Positions 1-64,000 are shown, counted from the stretch's first letter. The stretch is DNA of 64,000 bases from Candidatus Saccharimonadales bacterium (GCA_050730875.1 JBOHNX010000001.1:425972-489971); one strand, 5' to 3'. The notes: generated by a model from the letters alone, not told the origin. Translations and numbers: made by a program.

Positions 1-191
<191 letters not shown>

Positions 192-274
192 TTACCCTAC
201 CTCTTTTTACGCTTTATGTTTATGCTTATCCCCACTTTACAAGCATCCGCCACGCAGTGCAACCAGTAGAATAA

Positions 275-303
275 TTGACTTATTTACAATATTATTTTAT
301 TAT
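275..303 (+). promoter_or_regulatory. Sigma70-like promoter of cassette A (TTGACT-17 nt-TATTAT)
   Basis: -35 TTGACT at 275-280, 17-nt spacer, -10 TATTAT at 298-303, in AT-rich DNA 44 nt upstream of the ATG at 347. Confidence 0.4.
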
Positions 304-346
304 TTTGCGAGAGGCAAGGTGCCTTGTTTTTGATTGGGAGGTAGAC

Positions 347-724
347 ATGACTGCTCCGACTACCAACGTCTTCACGATCACGCCGGCTAAGGTGATCGTG
401 GACATGGAGGGGTTGAAGAAGGCACTCCACCGTCACAACGCTCGAACTCTGTGCATGGATCTGGATGACAGAACCGACGCGAGCGGCGAACCCTTGTGGG
501 TGTCCGCAACCGTCAATGGCGACACTGCCTCGTACAGTCTGAGCCAGACCCACACCGGCCCCGATGGCACTGCTGACGTCTGGCTGTCGGGAGAGAAGTA
601 CTACCTTGTCGTGCGACTCGACCTCCTAGACCCTGTGGTTCAGGCGGTCGGCGAAATGCACAATGAGAACGCTTCCGACTGGGAGGACCTCCTCCATGCG
701 CTGCGCGCCCACTACTACAAGTAG
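347..724 (+). CDS. Hypothetical protein, high-G+C cassette A (125 aa)
   Basis: ORF track 275..724. I start at ATG 347, preceded by GGGAGG at 337-342. Spot count 37/60 G+C at 481-540. No family recognised. Confidence 0.6.
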   Translation: MTAPTTNVFTITPAKVIVDMEGLKKALHRHNARTLCMDLDDRTDASGEPLWVSATVNGDTASYSLSQTHTGPDGTADVWLSGEKYYLVVRLDLLDPVVQAVGEMHNENASDWEDLLHALRAHYYK

Positions 725-733
725 TGCAACCTC

Positions 734-768
734 GGCAGGGGTCGAGAACTTCGAGTTCTCCCCCTGCC
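734..768 (+). terminator. GC-rich nested hairpin after cassette A ORF (no U-tract)
   Basis: GGCAGGGG (734-741) pairs with CCCCTGCC (761-768). Inner stem GAGAACT/AGTTCTC. Starts 10 nt after the TAG stop. Confidence 0.45.
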
Positions 769-904
769 GCGTATACGTCCATATCTGCACAGATATGCTG
801 ATGAGTCCAAAAGGACGAAACGTGTTTTGGTCGCTCGGCAACATTTGCTATACGGCAAATGCTCGCTCCGCCAAGCAAGGATTCCGTAAACTGCCACTGG
901 CAGT

Positions 905-1441
905 TTACGCGTATACTTTACTAAAGCGTTCGATGCACTCGTGGATGATTTTTTTGGCTTCTTCTGCATCGCCCCAGCCGAGTACTTTGGTGCTGCCTGG
1001 TTTTTTGAGGTCTTTGTAGTGGGTGAAGTGGTGCACAATTTGCTTTTTCCACTGCTCGCCGAGGTCGTCGAGTGTCTGGTAGCGGTCGCCTGAGTGGCGG
1101 TCGTCGGCTGGCACAACGACTACCTTGTGGTCCATTTCGCCGTCGTCTTCGAATTGCAGTACGCCGAGTACGCGCGCTTCTAGGAACACGCCGGTCGCAA
1201 GTGGTTCTGGGCAGACAACCAGTGTGTCGAGTTCATCACCGTCGTCATCCAATGTTTGCGGAATAAAACCGTAATTCACGGGTTTTGCAAAGATTTTAGG
1301 CTCAACGCGGTCCAGCTGAAAACCCGCTAGTTTGCGGTTCCATTCAACCTTAAGGCAAGAGCCTTCAGGAATTTCGATAACAGTATTGATAACGCCGCCG
1401 TCTACATCGCCGGGCGTCAGCACTTGGTTAAAATCGGGCAT
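905..1441 (-). CDS. ppa: Inorganic pyrophosphatase (family I)
   Basis: 178 aa. VIEIPEGS..K.E, DGDELD and VVPADD motifs are typical of soluble PPase. Confidence 0.92.
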   Translation of the reverse strand: MPDFNQVLTPGDVDGGVINTVIEIPEGSCLKVEWNRKLAGFQLDRVEPKIFAKPVNYGFIPQTLDDDGDELDTLVVCPEPLATGVFLEARVLGVLQFEDDGEMDHKVVVVPADDRHSGDRYQTLDDLGEQWKKQIVHHFTHYKDLKKPGSTKVLGWGDAEEAKKIIHECIERFSKVYA

Positions 1442-1504
1442 ATAAAGTCCTTTCGCTCACTTTTCTCGAGTTAAGTGTAGCACAAGATACGCTACAATGA
1501 TGAT

Positions 1505-2224
1505 ATGCAGATTATTGGCCACCGCGGAGCTGCCGGCCTCGCCCCCGAAAACACGCTTGCAAGTATACACGCCGCCCTAGAAGCAGGTGTAGATTGGATT
1601 GAGTTTGACGTGCATGCCACAAAAGACGGCCATGTTGTGTTGGTCCATGACCCGCACACCCTTAGAGTTGGGCCGCATTTGCGCTTTATTTCGCGAACGA
1701 CACGCGCCCAACTGCAGTCGCTTAAAACATATAGTAAGCAGCCAATAATGACGCTAGAAGACGCCATGGATGCGGTTATCGATAAAGCTAAGATAAATAT
1801 TGAGATCAAAAGTCGTAGTTGTGCCGAGAAAGTGGTTAAAAATATCGGGCGTTTGGTAAAAAAAGGCTATTCCTACGACCGCTTTTTCATATCGTCATTC
1901 CAACCAGCAATTTTGCGCAGAGTTCAGCAGCTTAATCCAAACATCCCTCTCGCCTTATTGCACGCAAGTATGCCACTACGGTTTATGGTCGAGCGGGATC
2001 TTAACTTAAGTGCCGTAGGGTTCTACCATCGTTTACTCTCACCCGCCCTTGTCAAGCGAGCCCGAAAGCGTGGTTTGTTGGTATATGCGTATACCGTAAA
2101 TAGCAAGAGTCGCGCAGCCACCCTTGCTAGGTGGGGCGTGCAAGCAATCGTTACCAACTATCCTAATTATTTCAACTTTAGCAAAAAAGAGAGGGTGTTA
2201 TCGAACGTCGAAATGTCTTCTTAG
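1505..2224 (+). CDS. Glycerophosphodiester phosphodiesterase family protein
   Basis: N-terminus IIGHRGAAGLAPENTL...IEFDVHATKDGHVVLVHD matches the GDPD catalytic motif. Confidence 0.85.
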   Translation: MQIIGHRGAAGLAPENTLASIHAALEAGVDWIEFDVHATKDGHVVLVHDPHTLRVGPHLRFISRTTRAQLQSLKTYSKQPIMTLEDAMDAVIDKAKINIEIKSRSCAEKVVKNIGRLVKKGYSYDRFFISSFQPAILRRVQQLNPNIPLALLHASMPLRFMVERDLNLSAVGFYHRLLSPALVKRARKRGLLVYAYTVNSKSRAATLARWGVQAIVTNYPNYFNFSKKERVLSNVEMSS

Positions 2225-2342
2225 GTATTTTGGTGCTGGTGGTGATTATTCTGATCTTGCTTGCTGCTGTCACGTTGCTTACGAGACCGCCAGCCGAGCA
2301 AGTACCCGAGCAACGGGGCGGTACTCGTCTTCAGTTTCTTTC

Positions 2343-3332
2343 CTAAACCGTTTCAGCAACCGGTGTTGCGTGAGCGCGTTCTTGAAGTTCAAGATATTCG
2401 CGCATCTTGAGCGCGGCAGTCGCGCCTTCGCCAACAGCGCTGGCAATTTGCATGGTTGCGCCGCTACGAACATCTCCGGCACAAAAGACACCATGTAGGT
2501 TGGTTTGGAGGTTGGCGTCGGTCAGCACAAAACCCATCTCATCCAACATGACCTCAGACTTCTTGAGGAAATCGGTGTTTGGAAGAAGACCAATAAAGAT
2601 AAACACGCCATCGGTTTTAAATTCTATGGTCTTATCTTTTTGCGTGGCGATAACTTTTGAAACCTTGCCATCTTTGCCATCAGCGATCTCCTTGGTTTCG
2701 ACTCCAAGGTGGAGGGTAATTTTGCCGGCTTTAACAGCTTTGTCCAGTTCGTGCTGCAAAATTTCGGACGCTTTAACGGTGCTACGCACCAGCATATCGA
2801 TGTGGGTCGCGAATTTTGTCAAAAACAGCGCTTCTTGAACGGCTGAATTACCACCGCCTACGACAACTAGCTTTTTGTCGCGGTAGAACGCACCGTCACA
2901 GGTGGCACAGTAGTGGACACCACGGCCGTAGTATTCATCTTCGCCCGGTACGTTCAACTTCCGATAAGAAGAACCGGTAGCAATAAGTACGGCTTTTGCC
3001 CACACCGGGCCGTCGGTTGTTTCGACGCGCTTTAAATGCCCTTCGTCAACAACATTGGTTACTTCGCCAAATCGAATCATGGCGCCAAAGCGTTCAGCTT
3101 GCGCCTGAAGTTCCCCGGCAAGGTTAAGACCACTGATACCCTTTGCGAAACCCGGGTAGTTATCGACCCAATCGGTAATAGCGGCCAAGCCGCCAATGAC
3201 ACCCTTTTCGTAAATAACGGTGTCGATATCTTCACGCGTGGTGTACACGGCTGCGGCTAGCGCCGATGGGCCGGCGCCAATCATAATAACGTCGCGAACT
3301 TCGTGCTCTGCTTGTGGTTTCGTCTCTACCAT
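2343..3332 (-). CDS. trxB: Thioredoxin-disulfide reductase
   Basis: GAGPSALAAAVY FAD motif, redox-active CATCDG, VVGGGNSA NADPH motif. GGAGG SD upstream. Confidence 0.92.
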   Translation of the reverse strand: MVETKPQAEHEVRDVIMIGAGPSALAAAVYTTREDIDTVIYEKGVIGGLAAITDWVDNYPGFAKGISGLNLAGELQAQAERFGAMIRFGEVTNVVDEGHLKRVETTDGPVWAKAVLIATGSSYRKLNVPGEDEYYGRGVHYCATCDGAFYRDKKLVVVGGGNSAVQEALFLTKFATHIDMLVRSTVKASEILQHELDKAVKAGKITLHLGVETKEIADGKDGKVSKVIATQKDKTIEFKTDGVFIFIGLLPNTDFLKKSEVMLDEMGFVLTDANLQTNLHGVFCAGDVRSGATMQIASAVGEGATAALKMREYLELQERAHATPVAETV

Positions 3333-3344
3333 ACTAACCTCCGC

Positions 3345-3605
3345 TTAGGCGGCCATGCCTTGTACTGCACTTGCTAGCTTGCCTGGGTTCCAGCCAACGG
3401 TAATATCCTTACTGCCAGCTTCGTCCTCGACAACAGTTACAGGTACGGTCATTGCGCCACTCATAGTAATAACTTCTTGGCGTAACTCGGGTTGCTCGTC
3501 GAGGTTAACTTCGCTGTAAGGCAGTCCCTTGCCAGTCAGCCATTTTTTGACCATAACGCAATAGGCGCAGGTATTTGTCGTATAAATTGTGATTGTTTTT
3601 GCCAT
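3345..3605 (-). CDS. Glutaredoxin/NrdH-like small redoxin
   Basis: 86 aa, CAYC active site near N-terminus, TVP cis-Pro motif. Lies directly upstream of trxB in the transcription direction (minus strand). Confidence 0.8.
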   Translation of the reverse strand: MAKTITIYTTNTCAYCVMVKKWLTGKGLPYSEVNLDEQPELRQEVITMSGAMTVPVTVVEDEAGSKDITVGWNPGKLASAVQGMAA

Positions 3606-3692
3606 GTTGGTTACCCCGAATTTTAGACACTGCTATTAGTATATATAGTGTAGCGATGCATAAGCAATACGCTATATGTTGTACTTTAGACG

Positions 3693-4217
3693 CTACTCAG
3701 CTGGATTTATCGCGATGAGTTCGACCTCAAACACAAGATCGCTATTGGCTGGAATACCGGGCAATTCTTGCTGACCGTAAGCTTTGTCGGAAGGCACGAT
3801 AAGCCGTCTTTTACCGCCAACTTTCATGCCTGGAACTCCTTCGCTCCAGCCAGCGATAACTTCGTTAAGCCCAAATGTGATTGGTTCACCTCGGTCGTAG
3901 CTGCTATCAAATTTGACGCCGGTTTGCGCGACGGTGCCCTTGTAGTGTACTCGCACTTGATCGCCCGGTTTCACTTCTTCGCCCGTACCGACAACTAGAT
4001 CTACTTTTTGTAATTCGGTTACGTCACCACTTACTTTATAGGCACTTGAATCAACCTGATATTTGTCGGCTTGTTGCTGTTGAAGATTATCTACCGCCTG
4101 CTGTTGTTCGTTGTTTTGCATGATGATAATGAAGTATGAGCCAATAAACCCGATAGTCATGGTCACAGCAATTATCCAAATAATAATGCGCTGCGACGTT
4201 TTGGTATGTGACTCCAC
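3693..4217 (-). CDS. FKBP-type peptidyl-prolyl cis-trans isomerase, membrane-anchored
   Basis: N-terminal TM helix. C-terminal VHYKGT..G..FDSSYDRG.P..F.L..VI.GW.EG..GM..GG.R.L.IP is the FKBP signature. Confidence 0.88.
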   Translation of the reverse strand: MESHTKTSQRIIIWIIAVTMTIGFIGSYFIIIMQNNEQQQAVDNLQQQQADKYQVDSSAYKVSGDVTELQKVDLVVGTGEEVKPGDQVRVHYKGTVAQTGVKFDSSYDRGEPITFGLNEVIAGWSEGVPGMKVGGKRRLIVPSDKAYGQQELPGIPANSDLVFEVELIAINPAE

Positions 4218-4283
4218 TTAAGACCCCTCCAATAAGTATTAATGGCTGCGCTGCAGCACTTTGCAAACAGTATAACAGAATTT

Positions 4284-6068
4284 TTAAGCTTGGACGATTT
4301 CGAACTCTTTGAGTTTCTTCTTGGCGGCTTCGGTCGCACCAAGCTGCAAATCGAGCAGTTGGGCGTAAATCCCACCAGTTTTTGCCAAGCGGTGCGGCGG
4401 GCCGACTTCGTGCACGGTGCCGCCCTTGATGGTTACAATTTCGTCTACATGCGCAATAGTGCTCAGGCGGTGGGCAATAATGAGCGTGGTGCGGCCTTTC
4501 ATTAACACTTCCAGTGCCTCTTGCACCTGTGCTTCGGCTTTGCTGTCGAGTGAGCTGGTTGCCTCGTCGAGGATTAAGATTGGCGCGTCTTTTAACAGTG
4601 CACGTGCAATAGCGATACGCTGTTTTTGGCCGCCGCTTAATTTGACGCCTCGTTCACCGACTTCGGTATCGTAGCCTTTTGGTAACTTGCTGATAAATTC
4701 GTCGGCATTGGCAGCTTTTGCAGCGGCCACAATTTCTTTTTTGGTGGCGCCGCGTTTGGCGTAGGCGATGTTTTCTTTAATGGTGCCACTAAACAAGGCG
4801 GGGTCCTGGAACACGACCGCAGTTTGCTCGCGCAAGCTCCGCTGCGAAACCGTGGCGATGTCGGCACCATCAAGTAAAATCGCGCCCTTCTTCGGTTCGT
4901 ACAAGCGAAGCAACAAGTTAGTGATGGTCGTCTTACCTTCACCGCTCTCACCCACAATTGCCACCTTTTCGCCCGGTTTTACCGCAAAATTGATGTCGGT
5001 CAGCACTTTTTCCTTCGAGTCGTAACTAAAGGAAACATCTTTATATTCGATTTTGCCTTTTGCAACTTTAAGCGCCTGCGCGTCCGGCTTGTCGGTAATA
5101 GCAGGCTTCAGTTCCATGACCTTAAAGTAGTCTTTACTGCCCGCAATAGCGTGCTGCGTTTGGTCGACGATAAAACTCATACTAAAGAGTGGTAGGCGCA
5201 TCAGCAGCGCAAATTGGATGAGCAGGAACATTTCACCCACGCTAAACCGCCCAGCAATCGCCTGCCAAAACACAAAACCAATAATCAGGAAGAAAATAAA
5301 GTTGAGCACCAAACGGCGCAAAATGTCCATGTTATGCCATTTGCGTGACTGCTCGCGAGTGATATCGATAGTTTTTTGGTAGTGGCCACCAAAATAGTCG
5401 AGCTCTCGTTTTTCTTGGATGAACGATTTCACAACCTTCATCTGCGACACGGCCTCGGCAAAACGCCCGCTGGCGATATCAGTGTGCTCGTTCTTTTTTT
5501 GCTGGTGCGCTTGCCATTCCTTGCTGGTAAGCGCTGTTAACCATAGGAAAATTGGGTAGATAATAAACAGCAATATTGCAACTTCCCAGCTGTAGTAGGC
5601 CACAACCACCAGTGTGAAGATCATGGTTAGGATCATCTGGAAGAAGTTGTTCGCAAAGAAGTTCATAAAGTTGGTCAGCTCAAAAATGGTACGGTTGAGC
5701 CGGTTGATGATGGTACCAGTGAGCTCTTGGTCGTAATAACTTTGCGGCAAGCTAAACAGGTGTTGGTAATAGCGTTCACTCAGCTGCTTCTTAAGCTTGG
5801 CGGCCATTATGTCGCCGTAGTAACCGCCCCAGTTGCTAAACAGCGTCACCGCGACATCGCTCGCTAGGAAGGCCGTTGCCAGCCAAAAGCCCAGCCAATA
5901 GTCTGGCGGTTGGCCGCTAATAATGCCGACTACGATATCGGCCGCACCCTTTACAACGAAGGGCGTTACCTGATTTGCTAGTGCCAGCAACACCGAAAAG
6001 ACCGTAATAACAGCGTAGTACGGCCACAAATTGCTGGCATAGCGGAGCACTTTAACTAATTGACGCAT
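4284..6068 (-). CDS. ABC transporter, fused permease/ATPase (MsbA-like exporter)
   Basis: 594 aa. N-terminal 6-TM domain, Walker A GESGEGKTT, signature LSGGQKQR, Walker B ILILDEATS. Confidence 0.9.
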   Translation of the reverse strand: MRQLVKVLRYASNLWPYYAVITVFSVLLALANQVTPFVVKGAADIVVGIISGQPPDYWLGFWLATAFLASDVAVTLFSNWGGYYGDIMAAKLKKQLSERYYQHLFSLPQSYYDQELTGTIINRLNRTIFELTNFMNFFANNFFQMILTMIFTLVVVAYYSWEVAILLFIIYPIFLWLTALTSKEWQAHQQKKNEHTDIASGRFAEAVSQMKVVKSFIQEKRELDYFGGHYQKTIDITREQSRKWHNMDILRRLVLNFIFFLIIGFVFWQAIAGRFSVGEMFLLIQFALLMRLPLFSMSFIVDQTQHAIAGSKDYFKVMELKPAITDKPDAQALKVAKGKIEYKDVSFSYDSKEKVLTDINFAVKPGEKVAIVGESGEGKTTITNLLLRLYEPKKGAILLDGADIATVSQRSLREQTAVVFQDPALFSGTIKENIAYAKRGATKKEIVAAAKAANADEFISKLPKGYDTEVGERGVKLSGGQKQRIAIARALLKDAPILILDEATSSLDSKAEAQVQEALEVLMKGRTTLIIAHRLSTIAHVDEIVTIKGGTVHEVGPPHRLAKTGGIYAQLLDLQLGATEAAKKKLKEFEIVQA

Positions 6069-6098
6069 TGGTTTTATTCTATCAAAAAATTACCCCGC

Positions 6099-6908
6099 TC
6101 AGGTAAGCTCAATATACGAAGCTCGCACTGACGAACCGTAAAATTCGCTCGCATGGCGGTTAAAATCATCTATCCTGGTGCTAAAAAATGTACGTCCGCT
6201 AGTTTTGGCTAATCGAGCCTCTATTTCTGGATGACGACCGAGGTAATCGGCCAACTTTTCTGCCACGATTGGTCCTTCCGATAGTATTTGGATATCGTTG
6301 CCTGCCGCTTCGGCGATGTCGTCCGCGATTAGCCCGTAGTGTGTGCAGCCCAAAATAAGCGTGTCTATGCCTGCACTTTTGAGCGGGTTGATGTATTCGT
6401 AGAGCGCGGCGCGCAACATTGGTGAATGGTGCTCGCCGGCTTCTATGAGTGGCACCAGGCCGGGGCACGCTTGTTGAACTACTGTAATGTCTGAGCGTAG
6501 TTTTTGCAGCTCTTCTACAAAACTGCCGGATTCTACGGTGCCGTCGGTAGCCATGACGCCCACGCGCTGGTTTTTAGTGAGCTCTACCGCGACTTCGGCC
6601 GCCGGAACGATAACACCGAGCACTCGTTTAGCTGGATCGATTTGCGGCAAGCGTTCTTGCTGGATGAATCGGAGCGCTTGGCAGGTGGCGGTATTGCAGG
6701 CCAAAATTATGAGTTCGCACCCTTGTTCGAACAAAAATTCTACAGCTTGTTCAGCGTAACGCCTTACATCTAATCGGTTCAGTGGTCCATAGGGACCGCG
6801 GGCAGTATCGCCTAGGTAAATATAATTGTACTGTGGCAACTTTTTGACGACATCGCGCATGATCGCCAAGCCGCCAAAACCAGAATCGAAAAAACCAATT
6901 TTACCCAT
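6099..6908 (-). CDS. murI: Glutamate racemase
   Basis: GFFDSGFGGL, ILACNTA and LGCTHY catalytic Cys motifs. Confidence 0.92.
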   Translation of the reverse strand: MGKIGFFDSGFGGLAIMRDVVKKLPQYNYIYLGDTARGPYGPLNRLDVRRYAEQAVEFLFEQGCELIILACNTATCQALRFIQQERLPQIDPAKRVLGVIVPAAEVAVELTKNQRVGVMATDGTVESGSFVEELQKLRSDITVVQQACPGLVPLIEAGEHHSPMLRAALYEYINPLKSAGIDTLILGCTHYGLIADDIAEAAGNDIQILSEGPIVAEKLADYLGRHPEIEARLAKTSGRTFFSTRIDDFNRHASEFYGSSVRASYIELT

Positions 6909-6921
6909 CTGTATTTTCTAC

Positions 6922-6950
6922 TTTACAACATGACAATAATTACCTATAGT
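6922..6950 (+). promoter_or_regulatory. Sigma70-like promoter of cassette B (TTTACA-17 nt-TATAGT)
   Basis: -35 at 6922-6927, 17-nt spacer, -10 at 6945-6950. 65 nt upstream of GTG 7015. Confidence 0.4.
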
Positions 6951-7014
6951 ACGCAAGCATAAGGCCTGGGAAAACTTTTCGGGTCTTTTGTTTTTACCAC
7001 AGGGGAGGAACGCT

Positions 7015-7332
7015 GTGAGCGTCATCTGTACCGAAGGAAAAATCACGCTTCGTTTCGATCAGCCCATCCTGGAAGACGAGGAGTTCCTGGCTCAGCCGCC
7101 GTCAGCCGTTCTACTGGTTGACGGCCGCAAAGCGAATGTTCCGGTCAACACGACCGACGAGGCCTATGGTCAGCTCATCCAGATGCTGCTGGGACTCGGG
7201 CGCGACAAGGTCGATCGGATCATCGTTCACGTCGGCTCAATCGAGGTCTTCAAACAGCCGGGTGCAAACCCTCTGCTCAACGAGCTGATCGAAGCCCACG
7301 TCCACAACCTCTACGAGAGCCTGGCCGCCTGA
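7015..7332 (+). CDS. Hypothetical protein, high-G+C cassette B (105 aa)
   Basis: ORF track 6988..7332. I prefer GTG 7015, which lies 5 nt after GGGGAGGA. Spot count 38/60 G+C at 7141-7200. No family recognised. Confidence 0.6.
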   Translation: MSVICTEGKITLRFDQPILEDEEFLAQPPSAVLLVDGRKANVPVNTTDEAYGQLIQMLLGLGRDKVDRIIVHVGSIEVFKQPGANPLLNELIEAHVHNLYESLAA

Positions 7333-7346
7333 AACGCACGTTGCGA

Positions 7347-7371
7347 AGGGTGGCTCCCTGCGAGCCACTCT
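7347..7371 (+). terminator. GC-rich hairpin after cassette B ORF (no U-tract)
   Basis: AGGGTGGCTC cctgc GAGCCACTCT, 15 nt after the TGA stop. Confidence 0.4.
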
Positions 7372-7389
7372 CCAACACTCCCCTGTGGT

Positions 7390-7428
7390 CTCTTCCAAAG
7401 TTCTAAAAACTTTAGAGTTTTGAAAGAG
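7390..7428 (-). terminator. Imperfect 39-nt palindrome immediately after pheT stop
   Basis: CTCTTCCAAAGTTCTAAAAACTTTAGAGTTTTGAAAGAG. Stems CTCTT/AAGAG, CAAA/TTTG, TCTAA/TTAGA. T-rich. Confidence 0.45.
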
Positions 7429-9939
7429 TTAGATTCTTACAGCGCCGGCTGCTTTATGCACGGCTGCAACCATTGTTTCTAACAGCTTGTTCACTTCGGC
7501 TGTAGTGAGCGTTCGGTCTTGGTGTTGCAACGTAACACGGAAAGTAACCTGCTTGTGCTCGGTATCGTCTTTACGCTGATAAATATCCAGCGGGGCAACA
7601 GTGACACGCAGGAATTCATCTTTTGAAAGCGCTGTTTCTACGAGCTGTTTCAACTCTGCGTACGGCACGTCGGCTTTTACTTTAAAGCAGACATCTTGGT
7701 CGGTTGCTGGAAAGCGCAGGAGTGGTTGGTAACGATTCTTGATTTGAGAAATAAACAGGCCGCCAAGCCCTAGCTCAAAACCAGCGCAAGTTGCTGGTAG
7801 TTTCAGCTCTTTGCGGACTTTCGCTTGGTACTCGCCCACGACACCGACGATTTCGCCGTTTATTTGGATGTAAGCTGAGCGCTTTGGCTCGAACGGCGCC
7901 AGCACTGCGTAATGCGATTTTTCGCGCATTGGCAGTAGTTTGTAGGCAACGTTCAAGTGGCCCAACAGGTAATCGAGATACTTGGCAGCATGGTAATAAG
8001 ACGCCCCGGTGCTTTTTTCGTCTTTAGCTAGCACCAACGCTAGGCTTTCAAATTCTTCTGGCACGCCTTCGTTATTGAGGTGTTTTTTATTGTGGATTTT
8101 GTTGAGTTCGAACAGTGCAAATTCACCAAAACCAGCTTTAACATTCGGATGAACTTTTTCGAGCAAGCTTGGCGTTAAGCTGAGGCGGTAGTATTGCAAG
8201 TCTGGACTGAGCGCGTTGGTTAATTTAAACGCCTGCTTGGCGTCCTGACCCGCCTTATCCAGAAGATTCGAGTGCACGAAGCTGTAAGTTAAGGCTTCGT
8301 TCGCGCCGGCTTTTGCCAAAACTGTACGTACACGCGACTTAAGCCCCAGCATTGCGTCTTGTGGCGTTGGGGTAATATCGCGCTTTGGTAGTTCCAGCGG
8401 CAAGTGGTCGTAGCCATACAAACGGCCGACTTCTTCTACTACATCTTCAGCGATTTCAATATCGGTTCGCCAGAATGGCGCGGTTACTTTAATGCCGTCT
8501 TTAACCGCACGAGCATCGAACTCGACATTGGTAAGCAAACGAATAATAGCTTCTGTTTTGAGCTTGAGACCCAGGCGGTCGTTAATGAATTCTGCCGAAA
8601 CTACAACTGGCTCGTGCAACGAATTTCGCTCCAACACATCTTTATCAAGGTGTTTATTATCGTGAAGCGGACCGGCTACTTTACCGCCAGCAAGCGTGCG
8701 GACTTCGTGCACTGCTTTAGCAATAACGCGCTGGTTTTGCAGTGGACTTTGGCCTTTTGTAAACCGAGTTACGGCATCGCTGAAAATACCGTGCTCCATG
8801 CTGGTGCGGCGCATGGTGTACATGTCCCAGGTGGCGGCTTCGAGGATGATGTTTTTGGTGTTTTCATCCACTTCGCTATTGGCGCCGCCCATGGCACCAC
8901 CGACACAAAGCAGCTCTTTATCGCTCGCCACCATCATGGCATCGGGGCGCGGCGTAATAGTTTTGCCGTTTAGCAGGATGATTTGCTCGCCTTTTTTGGG
9001 ATGTCGAACGACGAGGGTTGGGGCGCCTTCTTCGCTTAAGTCTTTTACTTTGTCGTAATCGTAGGCGTGAAGCGGCTGGCCAGTTAGGTACATCACGAAG
9101 TTGGTAATATCAACGATGTTGTTAACCGGGCGCATACCAGCGCGCATGAGTTCGACTTGTAGCCAAACCGGGCTTGGTTTAACCGTAATGCCGCTCATAG
9201 CAATGGCGGTAAAGCGCGGTACGAGCTTTGGCAGTTCGTTGACGACTTTAAGCGGTAGCAAGGCGCTGTCTTCGACATCGAGCGAATACTTGCCACCCTT
9301 ACTGTACCAATCTGGACCTTCAAACGCTTTGTGCTGAATACCGGCAATCTCGCGGTACAAGCCCAGTACGCCAAAACCATCTGGACGGTGGGTGAGCATT
9401 TTGTTTTCGATATCGATAATGTAGTCGTTTAGGTGGTACACGTCGGCAAATGGCGTGCCCGGCGCTGCTTCTTCGTCTATTTCTAAAATGCCTTCGTGGT
9501 AATCGCTAATACCGAGTTCTTTGGGGCTGGCCAACATGCCGTGGCTCATTTGGCCGCGGAGTTTGCGTGATTCGAGCACAAACGGAGCGCTATCGAACGT
9601 TTCAGGCACGGTAGTCCCCGGTGGTAACCAAGCAACAAGCATGCCGACTTTAACATTTGGCGCACCGCAAACAACTTGCACATAGCCATGCTCGTCGCGC
9701 GGGACATCCTTAACAACTCCGCCATCATCGATTTTGCATACGTGCAGACGGCTGGCGTCTGGGTGGTCATCGCAGTGCATAACTTTGGCAACTATGACAC
9801 CTTTGTAGCGGGCGCCAAGATCAATCACTTCTTCGATCTCGCCAAGCTGCGCACCAATCTTAGCAACAAGCTCGTCTATAGTTTTGGGATCGAGCTTTAA
9901 ATTTGTGTAATATTTTGCGAGTGCCAGCGTTAGTTTCAT
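7429..9939 (-). CDS. pheT: Phenylalanine--tRNA ligase beta subunit
   Basis: 836 aa. N-terminal tRNA-binding (OB) domain, B3/4, B5 and C-terminal FDX-ACB-like domain. Overlaps pheS by 4 nt. Confidence 0.92.
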   Translation of the reverse strand: MKLTLALAKYYTNLKLDPKTIDELVAKIGAQLGEIEEVIDLGARYKGVIVAKVMHCDDHPDASRLHVCKIDDGGVVKDVPRDEHGYVQVVCGAPNVKVGMLVAWLPPGTTVPETFDSAPFVLESRKLRGQMSHGMLASPKELGISDYHEGILEIDEEAAPGTPFADVYHLNDYIIDIENKMLTHRPDGFGVLGLYREIAGIQHKAFEGPDWYSKGGKYSLDVEDSALLPLKVVNELPKLVPRFTAIAMSGITVKPSPVWLQVELMRAGMRPVNNIVDITNFVMYLTGQPLHAYDYDKVKDLSEEGAPTLVVRHPKKGEQIILLNGKTITPRPDAMMVASDKELLCVGGAMGGANSEVDENTKNIILEAATWDMYTMRRTSMEHGIFSDAVTRFTKGQSPLQNQRVIAKAVHEVRTLAGGKVAGPLHDNKHLDKDVLERNSLHEPVVVSAEFINDRLGLKLKTEAIIRLLTNVEFDARAVKDGIKVTAPFWRTDIEIAEDVVEEVGRLYGYDHLPLELPKRDITPTPQDAMLGLKSRVRTVLAKAGANEALTYSFVHSNLLDKAGQDAKQAFKLTNALSPDLQYYRLSLTPSLLEKVHPNVKAGFGEFALFELNKIHNKKHLNNEGVPEEFESLALVLAKDEKSTGASYYHAAKYLDYLLGHLNVAYKLLPMREKSHYAVLAPFEPKRSAYIQINGEIVGVVGEYQAKVRKELKLPATCAGFELGLGGLFISQIKNRYQPLLRFPATDQDVCFKVKADVPYAELKQLVETALSKDEFLRVTVAPLDIYQRKDDTEHKQVTFRVTLQHQDRTLTTAEVNKLLETMVAAVHKAAGAVRI

Positions 9940-10985
9940 GCAAATTGCCTCAGAAATTCTAGCTTGCCGCTTTCGAAATGGCGAATGTCCTCAATGCCGT
10001 ATTTAATCATCACCATGCGCATAAAGCCCACACCCCATGCAAAACCAGTGTATTCGGTTGGGTCGATACCAGCCATCTTGAGCACGTTAGGGTGGATCAT
10101 GCCGCAGCCGAGTAGCTCAATCCAACCAGAGTAACTACACACATGGCAGCCTTTTTTGTCGCAGAACGGGCAGCTCTGGGCAAATTCGAATGACGGCTCG
10201 GTGAACGGGAAATAAAACGGCTGCGTTTTGACGTCTAATTCTTTTTGGTAATACTCCTGCATGAACGCCTTGAGTGTTGCGATCAGGTGGCCGGCATTGA
10301 CACCTTTATCGACATAAATACCTTCCAGTTGATAAAAGGTGTGTTCGTGGCGAGCGTCGACATCTTCGTTGCGGAATACTCGACCCGGGACAACCACTGC
10401 AATTGGCTTGCCAGCTTCCAGCTGCTTTTTTCCAGCTTTTAACACGCGGTTCTGCATCGTGCTAGTGTGGGCAGGGGCAACAAACGGCACATCATTGGCA
10501 TCCGTTTCGGCTAACGTGAATGTATCAAAATCGTCACGCGCTGGATGACCTTCGGGGAAGTTGAGACTGCTAAACATGTGGTAATCGTCGTCAATTTGGC
10601 GCGATTCAACGGCGGCAAATCCCATGCGATAAAAAATATTGAGCATGATATCGAGCTCGGTCATCAGTGGGTGTGCGCTACCTTTGCTGGCATCCAACAG
10701 TTTTGGTCGGTCGGCTGGAGCGACATTTACATCGAATGGCGCAGTGACGTCGATTGGCGTAATTGCTTCCGATTCCTGCGCGACCTCGTAGCCTTCGACC
10801 AGTGCTTCAAGCTCTTGTTTGAGATCGTTGATAGCCTGTCCAAACTCCTTGCGCTCTTCTACTGGTAGCTTTGGAATTTGAGCGTAGAGATTTTTCAGTT
10901 CGGGAGCTTTTAAGACATCACGCTTTTGCTCAAGCGTCTCGAACTGTTTCTTTAGCTTTGCAGCTACCTTGGCAATATCTTGCAT
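9936..10985 (-). CDS. pheS: Phenylalanine--tRNA ligase alpha subunit
   Basis: 349 aa. Class II motifs (FRNEDVDARHEHTFYQLEG, GWIELLGCGMIHPNVL, AWGVGFMRMVM). Confidence 0.93.
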   Translation of the reverse strand: MQDIAKVAAKLKKQFETLEQKRDVLKAPELKNLYAQIPKLPVEERKEFGQAINDLKQELEALVEGYEVAQESEAITPIDVTAPFDVNVAPADRPKLLDASKGSAHPLMTELDIMLNIFYRMGFAAVESRQIDDDYHMFSSLNFPEGHPARDDFDTFTLAETDANDVPFVAPAHTSTMQNRVLKAGKKQLEAGKPIAVVVPGRVFRNEDVDARHEHTFYQLEGIYVDKGVNAGHLIATLKAFMQEYYQKELDVKTQPFYFPFTEPSFEFAQSCPFCDKKGCHVCSYSGWIELLGCGMIHPNVLKMAGIDPTEYTGFAWGVGFMRMVMIKYGIEDIRHFESGKLEFLRQFA

Positions 10986-11102
10986 AATCGTTGTTACTTT
11001 TTACTATAATAGCTCATTGTTCAAAATCCTAGTGGAAATACTCTGTTAAACGCTTGTTAATGGGATTAAGCTTTTCAAAACCACTTTTTTATGTCAAAAC
11101 TA

Positions 11103-11130
11103 TTGAAATTTAATTTTAATATGCTATAGT
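11103..11130 (+). promoter_or_regulatory. Sigma70-like promoter of cassette C (TTGAAA-16 nt-TATAGT)
   Basis: -35 at 11103-11108, 16-nt spacer, -10 at 11125-11130. About 100 nt upstream of GTG 11230. Confidence 0.4.
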
Positions 11131-11150
11131 TTGCTCTTGTACGACGACGA

Positions 11151-11199
11151 AAGCTCGAGCGAACATTCTGTCATTTGTTTCCAGCTCGAGTTTTTGTTT
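11151..11199 (+). promoter_or_regulatory. Leader stem-loop followed by T-run (terminator/attenuator-like) in cassette C 5' region
   Basis: AAGCTCGAGC (11151-11160) pairs with GCTCGAGTTT (11184-11193) around a 23-nt loop, then TTTTTGTTT. Confidence 0.3.
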
Positions 11200-11229
11200 G
11201 ACCCGCACCTACACAGAAAGAGGTACAAC

Positions 11230-11970
11230 GTGTGCCCGAACCACTCTCAGCCCGACCCGACCCAGCAGTACGAGCACCACGAGCTGCCGGCGTCTCCCAC
11301 CCAGTGGGGGCCGCCACCGCAGCCGGCCCCGCCAGCCAAGTCCCGTGTGGGGCTGATCCTGGGGCTCGTGGGAGGTTTCCTCGCGCTGTTACTCGTCGTC
11401 AGTGGCGGTGTCGCCTTCGCCCTGAGTGGCGGAGACGAGCCGAAGCCGCCCGTCGGTCCGTCGGCCCAGCCGCCGAGCGAGACGCCCAGCGCCTCGCCGA
11501 CGCCGTCCGAGTCACCGACCATGAGCCCGGCGGAACGCGCCGACAGCTACATGAACTCGTGGCTCGACGCGGCCGGCCTCTCCGGCACTCCGGTGGTCCT
11601 CGTGACCACCGACCAGGAGTACACGTGCGGTGACGCCGTCAAGTACAACGGTGACGACGAGAACGCTCGACCTGTCGACCAGTGCGGCGGGAAGTTCTAC
11701 GTCATGGAGGCAGCCTTCTTCGCGAAGGACCTCGCCGGTGTGGACGCCGTGACCACGATGGAGATGTCCTACTACATCCTGGCCAAGAACGGCCTCGACA
11801 TCACCGACGCGACCGCGTCCTGCTTGTCAGGCGCGACCGTGGCCGATGCCGAGGAGCAGTTCCTCTCCCACGAAGACGCAGTCAAGGTGGGCGCGGAGTA
11901 CAACAAGTCGGGTCTCCTGGAGACCTTCGCGCACGGCTACAAGAACGGCGCGAAGTCCTGCTTCGAGTAA
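11230..11970 (+). CDS. Hypothetical membrane-anchored protein, high-G+C cassette C (246 aa): Pro-rich N-terminus, one TM, Cys-containing C-terminal domain
   Basis: ORF track 11131..11970. I prefer GTG 11230 after AGAAAGAGG. Features: PPPQPAPPAK, TM LILGLVGGFLALLLVVSGGVAFAL, PS-rich linker. Spot count 48/60 G+C at 11281-11340. Confidence 0.65.
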   Translation: MCPNHSQPDPTQQYEHHELPASPTQWGPPPQPAPPAKSRVGLILGLVGGFLALLLVVSGGVAFALSGGDEPKPPVGPSAQPPSETPSASPTPSESPTMSPAERADSYMNSWLDAAGLSGTPVVLVTTDQEYTCGDAVKYNGDDENARPVDQCGGKFYVMEAAFFAKDLAGVDAVTTMEMSYYILAKNGLDITDATASCLSGATVADAEEQFLSHEDAVKVGAEYNKSGLLETFAHGYKNGAKSCFE

Positions 11971-11977
11971 CCGACGT

Positions 11978-12006
11978 GAGGGTGGGGGCCCCGCGCCCCC
12001 ACCCTC
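11978..12006 (+). terminator. Perfect 12-bp GC hairpin after cassette C ORF (no U-tract)
   Basis: GAGGGTGGGGGC (11978-11989), loop CCCGC, GCCCCCACCCTC (11995-12006). Starts 8 nt after TAA. Confidence 0.5.
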
Positions 12007-12043
12007 GCACAAACAAAGTCGTCGTACGACTTTCCAAGAATTT

Positions 12044-12082
12044 AAAAGACGCATCTTTTACGGATGCGTCTTCTTTTATTTT
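12044..12082. terminator. Bidirectional intrinsic terminator
   Basis: AAGACGCATC (12046-12055) / GATGCGTCTT (12063-12072), flanked by an A-run and CTTTTATTTT. Downstream of the minus-strand gene ending at 12094. Confidence 0.65.
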
Positions 12083-12093
12083 CTAGCTAAGAC

Positions 12094-12357
12094 TTAAATA
12101 CCTTCAAAAATAAAAAGTACAAATAGCACCAAAGCGATAACCACCATGGTTACAACGCCAACCCAAAAGAGTGAACGGCCGGTGGCTTCTTGTGATTCTT
12201 CTAGCATAACTGGTTTTTGCTCCTCTCCATAGCCTGGGCCGCGGTCTTTCAGGCGCTCGGCAAGATCGGCCGCTACCTTGCTCTGCAGCTGGCTACGCTG
12301 TTCGTTTTGTTTTAAGAATAATGCCATACGAAATCTAGTGTACCATGCATTTTGCAT
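12094..12357 (-). CDS. Hypothetical small protein with C-terminal TM helix
   Basis: 87-aa ORF. C-terminal LFWVGVVTMVVIALVLFVLFIF. Start uncertain (alternative ATG at 12327). Confidence 0.5.
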   Translation of the reverse strand: MQNAWYTRFRMALFLKQNEQRSQLQSKVAADLAERLKDRGPGYGEEQKPVMLEESQEATGRSLFWVGVVTMVVIALVLFVLFIFEGI

Positions 12358-12382
12358 GGATTTTGTTGCGTTTTTTTCGTTT

Positions 12383-13159
12383 TTATTCGTGGATAGCTTG
12401 CGCCTCTAGTACCTCGTGAAGTGAGACTGTCGTGAACGCAACAAGCACAACCGCTACGAGCAACACGAGCGTTTGCCAGTTAGCTAAGCGTGCACTCTCT
12501 TTCTGGTGAATGGTCGGAATAATGTCGGCCGCGGCAATGTAAATAAAGAAGCCAGCAACCAGCGCCAACATGACATCGACCGGTAATTGCAACGCTTCAC
12601 CAAAGCCAAATACCAAGCTTGCACCAATAACTGTTACAGCTGCGCTCGCTATGTTTACGAGCAAGACTTTCTTGCGTTTCATACCTTTGCTTAACAGCAA
12701 TCCAAAGTCGCCGATTTCTTGTGGGATTTCGTGCGCCGCAATGGCGAGCGTTGCCACAATACCAGTTGCGGGGTTCACCAAAAAGGCCGCACCTATTGCC
12801 AAACCATCAATAAAGTTGTGCAAGGTATCGCCAATGACAATCAGCGAGCGGTTGGCTTGGTCCTGACCACTCTCGTGTTCGTGATGGTGATGGAACCAAC
12901 GCAGGAATCGCTCCGAGGCGAAAAAGAACAAAAAGCCGACAAGCGTCCATTGCAGGATGGTACGGACTTCTCCTTCTTCGAAAGCTTCTGGCAGCAAATC
13001 GAAGAAGCTCGCCGCAAGCAGCGCCCCTGCCGCAAACGGCACAGCAATCTTTTGTAGCAGCATTGCCCCGCGCTTACCGTAAAGCAGGTAAATGCCGCCG
13101 ATTAATGAAAAAACACTGCCAATTAAGGCAAAAAATATAACGTGAAACCATGTACTCAT
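12383..13159 (-). CDS. ZIP family metal cation transporter
   Basis: 258 aa, about 8 TM. His-rich loop HHHHEHESG. HNFIDGLAIG and AHEIPQEIGDF motifs. Confidence 0.88.
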   Translation of the reverse strand: MSTWFHVIFFALIGSVFSLIGGIYLLYGKRGAMLLQKIAVPFAAGALLAASFFDLLPEAFEEGEVRTILQWTLVGFLFFFASERFLRWFHHHHEHESGQDQANRSLIVIGDTLHNFIDGLAIGAAFLVNPATGIVATLAIAAHEIPQEIGDFGLLLSKGMKRKKVLLVNIASAAVTVIGASLVFGFGEALQLPVDVMLALVAGFFIYIAAADIIPTIHQKESARLANWQTLVLLVAVVLVAFTTVSLHEVLEAQAIHE

Positions 13160-13209
13160 AGATGTATTTTTACTCCCACAACTAGTAAAAATGCAAATTT
13201 ATCGCAATT

Positions 13210-13647
13210 TCAGGTCTTTTTGCGATGTTCGCCGCGGAGTTTTGCCAGATATTTCTGATGGTAGTCTTCGGCTTCATGGAATTTCGTTGCGGGCACAAGT
13301 ACAGTGGTAGAGTTTGGATCTGCGTATTCGGCCATCGCTGCTTCGGCAAGTTGCCGCTGGGTTTCATCCACGTAAAAGATGATCGACGCAAAGCGTTCAG
13401 CATGTTCGGCCGTGTGGTCGTGCTGTTGCCAAAAGTGTTCTAGCAGCTCTTCGTAACTTATGACATGCGGGTCAAACTCAATCCTAATGGCTTCGATGTG
13501 GTCGCCAAGTGTATGATACGTCGGATCGCTGCTTGTCCCGTTTGTATAGCCGACGCTCGTGTGCGTCACACCAGGGAGCCGCGCAAATGTATCCTCGGCT
13601 TCCCAAAAGCTCCCCATGCCAAATATGGCAATTTCTGCGGTGTCCAT
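13210..13647 (-). CDS. msrA: MsrA-like protein lacking the catalytic cysteine
   Basis: IAIFGMGSFWEAE aligns to the MsrA GCFWG motif but has Ser (AGC). GDHIEAIRIEFDP and EDYHQKYL are conserved. The protein has no Cys at all. Confidence 0.8.
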   Translation of the reverse strand: MDTAEIAIFGMGSFWEAEDTFARLPGVTHTSVGYTNGTSSDPTYHTLGDHIEAIRIEFDPHVISYEELLEHFWQQHDHTAEHAERFASIIFYVDETQRQLAEAAMAEYADPNSTTVLVPATKFHEAEDYHQKYLAKLRGEHRKKT

Positions 13648-13770
13648 TTATACGACTATTGTGCCACAGGTTGGCAAGTTTGGCACTGGCCCGTCTGGCG
13701 TGAAAACATATTGGCTATTCAAAGCATAACCACCCATGTTATACTTCGCCCATAAAGAAGGAGGGGTTAC

Positions 13771-14529
13771 ATGGCAAAAGCAAAGTCAACTAAAACTGCC
13801 AAGACAACCACAGCTAAAAGTAAGTCAGCGGCCACTACCGTTCGTCGCAAAACTACTGCAAACACATCATTGGTTAAGCGATTAGTGACGAGCGAGCTTC
13901 GGCTTGGCGCACTATTTGCAGAGCTGATTGGTGTATTTGTACTAACAGTTGCAGTACTCAACACCGGCGGTAACGTCATTGTCGCTGCACTAGCTGTACT
14001 GGTACTTGTTTTGGCACTCAGCAAGCTTTCAGGCGGTCACGTCAACCCGGTTGTGACCTTAAGCCTGCTGGCAACTCGCCAAATGTCACCATGGCGCGCG
14101 GTTGGCTACTTGGTAGCTCAAACACTTGGCGCAATGCTAGCGCTGATTGTTGTCACGCAGTTTGTTCTGAGCGGCACAACGCAGCTTGGCGCTGAAGTAT
14201 TTAAGGTGCAAGAACTCACCGGCGACTGGAAGCCATTCTTCGCAGAAGCACTTGGTGGTCTTGTATTCGGCTTTGGCGTAGCAGCTGCTTTCCTTGGCCG
14301 CAAAGAAGGTTACGACGCAGCCTTTACAATCGGTGGCGCGCTACTGCTTGCGCTGCTCGTTGCAACCCTTGGTTCAGCGGCAATCGTCAACCCAGCTGTC
14401 GCACTTGGCCTCAGCGCTTACACTGGCAACCTATGGTCAGTTGCGGCATACGCACTCGGCCCAGTTGTGGGTGGTATCGCTGGCGCATGGCTGTACAAGC
14501 TTTTGCAACGCGACGTCGAGAACGCGTAA
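13771..14529 (+). CDS. MIP/aquaporin family channel
   Basis: SGGHVNPVVT (NPV) and AAIVNPAVALG (NPA) half-helix motifs, 6 TM. Lys/Thr-rich N-terminal tail. Confidence 0.88.
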   Translation: MAKAKSTKTAKTTTAKSKSAATTVRRKTTANTSLVKRLVTSELRLGALFAELIGVFVLTVAVLNTGGNVIVAALAVLVLVLALSKLSGGHVNPVVTLSLLATRQMSPWRAVGYLVAQTLGAMLALIVVTQFVLSGTTQLGAEVFKVQELTGDWKPFFAEALGGLVFGFGVAAAFLGRKEGYDAAFTIGGALLLALLVATLGSAAIVNPAVALGLSAYTGNLWSVAAYALGPVVGGIAGAWLYKLLQRDVENA

Positions 14530-14548
14530 GTTTAATCTACGCTATAAA

Positions 14549-14577
14549 AGAACCGGTCCAAGTGGCCGGTTTTTTTA
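14549..14577 (+). terminator. Intrinsic terminator after aquaporin gene
   Basis: AACCGG tccaagtgg CCGGTT followed by TTTTTT. Confidence 0.6.
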
Positions 14578-14597
14578 AGTGGAGCTTTGCCTGAGAG

Positions 14598-14704
14598 CGC
14601 TCGCCATCTTTGGCTGAAGAGGGTAAAGCTTAGTGCAGCCCGAGTCTTTTTGCGGAGCAAAAAGCCCGGCGTGTAACGCCCTCTTCAGACAATTATGGCG
14701 AATA
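14598..14704. repeat. Long imperfect palindrome between convergent genes
   Basis: Outer arms CGCCAT..CTGAAGAGGG (to 14623) / CCCTCTTCAG..ATGGCG (from 14679). Inner hairpin CTTTTTGC gga GCAAAAAG (14646-14664). Confidence 0.5.
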
Positions 14705-14717
14705 GCGGAATGAGGGA

Positions 14718-15824
14718 CTACTCTTCCAGCTGAGGCTTTTCTACAATCACCGGCTCGATTGCCGCTGATGTGTCGGCGATCTTCATGATATCGCGGTCGA
14801 CTTTTTTGAGCTCTTTGTGGGCATTGTTGAAGTGGTTCACGGTTGTACCAAGGCTGCTGCCCAACTTCTGCATAAACGTATCATAGACCTCCAGGTGGCG
14901 CTGCAGCTGCCCAACTCGCACCTGAATTTCTTTAGCTTGCTCTTCAATCTGCAGACTGCGCAGACCCTGTAAAACAGTCTGCAAATAGGCCATAAACGAC
15001 GTTGGTGACACGATAATCACGTGTCGCTCGCGAAATGCGTATTCAATAAGATCGCGCGTGTTCGATTGCAACGCCCCAACTTTGTTAATCAGCAAGTCGT
15101 AATACACCGCCTCGCTTGGAATAAACATAAAAGCAAAATCCATGGTACCGTCTTTAGGGCGAATGTACTTGGCGGTTTCATCGATGCGATTCTTTAGGTC
15201 GATTTTAATCGCCTTAACCAGCGCATCGCGGCGAATTTTATCCCCTTCATCAACCAGGCGGTTGTAGTTTTCAAGGCTAAACTTCGAGTCAATCGGCAAT
15301 ATCTTACCTTTGTCGAGTATCACAACCGCATCGCAAATAAGGTCTTTGCCGTCGTCATCCTTACCAAGCCGGTGCTGTAGCTTGAATCGGTCCGGCGGCA
15401 ACACATTCTCGAGCACGGACTGCAAAAAATACTCGCCAAGCACACCACGCTGCTTTGGATTTTGCAGCACGTTTTGCAGGGTTTTTAGTTCGGTCGCGAC
15501 ATCGACAACTCGCCGGTTGGTTTCATCAAGCTTTGTTAGGCGCTGCGTGACATCAGCAATGATCTTAGAGCTCTCGGTAAACTGCTTCATGATCGACTGG
15601 CGCATAAGCTCCTGGTTTTTATCCAGACGGTCGGTTAAATGGCTTTGCAGGCCGTCTTTGAGCGCGCTCATGCCTTCGCTGAGCGTTTGCATGTCTTGCT
15701 TCAACAGTGTAGCCGTAGCATCGCTCTTAAGGTCGTTAAGGCGTTGGTTAAGCAAGTAGATGACAAAGGCAAAGCCCACCACCACAATAATCAGCAGCGC
15801 GATTAAAATATACGTCATATCCAC
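14718..15824 (-). CDS. rmuC: DNA recombination protein RmuC
   Basis: 368 aa. N-terminal TM, coiled coil, C-terminal RmuC nuclease-like region (FMFIPSEAVY, VSPTSFMAYLQ). Confidence 0.85.
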   Translation of the reverse strand: MDMTYILIALLIIVVVGFAFVIYLLNQRLNDLKSDATATLLKQDMQTLSEGMSALKDGLQSHLTDRLDKNQELMRQSIMKQFTESSKIIADVTQRLTKLDETNRRVVDVATELKTLQNVLQNPKQRGVLGEYFLQSVLENVLPPDRFKLQHRLGKDDDGKDLICDAVVILDKGKILPIDSKFSLENYNRLVDEGDKIRRDALVKAIKIDLKNRIDETAKYIRPKDGTMDFAFMFIPSEAVYYDLLINKVGALQSNTRDLIEYAFRERHVIIVSPTSFMAYLQTVLQGLRSLQIEEQAKEIQVRVGQLQRHLEVYDTFMQKLGSSLGTTVNHFNNAHKELKKVDRDIMKIADTSAAIEPVIVEKPQLEE

Positions 15825-15839
15825 CCTAGTATAACCTGT

Positions 15840-16355
15840 TTAGACCAAGAGCGCCCAGCGGATCAATACCACTGCTACCAGTGCCAGCACCACGCTGAGG
15901 GCAAAATTACGAAAACGGACAAGCAGGTAGAACAGCAGGTAGCCTAAACCGTAGAGGACTACCGAGAAAGCATAGTATTCGAGCCAGCTGCCAGCGGTAA
16001 GCGGGTCGACATATTTTTTAAGTCCCCACAGGGCAGCCGTAACGCCCAGTACAACTAGCAATGGACGAAAGACGCCCCAGTTTGCAAGCAACGCTACGGC
16101 CCCAATTGCCACAAGCACGCTAGCAATATAGTAGCCAACTAGGCCACCCGAGCCACAGATTGCAAAATTGTCAGTCGATTGGCAGAAAACGGGCTCAATA
16201 AAGTAATTCGAAATTACTACCCCTAGTAGCGGAATAAGAATTCCGGCAATCGCTCCCAGCAAACCAATCTTTAGAAGTTCGGTACGTTCAATTTCATAGA
16301 AACTCTTCGGCGCCGGAGCTTGCTCCACCGCCACTGTTTTTTGATTCGCCGCCAT
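15840..16355 (-). CDS. Hypothetical integral membrane protein
   Basis: 171 aa, 4-5 predicted TM helices. No family recognised. Confidence 0.6.
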   Translation of the reverse strand: MAANQKTVAVEQAPAPKSFYEIERTELLKIGLLGAIAGILIPLLGVVISNYFIEPVFCQSTDNFAICGSGGLVGYYIASVLVAIGAVALLANWGVFRPLLVVLGVTAALWGLKKYVDPLTAGSWLEYYAFSVVLYGLGYLLFYLLVRFRNFALSVVLALVAVVLIRWALLV

Positions 16356-16402
16356 AGTCCCCTCCTATAAATAAGCCAATCTTTTTGCTCATTTTAGCAA
16401 AT

Positions 16403-16930
16403 TTATCGTAAAGTGAATATCTTTCGTCCATAAACAAGCAGTACCGCGGCTACTGCACAGGCAAAACCACCGAGTACATCGATAGGCGTATGCACCAGTG
16501 CAACAACCCTGCCGGTGGCCACCAAAACACTTAGACCAAGCAGTGTTAATGCGAGTGGCCGATTTTTGGTACTCGCCCACACAATGGCTGTAATCGTAAA
16601 AACAAGCAGCGCGTGATCGGACGGAAAGCCGGGGTTATTAAGATAAGCGGCCCTGGGCGCTTCACCAAGCTCCTGGAACGGCCGTTCGCCCTGATACAGC
16701 AAACTAATAAGCTTTGCCAAGAAGAGGGCAACTAGGCCAGCAAAAACGCCTCGCGCGATGCGCTCATAGCGGACCGTGGATGGCAACAAAAGCATTGCAA
16801 CGCCGCCAATCAATACAATTGGTATTACCAACCAGTCGGCGAGGATACGAATAAGTACGTCTTCGAACATGACTATATAAAGCATACCGCTGCCAGCCCG
16901 CTTTGCAAACGGGTATAGCATTCCTGCCAC
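16403..16930 (-). CDS. PAP2 family phosphatase
   Basis: Motifs YQGERPF, FPSDH, GRVVALVHTPIDVLGG. The start is GTG 16930 or ATG 16921, and both lie inside a palindrome arm. Confidence 0.8.
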   Translation of the reverse strand: MAGMLYPFAKRAGSGMLYIVMFEDVLIRILADWLVIPIVLIGGVAMLLLPSTVRYERIARGVFAGLVALFLAKLISLLYQGERPFQELGEAPRAAYLNNPGFPSDHALLVFTITAIVWASTKNRPLALTLLGLSVLVATGRVVALVHTPIDVLGGFACAVAAVLLVYGRKIFTLR

Positions 16931-17070
16931 AAAACATGTCTTTTGGGTGATGAACCGGACGAGTAAGAATAGGTCAGACTGAGTGAAGCATATCTGGATA
17001 CGGTGAACGAAGGCTGGCTTATTCTGGCCGTCCGGGCGCAGCCAAAAGGGCGTGTTTTGTGGCAGGAATG
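16919..17070. repeat. About 150-bp imperfect palindrome spanning the divergent PAP2/LssY-like gene starts
   Basis: Perfect 18-bp arms CATTCCTGCCACAAAACA (16919-16936) / TGTTTTGTGGCAGGAATG (17053-17070). Pairing continues inward (TTTTGG/CCAAAA, CCGGACG..AGAATA / TATTCT..CGTCCGG). Confidence 0.7.
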
Positions 17071-17077
17071 CTATATA

Positions 17078-17959
17078 ATGGCTACGATGCTTCCTTATGT
17101 CTGGGTACAGCTTAAGCGACTGCTGATTTTTGCGCTTGGCATCATACTCGCTTGGTTCACCGCTTTTGGATTTTTCCCTGCAGTCGATAAACGTCTGCCA
17201 TTTTTGGTAGCTTTGTTAGTGACCTATTGTTTTTTGGCGTACGTTGGCATTCCGGCGCTGCTGCGTATTCGGCATCTCACCCATCCGCCGCGCCATGTCC
17301 CAACACGAGCAATAACCCGCGACGGTTGGGCGCTGGACCCAATTAATCTGGCAGTTTTGGCTAAAAACGAAAAAGAATTTATCTGGGCGATGGAGAAAGC
17401 TGGTTGGCGTGTGGCCGACCCGCCAACCCTCTTTAATACAATTCACTTTTGCTGGGCATTTGTGCTTAATCGTCCCTACCCGACTGCACCTTTTAGCAGC
17501 TTGTATGTTTTTGGCCGCAAGCAAGACATAGGGTTTCAGATCCCGCTTGCTGATAGCCCGCGCCATCGCCACCATGTTCGTTTTTGGCGTGTTGGCTCAA
17601 CAGTGCTCGAGGACGAACACGAACACCAGAACTTTTGGCGCAAGCTACTAAAAAAATTCTTACGAAAAGAAAAACAAGTTTGGGTGGGCGCTGCCATTTT
17701 AGACCACGGCATTAACGTGCGGCGTCGTAATTTGCAAATTACGCATCGGGTGCATGGCAATACCGTGCTCGAACGCGACTACGTTGTTGAGTCGCTACAA
17801 AAAGCAAACGTCTTAAAAGACACCGCGACTATAAAAGCTGGCGAACCGCTACGCTCGCGACACCAAAGTTTTGGCGAAACCATAATTTCGGATGGCAACG
17901 TAAAGCTCTGCGAGCTTAAGCGCCAGTTTTTGCCACCAATCCACCCGTTAGAAGACTAA
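17078..17959 (+). CDS. Membrane protein, LssY C-terminal-like domain (tentative)
   Basis: ORF track 17003..17959. I prefer ATG 17078. Two N-terminal TM helices, then a soluble domain with SPRHRHHVRFW. Family call from memory only. Confidence 0.5.
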   Translation: MATMLPYVWVQLKRLLIFALGIILAWFTAFGFFPAVDKRLPFLVALLVTYCFLAYVGIPALLRIRHLTHPPRHVPTRAITRDGWALDPINLAVLAKNEKEFIWAMEKAGWRVADPPTLFNTIHFCWAFVLNRPYPTAPFSSLYVFGRKQDIGFQIPLADSPRHRHHVRFWRVGSTVLEDEHEHQNFWRKLLKKFLRKEKQVWVGAAILDHGINVRRRNLQITHRVHGNTVLERDYVVESLQKANVLKDTATIKAGEPLRSRHQSFGETIISDGNVKLCELKRQFLPPIHPLED

Positions 17960-17960
17960 A

Positions 17961-18404
17961 TTATTTGTCGCCTGCTTTTGCGATTTGAGTCAAAACTCGC
18001 AAGTAGGTAACGATATCGTCGTTAGTAACTGCTGTACGAATCCAGCCTGAAGCCTTTTTACGAAGATCTTTTTCGATTTCGGCAACCTTTGGTTGAAAGT
18101 CGTCTGTCAGGCGCACTAGTTTTGCGCGGTTGTCGTGCGCGTGGCTGTCACGCTTCACAAAGCCTTTAGCCTCTAAAACATTAATAGAGGTTGTGATAAA
18201 TGCTAACGAAGTATCGAGTTCGTGCGCAATGTCAGAAATGCGAATGCCCTGTGGGCCTGCCTGGTGCACAAAGCCGATAATCGACCATTGCATCATTGTA
18301 AGTCCGTGATCCCTCAGGAAATACGAGATTTTTGTTTTGAGTACTCGGTGGGCGCGTGCCTGAATTACAGCCGCTTGGTAAGTGGTCATCTGTGTTACGT
18401 CCAT
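17961..18404 (-). CDS. MarR family transcriptional regulator
   Basis: Winged-helix pattern LTMMQWSIIGFV..GIRISDIAHELDTSLAFITTSINVLEAKGFVKR. The N-terminal part of the track ORF is probably not coding (start at ATG 18404 or 18389). Confidence 0.8.
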   Translation of the reverse strand: MDVTQMTTYQAAVIQARAHRVLKTKISYFLRDHGLTMMQWSIIGFVHQAGPQGIRISDIAHELDTSLAFITTSINVLEAKGFVKRDSHAHDNRAKLVRLTDDFQPKVAEIEKDLRKKASGWIRTAVTNDDIVTYLRVLTQIAKAGDK

Positions 18405-18498
18405 ATGTTCGAACACTATAGAACAAAACAACAATTTTAGCAATATGTCTAACCCCCTAAATTTACATTCGGAGTACAATAAGAAAGGGGGTGTTGTA

Positions 18499-18951
18499 AT
18501 GCAATTAACAAGTCCAACGTTCGAACCAAATCAACAAATTCCAGAGATATACACGTGCAAAGGGGCGAATTATAGCCCGCCGTTCACCATAGAAAACGTG
18601 CCAAGTGAGGCAAAAAGTTTAGCACTTATCATGCACGACCCGACTGCCCCTGGGGGCGATTTTGTCCATTGGACAATGTGGAATATCGACCCGCAGACGC
18701 CGCAGATAGCCGAAGGCACAACTCCGGACAGGGCAGTTGAAGGAGTAACAAACTTTGGCCCTCCCGGCTACGGCGGCCCGTGCCCACCCAAAGGCAGCGG
18801 GACACACCAGTATGTCTTTGAACTGTATGCGCTGAATGTAGAAGAGCTAGATTTGCCAGTCACAACCACCGCAGCCGAGCTAACGGGCAGCATGCAAGAA
18901 TATGTCGTTGATACCGCCCAACTAACCGGACTCTTTAGCGCCGAAGCTTAA
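18499..18951 (+). CDS. YbhB/YbcL (PEBP/Raf kinase inhibitor-like) family protein
   Basis: ATG 18499 after AAAGGGGG. Motifs SPPFTIENVP, HDPTAP, FVHW, GYGGPCPP.G.HQY.F.LYAL. Confidence 0.85.
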   Translation: MQLTSPTFEPNQQIPEIYTCKGANYSPPFTIENVPSEAKSLALIMHDPTAPGGDFVHWTMWNIDPQTPQIAEGTTPDRAVEGVTNFGPPGYGGPCPPKGSGTHQYVFELYALNVEELDLPVTTTAAELTGSMQEYVVDTAQLTGLFSAEA

Positions 18952-19844
18952 GCGTACAGCAAATCGGTCAGCGTAGCTGGCTTTGCGTAGTGGAACGTGA
19001 CTTGTTCGATCGCGTGAACGAGTAAATATTTTCTGGTATTCACTTTACGGCTGAGCTCGTACAGCGTTACCAAACCCTCGCTTTTAATGTGTTCGTCGGC
19101 AATTCCTTCGGCCAGTGATTTACCGATTCGATAGTTAAATGACTCTTCGCTAAAACCGGTGGCCATTAGATCGCCAAGACCCGCAAGGCTCTCGGCCGTT
19201 CGTGGGTCAGCGCCTAAATCTGTTAGCAGTTGCTTCATTTCGGCTATGGCCATAGTGCCGAGTCTGCCTTTGGCGTTCACGCCAGCGTGCAGGCCATCGA
19301 GCATACCAAAGCCGATTGCGTAGACGTTTTTCAGCACCGAACAAAGCGCCGCGCCGTGCATGTCGCCGGTGGTTTCTATGTATATTTTAGATTCGCTAAA
19401 CAAGGTGCGCAGCGACGTGTACCATTTGTGGTTAGACAACGCCAGAACGCCAGCGCCGCCCCGACCACGATCGATCTCTTCAGCAATCAGCGGTCCGTAC
19501 ACCACGCCAAAGTCGTAGTTTTTCGGAAGTCGTTTCCCAAGCACTTCATCCATGGTCACAAAGCCGGGTTCAACTCCCTTCGAGAACGACAGCACAAGCC
19601 GTGGTTCAGTCGGATGAGCTACTTCCCGGATCTGTTTTGCGACTTCTTTAACCTCCCAGGACGGCACACATAACAGCAAAGTTGGACAGGTGCGGATAAT
19701 ATCTTCGAGACTAGCGGTTGTCGTGCGCGCCGGATCTTTGTCGTAGTACAACACCTGTACTCGATTTTTTGTAAATGCACCGCCAAGAGCTTGCCCAAGC
19801 TCGCCAGCACCGATAATACCTACTTGAGTGATTTGCTTTTCCAT
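18948..19844 (-). CDS. gpsA: NAD(P)H-dependent glycerol-3-phosphate dehydrogenase
   Basis: Start at MEKQITQVGIIGAGELGQALG (Rossmann). C-terminal GpsA-like helices (NVYAIGFGMLDG, GLGDLMATG). Confidence 0.8.
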   Translation of the reverse strand: MEKQITQVGIIGAGELGQALGGAFTKNRVQVLYYDKDPARTTTASLEDIIRTCPTLLLCVPSWEVKEVAKQIREVAHPTEPRLVLSFSKGVEPGFVTMDEVLGKRLPKNYDFGVVYGPLIAEEIDRGRGGAGVLALSNHKWYTSLRTLFSESKIYIETTGDMHGAALCSVLKNVYAIGFGMLDGLHAGVNAKGRLGTMAIAEMKQLLTDLGADPRTAESLAGLGDLMATGFSEESFNYRIGKSLAEGIADEHIKSEGLVTLYELSRKVNTRKYLLVHAIEQVTFHYAKPATLTDLLYA

Positions 19845-19916
19845 GAAATGTTTGTTCTTTAGGTTATTTTCCCCATTGTAGCAGAGGTCTGGCGCCAAGC
19901 GGCTCTTTTAAGCAAC

Positions 19917-20585
19917 CTATTTGCAATTAATGAAGCCGCCGGGGTAGTACCAGTCACCAGCGACGATGTCCTTTACTGTAGCTGCCGCTGGAACGTCGAA
20001 GATAATTGGGTTTGCCATACCTTGATTGGCACAAATGTCAGGCGTTGTTTCGTTGAGGATGGTTTCTTTGATGTACTGGTCATAGGTGGCAATTTGGAAG
20101 TCTTTTGCATCGGCTCGGTAGGCGTACACAATATGCTTGCCGGGTTTCACCGTTAATTCGTAGCCAACACCAGTTTTGAACTCGTTACTTTTAATTTGCT
20201 CCTTTGTGCAGACAGTTGCACCTAAAGCAATATTATGTGCACACACAGTCATGTCGGCTGGAATACCTTCCGATGGAAACGTCATCGGCCCGCGAATTTT
20301 ACTGGCCACGCTTATGGGTTTGTCGGCGTCAGATGTCGCATCGGCGGCATTTTGCGCCTCTTGCAGTTGCTGGTTTAGTTCGCGAGTCCTTTGCACTTCA
20401 TCGGCCAAATTGCGCTCCAGCTGTGACACGCGCTGGTTTTTCCAAAACCAAACACCTGCGCCAACGGCTGCCAGCAGCACAAGCACCAGCACAATCCAGA
20501 GAATTTTCTTCCATTTGGGACGTTGCTCCCGAATTTTCAGCGGCGTCGCATTAGGACTGCCGCCCTGGCTATATTGCTCGTACAT
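19917..20585 (-). CDS. Hypothetical membrane-anchored protein
   Basis: 222 aa. One TM (ILWIVLVLVLLAAVGAGVWFW), a coiled-coil stretch, and a Cys-containing C-terminal domain. Confidence 0.6.
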   Translation of the reverse strand: MYEQYSQGGSPNATPLKIREQRPKWKKILWIVLVLVLLAAVGAGVWFWKNQRVSQLERNLADEVQRTRELNQQLQEAQNAADATSDADKPISVASKIRGPMTFPSEGIPADMTVCAHNIALGATVCTKEQIKSNEFKTGVGYELTVKPGKHIVYAYRADAKDFQIATYDQYIKETILNETTPDICANQGMANPIIFDVPAAATVKDIVAGDWYYPGGFINCK

Positions 20586-20631
20586 GCTGCCCTCCCATTT
20601 TTAGCTTATGGTTTCATTGTACACCAAGCTT

Positions 20632-21063
20632 TTAAGAACAATCTGCCTCTAAATGAAACTCGCCTTCCTGCAGGGTTACCTGGACACTGCCACCACCAGG
20701 GAATTCATGCACATAGCCCTCCCCTTGCAGCTCTTCGGGCGACACAGTGGTCAGTTCGCCTTTTTCGTTTCTCACAAAAAGATCATCTTCTTTTTCAGGA
20801 GGAATTTTCACTCGTAACTCATGGGTAGATGCGCGTTCGGTTACTCCCAGAATAAATGCCGCAACTTGCCCGCCACTGCGAACGTACTCCTTACGTGCAA
20901 TAGCGTTAGGGTCAGCAGAACAGTCGGCGATAACTCGCTCGTAATTATCCGTGGGGTTATCGTTCTCCTGCATTTGGCAGCCTGCGGCAAGCAGCGCAAA
21001 GCAAGAAAGAGCGGCAATACGCCGTTTGATAAAGAATTCCGAAGAAGCGCGTAATCTGTTCAT
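20632..21063 (-). CDS. Putative lipoprotein
   Basis: Signal peptide with lipobox LLAAGC. 143 aa. Confidence 0.6.
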   Translation of the reverse strand: MNRLRASSEFFIKRRIAALSCFALLAAGCQMQENDNPTDNYERVIADCSADPNAIARKEYVRSGGQVAAFILGVTERASTHELRVKIPPEKEDDLFVRNEKGELTTVSPEELQGEGYVHEFPGGGSVQVTLQEGEFHLEADCS

Positions 21064-21086
21064 TAGTTACGCCATTATAGAATGAT

Positions 21087-21305
21087 TTAATTTTTTTGCA
21101 AGATAGCCAGGCCTTCGATGTGCGGCGTAGCTGGGAAGAAGTTAAATAGTTTCAGCTCTTTCAACTGGTACGCTGTCTTCAAAAGTGAGGTGTCGCGCGC
21201 TTGGGTGCTTACGTTACAAGAAAGGTAAATGACTGTTTCCGGCCGTACTTCGAGGATGCGATCGACTACTTTTTGGGCTTGGCTTCGTCTGCCAGCAGGT
21301 CGATG
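21087..21305 (-). pseudogene. 3'-terminal remnant of an rlmD/rumA-type RNA (uracil-5)-methyltransferase
   Basis: Encodes only ..RPAG...VIYLSCNVSTQARDTSLLKTAYQLKELKLFNFFPATPHIEGLAILQKN, the last roughly 65 residues of the TrmA/RumA family. The upstream part is replaced by, and overlaps, the 3' end of the GH63-like gene. Confidence 0.65.
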
Positions 21306-22600
21306 GTCAGTGCGGCAGTCCACGAAAATGCCGGTGCGCCCGCAGCCTTACCAGTAAGCGGCGAGAAGTATTCGCTCATGCCGCCTTTTTCTACCAATTC
21401 TAGGGTTTTTTGACGCAATTTTTCGGCTTCGACAGCTTCACCGTTGCGGCGCAGACCATCACGAATAAGCCAGTTCATATTAATCCAGGTTGGACCCTGC
21501 CAGTAACAATGTGGCTTAAAGTAGGACGAATCGAGCGGAGTACTGGGAATTGGATAGTCAGCACCGAATGTCTCTGGATTGTGTAGGTGCTCGAGCAGTT
21601 TTTTGACGCGCGCTTTCGGCAGTTTCATGGCGTACAGAGGCATAAAGGTTGCGATGCTCGATACTTTAATGAGCTCACCACTTACGAAGTCGCGGCTGTA
21701 GTACTGCCCAGTCTCTTCATCCCATAATGTTTCAAGTGCTTTGGGTGCTTTTTTCATTGCCTGGGTGATGACCTTTGGCAGCTGCTGGCCAAGTTCGTCG
21801 GCGATGTGTGCCAAATGATCGTTAGCACGAATCAGAATACTGTTAAACACGGCGTCGACAATTAGTAGTTTTTGTTTGCGCATAATAACGCTGTCGTTGT
21901 AGTGATGGTCCCGTAGGCGCTTGAGCAAATCGTAGACCGCATAGAGATCGATGGTCGAAATGCGTTCCTCGGCGGGCACAAGTGCGGTATCTCTACGAAA
22001 GCGTTTTACAAAGCGTTCCATTTTGAGGTTCTTCATGAGCCAAACGCGAGTTGAAACGGCGTATTTATGGAGTAGTTCCATCCAGGGCGGCGTGTTGTCG
22101 AGGCCAGATTCCCAGGGGTGTACTAACACGACCAGACCTTCGTCGTGCGGATCACGTTCACGATAGAGCCATTCATGGTAATGAACAAGTTCAGGATGAA
22201 TTTCTTTGTACCAAGCTAGGCGTTCCTTAGGCGAAAGCATTTCGCCAATGCGCACCACTGCCTCGGCCACCATTGGCGGCTGCGAAATACCAGTTGTATC
22301 AACGTTTTTTGGCGCATGAGCACTCACGCGTGATTGCCACAATGTTGGTCCTGCATGGTAGCCGTTAGCTTCAGAAAAAATAACATGCGGCAACATACCA
22401 CTCCGCCACTGGCCTTTAAAAAGCGCACGTACTTCCTCTTTGGCTCGTTCGACATCAATATGACGCTTACCAATTGCAATAAAACAGCTATCCCATAGCC
22501 ACTGGTGCGGATAAAGTCCTTCGGTCGGTCGAGTCCAACCGCCCAAGTCATTTTTTGTTAAAACTTCTTTTGCTTTTTGAGTAAGGTGTGCGGTATTCAT
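21266..22600 (-). CDS. GH63-like glycoside hydrolase (glucosylglycerate/mannosylglycerate hydrolase-like)
   Basis: 444 aa. N-terminal YPHQWLWDSCF and later WESGLDN, YWQGPTWINMNW resemble (alpha/alpha)6 GH63/MGH-type enzymes. Assigned from memory. Confidence 0.6.
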   Translation of the reverse strand: MNTAHLTQKAKEVLTKNDLGGWTRPTEGLYPHQWLWDSCFIAIGKRHIDVERAKEEVRALFKGQWRSGMLPHVIFSEANGYHAGPTLWQSRVSAHAPKNVDTTGISQPPMVAEAVVRIGEMLSPKERLAWYKEIHPELVHYHEWLYRERDPHDEGLVVLVHPWESGLDNTPPWMELLHKYAVSTRVWLMKNLKMERFVKRFRRDTALVPAEERISTIDLYAVYDLLKRLRDHHYNDSVIMRKQKLLIVDAVFNSILIRANDHLAHIADELGQQLPKVITQAMKKAPKALETLWDEETGQYYSRDFVSGELIKVSSIATFMPLYAMKLPKARVKKLLEHLHNPETFGADYPIPSTPLDSSYFKPHCYWQGPTWINMNWLIRDGLRRNGEAVEAEKLRQKTLELVEKGGMSEYFSPLTGKAAGAPAFSWTAALTIDLLADEAKPKK

Positions 22601-22646
22601 GCCACGTAGCCTACCAAAAAAGCTACGCCAATGCTACATACATTTT

Positions 22647-23795
22647 CTAAGCCTTTTTACCGCTCTTTGCATGCAGCGCTTGGCCTGCCACAATGAGCAA
22701 CCCTCCCATTCCCCACAGAAGGGCTAGAAGCATCGCCACACCACCCAACACTGGCAGTAGCGACACAAGCAACAGCACAGCTAAGCCAAGTGCTAGCGCC
22801 ACGACATCAGACATCTGCCGTGAGCCGACTTGCCTTTGCATAATAAACGTTCCCAGCGCGTGACTGCTAAAGACAAAGCTAGTTAAAATCGCACTTACCC
22901 ACAATGCAAGTAAAATGACTGCGAGCGGAATACCCAATAGCGTCATACAGAGAATGAGCACCACTACCGGCGTCACAATGAGGCCAACCAAGCCAGCGCC
23001 AATTGTCCACCAAGGTTGTGTTCGGATTGCCGTGCTGGCACCACCAAAGAGTTTTGGTGCGCCAAAGAGTGCTACAAGTCCAAGGAGCAACAGCGCCCCG
23101 AACCAGTACAGCGCGCTCATAACGCGCGATACCCACGTATCTTGCTGACGCGTCTTTTCTTTGGGAGGATCTTTGCGCTCAGTTTTTCCTTGCACAATTG
23201 CTCCCTGTGCAACTGTAGCGTCATGGCGGCTTGTGTAAGTTACGTTGCCGGTAACTCGAGTGCTACTCTCTACCTGTACTGTTTCGGCAAACAGGTTGGC
23301 GTTGCGGCCAACGACACCTGCAAGAATGAAGGTTTCGGCTGCACCGGTTACATCGCGGGCAGTACTACCAGCTACGCGCACACTGCTTCCGAATGCGCTT
23401 AAATCGCGGCCAACCGCGGCTGCATCTTCGATTGCTACACTTTGACCCGCGGCAGTAGCGCTGCCATCCACTCTTCCGCCAACTTCAACCACTTGGCCAG
23501 CCACACGAACATCGCCATTAACAGTGCCCTTTACCTTAACTGTCTGGGCAGCGCAAAGTACGTCGCCTTCTACCGTGCCGCTGACCACTACCGTTTGTCC
23601 GGCGCAAAATACGTCGCCGCGCACGGTGCCGGCGATAGTAACGGTTGAACCAGCCATGTAAACGCTCGATTCAACTACTTCGTCTTTGGCAACACCAACC
23701 GCATTGCCTGATTTAAAGTTTCCAGCCTGGGCTGCCCCGACCCAAAGTACGCTTACTGCAGCAACCAATCCCATAAAGGTGAAGAATTTCTTCAT
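22647..23795 (-). CDS. Secreted beta-helix (bactofilin-like repeat) domain fused to multi-pass membrane domain
   Basis: Signal peptide, about 9 repeats of the form G.V.GDV...G..V.V.G, then KDPPKEK linker and about 5 TM helices. Confidence 0.6.
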   Translation of the reverse strand: MKKFFTFMGLVAAVSVLWVGAAQAGNFKSGNAVGVAKDEVVESSVYMAGSTVTIAGTVRGDVFCAGQTVVVSGTVEGDVLCAAQTVKVKGTVNGDVRVAGQVVEVGGRVDGSATAAGQSVAIEDAAAVGRDLSAFGSSVRVAGSTARDVTGAAETFILAGVVGRNANLFAETVQVESSTRVTGNVTYTSRHDATVAQGAIVQGKTERKDPPKEKTRQQDTWVSRVMSALYWFGALLLLGLVALFGAPKLFGGASTAIRTQPWWTIGAGLVGLIVTPVVVLILCMTLLGIPLAVILLALWVSAILTSFVFSSHALGTFIMQRQVGSRQMSDVVALALGLAVLLLVSLLPVLGGVAMLLALLWGMGGLLIVAGQALHAKSGKKA

Positions 23796-23848
23796 CGCCG
23801 CCCTCCTTGCTTTAATATGCTGTTTTTATTGTAAAACAAACTGTAAGC

Positions 23849-24331
23849 TTATGCGATTGCTTGGATGGTGAGTTCTTTTTTGTTGTGTGCAAGCGTGACG
23901 GTTTGGCCCACTTTTGCGCCAAGTAGCGCTGCTGCGAGCGGTGAAACACAGCTTACAACCATTGCGCCATCTTCAACTTCGCCGACGCGCGGCGACCAGT
24001 GGCCCACAATTGCATAGGTATGAATTTTTGCACCGCTTTGTACGGTAACTTTTGAACCGATACCAATAAGGTTTGCCTTGGGGTTCGGCACCGATACATG
24101 TGCTTTAAATAATATTGCTTTCAGCGATTGTTGCTCGGCTACCAACAGAGCTTGCTTGTCGCGCAGCGCATCGAAGGGCGCGTTGTCGTGCCATGTTTCT
24201 GTTGACTGGTTTAAGGCAATATGAAATTCTGGCCCGAGTTCTAAAATCTCGCGCTCTAATTGGTCAATTCTGGCTCGTGCCCATGCTTTATCGGCTTCGA
24301 GCACATAAATTTTCTCGCTAACCTCTTTCAC
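23849..24331 (-). CDS. GreA/GreB family transcription elongation factor
   Basis: 160 aa. N-terminal coiled coil with ETWHDNAPFDA and C-terminal GSKV.V......Y.IVG...A......S..SPLAAALLG..VG motif. Confidence 0.8.
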   Translation of the reverse strand: MKEVSEKIYVLEADKAWARARIDQLEREILELGPEFHIALNQSTETWHDNAPFDALRDKQALLVAEQQSLKAILFKAHVSVPNPKANLIGIGSKVTVQSGAKIHTYAIVGHWSPRVGEVEDGAMVVSCVSPLAAALLGAKVGQTVTLAHNKKELTIQAIA

Positions 24332-24390
24332 AGTTAGCCTATTATACCGTCAAGTTTTGTTAAAACAAGATACACCTGATAGGCGTATAT

Positions 24391-25764
24391 CTAACCTTTG
24401 TGCAGCGAGAATCGCTCGTAATGAACTTGGGCTGCGGGCACACCAAGCTGCTTTAATGCTGCAACTACTCCCGCCATCATTGGTGGTGGACCACACAAAA
24501 AGATATCTCTTTCTGTTATATCGGGGACTAAACGGGCAATTTTATCTTTATCAACATAACCCTTTTCGCCAGAATACTCTGACTCTTCGCTCACAACATT
24601 GTGCACTGGCATGCTAATTTTGTGGCCCAGCTGCGTGAGCTCATTCAGAAATATCGTGTCAGTCACGCTGCGGTTTCCGTAGAGTAAAATGGCATCGCCG
24701 CCGCTTTGCTTTGCTCGCTCTTCAATCATCGCTCGGATTGGCGTAATGCCCACACCGCCGGCAATATAGAGTACTTTCTGCTGGCGCTGCTGTTCGTGCG
24801 TAAAGGCACCGTACGGGCCACTGACCATTACGGGAGTGCCGGGTTTAATAAACGGCACCTGGTTTGTGAAGTCGCCAAGCTGGCGAATCGTCAGGCGAAG
24901 GTGCTGGCTATTGGGCACCATCGAAAGCGAAAATGGATGCTCTTGCCAACCAAGTTCTTTCGTAAAGAATCGCACCATGACAAACTGGCCCGCTTTGGCT
25001 GGAAAACGGTCCATATGCTTGCCCGTAATGTACACCGAGGTCGCGGTATCGGTTTCCTTCACGACTTTTTCAACCATAAAGCGATGCCGCCAAAAACTGT
25101 AAAGCGGCTTGCCAAAGCGCCAAATCAGCATATTGGCTGCTATAAACAAATAGAGACCTATCCAATATGCACTAAATTCGCGGCTTCCCTGTAGCTCTGC
25201 ACCATTCGCCAATTGGTGCCACACTACCGAAACGATTGCGATGTAGCTAATAAGATGCACAGCGTACCAGGTTTCGAATTTGAAATGTTTGCGCACAATA
25301 TAAATAGATGTGACAACCGAGGTCACAAACAAAATCTCGGCCAGCAGAGCAAACGGCACAAATGGCGATTGAAGCGTTTGTAAATACTGCGTGACCCAAT
25401 CGTTACCGCTGAGCAACGCATAGCCATTCACGATGAGAAGCGGATGCGCAATAATCAGCGCGAGCGCCGCGACACCGTTACGACGATGAAAAATGGCGAT
25501 TTTATCGAGCCCGAAGATCGGCTCTAGCCAACCAACTCGTCCCATCAAAACAAATTGTGTAACCACACTGAAAGTTGCCAAAAGCCCGGCTAGGCGTCCA
25601 AGAGAAATGAGCGCGCTTCCCAGGTCTTCACTAAACAGTAGCGGGCCTGAATTCACCGCCCACACGGCAGTAATGACGCCGCCATTTGCCGCCCAAAATA
25701 ACCAAGCTAGCGTCTTTTTTAGTATTCGTTTTTGTGTGACGGTCATGCAATTAGTTTTACTCAA
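24391..25764 (-). CDS. Ferric-reductase-like transmembrane protein with FAD/NAD(P)H-binding domains
   Basis: 457 aa. 6 TM with paired His (HRRNG, HPLL, VHLISY, WHQL), then RLTIRQLG (FAD) and YIAGGVGITP (NAD) motifs. Confidence 0.8.
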   Translation of the reverse strand: MSKTNCMTVTQKRILKKTLAWLFWAANGGVITAVWAVNSGPLLFSEDLGSALISLGRLAGLLATFSVVTQFVLMGRVGWLEPIFGLDKIAIFHRRNGVAALALIIAHPLLIVNGYALLSGNDWVTQYLQTLQSPFVPFALLAEILFVTSVVTSIYIVRKHFKFETWYAVHLISYIAIVSVVWHQLANGAELQGSREFSAYWIGLYLFIAANMLIWRFGKPLYSFWRHRFMVEKVVKETDTATSVYITGKHMDRFPAKAGQFVMVRFFTKELGWQEHPFSLSMVPNSQHLRLTIRQLGDFTNQVPFIKPGTPVMVSGPYGAFTHEQQRQQKVLYIAGGVGITPIRAMIEERAKQSGGDAILLYGNRSVTDTIFLNELTQLGHKISMPVHNVVSEESEYSGEKGYVDKDKIARLVPDITERDIFLCGPPPMMAGVVAALKQLGVPAAQVHYERFSLHKG

Positions 25765-26203
25765 CTACCTCAATCGTGCCGGTCATATTTGGATGCGGCG
25801 TACAGTGGTACCGAAATGTTCCCACAGTATCAAAGACGAATTCGAAGCTCTCGCCCTGCTGCAAGATCGCTGCAGTTTTTGGTGGCCCACCAGCTGGTGC
25901 ATCGGCATCAGACACCACGTTATGGCCCACGCTATCTTCGTTTGTCCAAACGACCTTCGTACCCTTTTTAACTGTCATCTTTGCCGGAGTAAAAGCAAAA
26001 CTTACTATGCTTATCGATTGCTGCTCCTGCGGCTGACTGGTTGGCGTGGTACTTTCGGTCTGCTTTTGCTGCTGCGGAGTAGTCTGCTTATTTGATTCGG
26101 CCGGCTGCTGCGTTTTGGTTTGCGCAAGCAAAAGCCACACCATACCAAGCCCAAGCAATACCAGCAGGATGAGTCCAATTGTTAGTAGCGTTGATCGTTT
26201 CAT
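25757..26203 (-). CDS. Membrane-anchored cupredoxin (plastocyanin/amicyanin-like)
   Basis: N-terminal TM, Q/T/P-rich linker, type-1 Cu ligand pattern GHNV ... YHCTPHPNM. Overlaps the downstream reductase gene by 8 nt. Confidence 0.8.
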   Translation of the reverse strand: MKRSTLLTIGLILLVLLGLGMVWLLLAQTKTQQPAESNKQTTPQQQKQTESTTPTSQPQEQQSISIVSFAFTPAKMTVKKGTKVVWTNEDSVGHNVVSDADAPAGGPPKTAAILQQGESFEFVFDTVGTFRYHCTPHPNMTGTIEVVE

Positions 26204-26266
26204 AGTGAATAACCCCCACTTCTCTTATACGCCACAATGGCTAGGCAGCACAAGCGTTTTAGGGCG

Positions 26267-27682
26267 CTAAGCCGTTGCAAATTCTTGGGCGCGGACGCCA
26301 ATGTCGATTGGATAGACGCCGTTAAAGCAAGATGTCGAAAGCTGGTCTGCAGGTAAGCCAGTTGCTTTTATCATGCCGTCGTACGATAAGTAGCCGAGCG
26401 AATCGGCGCCAAGATGCGCGCGGATTTCTTCGGTCGACATGCGCGCAGCAATTAAATCTTCCTGGCGCGGTGTGTTAATACCGTAAAAGTCGGGATATTT
26501 AACAGGCGGTGAACTAATAAGAATGTGAACTTCTTTTGCGCCAGCGCCGTAAATCATATCGACAATTTTCTGCGTGGTTGTGCCCCGGACAATCGAGTCG
26601 TCGATTACAATGACGCGGCGATCTTTGAGGCTCTCGACAACCGGATTTAACTTCATTTTTAAATCGCGCTCGCGCAGCTCGGACGTGGGACGAATAAAGG
26701 TACGGTGAATGTAACGATTTTTGATGAGTCCCATTTCGAACGGAACGCCACTCTGGTTGGCATAGCCAAGAGCTGCGGGAATTGCCGAATCTGGCACAGG
26801 TATCACCACGTCGGCTTCAATAGGAAACTCTTTTGCGAGCTCTCTGCCAAGCGCTTTGCGTACGTCGTTGACGCGCTTGCCGAGCAGCAGGCTATCTGGC
26901 CTTGCAAAATACACAAACTCAAAAATGTCCAACTTTTGGCGCCCCGGCACAAGTTGTTGTGAGCGTAGCCCATGTTCATCTATGACAACTAGCTCGCCTG
27001 GTTTTACATCGCGCACAAATATTGCGCCAATGGTGTCAAACGCGCAGGTTTCGGATGCTACTACAAAACCATCATCTAGTTTACCGATCGAAAGTGGGCG
27101 TATGCCACATTCGTCCCGAAATGCTATGAGTGTTTTTGCATCCATGGCAACAACCGAAAACGCACCTTGCAGGAGCGGATATGTATGCTCGATAGCGCTA
27201 GCTAAATCGTCGCCATCATCAAGGCGGCAAGCTATGGCTTCAGTCATGAGCGCAGAGTCGCTGAGGCCATCGGTAGCAATACCGCGCGCGCTCAGAAATG
27301 TTATGAGCTTAGTGGTGATTGGTAAATTGCCGTTATGTGCTAGAGCAAAGCGATGGTCGCGTTTTAGAAATGGCTGACAGTGACGGTCGTCTGTACCGCC
27401 AGATGTCGAGTAGCGATTGTGGCCGATGGCAATATGGCCGGGCAGCTGCTCGATATCTTCTTCGTGGTAGACGTTAGCCACCAGGCCAGGGCCGACGTGA
27501 CGATGAAGTTGCTCACCATCCGAACTTACAATGCCTGAACTTTCCTGCCCTCGGTGCTGCAATGCCCACAAGCCATAAAACGTCAGGCGTGCTGCTTCCA
27601 GGCCCTGCCCATACACTCCAAAAACAGCGCACTTTTCAGCAAGCTCGGGCGTTTCGGCAACGGAAATTCGGCGGCTTTTCAC
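26267..27682 (-). CDS. purF: Amidophosphoribosyltransferase
   Basis: Propeptide then CAVFGV Ntn nucleophile. PRTase loop VIVIDDSIVRGTT. Confidence 0.92.
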   Translation of the reverse strand: MKSRRISVAETPELAEKCAVFGVYGQGLEAARLTFYGLWALQHRGQESSGIVSSDGEQLHRHVGPGLVANVYHEEDIEQLPGHIAIGHNRYSTSGGTDDRHCQPFLKRDHRFALAHNGNLPITTKLITFLSARGIATDGLSDSALMTEAIACRLDDGDDLASAIEHTYPLLQGAFSVVAMDAKTLIAFRDECGIRPLSIGKLDDGFVVASETCAFDTIGAIFVRDVKPGELVVIDEHGLRSQQLVPGRQKLDIFEFVYFARPDSLLLGKRVNDVRKALGRELAKEFPIEADVVIPVPDSAIPAALGYANQSGVPFEMGLIKNRYIHRTFIRPTSELRERDLKMKLNPVVESLKDRRVIVIDDSIVRGTTTQKIVDMIYGAGAKEVHILISSPPVKYPDFYGINTPRQEDLIAARMSTEEIRAHLGADSLGYLSYDGMIKATGLPADQLSTSCFNGVYPIDIGVRAQEFATA

Positions 27683-27724
27683 TTGCGTATATCGTAACTG
27701 CTTATGCCATGCTGGACAAGAGAA

Positions 27725-29071
27725 TTATTGCAGAAGGTTCTCAATCGACGTACCTTCGTCGTACAAAAGCAAATCGTCCGAGTGCATACTCCATGTATGC
27801 TGGATTGGTGCGATAATTTTCCAGGCCGCCAGCACTTCATCGTTCGATGTAAACAGGCTGTGATCCGAGCGAATAGCATCGAGCAACACTTGTTCGTACG
27901 CATCGGGCAAGGCAGTAAAGTGGTCTTCGTAGGTAAAGCGGAGCGGCACGTGTTCGAGCTGTCGTTCGTAACCTGGACGTTTTGCCCACAGCGCGACTTC
28001 TACGCCTTCGCGCGGTTGCACACGCAGTACTAGTTGGTTGGCTTCGCGGGCGTCTTCTTGTTTGTAATGAATACGAATTTCGGTCGATTTTTCTTTGAGT
28101 GCTTTGCCGGTTGCAAGTCGAAATTGCACACCTTCCCAGCGTGGATCGCGCGATTCTAACGTTAGGGCTGTGAAGGTTTCGGTAGTTGAGCCAGGATTTT
28201 GTACCTCTTCACTATAGCCACGATATTGCCCACGGCGGGCATCGCCAGCCAATTGCAAACTACGCAGGGCGGCAGCTCGTTTTTTTGGTACATTTGTCCA
28301 GTCACCGTACGCAGGCATCTCCATGAGCGTTAATGCCGCGAGCTGCAGCAAGTGGCTTTGCACAATGTCACGCAATGCACCTGTTTGCTCGTAAAAAACG
28401 GCACGACCTTCGATACCGATTTTTTCACTCGCAATAATATCTATCCGGTCAATAAAGTCTTTGTTCCAAGTGTGCCGGAACAGCGAATTGCTGCTACGAA
28501 ATACCAAAATGTTTTGCGCCATTTCTTTGGCGAGGTAATGGTCGATTCGGTACACCTGTTCTTCGTCGAAAAACTTTTTGGTATGGTCCACTAGGTCTTC
28601 GGCCGATGCTAAATCGGTGCCAAACGGCTTTTCAAGCAAAAGTTTAGTTTGGGTGCCACGCGCCCGCTCAGCGTTGCCCATGTTCTCGATGATTGGCTGC
28701 GAAACTTGCGGCGGCACAGAAAGATAAAACAGACGCTGAGCGGCAGCGCTGAAGTTCGACTCCAGATCACCAAGATACGCAGCTAATTTCTTATAATCAG
28801 CAGGATCCGCAAGATCCATCTGATACATTTTTAAGCACTGTGCCAGTTCACTACCTTTATCCAGAACATCACTTGCCTTAAGCTCACGTCGGGTTACGCC
28901 GACAATGCGAAAATCCTCTGGCAGCTCACCCGCCTTGGCAATCGCCTGGATAGCCGGCAGCAATTTGCGCCGCGCTAAATCACCAGAAATACCCACAATA
29001 ACTAAGATGGTTGGCTGACTACCGCTCGCCATAGCCTTACTGTAGTTGCTACTTGCTCGGTTGTCGAGCAC
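27725..29071 (-). CDS. zwf: Glucose-6-phosphate dehydrogenase
   Basis: GISGDLARRKLLPA, EKPFGTDLASA, RIDHYLAKE motifs. True start may be ATG 29032. Confidence 0.9.
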   Translation of the reverse strand: MLDNRASSNYSKAMASGSQPTILVIVGISGDLARRKLLPAIQAIAKAGELPEDFRIVGVTRRELKASDVLDKGSELAQCLKMYQMDLADPADYKKLAAYLGDLESNFSAAAQRLFYLSVPPQVSQPIIENMGNAERARGTQTKLLLEKPFGTDLASAEDLVDHTKKFFDEEQVYRIDHYLAKEMAQNILVFRSSNSLFRHTWNKDFIDRIDIIASEKIGIEGRAVFYEQTGALRDIVQSHLLQLAALTLMEMPAYGDWTNVPKKRAAALRSLQLAGDARRGQYRGYSEEVQNPGSTTETFTALTLESRDPRWEGVQFRLATGKALKEKSTEIRIHYKQEDAREANQLVLRVQPREGVEVALWAKRPGYERQLEHVPLRFTYEDHFTALPDAYEQVLLDAIRSDHSLFTSNDEVLAAWKIIAPIQHTWSMHSDDLLLYDEGTSIENLLQ

Positions 29072-29190
29072 GTAAAGTTAGGTTTTATGAGCAATAAAGA
29101 GGATAATAAATAATAAGAGTGGGGAAAGGGTTATTTTATGGCACAAAAAGATAGAGGCAAAAAAGAAAAGCGGAAGCCGAAGGTGAAGCA

Positions 29191-29433
29191 ATGATGCCAA
29201 TGACTGAAGAAGAAATTGTAAGGGCTCTCGAGGATATGGAAAGAGACCCCAATTTCGTTACCAATGCAGCTTTTACCACCAACATAGCCGTTTGGCCTGA
29301 CAACCAGATGCCATTTGTGCAGCATCACCTTCACTACCTGAAGACTCATAAGTTAACTCACCCTCGGGGTTACTTATCGAACTTACGGCTCATGTTAAGG
29401 GTATCCGACGGCAAAGCCAGTCGCACTACTTAA
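29191..29433 (+). CDS. Hypothetical small protein (80 aa)
   Basis: ORF track. Its start overlaps (ATGA) the stop of an unlisted 18-codon basic micro-ORF at 29138-29194. No family recognised. Confidence 0.4.
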   Translation: MMPMTEEEIVRALEDMERDPNFVTNAAFTTNIAVWPDNQMPFVQHHLHYLKTHKLTHPRGYLSNLRLMLRVSDGKASRTT

Positions 29434-29454
29434 CCAAACTGCTACAATACAAGA

Positions 29455-30738
29455 ATGAACGCGGCTTCGCGCAAGATTCAACGCACTTATCTGACGCTCC
29501 TGCTGTTTAATACACTGGCGGCTTCGCTAATTTGGGGTATTAATACTCTGTTCTTGCTGGATGCTGGTCTTAGCAACTTGGAGGCCTTTGCGGCGAACGC
29601 TTTCTTTACGGCTGGTTTAGTACTTTTTGAGATACCAACTGGCGTGATTGCGGATTTGCGCGGTCGGCGGGCTTCCTATCTGCTCGGATCGCTCACTTTG
29701 GCTATTTCGACCGCATTGTACTTGTGGATGTGGTATGTGTCGGCACCGTTTTGGGCATGGGCGGTTTCGTCGGCTTTTTTGGGGCTTGGATTCACCTTTT
29801 TCTCGGGCGCGGTGGAAGCTTGGCTGGTAGATGCTCTGACCGCTAGTGGTTTTAAAGGCAAGTTAGAATCTGTTTTCGCAAAAGGGCAAATAACTCAGGG
29901 CGTAACCATGCTCACCGGCTCGGTTTTGGGCGGTTTCATTGCGCAAGTAACCGACCTTGGCGTTCCTTACATTTTGCGAGCAGCCATTCTGGTCATTACG
30001 TTTGGTTTGGCATTTTGGCTCATGCATGACCTTGGCTTTAAGCCCGATCGCGGCAAAAAACCAATGAAAGAGATTAAAACAATTCTGGCAGGTTCCATGG
30101 AGCACGGCCTGCGAAATCCACCCGTGAGATGGGTTATGCTGGCTGCACCGTTTACGATGGGCGTAACTTTTTACGCGTTTTATGCAATGCAGCCTTATTT
30201 GCTCGAACTATACGGCGACAAAGAAGCATACGGAATTGCCGGATTAGCTGCGGCGATTGTTGCTTGTGCGCAAATTGCTGGCGGACTACTCGTGCCGTAC
30301 ATTGGCAAGCTATTTAAACGACGAACTTCAGTGTTAATAGCGGGCGTCATATTTAGTACGTTGGCGCTTGCGACTATAGGCTTAGTACAAAACTTTTGGC
30401 TTGCGGTTTCCCTGTTGGTTGTATGGGGGCTTACCTTTGCGGCAGTTACGCCGGTTCGCCAGGCTTACATTAATGCGCTCATTCCGTCTAAGCAGCGTGC
30501 AACCGTATTGTCGTTCGATTCGCTTCTTGGCTCAACTGGCGGCGTCGGTATTCAGCCAGTTCTGGGTAAAGTTGCAGATGCATGGAACTACCCAACTTCC
30601 TACATCGTTGGCGCAGCCTTCCAAGCAATTGCCTTGCCGTTCACCCTACTTGCGCGTCGCGAAAAGAACGGCGCCGATGCAATAAGAGTCGAGGCGCTTC
30701 AACCAGTCCCCGTTCCAGAAAAACCGCTTCAGAAGTAG
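29455..30738 (+). CDS. MFS transporter
   Basis: 427 aa, 12 TM, loop 2-3 motif GVIADLRGRR. Confidence 0.85.
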   Translation: MNAASRKIQRTYLTLLLFNTLAASLIWGINTLFLLDAGLSNLEAFAANAFFTAGLVLFEIPTGVIADLRGRRASYLLGSLTLAISTALYLWMWYVSAPFWAWAVSSAFLGLGFTFFSGAVEAWLVDALTASGFKGKLESVFAKGQITQGVTMLTGSVLGGFIAQVTDLGVPYILRAAILVITFGLAFWLMHDLGFKPDRGKKPMKEIKTILAGSMEHGLRNPPVRWVMLAAPFTMGVTFYAFYAMQPYLLELYGDKEAYGIAGLAAAIVACAQIAGGLLVPYIGKLFKRRTSVLIAGVIFSTLALATIGLVQNFWLAVSLLVVWGLTFAAVTPVRQAYINALIPSKQRATVLSFDSLLGSTGGVGIQPVLGKVADAWNYPTSYIVGAAFQAIALPFTLLARREKNGADAIRVEALQPVPVPEKPLQK

Positions 30739-30739
30739 C

Positions 30740-30946
30740 TTATTCGTTGTAGTCCTCTTTAGGTTTTTCTAATTCGCCCTTTTCCTGCTGAGTTTTCAAA
30801 AGCTCCATCAGGTTTTCTTTGGCTGATTTTTTGCCAGCATGCTTAATATCTTCTGTTTCACCCGCCGCTTCAAGATGATCTTCGACAATATTATTGTGAT
30901 CGCCGTGGTCGTCATACGGCAACTTACAACCGCACGTGTAGCACAT
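30740..30946 (-). CDS. Small Cys/His-rich protein, putative metal-binding
   Basis: 68 aa. N-terminus MCYTCGCKLPYDDHGDHNNIVEDH, acidic/Lys-rich tail. AGGAGG SD 6 nt upstream. Confidence 0.65.
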   Translation of the reverse strand: MCYTCGCKLPYDDHGDHNNIVEDHLEAAGETEDIKHAGKKSAKENLMELLKTQQEKGELEKPKEDYNE

Positions 30947-31077
30947 GAGTGTACCTCCTAAGATTCAAATGTAGTCGTGCGTAGACCTGGTGGCTGTTAA
31001 GAATTTCACAATCCTTCACGTTCGTCCCTTTAAAAGTATGAACTTTTTAGGTATAATCTGCCCTGTTACTAAAGTGA

Positions 31078-31152
31078 TGGCGAGTGGCCAAGCGGTAAGG
31101 CGCCTGACTCTGGATCAGGAGATCGTAGGTTCGAATCCTACCTCGCCAGCCA
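31078..31152 (+). tRNA. tRNA-Gln (anticodon CTG)
   Basis: Hand fold: acceptor TGGCGAG/CTCGCCA, anticodon stem CCTGA/TCAGG with loop CTCTGGA, T arm GTAGG-TTCGAAT-CCTAC, encoded CCA. Confidence 0.88.
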
Positions 31153-31171
31153 AGTTTAGATAACAGACACG

Positions 31172-31203
31172 AAGTCGTCCATTTTTGGGCGACTTTTGTT
31201 TTG
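31172..31203 (+). terminator. Intrinsic terminator after tRNA-Gln
   Basis: AAGTCGTCCA ttttt TGGGCGACTT (one mismatch) followed by TTGTTTTGG. Confidence 0.6.
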
Positions 31204-31226
31204 GTCTGAATTTTGATCTGTTGCAC

Positions 31227-31239
31227 GGGTTCGAATCCC
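31227..31239 (+). other. tRNA T-arm-like fragment (GGGTTCGAATCCC), not part of a foldable tRNA
   Basis: The 13-mer has T-loop consensus TTCGAAT flanked by GGG/CCC. I could not fold the flanks into acceptor or anticodon arms. Confidence 0.35.
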
Positions 31240-31308
31240 TCCTATATGCACATGCCTGAAAAAGTTGAAGAAAACCTTAAAAGCCACGAATTCTCTTAAG
31301 AAGTGGAG

Positions 31309-31336
31309 AGGCCCCCGGCTGTGTAGCCGGGGGCCT
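31309..31336 (-). terminator. Perfect 12-bp GC hairpin downstream of cassette D ORF
   Basis: AGGCCCCCGGCT gtgt AGCCGGGGGCCT. A second hairpin CAGACGC/GCGTCTG lies at 31374-31392, nearer the stop. Confidence 0.5.
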
Positions 31337-31403
31337 GGTAGTAGTGGATGAGCACTCGGGCCCAGGGGTTGGTCAGACGCTCAGGGCGTCTGGCGGCGGC
31401 GGG

Positions 31404-31712
31404 TCACTTCCACTGGATGTAGGACGCCGTGGCCCGGGAGCTGCTGTTGCAGAACCGGGTATCCCACCACGAGACGTAGCGGGGGAACCACGGCCCATAC
31501 ACCGTGTACGTGAAGTGGGAACCGATCACCTTGCACTGGACGGCGAGACGGGTCTCGCGGCCTTCGTAACTGCAACCGCCACCACCGGAGTTCCAGTAGA
31601 CCTCGGCCCGACAGGTATGAGCCTGGGCCGGCGTAGCGCCGAAGGCCATGGTACCACCCACGAGAGCGAATGACATCAGGGCGGTGGCGACGAACTTCTT
31701 GGTGCGTCTCAC
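31404..31712 (-). CDS. Small secreted Cys-containing protein, high-G+C cassette D (102 aa)
   Basis: Track ORF 31404..31775. I prefer GTG 31710-31712 after GGAAGGGA. Signal peptide RRTKKFVATALMSFALVGGTMAFGATPAQA|HT. Mature part has 4 Cys and is Trp/Tyr-rich. Spot count 38/60 G+C at 31501-31560. Confidence 0.65.
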   Translation of the reverse strand: MRRTKKFVATALMSFALVGGTMAFGATPAQAHTCRAEVYWNSGGGGCSYEGRETRLAVQCKVIGSHFTYTVYGPWFPRYVSWWDTRFCNSSSRATASYIQWK

Positions 31713-31782
31713 AGGAGTTCCCTTCCACTGGGGGGTTGCATGGGTATGGCCAGCGCGCAGCCGACGTACGCCCATGCAAATT

Positions 31783-31798
31783 AGCGACGATCGTCGCT
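31783..31798. promoter_or_regulatory. Perfect 16-bp palindrome in cassette D leader (operator-like)
   Basis: AGCGACGATCGTCGCT lies 11-26 nt downstream of the predicted -10 on the minus strand. Confidence 0.3.
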
Positions 31799-31808
31799 CG
31801 TGCAGTCA

Positions 31809-31837
31809 AATATATGTATTAAAAGGAATGATGTCAA
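31809..31837 (-). promoter_or_regulatory. Sigma70-like promoter of cassette D (TTGACA-17 nt-TATATT)
   Basis: Minus strand: -35 TTGACA (31832-31837), 17-nt spacer, -10 TATATT (31809-31814). Confidence 0.4.
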
Positions 31838-31845
31838 TACTAATA

Positions 31846-32556
31846 TTATGCACTCTCTTTCGAGTCGGCCGCTAACAACCATGTGTCATTATCCGCTAAG
31901 CGCCACAAACGAAGTGCCGCAGGCAGACTACCCAGTATAAACAGAACATTCACCAGGCCGAAGCCAACCCACCCGAATTGCGGAAAAATACCGTTTAACG
32001 GAAAGGTAAGGATTGTTATTGGACTCGTGAGGCCAATTGCCCAAGCCGCCCAGCCGGGCACCACCCGTGCTCGTCCCATAGCCCATGCGAGAATTACCAT
32101 GGCAACCAGATGTACAAGGGCATAGAAAATAAGGTAAAAGCTCATCAGGCCACTAGCATTAAATCTATCCCATAGAACAGCATATTGTTGACCTCCACCT
32201 AGTCCTGCCATCTCGGTCGTTAATGCTTCTTGGGCGATAAGAGCCAACCATGGCATCCATCCCACAAACCCCAAGAGACCACCAATCGTCGCCAGCCAAG
32301 GCTTGCGCTGATACGCAAGAACCGCAAAGCCTATCGCGCCTATTGGCAACAGAAAGCCTGTAATAATACCTAAAACTAAATGTGCTGCATTGACAGACGA
32401 GTTAACAGACAGATAGGCTGTAATCATTTCTTGTCCAGTTCCCCGCAGTAGTGGGTTGAGAAGTACGTAACCCGCAAACGTAATAGGTGCAATGACTACA
32501 GCTAATGCCAGCACGCGGTATATAAACGCACGAGTACTTTTGTTTTTCTTTATCAT
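31846..32556 (-). CDS. Hypothetical integral membrane protein
   Basis: 236 aa, about 6-7 TM. No family recognised. Confidence 0.6.
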   Translation of the reverse strand: MIKKNKSTRAFIYRVLALAVVIAPITFAGYVLLNPLLRGTGQEMITAYLSVNSSVNAAHLVLGIITGFLLPIGAIGFAVLAYQRKPWLATIGGLLGFVGWMPWLALIAQEALTTEMAGLGGGQQYAVLWDRFNASGLMSFYLIFYALVHLVAMVILAWAMGRARVVPGWAAWAIGLTSPITILTFPLNGIFPQFGWVGFGLVNVLFILGSLPAALRLWRLADNDTWLLAADSKESA

Positions 32557-32643
32557 GCTTATCCTTACTATAAGATATGGCTAAGGCATTATGATAGTAT
32601 ATTTTGCACTTTAATAGAATGTGTGTGCTTATAGCGTGTAGAC

Positions 32644-33495
32644 TCACCCGTTTACAATGTCGCCACCATTCACGTGTATGGTTTGGCCGGTAATGTAAGA
32701 AGAATCGTCGCTGGCGAGGAATAGAAATGCCATGGCCACTTCTTCGGGCTCGCCCGCACGGCCAAGCGGTGTATCTTTGCCAAAATCTTCAACTCTTGGT
32801 GGTGGGAAGGTCGAAGGAATGAGCGGCGTCCAAATCGGGCCAGGTGCCACGGCGTTGACGCGAATCTTTGGTGCGAGCTGCAAGGCTAATGAGCGCGTAA
32901 AGGCTATAATCGCCCCTTTCGTAGCAGCATAATCGAGCAAAGCTGGGTGCCCCTTGTACGCAACCACCGAGGCATTGTTAATAATGGTGCTCCCCTCTTT
33001 CAAATGCGGGAGTGCTGCTTTTACCAAATAAAACATGGCAAAAATGTTGGTCCGAAAGGTGCGTTCGAGCTGCTCGGCAGAAATTTTTTCGATCGTATTT
33101 TGTGGGTGCTGCTCGCCAGCATTGTTTATTAGAATATCGAGTCGCCCGTACTCCTTGATCGTCTGTTCGACCAGCGTGCAGCAGACGCTCTCGCTGCCGA
33201 TGTCGCCAGCTATGGCCGTGCATCGGCTGCCTTCTTTTTCAACAAGTTTGCGGGTTTTGGCTGCATCCTCGTGCTCATCGAGATAGCTAATTAAAATGTC
33301 GGCCCCCTCTTTTGCAAAAGCAATCGCTACCGCCCGGCCAATGCCGCTATCTCCGCCAGTTATAAGCGCCACCTTGTCACGCAGCTTGCCGCTCCCTTTA
33401 TGTGTAGATTTTTCCGATTGCGGTTTTTGCGCCATTTCCGACTGGTGCCCCGGGCGGTCGCTGAGCTGTTCGGGTGCTTGCCCTCCGCGTTTCAT
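32644..33495 (-). CDS. SDR family oxidoreductase (YhdF/general-stress-protein-39-like)
   Basis: Start ATG 33495 after AAAGGAGG. ITGGDSGIGRA, NNAG, Y..TKGA motifs. Confidence 0.85.
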   Translation of the reverse strand: MKRGGQAPEQLSDRPGHQSEMAQKPQSEKSTHKGSGKLRDKVALITGGDSGIGRAVAIAFAKEGADILISYLDEHEDAAKTRKLVEKEGSRCTAIAGDIGSESVCCTLVEQTIKEYGRLDILINNAGEQHPQNTIEKISAEQLERTFRTNIFAMFYLVKAALPHLKEGSTIINNASVVAYKGHPALLDYAATKGAIIAFTRSLALQLAPKIRVNAVAPGPIWTPLIPSTFPPPRVEDFGKDTPLGRAGEPEEVAMAFLFLASDDSSYITGQTIHVNGGDIVNG

Positions 33496-33570
33496 GCTCA
33501 CCTCCTTTGAATTACCCCAAACTATGGCGTGGTTAGTTGGCGGGTGCAGTGAAAAATTTGGCAGCAAAGT

Positions 33571-34047
33571 TTACTGGAAGCGGAATGCTTTTGGACCGCG
33601 GAGAATAAGAAAGCTCACCACCCCTAGTGTGGCAAGCGCGATGCCTTCGAAAACGGTAAGCCAGCCGAGTGGCTGTGTCAGGAAATCGCCAAAAAAACCA
33701 ACATTAGCTACACTAAAACCGCGTAGCATCGCCTGCCCCATGGTGAAGAGCCAGAAAAACGGTAAGGTTAGCGCAAACAAAGCACTAAACCAGCGCGCCA
33801 ACGGACTTAGCGGCAGCCGTAGCAAAAATGGAATCGCAAAGACTCCGATGCCAATAAAGCGAATAGTCGCAATCGCCGCCCAGGGGTCAGACTGGTCGAT
33901 ATTGAGATACGAAGCGTTCACAACTATGAACTCTTCAAACGACATGAGCTGCGCGAGCGCCATGACACTCACAAGCAGTGCATAAGCGTACACGATAACA
34001 AGAAGCCGAGTGTTCTTTACTTTTGGAGCTGGGGTTGCGGTAATCAT
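33571..34047 (-). CDS. Hypothetical integral membrane protein (4 TM), co-oriented with sodN-sodX
   Basis: 158 aa. 4-nt overlap with the sodX stop. Confidence 0.55.
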   Translation of the reverse strand: MITATPAPKVKNTRLLVIVYAYALLVSVMALAQLMSFEEFIVVNASYLNIDQSDPWAAIATIRFIGIGVFAIPFLLRLPLSPLARWFSALFALTLPFFWLFTMGQAMLRGFSVANVGFFGDFLTQPLGWLTVFEGIALATLGVVSFLILRGPKAFRFQ

Positions 34048-34337
34048 GAGCGGCCTCCTATAACAACGCCTTTAATTGTGCCGATTGGCAGCCAGCCGAA
34101 ATGTCGGCTATCTGTGCTGAGCGCAGGGTTGTCGCCCAGTAGGTAGATTGCGCCTTTGCGGATATCGCTGACTCTTTTTATGAGTTCTTTGCCGTCATGC
34201 CTTGCAATAACGACGTCGCCAATTCGCGGACGCTTAAGGCGCCAGGCAACTACAACTTTACCGTGCGCTAAAGCCGGCAGCATACTCTTTCCTACAATGC
34301 GCCGAATAACAATCATGCTATTTCTTTGACGCAGCAA
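34044..34337 (-). CDS. sodX: NiSOD maturation protease (S26 signal-peptidase-like)
   Basis: GKSMLPAL (Ser nucleophile), LIKRV (Lys), GDN...S.DSRHFG. Overlaps sodN by 20 nt. Confidence 0.8.
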   Translation of the reverse strand: MLRQRNSMIVIRRIVGKSMLPALAHGKVVVAWRLKRPRIGDVVIARHDGKELIKRVSDIRKGAIYLLGDNPALSTDSRHFGWLPIGTIKGVVIGGRS

Positions 34338-34731
34338 ACATATCGGCCACTTTGGCGACCATTTCTACAAGTGCCTGGGCGTCTTCTTTGCTTATTGTTT
34401 GCTTAACTTTGCTGCACTGTTTGACGGCTTGCCAAATGGCATCGTGCAAGTTTGGAAACTTCTCCAGATGTTCGGGCTTAAAGTAGTCACTCCATAAAAT
34501 GTAGAGCTGATCTTTGCACAGCTGGGCATGCTTTTCCTTGACCATGACCATGCGGATGAAGTTATTGTGTTCGTCCGTCTTTTCACCTTTTACATCGCCT
34601 AAGTCTTCAATTTTCTCGATCATGCGAACGCATGTGTCTGCCCCGTGCCGCATGGTATCAACTTCATAAATACCACAGGGAATGTCGCAGTGAGCATAGA
34701 CTGGTTTTATAAATTTCTCGATTAATCGCAT
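34318..34731 (-). CDS. sodN: Nickel superoxide dismutase precursor
   Basis: Start ATG 34731 (GAGGA SD). Propeptide MRLIEKFIKPVYA, then the Ni-hook HCDIPCGIY. Confidence 0.88.
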   Translation of the reverse strand: MRLIEKFIKPVYAHCDIPCGIYEVDTMRHGADTCVRMIEKIEDLGDVKGEKTDEHNNFIRMVMVKEKHAQLCKDQLYILWSDYFKPEHLEKFPNLHDAIWQAVKQCSKVKQTISKEDAQALVEMVAKVADMFAASKK

Positions 34732-35004
34732 ACTGAATCCTCGCTTAATGTTACGTTGTAATTTTATTACAAAAGGCTTGTGCTTTACTACAATACCAAG
34801 TACCATTATCTCAAGCGAGACCCACAAACAAAAACTTTTATTAAAAACAAAAGACGTGGTTCGCTTGCATCACACACCACAACAACTCTTTTCTCGTTGC
34901 CACGGCTGGCGGTGCAAATCTCCGCGTCTTATGATTTGACCACTGCCGTGGCGTTTAACGGCAAACGAAAAAGACGTTCCCAAAATTCAGGAACGTCTTT
35001 TTTC

Positions 35005-35652
35005 TTAAGCTTTTTTAGACTGCTGCTTGCGCCAGGTTTCGATTTGCGCGTGATTGCCCGTCAGCAGAACATCTGGTACTTTCATACCCTCAAACTCTGC
35101 GGGGCGCGTGTATTGCGGGAACTCAAGCGTTTCGCCATCGCTAAAGCTTTCGATTTCGGCCGATGTTTCGCCGCCTAGCACACCCGGCATGAGGCGTACA
35201 ACGCTGTCGATTACTATCATGGCGGGCAGTTCACCGCCCGTTAGCACGTAATCGCCAACCGAGATTTGCAGGTCTACAAGGCCCGTTATGCGTTCATCGT
35301 AACCTTCGTAACGCGCGCAGATAAAAATGAGCCCACGTGGCTCCTGAGCCAGCCTACGGGCACTCGCTTGTACCCAGCGCTCACCGCGTGGCGTCATGAG
35401 GACTACCAACGCATCAGGGTCGTTCGCCTTGGCAGTTTCTACAGCCTTGAACAACGGCTCCGGCTTCAACAGCATGCCGTCTCCGCCGCCATATGGCGTG
35501 TCGTCTACCTGCTTGCGCGGTCCAATACCAAAATCACGCAAATTAATATGCGTAAATTCAACGACCTTGCGGTCCTGCGCCTTCCACATCATGCTCTGGT
35601 TTAGCACTTCGAACATTTGCGGAAATAGTGAGATGGTTTGGATTTTTCTCAT
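35005..35652 (-). CDS. trmD: tRNA (guanine37-N1)-methyltransferase
   Basis: Track ORF to 35679. The family start MRKIQTISLFPQMF suggests ATG 35652. YGGGDGMLLKPEP and RYEGYDERI motifs. Confidence 0.9.
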   Translation of the reverse strand: MRKIQTISLFPQMFEVLNQSMMWKAQDRKVVEFTHINLRDFGIGPRKQVDDTPYGGGDGMLLKPEPLFKAVETAKANDPDALVVLMTPRGERWVQASARRLAQEPRGLIFICARYEGYDERITGLVDLQISVGDYVLTGGELPAMIVIDSVVRLMPGVLGGETSAEIESFSDGETLEFPQYTRPAEFEGMKVPDVLLTGNHAQIETWRKQQSKKA

Positions 35653-35672
35653 CTGTTCTATCTTATAGCGCA

Positions 35673-35701
35673 TTGACATTTTTGTCCATAGATGTTATTA
35701 T
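35673..35701 (+). promoter_or_regulatory. Sigma70-like promoter of cassette E (TTGACA-17 nt-TATTAT)
   Basis: -35 at 35673-35678, 17-nt spacer, -10 at 35696-35701. 61 nt upstream of ATG 35762. Confidence 0.4.
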
Positions 35702-35735
35702 AACGCAACTCTATTGCAGCAGAGCAAAGAGCGAA

Positions 35736-36058
35736 GTTTCCGTCTATCCGGGGAGTGCCGAATGGGTGAGATCGACCGCAAGATCCTTGAGACCATTGAC
35801 GAGCTCAGTGAAGTATACGTTTTCGCCTGGGAGGGTTACACACTCGAAGAGGTTCGCGTGAACATCGTCGAGCAGACCAAGTGGTTGCTCAGCGAAGAGG
35901 CCATCTCGCCGACACGTGCATTGCCGGGCGCTGTCCGCCTGCGCGTGAACGTCAAGGCAGTCGCCTTGGCGCGCAGCGTCGTGAGGCATCACAACATCCG
36001 CTACCTTACTCTACAGGTCGAGAAGCGGCTGGGGTACGCAGCCTGACAAGACGGAAAC
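35736..36058. repeat. 10-bp inverted repeat bracketing cassette E ORF
   Basis: GTTTCCGTCT at 35736-35745 and exact reverse complement AGACGGAAAC at 36049-36058, starting 3 nt after the stop. Confidence 0.65.
35762..36046 (+). CDS. Hypothetical protein, high-G+C cassette E (94 aa)
   Basis: Track ORF 35714..36046. I prefer ATG 35762 after GGGGAG. Spot count 40/60 G+C at 35881-35940 versus 30/60 in trmD (35041-35100). Opposite strand to the surrounding operon. Confidence 0.6.
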   Translation: MGEIDRKILETIDELSEVYVFAWEGYTLEEVRVNIVEQTKWLLSEEAISPTRALPGAVRLRVNVKAVALARSVVRHHNIRYLTLQVEKRLGYAA

Positions 36059-36091
36059 GGCGTGGGTTCTGGTTCTTACCAGGCCCACGCC
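36059..36091 (+). terminator. GC-rich hairpin after cassette E ORF
   Basis: GGCGTGGG..CTGG ttctta CCAG..CCCACGCC followed by ATTTTC. Confidence 0.45.
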
Positions 36092-36108
36092 ATTTTCAAT
36101 TGCAAACA

Positions 36109-36136
36109 AAACGACCGGCACCAAGGCCGGTCGTTT
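36109..36136 (-). terminator. Intrinsic terminator downstream of KH-domain gene
   Basis: AAACGACCGGC / GCCGGTCGTTT 11-bp stem. The minus-strand reading is followed by TGTTTGC. Confidence 0.6.
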
Positions 36137-36221
36137 CGCCACATAAAGCTCTCAAACTTCTGTTTGCTCGCACGAGCTTTTGATTTTTTGTTTTTCGTTC
36201 GTTCTTCGAACCTGGTATTGA

Positions 36222-36641
36222 TTATATGTCGAGGTCGTCGAGTTCTGCAAGCTCTTTTCGGGTACGCGTAGCTACAGATTCGCGTTCTTCCACAGGCTTA
36301 TCTGTTGCCTTGTCCACAGTTTCCCCATCTATATCGGCAACGGCTGCTACAACTGCTGCTGCAGAAGGTGCAGTGTTTGCTTCGCTGGCAGGTTTGTCGA
36401 CATCAACAATCTTTAAGTTATATCGGGCGTCGTTTTTGGTACCGAGCGCTCTAAGAAGCGTTCGAATGCTCTGCGCAGTTGCACCACGTTTTCCGATGAC
36501 ACGCCCAAGGTCTTCGGGGTCTACCGTAAGCTCCAACAGCACACCTTTTTCATCGATGCGGCGTTCAAGTTTGACGGCTTCAGGTTTGCTGACAAGTGAC
36601 TTGACAATAAACTCCACAAACTGCTGATCGATACTCGTCAT
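36222..36641 (-). CDS. KH domain RNA-binding protein (YlqC-like) with long acidic/Ala-rich C-terminal extension
   Basis: VIGKRGATAQSIRTLL is the KH GXXG motif. 139 aa. Confidence 0.85.
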   Translation of the reverse strand: MTSIDQQFVEFIVKSLVSKPEAVKLERRIDEKGVLLELTVDPEDLGRVIGKRGATAQSIRTLLRALGTKNDARYNLKIVDVDKPASEANTAPSAAAVVAAVADIDGETVDKATDKPVEERESVATRTRKELAELDDLDI

Positions 36642-36772
36642 GAACAGTCTCCCTTACATTACTGGTCGACCTTTATTGTACCGTAGCTTCACTATGTGAA
36701 GCAAATTTAAATACGGTGCTCTGGTACAAAATACAACAATTTTCACAGATGTACAACTTTATATGAAAATAA

Positions 36773-36796
36773 AAAACGCCCGTTTCAGGGCGTTTT
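36773..36796 (-). terminator. Intrinsic terminator after rpsP
   Basis: AAAACGCCC gtttca GGGCGTTTT, flanked by A/T runs on both sides. Confidence 0.7.
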
Positions 36797-36814
36797 CTTT
36801 TTCACGAAAACCGA

Positions 36815-37222
36815 TTATTCGGCTTTTGATTCGGTCGATTCAGCCTCGGTTTCGGCTGGTGCTGCCTCAGCTTCTGCGGCTGGTTCTTCAGCTACCGGCG
36901 CTTCCTTTGGCTGGTTTTTGCGAAGTTTTTCCGGATTGCGAGTCTTAGCAGTTTTGTCAGCGCTGGTTTTCTTTACCCATTCTGGCAAGGCAACCTTTTC
37001 ACTCTCGAGTACGCGTACGACGCGTGGTGTTGGCTGCGCACCATTCTTGAGATAGAACTCAACTTTTTCTTTGTTGATGGTTACGGCTTTGGTGTGTGGG
37101 TTGTAAGTGCCAACATAAGCAACGACGCGACCACTCGATGGGTGGCGCTGTGCTTCCTGGACTGCCAAGCGGTAAACCGGCAGACCCTTACGACCTAAAC
37201 GTTGCATACGAATTGCAAGCAT
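36815..37222 (-). CDS. rpsP: 30S ribosomal protein S16 with Ala/Glu/Lys-rich C-terminal extension
   Basis: MLAIRMQRLGRKGLPVYRLAVQEA...YVGTYNP. Confidence 0.92.
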   Translation of the reverse strand: MLAIRMQRLGRKGLPVYRLAVQEAQRHPSSGRVVAYVGTYNPHTKAVTINKEKVEFYLKNGAQPTPRVVRVLESEKVALPEWVKKTSADKTAKTRNPEKLRKNQPKEAPVAEEPAAEAEAAPAETEAESTESKAE

Positions 37223-37290
37223 GAATTTAATAAATCCTCGTTATTTTAACTTAAAACTCTTGGCAATTTTACAGGGAAACACCTCTGATG

Positions 37291-38004
37291 TCAACGAGGT
37301 GATTTTTGTTCCTCATATTTAGCAAGTGCGGCCTTGGCTGCTTCTTGCTGGGCGGACTGCTTTGAGGGACCATTGCCTTTGCCTTTTAACTTGCCGCCGA
37401 TGAATACACCGAGGGTAAAGATTTTATCGTGGTCGGGGCCGATTTCTTCAAGCACCTTGTAAACCGGCGTTTGGCTATCAACGCTTTGCGCGACTTCTTG
37501 CAGGCGTGATTTGGGGTCGCGCCACGACCCACTGGCCAGAATTTCCTCGAGCGTGCTTAGGATATTTTTGTGGATGAATTCTTTGGCGACGTCGTAACCT
37601 TTATCGAGGTAAATCGCGCCAATCACCGCCTCGAAAGCGTTTGCCAAAATCTGTTGTTTAGCGCGTTCGCTCCCCTGTTTTTCGCCTCGGCTCAAACGAA
37701 TAAGTTCATCTAGGCCCAGGCGAGCACCTGCCGCGCTAATAGATTCGGTGCGCACTAGTGCAGCACGCCAGTTGGTCAAAATACCTTCTGGCTCGCTGTA
37801 GTTTAGGTACAAGTATTCGGTTACGACCAACTCGAGCACCGCATCACCTAAGAATTCTAGGCGTTCGTTGTGCTCTTTGGCGCTCTTTTTGTGCTCGTTC
37901 ATGTACGAGCGGTGTGTGAGCGCCGTTATAAATACTTCGGGGTTGTCGAACGTAAAATCGAAACGAGCTAATGCAAAAGCTTGGAACTTACTATAATCCT
38001 GCAT
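37291..38004 (-). CDS. rnc: Ribonuclease III
   Basis: ERLEFLGDAVLELV catalytic signature. C-terminal dsRBD. Confidence 0.92.
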   Translation of the reverse strand: MQDYSKFQAFALARFDFTFDNPEVFITALTHRSYMNEHKKSAKEHNERLEFLGDAVLELVVTEYLYLNYSEPEGILTNWRAALVRTESISAAGARLGLDELIRLSRGEKQGSERAKQQILANAFEAVIGAIYLDKGYDVAKEFIHKNILSTLEEILASGSWRDPKSRLQEVAQSVDSQTPVYKVLEEIGPDHDKIFTLGVFIGGKLKGKGNGPSKQSAQQEAAKAALAKYEEQKSPR

Positions 38005-38488
38005 GACGAATCTTCTTCATTGCAACAAGCACTAATTTTGATATGTCTTCGTATTCGATCATATCAAGTGCGTCGTGGACTTTAAACCAGCCAATGCCGT
38101 TCATCCAATCTTCTTTGTTGAGTTTGTTGGTGTCGCCCAGCGCCCGGATAAGGTAAATTTGCGTGGTCATAAGCACCAAACTTTGTTGGCGACGGTAGCG
38201 GAAGTGAATTTTGCCAAGCCAGTTCATGACGTCCATCTTTTGGAGGCCGGTTTCTTCGCGGACTTCGCGTTCGGCGGTTTCTTTCGCGGTTTCGCCTTCT
38301 TCGATGTGCCCTTTGGGAATTGTCCAGCGGTCTTTGGCGTCTTGCGTTAGGAGGATCTCTAGGTCTTTCGTCTTTTCGTTACGACGAAAAACTATCCCGC
38401 CAGCGGTCTGCTCGCGGATTACCTCTTGGATTGCTGGCTTCTTACGAGAAAAATATTTCTTAAAATGATCAAACCTTGGTACCTGCAT
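37991..38488 (-). CDS. NUDIX hydrolase
   Basis: Start ATG 38488 (MQVPRFD...). Nudix box GHIEEGETAKETAEREVREETG. The track ORF N-terminal extension overlaps nusB and is probably not coding. Confidence 0.85.
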   Translation of the reverse strand: MQVPRFDHFKKYFSRKKPAIQEVIREQTAGGIVFRRNEKTKDLEILLTQDAKDRWTIPKGHIEEGETAKETAEREVREETGLQKMDVMNWLGKIHFRYRRQQSLVLMTTQIYLIRALGDTNKLNKEDWMNGIGWFKVHDALDMIEYEDISKLVLVAMKKIRHAGL

Positions 38489-38930
38489 CGGCTGGTTTTC
38501 CTTCGATAAGCGTGCGGTAGGCCGTGCCCAGCACGCCGTTGACAAATTTCGATGAGTTGTCTGAGCCAAATGCTTTGGCGAGTTCAACGGCTTCGTTAAT
38601 CGCAACCTTTGGCGGCACTTTATCTTGCATCTTGGTGAGCTCGAAAAGCGCCATACGCAAGATTGTGCGGTCAACACGAGCGATTTGCTCTAGCGGCCAC
38701 TCTGGGGCAATTGGCTGAATTGTAGCATCAAGCTTCGCAGCGTCACCTTCTACACCGCGAACTAATTGTTCTACAAAAGCGGTATCTTCTATAGTGTCGC
38801 TATACCGCTCGAGATTCCGTTTTAGGATTTCTTCGAGATCAGCGCTTGCATCGGCACACGCACGGCGGAATTCAAATTCATACAGTGTTTGCAGTGCAAT
38901 AATGCGACCAAGGTGACGATTTGATGCCAT
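38469..38930 (-). CDS. nusB: Transcription antitermination factor NusB
   Basis: 153 aa. R..ALQ.LY..E and AINEAVELAK..G......FVNGVL motifs. Confidence 0.9.
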   Translation of the reverse strand: MASNRHLGRIIALQTLYEFEFRRACADASADLEEILKRNLERYSDTIEDTAFVEQLVRGVEGDAAKLDATIQPIAPEWPLEQIARVDRTILRMALFELTKMQDKVPPKVAINEAVELAKAFGSDNSSKFVNGVLGTAYRTLIEGKPADAGTKV

Positions 38931-38973
38931 AGACAGTTGAAATTTGTTAAAGATTAATAAAAATTAAAGGCTT

Positions 38974-39126
38974 TTAGGCAGCCTTGACCTTTTTGCCACT
39001 CTCGCGCTTGGTGGTGCGCACCTTAACAGGCGACTTGGCATTTACAGCACGCGCAAGTTTAAGCACAAGGTGACTTCGACGCAACCCCGTCTTACGAGGT
39101 GATGTCTGCTTTTTTGGTTTACCCAT
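38974..39126 (-). CDS. rpmF: 50S ribosomal protein L32
   Basis: Own translation (too short for ORF track): MGKPKKQTSPRKTGLRRSHLVLKLARAVNAKSPVKVRTTKRESGKKVKAA. AAGGAGG SD. The K.K.S..R...RRSH pattern is L32-like. Confidence 0.75.
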   Translation of the reverse strand: MGKPKKQTSPRKTGLRRSHLVLKLARAVNAKSPVKVRTTKRESGKKVKAA

Positions 39127-39231
39127 AGTAAGGAAACCTCCTTCAGTCTTAGCAATGATATAACTTAGGTCAAATTATACGGCAAAAACAGGTATCCAGC
39201 AAGGAAACGTCTCAGCTATACTCTATACATA

Positions 39232-39798
39232 ATGCGACAAGCTACAGATAAGCATTGGAGCGATTACTACGACCAGGGCAAAGATTTTGCCCTGGTCACT
39301 TCTAGCGCGATAACTAAGTTTCTTGACTTCATAGACCCTACCTTACCTAAAACCTGCCTAGATATTGGTTGTGGGACTGGGCAGTTGACCCGCGAATTGG
39401 CACATCGGGGCTACACATGCCTTGGCATCGATGCGTCATCGAGCGCAGTTAAAATCGCAAAGTCACTTACCGTAGGGCCGAAATTACAGTATTTCCACTT
39501 CGATATTGAAAATGACGGCATAGGTGCGCTGCCAGATCAACCCTATTCTCTCATTACATGCAAACTTGTGTATGCATTCATAAAGGACAAGGCCGCTTTT
39601 TTGCAAAAAGTATCAACGCTACTGGCTAGCGGAGGGACATTTATCATAATTACACCGCTTAAGCTAGATGTGCCGCTAGAAAAAACTGGCATCGCAGTTG
39701 ATTACGACACGACGCTTGCTGAGTTAAAAGACACGTTTGCCCCAGCCAAAACATACTCCTACCAAGGCATGGCATATTTTATTTGTAAAAAACGCTAA
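39232..39798 (+). CDS. Class I SAM-dependent methyltransferase
   Basis: LDIGCGTGQLT motif I. 188 aa. Confidence 0.8.
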   Translation: MRQATDKHWSDYYDQGKDFALVTSSAITKFLDFIDPTLPKTCLDIGCGTGQLTRELAHRGYTCLGIDASSSAVKIAKSLTVGPKLQYFHFDIENDGIGALPDQPYSLITCKLVYAFIKDKAAFLQKVSTLLASGGTFIIITPLKLDVPLEKTGIAVDYDTTLAELKDTFAPAKTYSYQGMAYFICKKR

Positions 39799-42692
39799 AC
39801 AACGAAGTTAACCAGCCGGCCGGGGACATAGATAACTTTTTTTGGCTCGCTGCTTAAGAATTGCTGCACTTTTTCGTCAGCTTTGGCGGCTTGCTCTACT
39901 TCTTCTTGAGTCGCGTCTGGCGAAAGTTGCAGGTTTGCACGGACTTTACCGTTTACTTGTACGACTATGGTTACAAGGTCGCGCTTCAGCGCGACTTCGT
40001 CCCACTCTGGCCAGCCGCTAATGTGCACTGACGTTTCTTCGCCCATGCGTTGCCACAATTCTTCGGCTGCATGCGGTGCAAACGGTGCTAGCAGCTGCAC
40101 CAATGTTTTTAGTGTCTGCTTCCAGGATTCAGCCGCTTCGGTAAACGGAACTTCTTTTTTGAGCTTGTAGAGTGTATTCGTGAATTCCATCAACGATGCA
40201 ATGGCGGTGTTAAAGCCCATTTCATGCAGATCTTGGCTTACCTTTTTAATCGCAGCATTTGTGGTAGTGGAAAGTTCGGCAGTAGCTATACCGCTTGTGT
40301 CGGCGACTGCGAACGCTTCTGTTTCGGCGGCTTCTTGCACTAACGTCCAAGCTCGGCTTAAGAAACGGTAGGTGCCAGCAACGCTCTCTGAGCTCCACGG
40401 TGTTGTTTGGTCGTACGGTGCAAGAAATGCAATGGCCAGACGAAGCGCGTCTGCGCCGTAGCCAGCATCGATAATATCGTTCGGATTTACGACATTACCT
40501 TTGCTTTTACTCATTTTTGAGCCGTCTTCGGCCAGAATAATACCCTGGCCGCGGCGCGCTTTGTATGGCTCTGGTGTTGGCACTAGATCTTGGTCGTACA
40601 AAAACTGGTGCCAAAAACGCGAATACAGCAAGTGCAGAGTGGTGTGCTCCATGCCTCCCAGGTACAGGTCGACTTCGCCCCAGTAGTCTAACTTTTTGCT
40701 CTCAGCAAAGGCTTTGTCGTTGTGTGCGTCGTAATAACGGAGGTAATACCAAGACGAGCCTGCCCAGTTTGGCATGGTGTCGGTTTCGCGCTTGGCGGGG
40801 CTGCCACATTTTGGACAGGTCGTACTGACCCACTCTTCAATCGCGGCAAGCGGGCTTTCGCCTGTGTCGGTTGGTTCGTAGTGCTCAACCGGCGGCAGTT
40901 CAACCGGTAATTGGTCGTTGGGCACGGCAACAGCGCCATCTTTTGGACAGTGGATGATTGGGATTGGCTCGCCCCAGTAGTGCTGGCGGCTGAAAATCCA
41001 GTCGTGCAAGCGGTAGTTTACGTGCTCTTTGGCGACACCTTTTTTGGTAAGATCGGCAACGATTTTTTCGCGCGCTTCGCTAGAGGCCATGCCATCGTAG
41101 ATGCCCGAATTCACCATCAAACCTTCTTTGCAATACACTTCGCCCAACATTAGGTAGCGATAAAACGCTTCGTGTATGCCGTCGTCAAGCATTGCGGCGA
41201 CTTTGTCGACTGGCTGCCAAGTTACTTTAAACTTGTCTTTTTCGCCGTCGTCCAGGTTGGTGTCGACTCTTTCTTCGTCAATTAATTCGTACAGCAAACC
41301 CTTGCCGGTGACGTGCATATTTTTGTGCTTGGTATTCGAATAAAAGTAGCCATGGCCCATAAAGTCTGCCTCGCGGACAAACTTAAAGTTTTTGTAGCCA
41401 GTTTCTTCGATGATTTCACGCTGCGCGGCCGCCTGGAAACTTTCGTCGCCTTCCAGACCTCCGCCAATCAGCATTTTGCCGCCAAAGCGCTCTTGGCGTG
41501 GACCCCAATCAAGTACAATCACCTTGTTAGTTTTTGGATTGTGCAGAATAATAAACGCTGCTTTTTTGTGCGTTTCGTCGCCCTGGGCATTGCCGAAGGT
41601 CGGTTCTATAACAATCTGTATTGGCAGATCGAACTTGGCGGCAAATTCGAAGTCACGTTGGTCATGTGCTGGCACGGCCATAATGGCACCTGTACCGTAG
41701 CCCATTAGTACGTAGTCGGCAATCCAGATTGGAATTTGTTCGCCGCCGGCTGGGTTCACTGCATAGGCGCCCGTAAAAACACCAGTTTTTTCGCCGCTTG
41801 TATCCATGCGGTCAATTTCTGATTTGCGGCCCGCCTCGGCAACGTAGGTTTCGACTGCTGTGCGCTGTTCATCGGTGGTGATAGTTTTTACCAGCGGATG
41901 TTCTGGCGCCAGTACCATAAAGGTTGCGCCAAACAGCGTGTCGGGGCGGGTTGTGAAAATGGTAATTTTTTTATCTGCATGGGCAACTTTAAAATCGACT
42001 TCGGCACCACGGCTTCGGCCAATCCAGTTAATCTGTTGGTCGGCGATGCGGCTGGGGTAATCAACCGCTTCCAAACCATCAATCAAGCGGTCGGCGTATT
42101 TGGTAATTTTAAGCAGCCACTGCTTCAGCAGCTTCTTTTCGACAGGGGTGTCACAGCGTTCGTGGCGACCGTTTACAACTTCTTCGTTTGCGAGGCCTGT
42201 TTTGCATTTAGGGCACCAGTTAATAGCAATCTCTTCCTGATAGGCCAAGCCTTTTTTGAAGAATTGCAAGAATAGCCACTGAGTCCATTTGTAGTATTTG
42301 GGGTCGTCGGTGCGGATGCTTCGATCCCAATCGACACTCACGCCCAAGGCATCGAACTGTTTTTGGAAATTGCCAATGTTACGGTCGCTCGCCACTTGCG
42401 GGGCGATTTTGTTTTTAATGGCAAAGTTTTCGGTCGGCAAGCCAAAGGCGTCGTACCCCATGGGGTAGAGCACATTGTAGCCGCTCATGCGTTTCCAGCG
42501 CGCCAAAATATCGCCAAGCGTATATTCGCGTACGTGGCCCAGATGCAGCCCATCGCCCGAAGCATAGGGGAATTCGGTTAGCATCACATATTTGGTGTGT
42601 GTTTCGTCAAAGTCTTTGGCCGCGTATAGCTTGGTGTCGGCCCAAATTTTTTGCCATTTTGGCTCGATTTCAGATGGATTGTATCGTTTCAT
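39795..42692 (-). CDS. leuS: Leucine--tRNA ligase carrying an internal Nudix-domain insertion
   Basis: 965 aa. HLGH, CP1 editing domain (TTRPDT, AVPAHDQRDFEFA), KMSKSKGN. About aa 375-518 are extra and contain GGLEGDESFQAAAQREIIEETGY. Confidence 0.93.
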   Translation of the reverse strand: MKRYNPSEIEPKWQKIWADTKLYAAKDFDETHTKYVMLTEFPYASGDGLHLGHVREYTLGDILARWKRMSGYNVLYPMGYDAFGLPTENFAIKNKIAPQVASDRNIGNFQKQFDALGVSVDWDRSIRTDDPKYYKWTQWLFLQFFKKGLAYQEEIAINWCPKCKTGLANEEVVNGRHERCDTPVEKKLLKQWLLKITKYADRLIDGLEAVDYPSRIADQQINWIGRSRGAEVDFKVAHADKKITIFTTRPDTLFGATFMVLAPEHPLVKTITTDEQRTAVETYVAEAGRKSEIDRMDTSGEKTGVFTGAYAVNPAGGEQIPIWIADYVLMGYGTGAIMAVPAHDQRDFEFAAKFDLPIQIVIEPTFGNAQGDETHKKAAFIILHNPKTNKVIVLDWGPRQERFGGKMLIGGGLEGDESFQAAAQREIIEETGYKNFKFVREADFMGHGYFYSNTKHKNMHVTGKGLLYELIDEERVDTNLDDGEKDKFKVTWQPVDKVAAMLDDGIHEAFYRYLMLGEVYCKEGLMVNSGIYDGMASSEAREKIVADLTKKGVAKEHVNYRLHDWIFSRQHYWGEPIPIIHCPKDGAVAVPNDQLPVELPPVEHYEPTDTGESPLAAIEEWVSTTCPKCGSPAKRETDTMPNWAGSSWYYLRYYDAHNDKAFAESKKLDYWGEVDLYLGGMEHTTLHLLYSRFWHQFLYDQDLVPTPEPYKARRGQGIILAEDGSKMSKSKGNVVNPNDIIDAGYGADALRLAIAFLAPYDQTTPWSSESVAGTYRFLSRAWTLVQEAAETEAFAVADTSGIATAELSTTTNAAIKKVSQDLHEMGFNTAIASLMEFTNTLYKLKKEVPFTEAAESWKQTLKTLVQLLAPFAPHAAEELWQRMGEETSVHISGWPEWDEVALKRDLVTIVVQVNGKVRANLQLSPDATQEEVEQAAKADEKVQQFLSSEPKKVIYVPGRLVNFVV

Positions 42693-42815
42693 TCAGAAAA
42701 TTCCTCTTGATATGGTTATTTTTTATGCGAAAAGAGCTACATCCCCCTAGGGGAGGAGCGTGACCATACCAAAAAATGAATCGCGAGTACTCATACTTGA
42801 GGTTAGTATAACAGA

Positions 42816-43067
42816 TTATTCTTGAGTATCGCCAGAAATGCTGGTCGGACTTACCAGTGAAAAACGCGGCATTTTGTTGCCGTCGGCGTCTTCGACTTGC
42901 TCTTCCCACATTTTGAGCGGGCGCGCCCAAACTTGACTGGCGTCGTTACTATATAGCGCCACATACACCACGAGCGGTTCTAGCGTTTCACTATGTCGTG
43001 CGAGCGCCAACACTAAGTAGTCGGTTTTCTTTTTGTAGTGTCTGTAAATTGCGCCGACCTGGACCAT
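42816..43067 (-). CDS. DUF1653 family protein
   Basis: Start ATG 43067 (MVQVGAIYRHYKKK.DY.V...A.HSET.E.LVVY..LY). The track ORF N-extension overlaps murF. Confidence 0.7.
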   Translation of the reverse strand: MVQVGAIYRHYKKKTDYLVLALARHSETLEPLVVYVALYSNDASQVWARPLKMWEEQVEDADGNKMPRFSLVSPTSISGDTQE

Positions 43068-43069
43068 GT

Positions 43070-44365
43070 TTACTCGTTTTCGGCAGCTGCCTGGAACTTG
43101 CCAAATTGTTTTTGTTTGATAGCAAGCCAATCGGAGGTTTGGCGTACCAACTGTTTTTCTTCCTCGGTGTTATGGAGCAAAATTTTGAGCGCTTCTTCAG
43201 CGAATACGCCGTTTTGAGAACCTTTGGCCAGTACGACTGCTTCATTTTGCAACACTTTATGGGCAAAGGCGCCAGCGTCGTACGGGCTGCTGAAGCTACG
43301 AACCTGACAACCTTTACCGCGCGCTACCGGTGCTAAGTAATTTTCGGCGTCGCTGCCGATAGTAATTACCCAATCAAGCAGCGCCGGGTCGCAGGCTTGA
43401 CCAACTTGCTCGTGAGCTTCTTTCGAAAAACCACCTAGCTCATTCATTGAGCCTAAAATAGCAATCCGCTGTTTTGCCGGAAACAGATACAGTGTTTGCA
43501 AGGCAGCGATGGCTGCAATCGGGCTTGAGTTGTAGGTATCGTCAATAAGTGTGCTGCCGAGCAAACCTTTTAACAGGTTCATACGGCCATGGACAGGACG
43601 GATTTGCTGCATGCCGGCCGTAACTTGTTCGGCGCTTAAGCCTAATTTTATGGCCACCGCACCTCCAGCGACAGCTGCGCGAATGTTGTGTTCGCCAACC
43701 AATTGTAGCGATACCGGCAGTTCGCCAAATTCGGGTGATACAAATTTGCCGCTAAACCCTTTACCTGCCGTGAAGTTTTCGGCCAAGTAGTGGTATTCGG
43801 CAATGCCGCTCGTGCCATAGGTGCCGAGCGAATCTGAATGGACGTACTTTGCAAATTCAGCATCTATATCGTCGCGGTTAATTAAATTGAACTTCGAAAA
43901 GTTTGCGATAGAAAGCTCTTCTTTGGCGACTGCTTCGAGCGAACCAAAGTACGCCATGTGCTCCGCAGCAACAGCCGTCACAACTGACACATCGGGCCTT
44001 ATGTAGCGGCTAAAGTAGTCAATTTCGCCAGGGTGGTCGGTGCCAAGCTCTAACACCAGCACGTCATATGGATATGGGCTGTGTAGCTGTTTTTCCATTT
44101 GCCACAAAATTTTTAGCCACGACAGTGGATGCCGCAAACGGAGCGGAATGTGCAAGTTAAAGATAGCCATGGGCACAGCAATGTGCGTGTTATAGCTGCC
44201 GTAATGGGCTAAAACTCGGTATTTCTGGCTCAGCACCGTGGCGACTGCAAGCTTTGTGCTGGTTTTACCAACACTTCCCGTAACCGCCACAATTTTAGGC
44301 GCATTCTTTTTGAGTAATCGCCTAGCTTGAAGTTCAACTAAAAATGTAATGAATCGTTTCAGCAT
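43070..44365 (-). CDS. murF: Mur ligase family protein, probable UDP-MurNAc-tripeptide--D-Ala-D-Ala ligase
   Basis: VTGSVGKTSTK P-loop. Mur ligase middle and C-terminal domain pattern. 431 aa. Confidence 0.75.
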   Translation of the reverse strand: MLKRFITFLVELQARRLLKKNAPKIVAVTGSVGKTSTKLAVATVLSQKYRVLAHYGSYNTHIAVPMAIFNLHIPLRLRHPLSWLKILWQMEKQLHSPYPYDVLVLELGTDHPGEIDYFSRYIRPDVSVVTAVAAEHMAYFGSLEAVAKEELSIANFSKFNLINRDDIDAEFAKYVHSDSLGTYGTSGIAEYHYLAENFTAGKGFSGKFVSPEFGELPVSLQLVGEHNIRAAVAGGAVAIKLGLSAEQVTAGMQQIRPVHGRMNLLKGLLGSTLIDDTYNSSPIAAIAALQTLYLFPAKQRIAILGSMNELGGFSKEAHEQVGQACDPALLDWVITIGSDAENYLAPVARGKGCQVRSFSSPYDAGAFAHKVLQNEAVVLAKGSQNGVFAEEALKILLHNTEEEKQLVRQTSDWLAIKQKQFGKFQAAAENE

Positions 44366-44414
44366 GCCTTAGGTTGTAGTATACCGGAAATAGCCAGCCG
44401 ACTCAGCTTAAAGA

Positions 44415-45482
44415 TTAAATCCGGTTGGAGCGTCTAAATTGTTCTGGCTGTGTGTAGAGGGGGCCGAGGAAGGTTGTGAGGAGTTCGCTCATTGGCTTTG
44501 CGCCCTCAGGCTTTTCTAGTTTTTCGAGTTTTGGTAGTTCGGTAGCCATTGTGAGCGTCAGCGCGGATTCGCTGCCTTTTTCGGTGCTAGTCACTTTTAC
44601 TTGTTTGAGCTTGGGCTCGCCCCGTGTTACCCATACTTCCAGGCTGCCGTCCTCAAGGGTTTCGGACTCTTTTTTAGCATCTTCAATGTCTGCATCGGTA
44701 ACCTTAATTGACTTCAAGTTGGCTGCCTTGAGATCTTGCAGGAAGGCGACCAGCTGGTTGCGGTCTAGTCGGATACTAAAGTGGGCAGTGTTTACACCCT
44801 CGATCGCTTCGTCGCTAAAGGTTTTGTCGGCTCGCAGGAATGGATGGCGTTGGTAGATCTCCCAGACTTTCTTCATTTCTTCGGGTGTCGGTGCGTCAGT
44901 TACTTCATCGCGACCACTGCTTTTTGCTAGGTCCTCGAACTCTTCTTTAGTCATAAAGAACCAAACACCGTCGATGCGCTTTAATGCCGCTGCGAATTCT
45001 GGTGTGTTATATGTTTCCGCCGCATCTGCCGAAAACGTGCTGACTAATCGCTGGAAGTTATCCAGGCTGCCAGCGCGAGTATATAGACTGCCGTCAATCA
45101 CCCGAGCCATAAGACTTACTCGGCTGTCGCCCGTGCCAACACCAACGACGACCTCGCCGTTCTGCTTGTTTGCTTCGTCGGCACGCACGGCAACATCGCC
45201 ACTTATGGTCATGCCGTTGGCTTCGGTGCCACTCAGGAGCTTAAATTTCGCTGCGGCAGCGCTTTGCTTGCCAAGGTTCTCGATTGATTTATTTAAAAGA
45301 TAGTCAGGCGTATTTGTAATATAGGCATACACGCCGAATGCCGCTATACCAGCGACTACGAGCGCAATAATGCCGCCGATCATCCACCATTTCTTTTTAT
45401 TACCGCCAGTTCTTACCGGCAGGCTCGCAGGTGGCGATGGCTGCGGTGAGACAGGCACCTGCTGTTTTTGTACATCGTCCAT
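44415..45482 (-). CDS. Hypothetical membrane-anchored protein
   Basis: Start probably ATG 45482 (MDDVQKQQ...). Pro-rich segment, one TM, large extracytoplasmic domain. Confidence 0.6.
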   Translation of the reverse strand: MDDVQKQQVPVSPQPSPPASLPVRTGGNKKKWWMIGGIIALVVAGIAAFGVYAYITNTPDYLLNKSIENLGKQSAAAAKFKLLSGTEANGMTISGDVAVRADEANKQNGEVVVGVGTGDSRVSLMARVIDGSLYTRAGSLDNFQRLVSTFSADAAETYNTPEFAAALKRIDGVWFFMTKEEFEDLAKSSGRDEVTDAPTPEEMKKVWEIYQRHPFLRADKTFSDEAIEGVNTAHFSIRLDRNQLVAFLQDLKAANLKSIKVTDADIEDAKKESETLEDGSLEVWVTRGEPKLKQVKVTSTEKGSESALTLTMATELPKLEKLEKPEGAKPMSELLTTFLGPLYTQPEQFRRSNRI

Positions 45483-45653
45483 AGTTGCGAAATCCTTGCT
45501 TATGCTTACCTTAAGCATACTTTTTTGTGGCAAAATGGACAATATGGGCGCAAATGCCAAGCAGTGGTTTACGAATTGCTTATGGTACTGTATAAGTTGT
45601 TATAAATATTACATTTGAATCTTACTTGACACAAAAGCGAAAGGCGCCGGTGT

Positions 45654-46739
45654 ATGGATGCACTCACCAAAATTAAAGTAAAAGACTTTTTTAAGACATC
45701 GCGCGTACCGATTGTCGCCAGCGTGGTGGTCGCCGCAGCGGTTATGACCGCTGGCTATGCGCTTTATGGGGCTATTGCTAGCCAGTTTTTCGCTTCACTT
45801 GAAGCAGACCAAGGTACAATTAGCGGCAATGCCGAAGCTGTCAGTGATGCAAATGCCTCCGGCGGCAAAGCACTGCTATTTAAAGCCGGCGCTCCAACTC
45901 CTCCGCCCGCGAGTTGGTGGAAACCAACACCCGATAAACCAATAGCCTTGCACTGGGTACTGGGCGATGCGCTAAATGTAAACGACCCAGTCCAGATGGG
46001 CGTTCGAGACTTTACCGGTAAAACTCTACCCGAGCCAGATGTTTACGATATCGACGGCGAGTACAACACAAAAGCAACCGTCGACTATCTTCACAATAAG
46101 GGCAAGAAGGTCATTTGCTACTTCGACGCTGGCGTATACGAGACCTACCGCAGCGACGCATATAAATTTAAAGCACTTTCGCCACAAATTTGGGGCAAAG
46201 CCGATGTAGGCTGGGACAACTCATACTGGCTGGATATCCGCCGTGTTAGCGAACTCGAGCCCATCATGAAAACCCGCATGCAAATGTGTAAAGATAAAGG
46301 CTTCGATGCGATCGAACCAGATGAAATCGATGGCTGGGAAAACGACAGCGGCTTCGCGCTTACCTACCAAGACCAGCTCAACTACAACAAAGCACTTGCC
46401 CGCTGGGCGCACGAAATGGGCATGTCGATTGGCCAAAAAGGCGATCTTATTCAGGTGCGCGATTTAGTAGGTGATTTCGATTGGACATTAAACGAAGAAT
46501 GCTACCAATACAACGAGTGCACCAGTGTTTACGATCCAGTGCTCAATAAAAACTTCCCTGGCCTACAGTTGTACGTTCAGGCCAATAAGGCCGTCTTCAT
46601 TGCCGAGTACAAAGCGTTTGATGCAACAAAATGGAATTCAATTTGCGCTAATTCTGCAACCAACCACTTCAACACAACTCGCTTCAAATTAGGCTTGCCC
46701 AATAATGGCGGCCGCATGCCTTGCACCGGTACGTGGTAG
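45654..46739 (+). CDS. GH114-like endo-alpha-1,4-polygalactosaminidase, membrane-anchored
   Basis: N-terminal TM. CYFDAG..E.YR, WLDIR, GFDAIEPDEIDGW and NEEC motifs resemble glycoside hydrolase family 114. Assigned from memory. Confidence 0.65.
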   Translation: MDALTKIKVKDFFKTSRVPIVASVVVAAAVMTAGYALYGAIASQFFASLEADQGTISGNAEAVSDANASGGKALLFKAGAPTPPPASWWKPTPDKPIALHWVLGDALNVNDPVQMGVRDFTGKTLPEPDVYDIDGEYNTKATVDYLHNKGKKVICYFDAGVYETYRSDAYKFKALSPQIWGKADVGWDNSYWLDIRRVSELEPIMKTRMQMCKDKGFDAIEPDEIDGWENDSGFALTYQDQLNYNKALARWAHEMGMSIGQKGDLIQVRDLVGDFDWTLNEECYQYNECTSVYDPVLNKNFPGLQLYVQANKAVFIAEYKAFDATKWNSICANSATNHFNTTRFKLGLPNNGGRMPCTGTW

Positions 46740-46740
46740 A

Positions 46741-47139
46741 CTACTGGCTTGCTGGCGTGTAGTCACTCATAATGAGCTTATTTTCTTTAAACTGAACACG
46801 AACCGTAGCATTCAATTTGCTGCCACCCTCGCTGTAGTCACACACTACAGTTGTTAATTCTCGGCATTCACCCTGAATACCTAGCGCACCCATAATCTGG
46901 TCCACTTCTTCTTTCGTCATACCACGCTTAAGCTGCTGTTGGGCTTCTCGCAAGTTCTTCGGTGGCCCTGTTGGCTCCTGCGCTTGCTGCTGGGTTTGTT
47001 CGTTAGGCGTACTGATAGGTTGTTGATTTTGGTTTGTATTGCTACCTCCGTTGGCGATCAACAGAACAATCACTATAACTAACACGACTGCGGCTATAAC
47101 GCCACCGATAATAAGGTATTGTCTTTGCTTGTTCTCCAT
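46741..47139 (-). CDS. Hypothetical membrane-anchored protein
   Basis: 132 aa. One TM, Gln/Thr-rich linker, small C-terminal domain. Confidence 0.55.
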   Translation of the reverse strand: MENKQRQYLIIGGVIAAVVLVIVIVLLIANGGSNTNQNQQPISTPNEQTQQQAQEPTGPPKNLREAQQQLKRGMTKEEVDQIMGALGIQGECRELTTVVCDYSEGGSKLNATVRVQFKENKLIMSDYTPASQ

Positions 47140-47295
47140 AGTCCCCTCTTTTTTACACGCATTTTTTATCTTAAAACATAAGCAGAATTAAGTAAAGTCT
47201 CTTAAGGAGTATCCGCGCCAGTCCCTACGCAGGCTCTCTGCGGCATCGAAGAGGCCCAGCGTCAGAAGGTTGGGTACGCTAATTTCGATAACCCA

Positions 47296-47784
47296 CTACT
47301 CACTGAAGCATTCGTTGCGCTCTGCTAGCAATGAGGCCATACCTCGCTGAACGGCGAGTGGGATAGACCCGAGATGTTCCTGAATCTCCTCGAAGGAGGC
47401 AAACTGCGCTACGCTGCGTCTAGAACGAAACTCGGTAGCTCTTTCAACGAGGGCGTGTATGCAGACGATGTCTTCCTTGGTTCCGGATGTGTCATCCACG
47501 AAGCTGTAGTGCACGATCGTTTGTCTCACTAGCTCGCGGTAACTGCGCAGCGCGAGGCCATACGAGTGCAGCCACCTCACGAGCTGGAGCGCGACATCGC
47601 TCGATTCATCAAGCTCTATGCATGGTACGTAGTAAAACTCCTCGCTGTAGCCGTTGTTCTCCTCGTCATTGTCGACTGAGCATAGCAGCAAGAACCTTCC
47701 AGCATCGAGCTTCATGTGCTCCTCGACTAAAAGATAGGCTATGGTGCGCTTTGGCGCGAATGGCTGCGTGAGATTCTTCTTCAC
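47296..47784 (-). CDS. Hypothetical protein in elevated-G+C island F
   Basis: 162-aa ORF (GTG start per track). Spot count 37/60 G+C at 47521-47580. No family recognised. Confidence 0.55.
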   Translation of the reverse strand: MKKNLTQPFAPKRTIAYLLVEEHMKLDAGRFLLLCSVDNDEENNGYSEEFYYVPCIELDESSDVALQLVRWLHSYGLALRSYRELVRQTIVHYSFVDDTSGTKEDIVCIHALVERATEFRSRRSVAQFASFEEIQEHLGSIPLAVQRGMASLLAERNECFSE

Positions 47785-47961
47785 AATGGCTTAATTGTAA
47801 TACGACATCGCACAACGAGCTAGATTACGGAGCGTAGCACAAGTCTGCTGCAGCTTACGAGCCTGGTCCGCTGTATCTGAAGCGTTCCTTTTACATGCTG
47901 TGCCCATACCGGGGCCGTAGTGGTTGTGGTTCTCATGCTGTTTAAAAATGGCGAGGTTGGC

Positions 47962-48690
47962 CTATTTCCCAGCCGCGGCTTCATCCACGAGCCATGTCAC
48001 ACGACCGCCCGCATCCTCGACCGTCTTGACAGCCTGGGCAATTGGCAACGCGCTGTCACTATTAAGCGCACGCCGAAGGGCCTCAGCCTTGCCAGCCCCC
48101 GCCGCCAAGACAAGACAGCTAGCCGCACCTTCAAGCGCTCGCAGGGTCAAGCTGATACGGTCCGGTGGGGGTTTTGGTGAGTTATGCACTGGCACAACCA
48201 AGCGTTGGGACGGCTCTGCGTCCGGATGATTAGGGAAGAGTGACAACGTATGACCATCTTCGCCTACACCGAGCCACACATGGTCAAGCCGGGGGCGGCC
48301 ATGCTTGTTGTGAGGAAGCCTTTCGAGTAGTGATTCGTAGTGCTCGGCTGCTTCCTCTGCACTAACGCCGCCCTTCGGTTCAAGACGTCCGGCCGCAGAA
48401 AGGTCGAGGTGTCGAAGAAGCACCTCGCTTGCTTGTCGCCAGTTAAAGTCGGGATTGTCAGAGAGGACGCATCGTTCATCGCCCATAAGCACGCGGACGT
48501 GTTGCCAATCCACGTCGTTCCGATATTCTTGGGTAATCACTCGATAAGCCGCGCCCGGTGACGTACCGCCCGCCAGTACCCATGTCGCGCTGCCGTTCGC
48601 GCGTATCGCAGCTTGCAGTTCAGCGATTGCCGTCTTCGCTGCCGCCCGAGCCACTGCTTCAACGTCCTTCAGTACTCGTACTTCAGCCAC
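47962..48690 (-). CDS. pgl: 6-phosphogluconolactonase
   Basis: LAGGTSP, MGDERCV, LGVGEDGHTLSLFP motifs. GTG start after GGAGGAAA. Confidence 0.88.
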   Translation of the reverse strand: MAEVRVLKDVEAVARAAAKTAIAELQAAIRANGSATWVLAGGTSPGAAYRVITQEYRNDVDWQHVRVLMGDERCVLSDNPDFNWRQASEVLLRHLDLSAAGRLEPKGGVSAEEAAEHYESLLERLPHNKHGRPRLDHVWLGVGEDGHTLSLFPNHPDAEPSQRLVVPVHNSPKPPPDRISLTLRALEGAASCLVLAAGAGKAEALRRALNSDSALPIAQAVKTVEDAGGRVTWLVDEAAAGK

Positions 48691-48759
48691 AAAGCTTTCC
48701 TCCTATCATTTAATGGTTACTATAACATCAAAGCGCCATTCGGCGAACACGCGCATCCT

Positions 48760-48951
48760 TCACTGTCCAAGGTCTGCGCCATAATACTGCTCTTTGCGCC
48801 GCCCCTCCTTCATCTCATGTTCCGCCTCTAGGCGAGCGATGTCCACGAAGGTCGTTATCGCAGGGGGCAGAATGGTCTCGGAGGAGACCAACGGGCGTCG
48901 ATCCACACCGTCCCAGGTGTTCGTGGGGACGTTCGGTAACGACGGGAACAA
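48760..48951 (-). CDS. Possible small ORF or 3' fragment of a truncated gene upstream of pgl
   Basis: High-G+C open frame ...VDRRPLVSSETILPPAITTFVDIARLEAEHEMKEGRRKEQYYGADLGQ. No ATG; the only candidate starts are a TTG at 48949-48951 and an internal GTG. The track extends it through tRNA-Ala, which is spurious. Confidence 0.3.
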   Translation of the reverse strand: MFPSLPNVPTNTWDGVDRRPLVSSETILPPAITTFVDIARLEAEHEMKEGRRKEQYYGADLGQ

Positions 48952-48962
48952 GATCCAAAAGC

Positions 48963-48990
48963 AAACCACGCCCGCTTCCGGGCGTGGTTT
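48963..48990 (-). terminator. Perfect 12-bp hairpin downstream of tRNA-Ala
   Basis: AAACCACGCCCG cttc CGGGCGTGGTTT. The minus-strand reading is followed by GCTTTTGG. Confidence 0.6.
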
Positions 48991-49004
48991 GAATGAGTGC
49001 GGTT

Positions 49005-49081
49005 TGGTGGAGCATATCGGATTCGAACCGATGACCTCTTCCATGCCATGGAAGCGCGCTAGCCAACTGCGCCAATGCCCC
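49005..49081 (-). tRNA. tRNA-Ala (anticodon GGC)
   Basis: Hand fold: acceptor GGGGCAT/ATGCTCC with G3:U70, D stem GCGC/GCGC, anticodon stem CTTCC/GGAAG with loop ATGGCAT, T arm ATCGG-TTCGAAT-CCGAT, encoded CCA. Confidence 0.88.
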
Positions 49082-49123
49082 GTCAACCTAGACATTTATA
49101 CCATTTCCCACCTCTCAAAGCAA

Positions 49124-49153
49124 TAAAAACTGCCGCGTTCTGTAGCGACAGTT
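49124..49153 (-). terminator. Intrinsic terminator after ligA
   Basis: Minus strand AACTGTCGC tacagaac GCGGCAGTT followed by TTTATTGCTTT. Confidence 0.55.
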
Positions 49154-49279
49154 CTTATGCGCTGTTGCGCGCCCACCCGGGCTCTTTTTGTGTTTTGGCA
49201 GTTTTTGTTTCGATGGTGCACACGCGAAGAGCCTGAAGCGCACCAGCTTGCTCTTAACTATGGCACAAATGCGCTTATG

Positions 49280-51304
49280 CTACAAGTCCTGCTTAAGCAA
49301 CTCTTCAAGGGCTTTTTCGTCGATTATTTTCGTGCCGAGTTTTTCAGCTTTGGTGACTTTGCTCTGCCCAGGATTCTCACCAAGAACCAAGTAAGTAGTC
49401 GTTTTGCCGACGCTGGTTTGGAAGGTGCCGCCGAGCTGGCGGATTTTTTCGGCTGCTTCTTCGCGGTCCACACCTTCCAGTGTTCCAGAAATAACAAAGT
49501 TCTTACCTTTTAGCGGGCCACCAGTTTTGGTAACTTTTTGTGGCACAACTCCGGCGTTGGTAAATTTAGCAAGCAGCTGCTGATTTTGTTCGTTCGCAAA
49601 CCATGTCATGATGCTTTCCGCTACAACTTCTCCAACCCCTTCAACCTGTTGGAGCTCGTCAACTGTAGCCTCGCGAAGTTTTTCGAGCGAACCAAAATGG
49701 TTTGCCAAATCAATAGCGGTCTGTGAACCCACGTGACGGATCCCGAGGCCGTAAATGAAATGCGGCAGCGAAGGATTTTTCTTTTCTTGGATTGCTTTTA
49801 TGAGCTTCGAGGCCGAGATTTCTGCAAAACGGTCGAGGTTAAGCAATTGTTCTTTTGTGAGCATGTAAAGATCGGCCGCGTCTTTAATAAGTTTGGCATC
49901 GAGCAGTGTTAATACGTTTTTTTCACCCATGCCTTCAATATCGAGCGCTGTCTTGCTGGCGTAGTGCTGAATTTGGTTATGCAGGCGCGCCGGGCAAGCA
50001 TTGTTTGGACAGCGCCACACCGCTTCTTCGGCCTTCGCTTTTACGAGTTTGGTGCCGCATTCGGGGCAGTGCGTTGGCATTTTAAATTCTTCTTCTTTGC
50101 CGGTGCGCAGCGTTTTGAGCACCTCCACGACTTCGGGAATAATATCGCCGGCTTTGTGCACAATAATCGTATCACCTACCCGCACATCTTTACGTCGGAC
50201 TTCCCCCTCGTTGTGCAGCGTCGCCATTTGCACGGTGCTGCCAGCCACAACCACTGGTTCGAGCACGGCTACTGGCGTTGCCGCACCTGTACGGCCAATG
50301 CTTACAAAAATATCCTTCACTTTTGTGGTTGCTTGCTCGGCAGGATATTTATAGGCAACGGCGCCACGCGGCGCTTTGCCCACCACACCTAGCCGGCCGT
50401 ACAATTGGCGATCGTTCACTTTTACGACTAAGCCGTCCGTATTGAATGGCAATTTGTGGCGTCGTTCTTCCCAGTAGTGAGCAAACTTCATAATTGCCGG
50501 GATGTCTGTCAGCACCTTTGCATGGGCACTTGCGTGCAAGCCTAATTCGCGCAGCATTTTATAGGCAAATTCGTGTGTCGGTACTTCCTTGGGATCGTCG
50601 CGCATGAGCTCCCACGCTACAAAGTTAAGCGGTCGAGCCACAACGAGCTTTGGGTCGAGCTGACGAACAGTCCCGGCTGCCAAGTTGCGCGGATTCGCAA
50701 ATAGTGGCAGCCCTTTTTCTTCGCGCGCTTTGTTAAGGCGTTCGAAATCTTCCTTGTGCATGACGATCTCGCCGCGGACTTCGGTCCTCCCGCGTAGGAA
50801 TGGTTCGCTTTCTTTAGTGCGGCGTAGGCGTAGCGGCACCGATTCGATAGTCCGCACGTTTTGGGTAACATCTTCGCCAACCGTGCCATTGCCTCTAGTT
50901 ATACCGCACACCAACACACCATCTTCATAAACTAAGGCACAGGCCAAGCCATCCATTTTTGTATCCGCAAAATATTCAAACTTAGCTTCGGGGGCAAGTT
51001 TTTTAATGCGCGCTGCCCAGGCGGCAAGCTCGGTTTCGTCAAATACATCGTTCAAGCTAAGCATTGGCCGCGAATGCGCAGCCGAAACAAATTGCGGCAG
51101 CGGTTCGCCAGCGACGCGCTGCGTTGGTGAATCTGGTGTAACTAAATCAGGATGTTGCGCTTCGAGCTCGGAAAGCTCGTGTTTTAAACCATCGGCCGCA
51201 GCTTCGCTCATGATAGAGCGGTTATTCACGTGGTATTCATACCGGTATTCGCTAATGAGCTCGCGAAGTTTCGCAATCCGCTCTTTAGCCTGCTGCTTGC
51301 TCAT
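49280..51304 (-). CDS. ligA: NAD-dependent DNA ligase
   Basis: KMDG adenylation motif, Zn-finger CPECGTKL..CPNNACPA, HhH and BRCT regions. 674 aa. Confidence 0.93.
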   Translation of the reverse strand: MSKQQAKERIAKLRELISEYRYEYHVNNRSIMSEAAADGLKHELSELEAQHPDLVTPDSPTQRVAGEPLPQFVSAAHSRPMLSLNDVFDETELAAWAARIKKLAPEAKFEYFADTKMDGLACALVYEDGVLVCGITRGNGTVGEDVTQNVRTIESVPLRLRRTKESEPFLRGRTEVRGEIVMHKEDFERLNKAREEKGLPLFANPRNLAAGTVRQLDPKLVVARPLNFVAWELMRDDPKEVPTHEFAYKMLRELGLHASAHAKVLTDIPAIMKFAHYWEERRHKLPFNTDGLVVKVNDRQLYGRLGVVGKAPRGAVAYKYPAEQATTKVKDIFVSIGRTGAATPVAVLEPVVVAGSTVQMATLHNEGEVRRKDVRVGDTIIVHKAGDIIPEVVEVLKTLRTGKEEEFKMPTHCPECGTKLVKAKAEEAVWRCPNNACPARLHNQIQHYASKTALDIEGMGEKNVLTLLDAKLIKDAADLYMLTKEQLLNLDRFAEISASKLIKAIQEKKNPSLPHFIYGLGIRHVGSQTAIDLANHFGSLEKLREATVDELQQVEGVGEVVAESIMTWFANEQNQQLLAKFTNAGVVPQKVTKTGGPLKGKNFVISGTLEGVDREEAAEKIRQLGGTFQTSVGKTTTYLVLGENPGQSKVTKAEKLGTKIIDEKALEELLKQDL

Positions 51305-52299
51305 AGTAAACTGCGGTACAACTTATATACGTAGACTGAAGTAAAGGTCAACGTAACAGCTGTTAGCACCTGCGCAATAACAGGCACGAATGGCAACCAA
51401 TCAAAGTGAAGCCAGTTGTCGATAAACAAGGTAGGAATAAAGACGACTGCCCAGCCAATAAAGGTAACGACAACCAAAGCTGCAATGTGCAGCGCCAATC
51501 GCCAGCGTTGCCCAATAACTAGTTCGCTTGCAGCGACCAATGCGCGCCACGGGTACATGTTGGGGAGTGTGACGATAACCATGGCGAGCAGTGTAGCGGT
51601 GATCCAGTAGATAGATAGCAGGGTCAGCAGTGTTGCCACACCGGCAAACACCATCGATTCAACCCCATTCAGCCAACCGCCACTCTGCGAAACCATGAAT
51701 ACAAAAATACCAAGTGCAGCCGGTACAACCTGGATACAAAGTACTACCAGAAGGACGAATGTTGCGATTATCGGCGCACCAGAATTGTATAGCGCGTCGC
51801 GGATCTTGACTGCCTGGTTCGCTAACCTCATACGAGCAGCCCATACTATTGCTAGCCAAAATATAAATGTCATTAAGCCGCCGAGGAATTGCTGCAGTTC
51901 GGTAGATTCTGGATCGATCGAGCCAGTAATTGTAGAACCAAATAGGGTCACTGCCGTACCAAATGCATCCAAATTACCGCCGAATACCTCTGTAGTCGCT
52001 TCGCGTAGCGCAATAAAGTCGAACTGCGAAATGCCACCGGCAATAAAGTACATTGCGAGCCCGTACAACACCGCCAGGCCAAGCATCAGTTTTTTCTCGC
52101 TCCAAATAAATCGTGCGGTGGTGCTCAATAGTTTAAAGACCGATGGTACTGGCTGGCCTCCCAGCTTTTGCCTGGGTCGTGACGTTAGTCGGAAACTACG
52201 GTGTGGACGCTTAGCTACGTAAGTCTGCCAGCGTTTTCGGAGCGATTTTTTTACTGCTTCTAACCGTTCGCGGATACTTTGTTTTTTTGTTTTGCTCAT
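51301..52299 (-). CDS. Hypothetical integral membrane protein
   Basis: 332 aa. Basic N-terminus, then about 6 TM. 4-nt overlap with ligA. Confidence 0.6.
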   Translation of the reverse strand: MSKTKKQSIRERLEAVKKSLRKRWQTYVAKRPHRSFRLTSRPRQKLGGQPVPSVFKLLSTTARFIWSEKKLMLGLAVLYGLAMYFIAGGISQFDFIALREATTEVFGGNLDAFGTAVTLFGSTITGSIDPESTELQQFLGGLMTFIFWLAIVWAARMRLANQAVKIRDALYNSGAPIIATFVLLVVLCIQVVPAALGIFVFMVSQSGGWLNGVESMVFAGVATLLTLLSIYWITATLLAMVIVTLPNMYPWRALVAASELVIGQRWRLALHIAALVVVTFIGWAVVFIPTLFIDNWLHFDWLPFVPVIAQVLTAVTLTFTSVYVYKLYRSLL

Positions 52300-52304
52300 A
52301 TGTG

Positions 52305-53183
52305 CTACAGTTTATCACCCATGGCACGCAAACGTGCAATTCGATCTTCCAGTGGTGGATGTGTGCTAAATAGTTTGGCAATGGCATTGCCTTTGAGCGG
52401 ATTGGCAAAGAATAAATGAGCGGTTGCAGTGTTTTGGCGGCGGAGTGCTGTGCCGTGATCGCGCAGTTTTTCGAGTGCACGGGCCAAGCCTTCAGGGTAA
52501 CGAGTTGTCAGTGCGCCGGTGCTATCGGCCAAATATTCGCGTCGACGTGAGACTGCCATCTGCACAAGCAGAGCAATAAATGGCGCCAAAATGGCCGCAG
52601 CAATACCAAGCACAATAAAAAGCGGGTTTGGTGCATTATCTTCGTCGCTGCCGCCCCACCACATCATGTGCAGGAGCATGTCGGCGATAAACCCAATGGC
52701 GCTGACTAGACCAAATACGATCATCATTACGCGAATATCATAGTTATTTACGTGACCCATTTCGTGCGCCATAACAGCTTCGAGCTCGTCATCGTCCATA
52801 ATTTCTAGCAGCCCAGTGGTCGCCGCAACTACTGAGTGCTTTGGATCACGACCAGTGGCAAAGGCGTTTGGTGCTGGGTCATCAATAACATACACTTTCG
52901 GCATTGGTGAGCCAGTGGCGATGCTCAAGTTCTCGACAGTCCGATACAGACGTGGCGCTTCTTTTTTAGTCACCTGTTTGGCGCCATTCATAGCAATGGC
53001 CAGCTTTGCCGCCAAAAAGTACTGAATCAGCGCATACACGCCACCAATAATCAGCGCTAGGTATAGAAAACTCGGGCGACCATACAGGTTGCTGGCAATC
53101 CAACCAAGTACACCAATTATGGCGATAAACAGCGCCATAATAAGCCAGGTTTTCCGTTTGTTACTTGCTACCTCGGTATACAT
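52305..53183 (-). CDS. htpX: Zinc metalloprotease HtpX (M48)
   Basis: HEMGH motif, 4 TM, C-terminal FSTHPP..RI..L. Confidence 0.9.
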   Translation of the reverse strand: MYTEVASNKRKTWLIMALFIAIIGVLGWIASNLYGRPSFLYLALIIGGVYALIQYFLAAKLAIAMNGAKQVTKKEAPRLYRTVENLSIATGSPMPKVYVIDDPAPNAFATGRDPKHSVVAATTGLLEIMDDDELEAVMAHEMGHVNNYDIRVMMIVFGLVSAIGFIADMLLHMMWWGGSDEDNAPNPLFIVLGIAAAILAPFIALLVQMAVSRRREYLADSTGALTTRYPEGLARALEKLRDHGTALRRQNTATAHLFFANPLKGNAIAKLFSTHPPLEDRIARLRAMGDKL

Positions 53184-53259
53184 AATTCCTCTTGCAGAAT
53201 CTGTTTATTTACACTCTAATTATACCTTTTTCAGGTATGAAGCGTAAGGGGTTCGACCC

Positions 53260-53817
53260 CTAAAACTGGACGTCAACCGGTTTTTCAACCGCAGCCATGT
53301 CTTCAACCTCAAAGAAGTCACGCTTCTTGAAGTTAAACAGAGCTGCAACGATATTGCTAGGGACGCTGTCGATCATAATATTAAGGTCGCGCGCGGCGCC
53401 GTTATAAAAGCGGCGGGCAGCCATAATTTTGTCTTCGGTGTCGGTTAGCTCTGCTTGCAGCTGTTGGAAGTTTTCGGTAGCGCGAAGTTGCGGGTAGTTT
53501 TCGGCAACGGCAAACAAACTTTTAAGCGCTTGTTCAAACTGATTCTCGGCCTCTGCAGTTTGCTTCACACCCTGTGCATTCAATGTGTTTGCACGTGCTT
53601 CAGTTACTTTTTCAAACACCTCTCGTTCATGTTTGGCGTAGCCTTTAACCGCGTTTACCAAGTTAGGAATGAGGTCGAGGCGACGCTTCAGCTGTACGGT
53701 TATGTCACTCCAAGCCTCGTCAACACGAATTTTCGTTTTTACCAAGCCGTTGTACATGAAAATCACGATCACAATCAGCAGTACGGCAACACCCAAGATA
53801 ATCCAAGTTAGTTCCAT
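53260..53817 (-). CDS. lemA: LemA family protein
   Basis: N-terminal TM, YN.L......V.EAWS.I.VQLKRR.DLIPNLV, RRFYN motifs. Confidence 0.9.
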   Translation of the reverse strand: MELTWIILGVAVLLIVIVIFMYNGLVKTKIRVDEAWSDITVQLKRRLDLIPNLVNAVKGYAKHEREVFEKVTEARANTLNAQGVKQTAEAENQFEQALKSLFAVAENYPQLRATENFQQLQAELTDTEDKIMAARRFYNGAARDLNIMIDSVPSNIVAALFNFKKRDFFEVEDMAAVEKPVDVQF

Positions 53818-53893
53818 TATTACTCCTTATAGCTTATGTGTTTATTGTAGCATGTGTACAAAAAAATGACCTCTAACAAGAAGTCATTTTGAC

Positions 53894-53979
53894 TGGTGCT
53901 CGGGGCGGGACTCGAACCCGCAAGCCTTGTGGGCACAGCATTTTAAGTGCTGCGTGTATACCTATTCCACCACCCGAGC
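53894..53979 (-). tRNA. tRNA-Leu (anticodon TAA), type II long variable arm
   Basis: Hand fold: acceptor GCTCGGG/CCCGAGC, anticodon stem CAGCA/TGCTG with loop CTTAAAA, T arm GCGGG-TTCGAGT-CCCGC, encoded ACCA. Closely resembles E. coli tRNA-Leu(UAA). Confidence 0.88.
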
Positions 53980-54462
53980 GTAACGTAATTTTACCTTCTT
54001 ATTTTTACCACGATGAGTCGGTTGAAGGCTATGGCAATTTGGGCAAAGTATTCGCAAATTTTCTAAACGATTGTCATGTTTATTACCATTTTCATGATCC
54101 AACTCTACCGGTACACGTCCATCTGCCGCCTGCTTTTGCCAACCGCAAAGTTCGCACTTTGGCTCTTTAAGACCCTCGCGAAAAAGTCTGTTTTTTAGTT
54201 TGAAACTTTGCACAAAACTTGTTTCGACTAGAAGCTCCTCTAACGCCTGGCGAGGTTTGAAGTCAATTTTTTCCCCTGCGTTCCATCTCTTGCCCGTAAA
54301 ATGGACTGTATCCAGTCCGAGCTCTTTTATCCTCTTCTTGATCTGGTCGTAATTTCCACCCGCTGGAATTAACCTTAGTGCAACAAGTACTGCTCTGTAA
54401 CTTTTTGCGACTTTTACAGCTTCCACCAACTGTTCATCGGTCCAGGAACGCTTTTTTGACAT
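53962..54462 (-). CDS. HNH endonuclease (free-standing, homing-endonuclease-like)
   Basis: Start ATG 54462 (MSKKRSWTDEQL...). C-terminal CELCGW...ELDHENGNKHDNRLENLRILCPNCH. The last 18 nt run into the 5' end of tRNA-Leu. The track N-extension covers tRNA-Cys and is spurious. Confidence 0.8.
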   Translation of the reverse strand: MSKKRSWTDEQLVEAVKVAKSYRAVLVALRLIPAGGNYDQIKKRIKELGLDTVHFTGKRWNAGEKIDFKPRQALEELLVETSFVQSFKLKNRLFREGLKEPKCELCGWQKQAADGRVPVELDHENGNKHDNRLENLRILCPNCHSLQPTHRGKNKKVKLRYARVVE

Positions 54463-54503
54463 GCGCAGATAGTAGCACACTTTGGTTCGCGTTCGGACAA
54501 ATT

Positions 54504-54577
54504 TGGAGGCGCCTACCAGAATCGAACTGGTCTTTGAGGTTTTGCAGACCTCCGCGTAACCACTCCGCCAAGGCGCC
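54504..54577 (-). tRNA. tRNA-Cys (anticodon GCA)
   Basis: Hand fold: acceptor GGCGCCT/AGGCGCC, anticodon stem GAGGT/ACCTC with loop CTGCAAA, T arm ACCAG-TTCGATT-CTGGT, encoded TCCA. Confidence 0.88.
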
Positions 54578-54637
54578 ATTCGTGCCAATTATACCAGTAA
54601 TTACTGATTCAGAATATAGTTATAACAGATTAGCAAC

Positions 54638-55180
54638 TCAGGACAATTCCTTGCTAAAACTCACCAATGTTTCATCTTTTCTATGGATAATGCCTTGTTC
54701 GGTATAACCGCACCGGGGTGGTACGCTGAGTGAGGCTTTATTTTCCGGATCTACCCTTATCAATGCACGCTTAACTCCCTTTTCGCGCATGAACGGTTCG
54801 AGCAATGTTACCGCTCTGGTCGCTAGTCCCCGGCCACGCCCAGCAGGATAAAGACTGTACGATACGTTTGCTTCGCCAGGTTCAAAATCGCCCGGCTTAT
54901 CGCTCTTTGTCTTAACTTCTACTTGCCCGATTTGTTGGTCATCTGCCACGGTGCGCACTGCAAAACTAAAAACCGGACCGCCTTCTACCCAAGATTTTTG
55001 ATTCCGAACAATCCAACTCTCAACTATTTGTTGCGTACTTTTATTGCCTTCACCGAGCCATTTTACTTGCTCTTCGTCCTCTCCCGCCAAATGCGCCGGG
55101 GCATCGGCTAGCTGGAAGGGTTTTAGCGAAACAACACCGTCGGTAAGTTCAATCTCTGGTAAATTTTCTAGATTTCTCAT
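54638..55180 (-). CDS. GNAT family N-acetyltransferase (RimJ/RimL-like)
   Basis: 180 aa. ..GRGRGLATRAV acetyl-CoA loop pattern. Confidence 0.75.
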   Translation of the reverse strand: MRNLENLPEIELTDGVVSLKPFQLADAPAHLAGEDEEQVKWLGEGNKSTQQIVESWIVRNQKSWVEGGPVFSFAVRTVADDQQIGQVEVKTKSDKPGDFEPGEANVSYSLYPAGRGRGLATRAVTLLEPFMREKGVKRALIRVDPENKASLSVPPRCGYTEQGIIHRKDETLVSFSKELS

Positions 55181-55995
55181 CAGTCTAAAATCCCTTTCTC
55201 GCGCCGTTGGCGGACGGCTTCGTAGAGCACTAATGTGGCGGAGGCTGCTGCGTTTAGGCTATCTGCCTGGCCGTACATGGGGATGAGCACCTTTTCGTCG
55301 GCGTTATCAATCCAGTAATCTGGGAGGCCGACTTGTTCTGTCCCAACAGCAAGCGCTACTTTTCCGGTCAAATCTACGTCTGTAAACATTTTGGTTGCCG
55401 ATGGCGTGGTGGCGATCAGCTTTACATCATTAGCCTTCTTCCACTCAAAAAATTCTTTGGTATCAGCATGGGCGATCGGCACCGTAAAGAGCGTGCCTAT
55501 GCTTGCGCGGACCACGTTCGGGTTGTACACATCCGTCCGGCCATCGCAAACAATAACACCTTCTACGCCTGCAGCGTCGGCGGTACGGAGCATGGTGCCT
55601 AAATTACCTGGCTTTTCAATCGCTTCGGCCACCAAGAATAACGAGTGGTCATTAACTGGAATTCCGCTTAATGAGTGATGGAACTGCGACGCAACGGCTA
55701 TGAGACCCTCTGGCCTATCCCTGTAAGCAACCTTGGCAAATACTTCAGGGGTCAACTGATACGCTTCGGCTCCGCCTTGTATAGCTCGCTCAACCAGGGC
55801 AGTTTCATTCGAGCCCAAGTACAGTTCGGGGCAGTAGTAAATCTCGTCCAGTTTAAACTTGTTGTCGAGTGCCAGCAGGATCGCTTTATACCCTTCAATT
55901 AAAATGACCTTTTCGTCATCTCTTTTTCGGCGATTTTTGAGCTTCACCAAGTTTTTTATACGTGGATTTTGCAGGCTAGTTATGAGCATAATCAT
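55180..55995 (-). CDS. TrmH/SpoU family RNA 2'-O-methyltransferase
   Basis: N-terminal SpoU substrate-binding region. C-terminal NLG...R.A.A.G, LA.G.E..GL and SLN motifs. Confidence 0.82.
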   Translation of the reverse strand: MIMLITSLQNPRIKNLVKLKNRRKRDDEKVILIEGYKAILLALDNKFKLDEIYYCPELYLGSNETALVERAIQGGAEAYQLTPEVFAKVAYRDRPEGLIAVASQFHHSLSGIPVNDHSLFLVAEAIEKPGNLGTMLRTADAAGVEGVIVCDGRTDVYNPNVVRASIGTLFTVPIAHADTKEFFEWKKANDVKLIATTPSATKMFTDVDLTGKVALAVGTEQVGLPDYWIDNADEKVLIPMYGQADSLNAAASATLVLYEAVRQRREKGILD

Positions 55996-56069
55996 AGGTA
56001 ACTATAGCAGAAAACGGCGCCGCCGACAGAAGTCGAGCAGCGCCTAGTGCTACAGTTCTACTCGAAGGC

Positions 56070-56567
56070 CTACTGGAGCAACTCTTCCAATCGGTCGATC
56101 GTTTGCTTGATGCCTTCTTCCATGCCCATTTCCAGGACTTTGGTAAGCTCGGCCTCGGTTGGGTAGGTAGTGACGTTTGTCATTTTGGTCTTGCCATCTA
56201 CCTCTTCAAACGCGACAGTGGCTTTTGCGGCTGGCATGCCTTCAGTGACCTTGCCGTTTTCATCGGTGAAGTAATCCGTGTATGTAAAGCTGGCTTGCGG
56301 GTCGATAGCTTCGTACTCCATCTTGCCCCAAGATTCTTGGCCATACCATTCGCCCTGGTTTTCATCCACGCACTTCATGCCGTAAAGCAGATAGCCGCCT
56401 GGGTTAAAGTCCATGTGCTTAACGGTTGTTTCCCAGCCGCGTGGACCCCACCATTTTGCAAATACATCTGGGTTCGTCCAGGCTTCCCATACCTTGTCCT
56501 TTGGCGCATTGATTGTCCGCTCCAGGGTTAATACGTTGCTGGTGTGAGTTAGTTTAGTTTGATTCAT
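56070..56567 (-). CDS. SRPBCC/AHSA1-domain protein
   Basis: 165 aa. R.I.AP...VW.AWT.P...A.WWGP.GW pattern. 4-nt overlap with the upstream ArsR gene. Confidence 0.75.
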   Translation of the reverse strand: MNQTKLTHTSNVLTLERTINAPKDKVWEAWTNPDVFAKWWGPRGWETTVKHMDFNPGGYLLYGMKCVDENQGEWYGQESWGKMEYEAIDPQASFTYTDYFTDENGKVTEGMPAAKATVAFEEVDGKTKMTNVTTYPTEAELTKVLEMGMEEGIKQTIDRLEELLQ

Positions 56568-56890
56568 CGTTCCTCCTTTAATAATTCTTCTAACTTATTG
56601 AACCGTTCGTGCCACATAATCTCGTACTGTTTTAAGTAGTCAGTGGCATCGGCAATTGTTTGCGGATTAGCGGCAACTACTTGAGTACGGCCCTGCTTTT
56701 TCTTGAGGATTAACGCCGCCGACTCAAGCACATTCAGATGTTTGGCAACCGCAGCAAAACTCATCGAATATTTTTGAGCAAGTTCGGTAATGGTTTTCTC
56801 GCCTTCAATAACACGCCGCAAAATATCCCGGCGCGTCTCATCAGCAAGAGCTTGGAACACATTGTCGTAGTTAACTGTATATTCAACCAT
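56564..56890 (-). CDS. ArsR/SmtB family transcriptional regulator
   Basis: VFQALADETRRDILR......TELA......S.AAVAKHLNVLE winged-HTH pattern. Confidence 0.82.
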   Translation of the reverse strand: MVEYTVNYDNVFQALADETRRDILRRVIEGEKTITELAQKYSMSFAAVAKHLNVLESAALILKKKQGRTQVVAANPQTIADATDYLKQYEIMWHERFNKLEELLKEER

Positions 56891-56972
56891 ATGGTTTAAT
56901 ATTATTGCACTTGTGTTTCTTTGTCAAATAAAAAAGCCCTTTCGGGCTTAAAATTTTCAAGTCCGTGGCACC

Positions 56973-57266
56973 CTAGTCGAAAATGCCAACAGCAAGTTCT
57001 ATCCAAATGAGGGCGAGGAGTGCTAAGAGTGTGAGGCCGATGGCGATTCGGTATTTGATGTTCTGTGTCTTCCGCGCGAGCAGCTCGTACGCTATGCCGG
57101 TGCCGAATAGGAGGGTGCCGGCGGCGATGAAGTCGCTGAGGGTCCAGTTCACTTCATCGGTAAACTGCATCGCTACTAAGGGAATCAGCAATATGAGCGC
57201 CGTCAAAAGTGCAAAGATAATAATGTTTTTGTTCCGCTTGAGGGTACTAGCGTCTATAGTTTTCAT
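56973..57266 (-). CDS. Hypothetical small membrane protein (3 TM)
   Basis: 97 aa. Hydrophobic segments throughout. Confidence 0.55.
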   Translation of the reverse strand: MKTIDASTLKRNKNIIIFALLTALILLIPLVAMQFTDEVNWTLSDFIAAGTLLFGTGIAYELLARKTQNIKYRIAIGLTLLALLALIWIELAVGIFD

Positions 57267-57278
57267 ATTGTAACTATA

Positions 57279-57905
57279 TCAATCTTGCTTGGCTCTGATG
57301 GGACCGACGTGCTCTATGTAATGCTCTCCACAAAGTGCGGCATACGATATGTCGCCCTCGCCGTCGATGGCGATTTGGTCACCTTCGGAAACAAATTCTT
57401 CGTTTTGGAGCCGGGCATTAAAGATGCCACGCCTGCTGCAACCGTCGCTATCGTTGCACATCGTGATAGATTCTCGTATGACATGCGCGATCTCTAGAAG
57501 TCTGCGGCTGCCTGGGAAGCCATGGGTCTGGAAATCTGTCCGCAGCCCATAGGCGAGTACGGGTATGGCACGCATGACTGCTAGGTTGAATAGTTGGTCG
57601 ACTTGCTCTGGCTGCAAGAACTGCGCTTCGTCTACTAGAAGCACGTTGATATCTTTGTTCAATTCTCGAGCCTTTTCGCGTCGAACCATGACCTTTTTTT
57701 CTACGTCCAAATCTGGAGTGGTTACGAAGTCCACTTCACGCTCCAAGCCGACCCTTGAAACAAGCCTATTGTCACCTTTCGTGTCGGCTGAGGGCTTGGT
57801 CAGTAAAGGTATTCTGCCAGTTTTTTCGTAGTCGTAGGCGGCAATCAACAGGTTGGCAGTCTTTTGAGCTCCCATTGCACCGTGTTCGAAATAAAGTTTT
57901 GCCAT
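57279..57905 (-). CDS. tdk: Thymidine kinase
   Basis: GAMGAQKT P-loop, LLVDEAQFL, Zn-ribbon C..C...........CGEHY. Confidence 0.88.
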   Translation of the reverse strand: MAKLYFEHGAMGAQKTANLLIAAYDYEKTGRIPLLTKPSADTKGDNRLVSRVGLEREVDFVTTPDLDVEKKVMVRREKARELNKDINVLLVDEAQFLQPEQVDQLFNLAVMRAIPVLAYGLRTDFQTHGFPGSRRLLEIAHVIRESITMCNDSDGCSRRGIFNARLQNEEFVSEGDQIAIDGEGDISYAALCGEHYIEHVGPIRAKQD

Positions 57906-57961
57906 ACTATTCCCTTAACCTCTTGGGTATACAGCATAGCAAATTTCGGTAAAATAAACTT

Positions 57962-58273
57962 ATGGCTAAGAAAGAAATTCCAGGCGGTACAGTGCACAAA
58001 ATGCCCGCAGATTTACGCAAGGCTCTAGTTTCTACCCCCGAAGCCCTAGCGGCGTGGGAGGATATTACGCCACTCGCGCGCAATGAATGGATTTGCTGGG
58101 TTGAGAACGCCAAGCAGATCGATACGAGAAATCGCCGGATCGAGCGGACGCGTACGGAACTTATAGAAGGCAAGCGCCGCCCTTGTTGTTGGATAGGCTG
58201 TATTCACCGCACGGACAAGGCGATAAGCCCGTCGGTGCAGTGGGTGCTCGATAAGCAATCTAAAGCTAAATAA
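57962..58273 (+). CDS. YdeI/OmpD-associated (bacteriocin-protection-like) family protein
   Basis: 103 aa. P.DL..AL......AAWE..TP.ARNEWI.WV..AK...TR..RI pattern. Confidence 0.6.
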   Translation: MAKKEIPGGTVHKMPADLRKALVSTPEALAAWEDITPLARNEWICWVENAKQIDTRNRRIERTRTELIEGKRRPCCWIGCIHRTDKAISPSVQWVLDKQSKAK

Positions 58274-58294
58274 TTCTGCCGGGCGTTAGCCGCC

Positions 58295-58888
58295 TTAAGC
58301 CCCAACAGTGCCTGTCTTAACTTCTCCCGCTCGCTTGTAATTGGCCATAATCACCCCGCTTGGCGTAACAGTACTCTCTAGTAGTGTAAATGCTGCCGGA
58401 ATCGTGCCGTCGCCAAACAACTTTTTCCCTTCACCAAGCGTCAACGGGTAAATTACGAGTCTGAGCTCGTCCACCAAATCATTCTCCAATAGCAGTTGGA
58501 TGAGCTTGCTGCTGCCCCACACCTGGAGGTCACGACCGTCTGAATTCTTGAGCTTTTCGATATCTGCCACGCTTGTAAGGAACTCTGTGTTCTTCCAATC
58601 CGACTTTTCCATTGTGTTGGACAGGACGTATTTGGTGCCATCATTGATACCCGGCCAATCGTCTGCGTGTTTAGGCCAGTAGCTAGCAAAAATTTCAAAT
58701 GTCTTTCTACCCAATAGATACTCTGCAGGCTGCATATTTTTTTGGAAGAACTCGCTCCCGTTGTCATCCGCATATGGCGCAGTCCAGCCGCCATATTTGA
58801 AACCACCCGACGTATCTTCCTCGGGCCCGCCAGGGGCCTGCATTACTCCATCTAAGGTAATCATTGTTATGACGATTATTTTTCTCAT
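58295..58888 (-). CDS. Dihydrofolate reductase family protein (RibD C-terminal-domain-like)
   Basis: ITLDGVMQAPGGPEED, LLGRKTFE, VWGSS.L...L...DLVDEL.L.I.P...G.GK.LF. Confidence 0.75.
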   Translation of the reverse strand: MRKIIVITMITLDGVMQAPGGPEEDTSGGFKYGGWTAPYADDNGSEFFQKNMQPAEYLLGRKTFEIFASYWPKHADDWPGINDGTKYVLSNTMEKSDWKNTEFLTSVADIEKLKNSDGRDLQVWGSSKLIQLLLENDLVDELRLVIYPLTLGEGKKLFGDGTIPAAFTLLESTVTPSGVIMANYKRAGEVKTGTVGA

Positions 58889-59132
58889 GGCCCACTTCCT
58901 TCGCTAAAATCGCATTCTCAAAAGGTTAATGTCTAAAACCACTTTATCATTAATTGTGTTTTGTCTGCGAAGCGCCACGGCGCTGTTCGACTGTCGTTGG
59001 TACAATACTTTGAGTTATTTTTACACGAAATTAGGGATGAGATAGCCAAATGGAGGATAATCCTGGCGGTCCCTTATCAAGAGCATCTTTTAGGTAAGTA
59101 AGGTGTGGGACTCACACAACGATTACGATGCG

Positions 59133-59930
59133 CTACCCCTCTGACGGAGTAACACGAATTTGTCTTTGCTCAAGGGAGTGCATATCAATACCGCTTATTA
59201 TAGTCTCAGTTTCGTTATATAGTCGGTCAAGTATGTTGATATTTTTCTTTATAGTGGACATGTGGACTTTTAAATAATTCGGCTCATATCTCACGCCATT
59301 AAAGTGCTTGTGAAAGAACTTAATCGCATCGTTATACTCAGCATTAATTGGTTTCTTTGTGGGTGTCTTTGTGAACTGACCAAGCAAATTGACTACGCCT
59401 GAATGCTTCTTTGTTTTTAACTCAACTAGCGGGCTTGTAGCTAGCCGTGCTTTCAGTAAGTTCTCCGCCGCAGTCGTAGCAAGTGCAAGTGTCGTTCGGC
59501 GCGAAGTCTTCTGAGTAATTTTAGCCTGGTCAAGAAACTCTTTGCCCAAGTCTTGATAACCTCTGGCAGTCTCTGCGCCGTAAATGAAGCTGAAACTTAT
59601 ACTCCACTTGTTTTCTCCTTGAGAGATAAGAGTAATATGCCCAAAATTTAGGTCGTCAGGGTCTCTTTCCGCCAAGTGTAAATCTTCAATATCATTGTAG
59701 GTTATGCTTTCCCCGATTTTAACGGCTCTTTTGTATCTACCAATAATCTTTCCCTTAACCTCACCGTTTAGCCTTACTTTATATGACCCGTCCATACCAA
59801 GTATCACCTGCGCAGCCCTTAGCACAACCGGCAATGTTACCTCACCTCGCTTATTGCGTTCTAGAATTTCTGGATGCACCCATATTTTCATCGTTTGGTC
59901 ATATACGGCTTGCGCCATTTCTTGGTTCAT
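59133..59930 (-). CDS. Hypothetical protein (265 aa), possible C-terminal HEPN-like helical domain
   Basis: AT-rich gene. The C-terminal half has AAENLLKARL...KKHSGVVNLL...FFHKHFNGVRYEPNY, reminiscent of HEPN helices with H and R..Y positions. Weak, by eye only. Confidence 0.55.
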   Translation of the reverse strand: MNQEMAQAVYDQTMKIWVHPEILERNKRGEVTLPVVLRAAQVILGMDGSYKVRLNGEVKGKIIGRYKRAVKIGESITYNDIEDLHLAERDPDDLNFGHITLISQGENKWSISFSFIYGAETARGYQDLGKEFLDQAKITQKTSRRTTLALATTAAENLLKARLATSPLVELKTKKHSGVVNLLGQFTKTPTKKPINAEYNDAIKFFHKHFNGVRYEPNYLKVHMSTIKKNINILDRLYNETETIISGIDMHSLEQRQIRVTPSEG

Positions 59931-60022
59931 AATCTCAATTTTAAATGACCTATCTATTAAGTAAAATGCTTATATTTTACAGGGGTGGTGATAATTGCAG
60001 TTAGCAAATATAATGGCGCTAT

Positions 60023-62260
60023 ATGGAAGACCAGAAAAACAGACGCTCTTTATTTGCGAAGCTAACATCGTGGGCTGATATGAAGCTTCTTTCTCTGCGC
60101 AATAAGATTAAATACCGTATAGTTGGCAAATTATCTTCAATACATATAGTTATCGCAATTTTTATTGGACTAACAGTGCTAATTATTGTGGCAAAACGGA
60201 GTTGGTTTGGTAATCCACAGTTGCCGTCTGATATTGCCGAGCTTTACTTTGGTGCCGGAGCGGTCACAGGCGCAATGCTAGCAATAGTCTTTGCATTTAG
60301 CTCGCAGCTTGTATCAAGGGCGTCAGAAGCCTTACCTGCTCGTTACTTTAATATATTTGCAAGGGATACGAGACTGGACACATTCTACATTATTCTAGGT
60401 CTAATTACGGTCCTTGAGTTCACACTTGGCGTGGTGTCGTTAAATAGTTCTGGGCAAATAAATACGCTGCTGTTACGGCTGGGAATTTGGCTTGTATTAG
60501 TAACAGTTATTTTATTGTATTTCTCTTATACACGGCTTATTACCCTTTTAAGTCATGAGCACCAAGTGGCATGGTTGGCAAAATATCACATGAGCCAAAT
60601 TAAGGAGCTGACTTACTTAACAAAGCGCATGGCGCGAGCATCGCAGAGAGGCTTCAAAAACTTAACTGATAATGAAAAGTTAATTATTGAGGGGAATATG
60701 TATGAGCCAATGCAGGCTCAGATAAAAACCATCAACGACAATCTGGATGGCGTAATTGAGCTTTACTTCACTTACAAAAATAAGGGCGATGATTATGCAG
60801 CTCATAATTACATACATGTAGCTTTTGGGATGGTAATGTCCTACACACTATCACGACAAAAGAACTCACTGTTAAAAATTAATCCAGAGGCTGGCTTAAC
60901 TCCTGAAAGCAGTCTTTCAGCATTCTTGCAAACTAGCTTTGAGAAATTAAAAATTATATGGGATAAGGCGCTCGCCGAAAACGATGTTTATGCTATAAGA
61001 AAGTATTTGCGGGATGTTCAGGGATTAGTAAGAGTAAGCTTGATGGTTGAGCATCCCCAATCATCTCATGAAAATCCTGCCTACTTCACTGCATACTACA
61101 ATTTTAGCCAGTTGATTAAAGAAAGTACAAAAGCCAAGAATGTTGATGCACTTTTTGAAATTGCATCCGTTTTAGAGCAAGTCACTGAAATCGCCGTTAC
61201 CAAAAAGCATAGAACCGATGCACTTGAAGCCGTACTAAAAGATATCCAGTCCATCTGTATTGCGACAGCAGGAGGCGATGATGACATGAGTTCGGTAACT
61301 CATAATGTAATTAAAAATATGTTAACGATTTGCAACCGGATACTTACACAAAATGAGATAGATGACCATCGTTTACGGACTATGCAACAGATTGTGCCAA
61401 TGTGTCTGGTGCTCTATATCTTAGGCACAAAAAACAGCCTTACTGATATTGCCGTCACACATTTCGGTGACAATATATTTGCGATGGCTACACATAATAT
61501 GGATGAGCCTCCTACGAAAAAACAAATTCGTAAAGTTATTCAAACATCTAAATTTGTTATTAGCATCCTTCAAAAGTTAGCTTCAATCGCTAACGGCAAT
61601 AGGTATGAAACGCAATCAATGAACCGGTCAATCATGATAATGGCTCATACGCTCACCAAAATTCTGAATGACGAACTTGCTACCGAGCAACAGGCACAAG
61701 ACATACGCTGGATATTAAATGACTTAGCACAACTGCCTGGTTCGTTTCCAGCCCCAGACAAGACTAAGAGCCTAAATGATATTGAAGATTTCATTGACCA
61801 GCTTATACAAGCTGGCGTTATTGCCGTACAAGCTAACCAAATAGATGTTGCTACTAAAATATTTGATGAAATCCATGATTATTTACATAAGATGTTGACT
61901 GACAAAAATAGTAATGTTGAGGTCCACGAAATCTTACACGCAGTAAATGACACAAAGTTAATTGGTGCGACAGCCAGAAAACTAAGAAAGCAAAAGTTAC
62001 AGCAGCATGTAGCGAATAGGATTAGGGAGTTTGAAACCGCATACCATGCAAAGTATTATCCAGGCTATCCCAAAGGATATGACCCCAAGGTAGGGTACAC
62101 TCCCTTACCTCAGATGCTCAGGCAAGAGCGGGATGACTATTCATTCGGCTATCACGGTAGCGGACTTCCAGAATACTTTCATGATGCTAAGGGTGTGTTT
62201 TTACAATCATACACACAGGATGACCTAGATAATTTTGAAGATTATATCTGGCAGCACTAA
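60023..62260 (+). CDS. Hypothetical large membrane protein (745 aa): 4 N-terminal TM helices plus about 560-aa alpha-helical cytoplasmic domain
   Basis: AT-rich (spot count 18/60 G+C at 60121-60180). TM segments around aa 40-57, 73-96, 121-141, 150-172. No catalytic motif recognised. Confidence 0.65.
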   Translation: MEDQKNRRSLFAKLTSWADMKLLSLRNKIKYRIVGKLSSIHIVIAIFIGLTVLIIVAKRSWFGNPQLPSDIAELYFGAGAVTGAMLAIVFAFSSQLVSRASEALPARYFNIFARDTRLDTFYIILGLITVLEFTLGVVSLNSSGQINTLLLRLGIWLVLVTVILLYFSYTRLITLLSHEHQVAWLAKYHMSQIKELTYLTKRMARASQRGFKNLTDNEKLIIEGNMYEPMQAQIKTINDNLDGVIELYFTYKNKGDDYAAHNYIHVAFGMVMSYTLSRQKNSLLKINPEAGLTPESSLSAFLQTSFEKLKIIWDKALAENDVYAIRKYLRDVQGLVRVSLMVEHPQSSHENPAYFTAYYNFSQLIKESTKAKNVDALFEIASVLEQVTEIAVTKKHRTDALEAVLKDIQSICIATAGGDDDMSSVTHNVIKNMLTICNRILTQNEIDDHRLRTMQQIVPMCLVLYILGTKNSLTDIAVTHFGDNIFAMATHNMDEPPTKKQIRKVIQTSKFVISILQKLASIANGNRYETQSMNRSIMIMAHTLTKILNDELATEQQAQDIRWILNDLAQLPGSFPAPDKTKSLNDIEDFIDQLIQAGVIAVQANQIDVATKIFDEIHDYLHKMLTDKNSNVEVHEILHAVNDTKLIGATARKLRKQKLQQHVANRIREFETAYHAKYYPGYPKGYDPKVGYTPLPQMLRQERDDYSFGYHGSGLPEYFHDAKGVFLQSYTQDDLDNFEDYIWQH

Positions 62261-62377
62261 CAATTTACTTTAAAGGCGGGGGTAGGATCTCAGGGTCTAA
62301 CCCTAAACAGAGAGATAAACTCCGATTCATGCTAGATTGAAAACATGCCATCACGCAATACCGTCCGTCAATACGGC

Positions 62378-62941
62378 TCAAACCAACTTTCTCTCTTCAA
62401 GTATTTCTAGTAGTTTAGGAAATTGCTTATACTCATCGCTTCGCTCTAAATTGAAATGACCTTCACCAGTGATAACAATCATCTCCGCGCCCGTCTTAGT
62501 CGCCACATACTGTGCTTGATTGAGTGGCACATAGGGATCATTGTCTGAATGTATAAATAGCAGCTTATTCACACCGTTCCGTATAGCGGTCCAGTCAAAT
62601 TGAACGTCAAAAAGGTTGTCATTTGGCTGCCACTGCAGTGAGTTATTGTGGAACACTGAGACATCTACTATTGCACCAATCTTTTCCATATTATTCTCTG
62701 CAAGAACCAGTGCGAGTATTGCACCGCTTGAATGTCCAACAATCAATGTTCCTTCGTTAATAGGAAACGGACATTGGTCCTTTATAAATAGTTGCCACTT
62801 TCTAAGGCTCGGTTTTTCCGCTTGTGGCAGTTGTGGCAACCATACAGTTAAGCCTTTCGCCTCAAGCTCTTTTTTTAGCCATTGAAACCAGTTACCGTCT
62901 GGTGAACCTAGTGTACCGTGGAGAATAATTGCAGTTTTCAT
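62378..62941 (-). CDS. Alpha/beta hydrolase, YdeN/RBBP9-like serine hydrolase
   Basis: 187 aa. ILHG..GSP..NWF.WL, nucleophile elbow GHSSG, late D..V and GHF. Confidence 0.65.
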   Translation of the reverse strand: MKTAIILHGTLGSPDGNWFQWLKKELEAKGLTVWLPQLPQAEKPSLRKWQLFIKDQCPFPINEGTLIVGHSSGAILALVLAENNMEKIGAIVDVSVFHNNSLQWQPNDNLFDVQFDWTAIRNGVNKLLFIHSDNDPYVPLNQAQYVATKTGAEMIVITGEGHFNLERSDEYKQFPKLLEILEERKLV

Positions 62942-63384
62942 AGACGCTCTACTTCACTTCCGCTGATTACCTCCCCTAAGCCCTCACCTGTAAGCGGTAA
63001 CTCAATTTCCTTTACTACTCCTGCGTTGAGCATTGCAGCATTGAAGTATGCAAGTTTATGTTCGGGCAGATGGGCTAGGAAAACTTGCTTTTCAAGTGCA
63101 ACAGCAACGCCAATTTCTGTTTGAACACCTACCGATGGCTTCTCGTCTAATAAAGCGACCAAGACATCGCTCTCCTCAATATGCTCCATATCTAAGCTGA
63201 ACGCCGAAGCAGGGTCAGCGTCATTGATTTTGTACTGGTCAGCTCGTAAGGCACAGAAAACTGTGTGTCCTAAGGCTTCAACTACACCAAGTGTATTTTC
63301 AAGCCATTCTTTGTATTCAGGAAAAACCTCGCCAGTATCGTAATTTACCTGGGATGAATAGGAAGCTGCAACGAAAACTTTCAT
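62938..63384 (-). CDS. Nucleoside 2-deoxyribosyltransferase-like protein
   Basis: Start ATG 63384 (MKVFVAASY...). D..I..SDVLVALL......GV.TEIG.A.AL.K.V pattern of the NDT-like flavodoxin fold. 4-nt overlap with the hydrolase gene. Confidence 0.55.
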   Translation of the reverse strand: MKVFVAASYSSQVNYDTGEVFPEYKEWLENTLGVVEALGHTVFCALRADQYKINDADPASAFSLDMEHIEESDVLVALLDEKPSVGVQTEIGVAVALEKQVFLAHLPEHKLAYFNAAMLNAGVVKEIELPLTGEGLGEVISGSEVERL

Positions 63385-63560
63385 AACCATATCATAACAG
63401 AGGTTAAAACCTATCCATAGCAGCATCACTATATCTGTTAAAAGCTAACTTTTCTAACTTTTTGAGTCTAATGTTGATACGCACAAACTCAACGACCTTG
63501 CCAATCAGTTTAATTTAGCTTCCGACCACTAGCTATTTAATAGCCGCGGTCAACTTCTGT

Positions 63561-63980
63561 TTAGAGTTCTTCTGCGAGACCAATCAAAATCTGTTCAGGA
63601 CCACGAATATAGCAAAGGCGATAAGAGTTCTCGTACTGAACTATTTCACCGACAAGCTCTGCGCCGTATTTTTGGAGCCTAGACACAGTATCGTCAAGAT
63701 CTTCTACGGTAAACATATTGCGTAGGTAGCCGAGAGCATTCACTGGGGCATTGCGATGATCAGCGATAACAGGCGGGTTGATAAAACGCGATAACTCGAG
63801 ACGGCTGTGTCCGTCGGGGGTGACCATCATAGCAATCTCTACACTTTGGTCACCCAACCCGGTGACACGTCCTGCCCATTTACCTTCAACCATTGCTCGC
63901 CCTTCAAGCTTTAAGCCCAGCTCAGTGAAAAAGGAAATCACTTCATCAAGTGATTCCACCACGATGCCGACGTTATCCAT
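63561..63980 (-). CDS. VOC (glyoxalase/bleomycin-resistance) family protein
   Basis: 139 aa. MDNVGIVVESLDEVISFF..LG..LEG ... paired beta-alpha-beta-beta-beta pattern. Confidence 0.75.
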   Translation of the reverse strand: MDNVGIVVESLDEVISFFTELGLKLEGRAMVEGKWAGRVTGLGDQSVEIAMMVTPDGHSRLELSRFINPPVIADHRNAPVNALGYLRNMFTVEDLDDTVSRLQKYGAELVGEIVQYENSYRLCYIRGPEQILIGLAEEL

Positions 63981-64000
63981 CCTTTTTAGATTAGATTCTT

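What the first reader, a model, noticed from the sequence alone, without database searches (positions are those of the whole stretch)
35670..36136. Cassette E is inserted antisense inside the conserved rpsP-KH-trmD ribosomal operon
rpsP, the KH protein and trmD are all on the minus strand and are normally a tight operon. Here the KH-trmD gap holds a plus-strand consensus promoter (TTGACA-17-TATTAT, overlapping the upstream in-frame ATG at 35677-35679 that the ORF track uses as the trmD start). It also holds a 94-aa high-G+C ORF (40/60 versus 30/60 G+C) and two hairpins. One hairpin (36109-36136) reads as a minus-strand terminator after the KH gene. Convergent transcription from the cassette would collide with read-through into trmD, an essential gene.
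Basis: partly seen in the sequence, partly recalled or inferred. Interest (0 to 1): 0.6.

Follow-up and report, generated by a model that had tools for sequence, protein, structure and literature searches.

The report
Foreign orphan gene in variable trmD slot
A small, GC-rich orphan gene sits backwards between khpA and trmD in a Saccharibacteria genome, but it does not break an operon: it fills a gene slot that changes from genome to genome and is read from a promoter shared by many relatives.

Summary

The window is a Candidatus Saccharimonadales genome. In this clade the khpA-trmD junction is not tight. In 79 of 120 related loci the gap is 400 bp or more, and it usually holds an antisense ORF.

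The plus-strand promoter is not cassette DNA. It is half of a divergent promoter block of about 50 bp directly upstream of trmD. At least 31 relatives share this block although their downstream genes are unrelated. trmD has its own promoter at a fixed position, which probably gives a near-leaderless mRNA.

The minus-strand hairpin terminates a conserved, unannotated structured RNA element just after khpA. It has no Rfam match.

The truly variable cargo is 35702-36098: a 5'UTR, ORF94 and its terminator. ORF94 looks coding and foreign (GC3 0.76), and has no homologue in about 15 billion proteins. The slot's resident gene family has native GC3, and a sister cassette in the window is 80% identical in DNA to a 68% G+C contig. 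Both favour acquisition from a high-G+C donor.

The function of ORF94 is unknown, and transcription has not been measured.

The parts
36815..37222 (-). rpsP (ribosomal protein S16)
   Evidence: Pfam Ribosomal_S16, E 4e-14. An 11/12 promoter lies at 37294-37266. A terminator-like hairpin lies at 36798-36771.
36222..36641 (-). khpA-type KH-domain gene. Its last codons (GAC ATA TAA followed by T) form a TATAAT box at 36226-36221, with TTGCAG 18 nt upstream at 36250-36245.
   Evidence: Pfam KH_KhpA-B, E 5.5e-22. The ending gatataTAAT is kept in nearly all relatives where the RNA element abuts the stop codon, and differs where the element lies further away. The promoter role is inferred.
36103..36213 (-). 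Conserved structured RNA element downstream of khpA. P1 pairs 36211-36207 with 36201-36197. An A-rich linker follows. P2 is GCTC/GAGC and P3 is AAAC/GTTT, both within 36177-36154. A single-stranded GAGAGCTTTATGTGG follows.
   Evidence: Conserved in sequence across about 60 Saccharibacteria loci. The three hairpins recur in independent single-sequence folds. P3 covaries. It occurs once in the window. It has no Rfam match.
35702..36098 (+). Variable cargo of the slot, 397 bp, G+C 0.577: 5'UTR, ORF94 and its terminator
   Evidence: Similarity to relatives stops right after the -10 box and resumes at the RNA-element terminator. Locus L092 shows the empty slot, with the two elements abutting. The G+C step is 0.31 (promoter block), 0.58 (cargo), 0.45 (RNA element).
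35762..36046 (+). ORF94, an orphan protein of 94 aa (NCBI ACREGJ_02575, hypothetical protein)
   Evidence: GC1/2/3 is 0.63/0.38/0.76. SD GGGGAG lies at 35750-35755. The only database hit is itself. There are no family, solved-structure, phage, plasmid, metagenome-contig or viral-contig hits.
36053..36097 (+). Hairpin 1, the terminator of ORF94. An A-tract lies before it and AUUUUC after it, so it could act in both directions.
   Evidence: dG -30.1 kcal/mol, z -6.9.
35736..35745 (+). Left arm (GTTTCCGTCT) of a perfect 10-nt inverted repeat. The right arm is AGACGGAAAC at 36049-36058. The two arms bracket ORF94.
   Evidence: shuffle p about 0.002. A comparable repeat occurs in cassettes B and C. 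It is unexplained.
35653..35701 (.). Conserved divergent promoter block, G+C 0.31. Plus strand: TTGACA 35673-78, TG 35693-94, TATTAT 35696-701, predicted start about 35708. Minus strand, for trmD: TGGACA 35688-83, TAAGAT 35665-60, predicted start at or within 2 nt of the ATG.
   Evidence: Start sites are inferred from hexamer positions.
35005..35652 (-). trmD (tRNA m1G37 methyltransferase). The true start is the ATG at 35652, not the ATG at 35679.
   Evidence: Pfam tRNA_m1G_MT, E 4e-54. All 160 relatives align from residue 1-11 of the short form, and 155 of them from residue 1-3. The conserved promoter lies between the two ATGs.

Best explanation
The khpA-trmD spacer of this Saccharibacteria lineage is a mosaic of three parts.
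1. A conserved small RNA element with its own terminator, directly after khpA.
2. A conserved divergent promoter block of about 50 bp, directly before trmD. One face drives trmD as a near-leaderless mRNA. The other face fires away from trmD.
3. A slot between them whose content is replaced over evolutionary time.

In this genome the slot holds a 397-bp piece of DNA from a higher-G+C source. It carries a 5'UTR with an SD sequence, an orphan 94-aa soluble protein gene and a strong hairpin terminator.

ORF94 is probably transcribed from the resident consensus-strength promoter and stopped by its own hairpin. The rpsP, khpA (with the RNA element) and trmD units would then stay insulated from it.

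The cargo most likely entered by natural transformation and recombination, with the conserved flanks as homology anchors.

Shown: the anatomy, the conservation of the flanks, the diversity and turnover of the slot, the foreign composition, and the lack of homologues. Inferred: the start sites, actual expression, the route of entry, the donor, and any function of the protein.
For: **The slot is real and common.** Among 120 loci with both genes, 35 have gaps of 250 bp or less and 79 have gaps of 400 bp or more. The longest ORF of 80 aa or more is antisense in 47 loci and sense in 20. The 47 promoter-proximal ORFs fall into 38 clusters.

**The content turns over.** Content is shared by 100% of locus pairs with TrmD identity of 90% or more. 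The share falls to 74% at 85-90%, 23% at 80-85%, and about 5% below 80%. The window's nearest relative is 77% identical.

**The promoter block is conserved.**
- The position matrix upstream of trmD shows TtGACA at -36..-31 and TAnAnT at -13..-8.
- 70% of wide-gap loci score 8/12 or better at those fixed positions, against 2.6% in controls.
- The antisense -10 box ends at -49 or -50 in 21 of the 35 wide-gap loci whose antisense promoter scores 9/12 or better. In the window it ends at exactly -49.
- Sequence similarity ends immediately after that -10 box.
- Locus L092 is an empty slot.

**The cargo is foreign.**
- ORF94 has GC3 0.76 against 0.59 for trmD and 0.44-0.45 for khpA and rpsP.
- The composition step coincides with the conservation boundaries.
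- A resident slot gene family (FAM1, 14 loci) has native GC3, mean -0.04 relative to trmD. Other promoter-proximal occupants average +0.15 (Mann-Whitney p 3e-4). High GC3 is therefore not a property of the site.
- Cassette D of the same window is 80% identical in DNA over 473 bp to a 68% G+C contig. The match includes the 5' leader and the hairpin.

**Other support.** The hairpins are very stable. Saccharibacteria are naturally competent and integrate DNA with about 1 kb of flanking homology. The cultivated members grow on Actinobacteria (PMC10633639). An independent Logan assembly reproduces the locus with 100% identity over 6285 bp.
Against: - No donor or homologue was found for ORF94 itself, so its foreign origin rests on composition and on analogy with cassette D.
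- No relative closer than 77% TrmD identity is available. The time and direction of the event cannot be read, and 'orphan' partly reflects sparse sampling.
- No transcription data exist. The promoters, start sites and the leaderless trmD mRNA are consensus-based inferences.
- The promoter block is almost never seen without cargo (1 of 20 tight-gap loci). It could therefore travel with cargo rather than pre-exist.
- The TrmD tree is poorly resolved: 22 state changes for the block, against a mean of 31 when states are permuted.
- FAM1-bearing loci place the antisense promoter elsewhere, at about -91.
- The AlphaFold2 model of ORF94 is unreliable (pLDDT 54).
Confidence: 0.6

Rival explanations
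1. A complete foreign cassette (promoter, ORF and hairpins) was inserted into a tight, co-transcribed rpsP-khpA-trmD operon. Its transcription now collides with the read-through on which essential trmD depends.
For: Gene order and strand are as described. Compared with tight-gap relatives, the extra DNA does include the plus-strand promoter. The two promoters of the block overlap by 16 bp. RNA polymerase bound at the strong ORF94 promoter could therefore compete with the weaker trmD promoter, 11/12 against 9/12.
Against: The promoter block is shared by at least 31 loci with unrelated cargo. trmD has its own promoter at a conserved position in wide-gap loci. In tight-gap loci a -10 box is kept at about the same place, behind a terminator. 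ORF94 is divergent from trmD. Two hairpins of -25 and -30 kcal/mol separate ORF94 from khpA. rpsP also has a terminator after it.
Confidence: 0.1
2. ORF94 is not foreign. It is a native, very fast-evolving descendant of an ancestral slot gene, diverged beyond recognition.
For: The resident FAM1 family evolves fast: 25-50% identity where TrmD is 70-82% identical. At 77% TrmD identity only about 5% of locus pairs still share recognisable content.
Against: FAM1 keeps native GC3 (-0.15 to +0.02), whereas ORF94 is +0.15 to +0.17 above trmD and about +0.3 above khpA and rpsP. ORF94 is soluble, while FAM1 is tail-anchored in the membrane. hmmsearch with the FAM1 profile gives no hit to ORF94 even at E 10. 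The 5'UTR and terminator are G+C-rich too.
Confidence: 0.12
3. The cargo is a small self-contained mobile cassette of the integron-cassette or MITE/IS type. It moves by site-specific recombination or transposition, and the inverted repeats or hairpins are its recombination sites.
For: Perfect 10-12-nt inverted repeats bracket the ORF in cassettes B, C and E, each with shuffle p of 0.004 or less. Foreign-looking ORFs sit promoter-proximal to the resident gene in L089, L091, L100 and L158. L114 and L117 hold arrays of units that each end in a repeated G+C-rich element. This recalls integron arrays.
Against: The repeat arms differ between cassettes. No target-site duplication was seen, and there is no second copy of the cargo in the window. 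No GTTRRRY core lies anywhere in 35563-37056. The cassettes are scattered and each carries its own promoter. The slot cargos of 25 relatives show no such repeats. Integrase and transposase genes were not searched for.
Confidence: 0.1
4. ORF94 is not translated. The strong promoter makes a non-coding or antisense RNA whose role is regulatory, for example setting trmD promoter activity by polymerase competition.
For: The protein has no homologue, so purifying selection cannot be tested. In empty-slot locus L092 the same promoter fires straight into the terminator, so the promoter can exist without any gene.
Against: G+C is strongly periodic over codon positions, 0.63/0.38/0.76. By my own arithmetic from the codon counts, not a tool result, this gives chi-square of about 29 with 2 d.f. 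A well-spaced SD sequence is present. The ORF fills the space between UTR and terminator. Most relatives have an SD-led ORF in the same place.
Confidence: 0.08

Closest known systems
Hot spots of horizontal gene transfer between conserved core genes (genomic islets replaced by homologous recombination in the flanks, as known in naturally transformable bacteria)
   Same: The flanks are conserved core genes. The content is non-homologous and turns over between genomes. The cargo has a foreign composition. The host group is naturally competent (PMC10633639).
   Different: The slot is very small, one gene of 50-200 aa. It lies behind a fixed, consensus-strength resident promoter that is welded to the promoter of an essential gene. 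The cargo is richer in G+C than the genome, whereas acquired genes are usually richer in A+T (own knowledge).
The trmD operon of model bacteria (rpsP-rimM-trmD-rplS in E. coli; rpsP-ylqC/khpA-rimM-trmD-rplS in Firmicutes)
   Same: rpsP, khpA and trmD lie in the same order on the same strand.
   Different: No rimM lies between khpA and trmD, and the gene after trmD is a nickel superoxide dismutase, not rplS. Each gene is followed by a terminator-like hairpin. trmD has its own promoter.
Integron platform (resident Pc promoter and attI site, with cassettes each ending in an attC hairpin)
   Same: A resident promoter reads into exchangeable ORF-plus-hairpin units. In some relatives the newest-looking unit is promoter-proximal, and small arrays occur.
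   Different: No attC core motif is present. No integrase was identified, though none was searched for. The units often carry their own promoters, and their hairpins are unrelated in sequence.
Divergent (back-to-back) sigma-70 promoter pairs
   Same: Two -35 hexamers lie 4 bp apart on opposite strands, each with its own -10 box. The predicted start sites are about 56 bp apart.
   Different: Conservation of the pair across many genomes, with a variable gene on one side only, is the unusual feature. No start site has been measured.
KhpA/KhpB-associated small RNAs (Fusobacterium nucleatum, PMC11039985; Clostridioides difficile, PMC10117727)
   Same: A conserved sRNA-like element of about 110 nt, ending in a terminator, lies directly next to khpA. 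It carries repeated single-stranded GCGAG and GAGAG motifs.
   Different: Binding to KhpA is pure conjecture. The element matches no Rfam family, and it may be a 3'UTR rather than a separate RNA.

Membership tests
Co-transcribed trmD operon (rpsP-khpA-[rimM]-trmD-[rplS]) | Genes in the same order on one strand | tested here: met
   rpsP 36815-37222, khpA 36222-36641 and trmD 35005-35652 are all on the minus strand.
Co-transcribed trmD operon (rpsP-khpA-[rimM]-trmD-[rplS]) | Short intergenic gaps with no internal terminators or promoters | tested here: not met
   The gap is 569 bp and holds two hairpins of -25 and -30 kcal/mol. A conserved promoter lies directly before trmD. A terminator-like hairpin follows rpsP.
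Co-transcribed trmD operon (rpsP-khpA-[rimM]-trmD-[rplS]) | rimM before trmD and rplS after it | tested here: not met
   No RimM domain was found in 39 gap ORFs of relatives or in ORF94. The gene after trmD is Sod_Ni. Other positions in the genome were not searched.
Horizontally acquired islet at a recombination hot spot | Composition departs from the host genome and changes at the borders | tested here: met
   GC3 is 0.76 against 0.44-0.59 for the neighbouring genes. G+C steps 0.31 / 0.58 / 0.45 at the conservation borders.
Horizontally acquired islet at a recombination hot spot | Conserved flanks with variable content at the orthologous site in relatives | tested here: met
   120 loci were compared. 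There are 38 clusters among 47 occupants, and turnover tracks TrmD divergence.
Horizontally acquired islet at a recombination hot spot | An identifiable donor lineage or homologue outside the recipient clade | tested here: not met
   ORF94 has no homologue. The feature is met only for sister cassette D: 77% protein identity and 80% DNA identity to a 68% G+C contig.
Integron gene cassette | attC site with the conserved GTTRRRY core at the cassette end | tested here: not met
   No GTTRRRY occurs between 35563 and 37056 on either strand.
Integron gene cassette | Integron integrase (intI) and attI site next to the array | not tested
   The ORFs of the window were not screened for tyrosine recombinases. 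None lies within 3 kb of the slot.
MITE or IS-type transposable element | Terminal inverted repeats, a target-site duplication, and multiple copies | tested here: not met
   A 10-nt perfect inverted repeat is present. No direct repeat flanks it, the arms differ between cassettes, and the cargo is single-copy.
Intrinsic (rho-independent) terminator | G+C-rich hairpin followed by a U-tract | tested here: met
   Hairpin 2 on the minus strand is followed by UUUUGUUUG. Hairpin 1 on the plus strand has only a short tail, AUUUUC.
Any Rfam RNA family (for the element after khpA) | Covariance-model score at or above the gathering threshold | tested here: not met
   There are no hits at gathering score in the window. 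E-value scans of the window copy and of two canonical copies return only chance hairpin matches.

The most novel reading that the evidence does not exclude
A clade of Saccharibacteria keeps a dedicated 'expression slot' beside the essential trmD gene. It has a fixed strong promoter on one side and a conserved, undescribed small RNA with a bidirectional terminator on the other. Small foreign genes, often from high-G+C donors such as their actinobacterial hosts, are repeatedly dropped in, expressed and swapped. Functionally this resembles an integron, but it runs on natural transformation and homologous flanks instead of an integrase. ORF94 is the current occupant in this genome.
Probability: 0.3. 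Interest if true: 0.65.

Novelty: new variant of a known kind. Interest (0 to 1): 0.42.

Why it matters
Saccharibacteria have tiny genomes and live on other bacteria. How they gain new functions is poorly understood. This locus shows a concrete and repeatable route: a promoter-equipped slot beside an essential gene, where small foreign genes are installed and replaced.

The work also yields four practical points.
- The trmD start is probably mis-annotated, 9 codons too long.
- trmD probably has a near-leaderless mRNA.
- There is an unannotated conserved RNA next to khpA, the gene for a known type of RNA-binding protein.
- 'Conserved operon' expectations from model bacteria do not transfer to this phylum.

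Because cultivated Saccharibacteria can now be transformed, the slot could be tested directly. It could also serve as an expression site.

Tried and rejected
**Homologue and family searches for ORF94.** Nothing real was found anywhere.
- The word-indexed search of 5.8 billion clusters found only the protein itself.
- Full HMMER over 1.84 billion representatives found only the protein itself plus P0002. P0002 is a 2180-aa repeat protein whose 14 short repeats inflate the score, so I rejected it.
- Pfam, PHROGs, PADLOC and NCBIfam gave nothing above threshold.
- PDB sequences, phage and plasmid tblastn, JGI metagenome contigs and IMG/VR gave nothing.

**Structure.** The single-sequence AlphaFold2 model has pLDDT 54. 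I ran no fold search because matches to such a model would be meaningless.

**Closer relatives.** No relative closer than 77% TrmD identity turned up in genome or metagenome scans.

**Other checks with negative results.**
- RNAalifold on the MAFFT alignment recovered only the terminator, because the variable hairpins are misaligned. I used per-sequence folds and anchor-based stem analysis instead. No covariance model was built.
- The 5'UTR of ORF94 has no significant structure (z -0.03).
- The five cassette proteins of the window are unrelated to one another and to the slot proteins of relatives.
- Slot proteins of relatives carry almost no known domains: one TM2 and one Rce1-like, plus weak RexB-like hits.
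- G+C-biased gene conversion at a recombination hot spot as the cause of high GC3 was rejected. The resident FAM1 genes in the same slot have native GC3.
- A leader-peptide reading of the RNA element was rejected because its ATG is not conserved.

Full report
**1. What the sequence shows**

The window comes from a Candidatus Saccharimonadales genome. ORF94 is identical to NCBI protein ACREGJ_02575, which lies on a 556-kb contig. An independent Logan assembly of run SRR27067773 matches 6285 bp around the locus at 100% identity.

On the minus strand lie rnc, rpsP (36815-37222), a KhpA-type KH gene (36222-36641) and trmD, followed by a nickel superoxide dismutase gene.

- The promoter is TTGACA(35673-78)-17-TATTAT(35696-701), with a TG extension. 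It scores 11/12.
- Only three sites in the 64-kb window score that well, against 1.1 expected. The other two lie upstream of rpsP and of cassette D.
- The ORF is 35762-36046. Its G+C is 0.59 and its codon-position G+C is 0.63/0.38/0.76. GGGGAG lies 6 nt before the ATG.
- The two hairpins have dG of -30.1 and -25.3 kcal/mol, with z-scores of -6.9 and -5.1.

**2. The junction is not tight in this clade**

I fetched 160 related loci through TrmD. In 120 of them khpA and trmD could both be placed.

The gap is bimodal. It is 250 bp or less in 35 loci, 250-400 bp in 6, and 400 bp or more in 79. The window's gap is 569 bp, and the median of the first 66 loci was 585 bp.

In wide gaps the longest ORF of 80 aa or more is antisense in 47 loci and sense in 20.

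The occupants are extremely diverse.
- The 47 promoter-proximal ORFs fall into 38 clusters.
- They have almost no known domains.
- About a third carry a predicted membrane segment.

Content tracks relatedness. It is shared by 100% of locus pairs with TrmD identity of 90% or more, by 74% at 85-90%, by 23% at 80-85%, and by about 5% below that. The window's nearest sampled relative is 77% identical. A unique occupant is therefore what one would expect here.

**3. The promoter belongs to the site, not to the cargo**

A position matrix of 90 trmD upstream regions shows TtGACA at -36..-31, TG at -16/-15, and TAnAnT at -13..-8 relative to the ATG. The window has TGGACA and TAAGAT at exactly these positions.
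- 70% of wide-gap loci score 8/12 or better at these fixed positions, against 2.6% at control positions.
- With the -10 box ending 8 nt before the ATG, the predicted start is at the ATG or within a few nucleotides of it. No SD sequence is present. trmD is therefore probably near-leaderless (inferred).
- The upstream ATG at 35679, used by gene callers, lies upstream of the trmD -10 box. Relatives align from the ATG at 35652: all 160 from residue 1-11 of the short form, and 155 of them from residue 1-3.

On the other strand, the best promoter has its -10 box ending at -49 or -50 in 21 of the 35 wide-gap loci that score 9/12 or better. In the window it ends at -49.

Thirty-one loci and the window share a block of about 50 bp: CAT-ctgttaccagtgtac..tATTGACttttTTGTaaATAtaTGcTATAAT. 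All similarity stops immediately after the TATAAT. Beyond it each locus has its own 5'UTR, SD sequence and ORF.

Locus L092 has the block directly abutting the upstream terminator. It is an empty slot and defines the insertion point.

**4. The second hairpin belongs to a conserved RNA element**

A conserved element follows the khpA stop codon in about 60 loci. It has:
- a hairpin P1 (AGUUCA..UGAACU);
- a single-stranded GCGAGA and an A-rich linker;
- a hairpin P2 (GCUC..GAGC);
- a variable hairpin P3;
- a single-stranded UGAGAGCCUUAUAUGU;
- a terminator.

The evidence that it is a structured RNA is as follows.
- Single-sequence folds recover the three hairpins almost everywhere.
- P3 covaries, for example AAACC/GGUUU, AACAAA/UUUGUU and AACUU/GAGUU. 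Of 41 unique variants, 93% form 5 or more pairs, against 39% of chimeric controls.
- P1 varies with compensation. The window has GUUCG/CGAAC.

The last khpA codons plus one base (GAT ATA TAA T) form a TATAAT box, with TTGCAG 18 nt upstream. This ending is kept wherever the element abuts the stop codon, and is lost where it does not. That suggests the element has its own promoter (inferred).

The element occurs once in the window, with its core at 36146-36177. It matches no Rfam family. The window copy lacks the first GCGAGA motif.

**5. What is foreign**

The cargo is what lies between the two conserved parts, 35702-36098.
- G+C is 0.577, against 0.31 for the promoter block and 0.45 for the RNA element.
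- ORF94 has GC3 0.76. Most other ORFs of the window lie between 0.38 and 0.67. ORFs at 0.69 or above are the plus-strand cassette ORFs A, B, C and E, plus one ORF that overlaps a tRNA gene.

Two controls argue that high GC3 reflects origin rather than location.
1. A resident family, FAM1, occupies the slot in 14 loci. It is a tail-anchored protein of about 110 aa with native GC3 (-0.15 to +0.02 relative to trmD). Other promoter-proximal occupants average +0.15 (p 3e-4). In L089, L091, L100 and L158 a high-GC3 ORF sits between the promoter and FAM1.
2. Cassette D of the same window (31407-31712, minus strand) has homologues in two places. One is a 77%-identical protein in a 68% G+C contig with MarR, TetR, SDR and ABC genes. 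There the DNA is 80% identical over 473 bp, including the leader and the hairpin. The other is a high-G+C island in a 1.13-Mb contig of about 52% G+C.

Neither ORF94 nor cassette C (G+C 0.65, GC3 0.86) has any homologue.

**6. How it most likely works**

Shown: three insulated units. They are rpsP; khpA with the RNA element, ending at hairpin 2; and trmD with its own promoter. A fourth unit is oriented away from trmD, between the resident promoter and hairpin 1.

Inferred: ORF94 is expressed from the resident promoter. The only plausible interference with trmD is competition between the two overlapping promoters. They share 35673-35688 and score 11/12 against 9/12.

Entry by natural transformation with homologous flanks fits three things: the sharp borders, the turnover pattern, and the experimentally shown competence of Saccharibacteria (PMC10633639). 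It has not been demonstrated here.

The protein is soluble, with a low-confidence alpha/beta prediction. Its function is unknown.

**7. Unexplained**

A perfect 10-nt inverted repeat brackets ORF94, at 35736-45 and 36049-58. Cassettes B and C carry analogous repeats of 12 nt (including the SD sequence) and 10 nt.
- Each has a shuffle p of 0.004 or less.
- Only 1.1% of other ORFs in the window reach 10 nt.
- The slot cargos of relatives lack such repeats.

Pairing of the 5' and 3' UTRs in the mRNA, or a trace of the entry mechanism, are both possible.

**8. Verdict**

The feature is a horizontally acquired orphan gene in a recurrent, promoter-equipped variable slot, not a disruption of an operon. 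It is a new variant of a known kind (a gene-turnover hot spot). A conserved, undescribed RNA element came to light as a by-product.

Noticed in passing
window 36103-36213 (minus strand); also about 60 related loci, e.g. L032:3852-3977 and L003:3168-3307: A conserved structured RNA element of about 110 nt lies directly after the khpA stop codon. It has three hairpins, repeated single-stranded GCGAG and GAGAG motifs, and a terminator. A probable promoter of its own is built into the last khpA codons. It has no Rfam match. It could be an sRNA or a 3'UTR element, and a link to the KhpA RNA-binding protein is conjecture only.
   Followed up: partly
window 35652 versus 35679 (minus strand): The trmD start is probably annotated 9 codons too far upstream. 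Homologues start at the ATG at 35652. A conserved promoter lies between the two ATGs, with its -10 box 8 nt before the ATG and no SD sequence. This implies a near-leaderless trmD mRNA across the clade.
   Followed up: yes
window 347-724 (+), 7015-7332 (+), 11230-11970 (+), 31404-31712 (-): There are four more high-G+C units, each with a promoter, an ORF and a G+C-rich hairpin (cassettes A-D). GC3 is 0.69-0.86 for A-C, and cassette D has overall G+C of about 0.64. Their proteins are unrelated to each other and have no Pfam domain. Their hairpins mostly lack a U-tract. Cassette C is an orphan. Cassette D has a homologue in a 68% G+C contig (80% DNA identity) and in a second Saccharibacteria-like genome at a different locus.
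   Followed up: partly
window 6996-7007 / 7378-7389; 11139-11148 / 12018-12027; 35736-35745 / 36049-36058: Perfect 10-12-nt inverted repeats join the 5'UTR to the 3' flank in cassettes B, C and E. In cassette B the repeat covers the SD sequence. Each has a shuffle p of 0.004 or less. Such repeats are rare around other ORFs of the window and absent from the slot cargos of relatives.
   Followed up: partly
L012, L006, L024, L044, L064/65/67, L084, L089/L100, L091, L111, L158, L161 (khpA-trmD gap, antisense strand): FAM1 is a fast-evolving, tail-anchored protein family of about 110 aa. Its N-terminus reads MEF...SDEQRxLAETKKxTLxP. It has native composition and looks like the long-term resident of the slot. 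In several loci a high-GC3 gene is inserted between it and the promoter.
   Followed up: partly
L117 and L114 (khpA-trmD gap): In these loci the slot holds arrays of 2-4 units. Each unit has its own TTGAC-17-TATAAT promoter, and each is followed by a repeated G+C-rich element of about 60 nt (..CGCCCGGAGCGACGCC..GTRCCCGGGCRAAATCCCGGGCAC..). The elements could be duplicated terminators or recombination sites.
   Followed up: no
window 36771-36798 and 36675-36704: A bidirectional terminator-like hairpin follows rpsP. A weak candidate promoter (TTGCTT-18-TACAAT, 8/12, found by eye) and an SD sequence precede khpA. Even rpsP and khpA may therefore be separate transcription units in this genome.
   Followed up: no
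window 59100-64000: The last 5 kb or so drop to about 0.40 G+C, against 0.49 for the rest of the window. This is a compositional island of the opposite sign to the cassettes.
   Followed up: no
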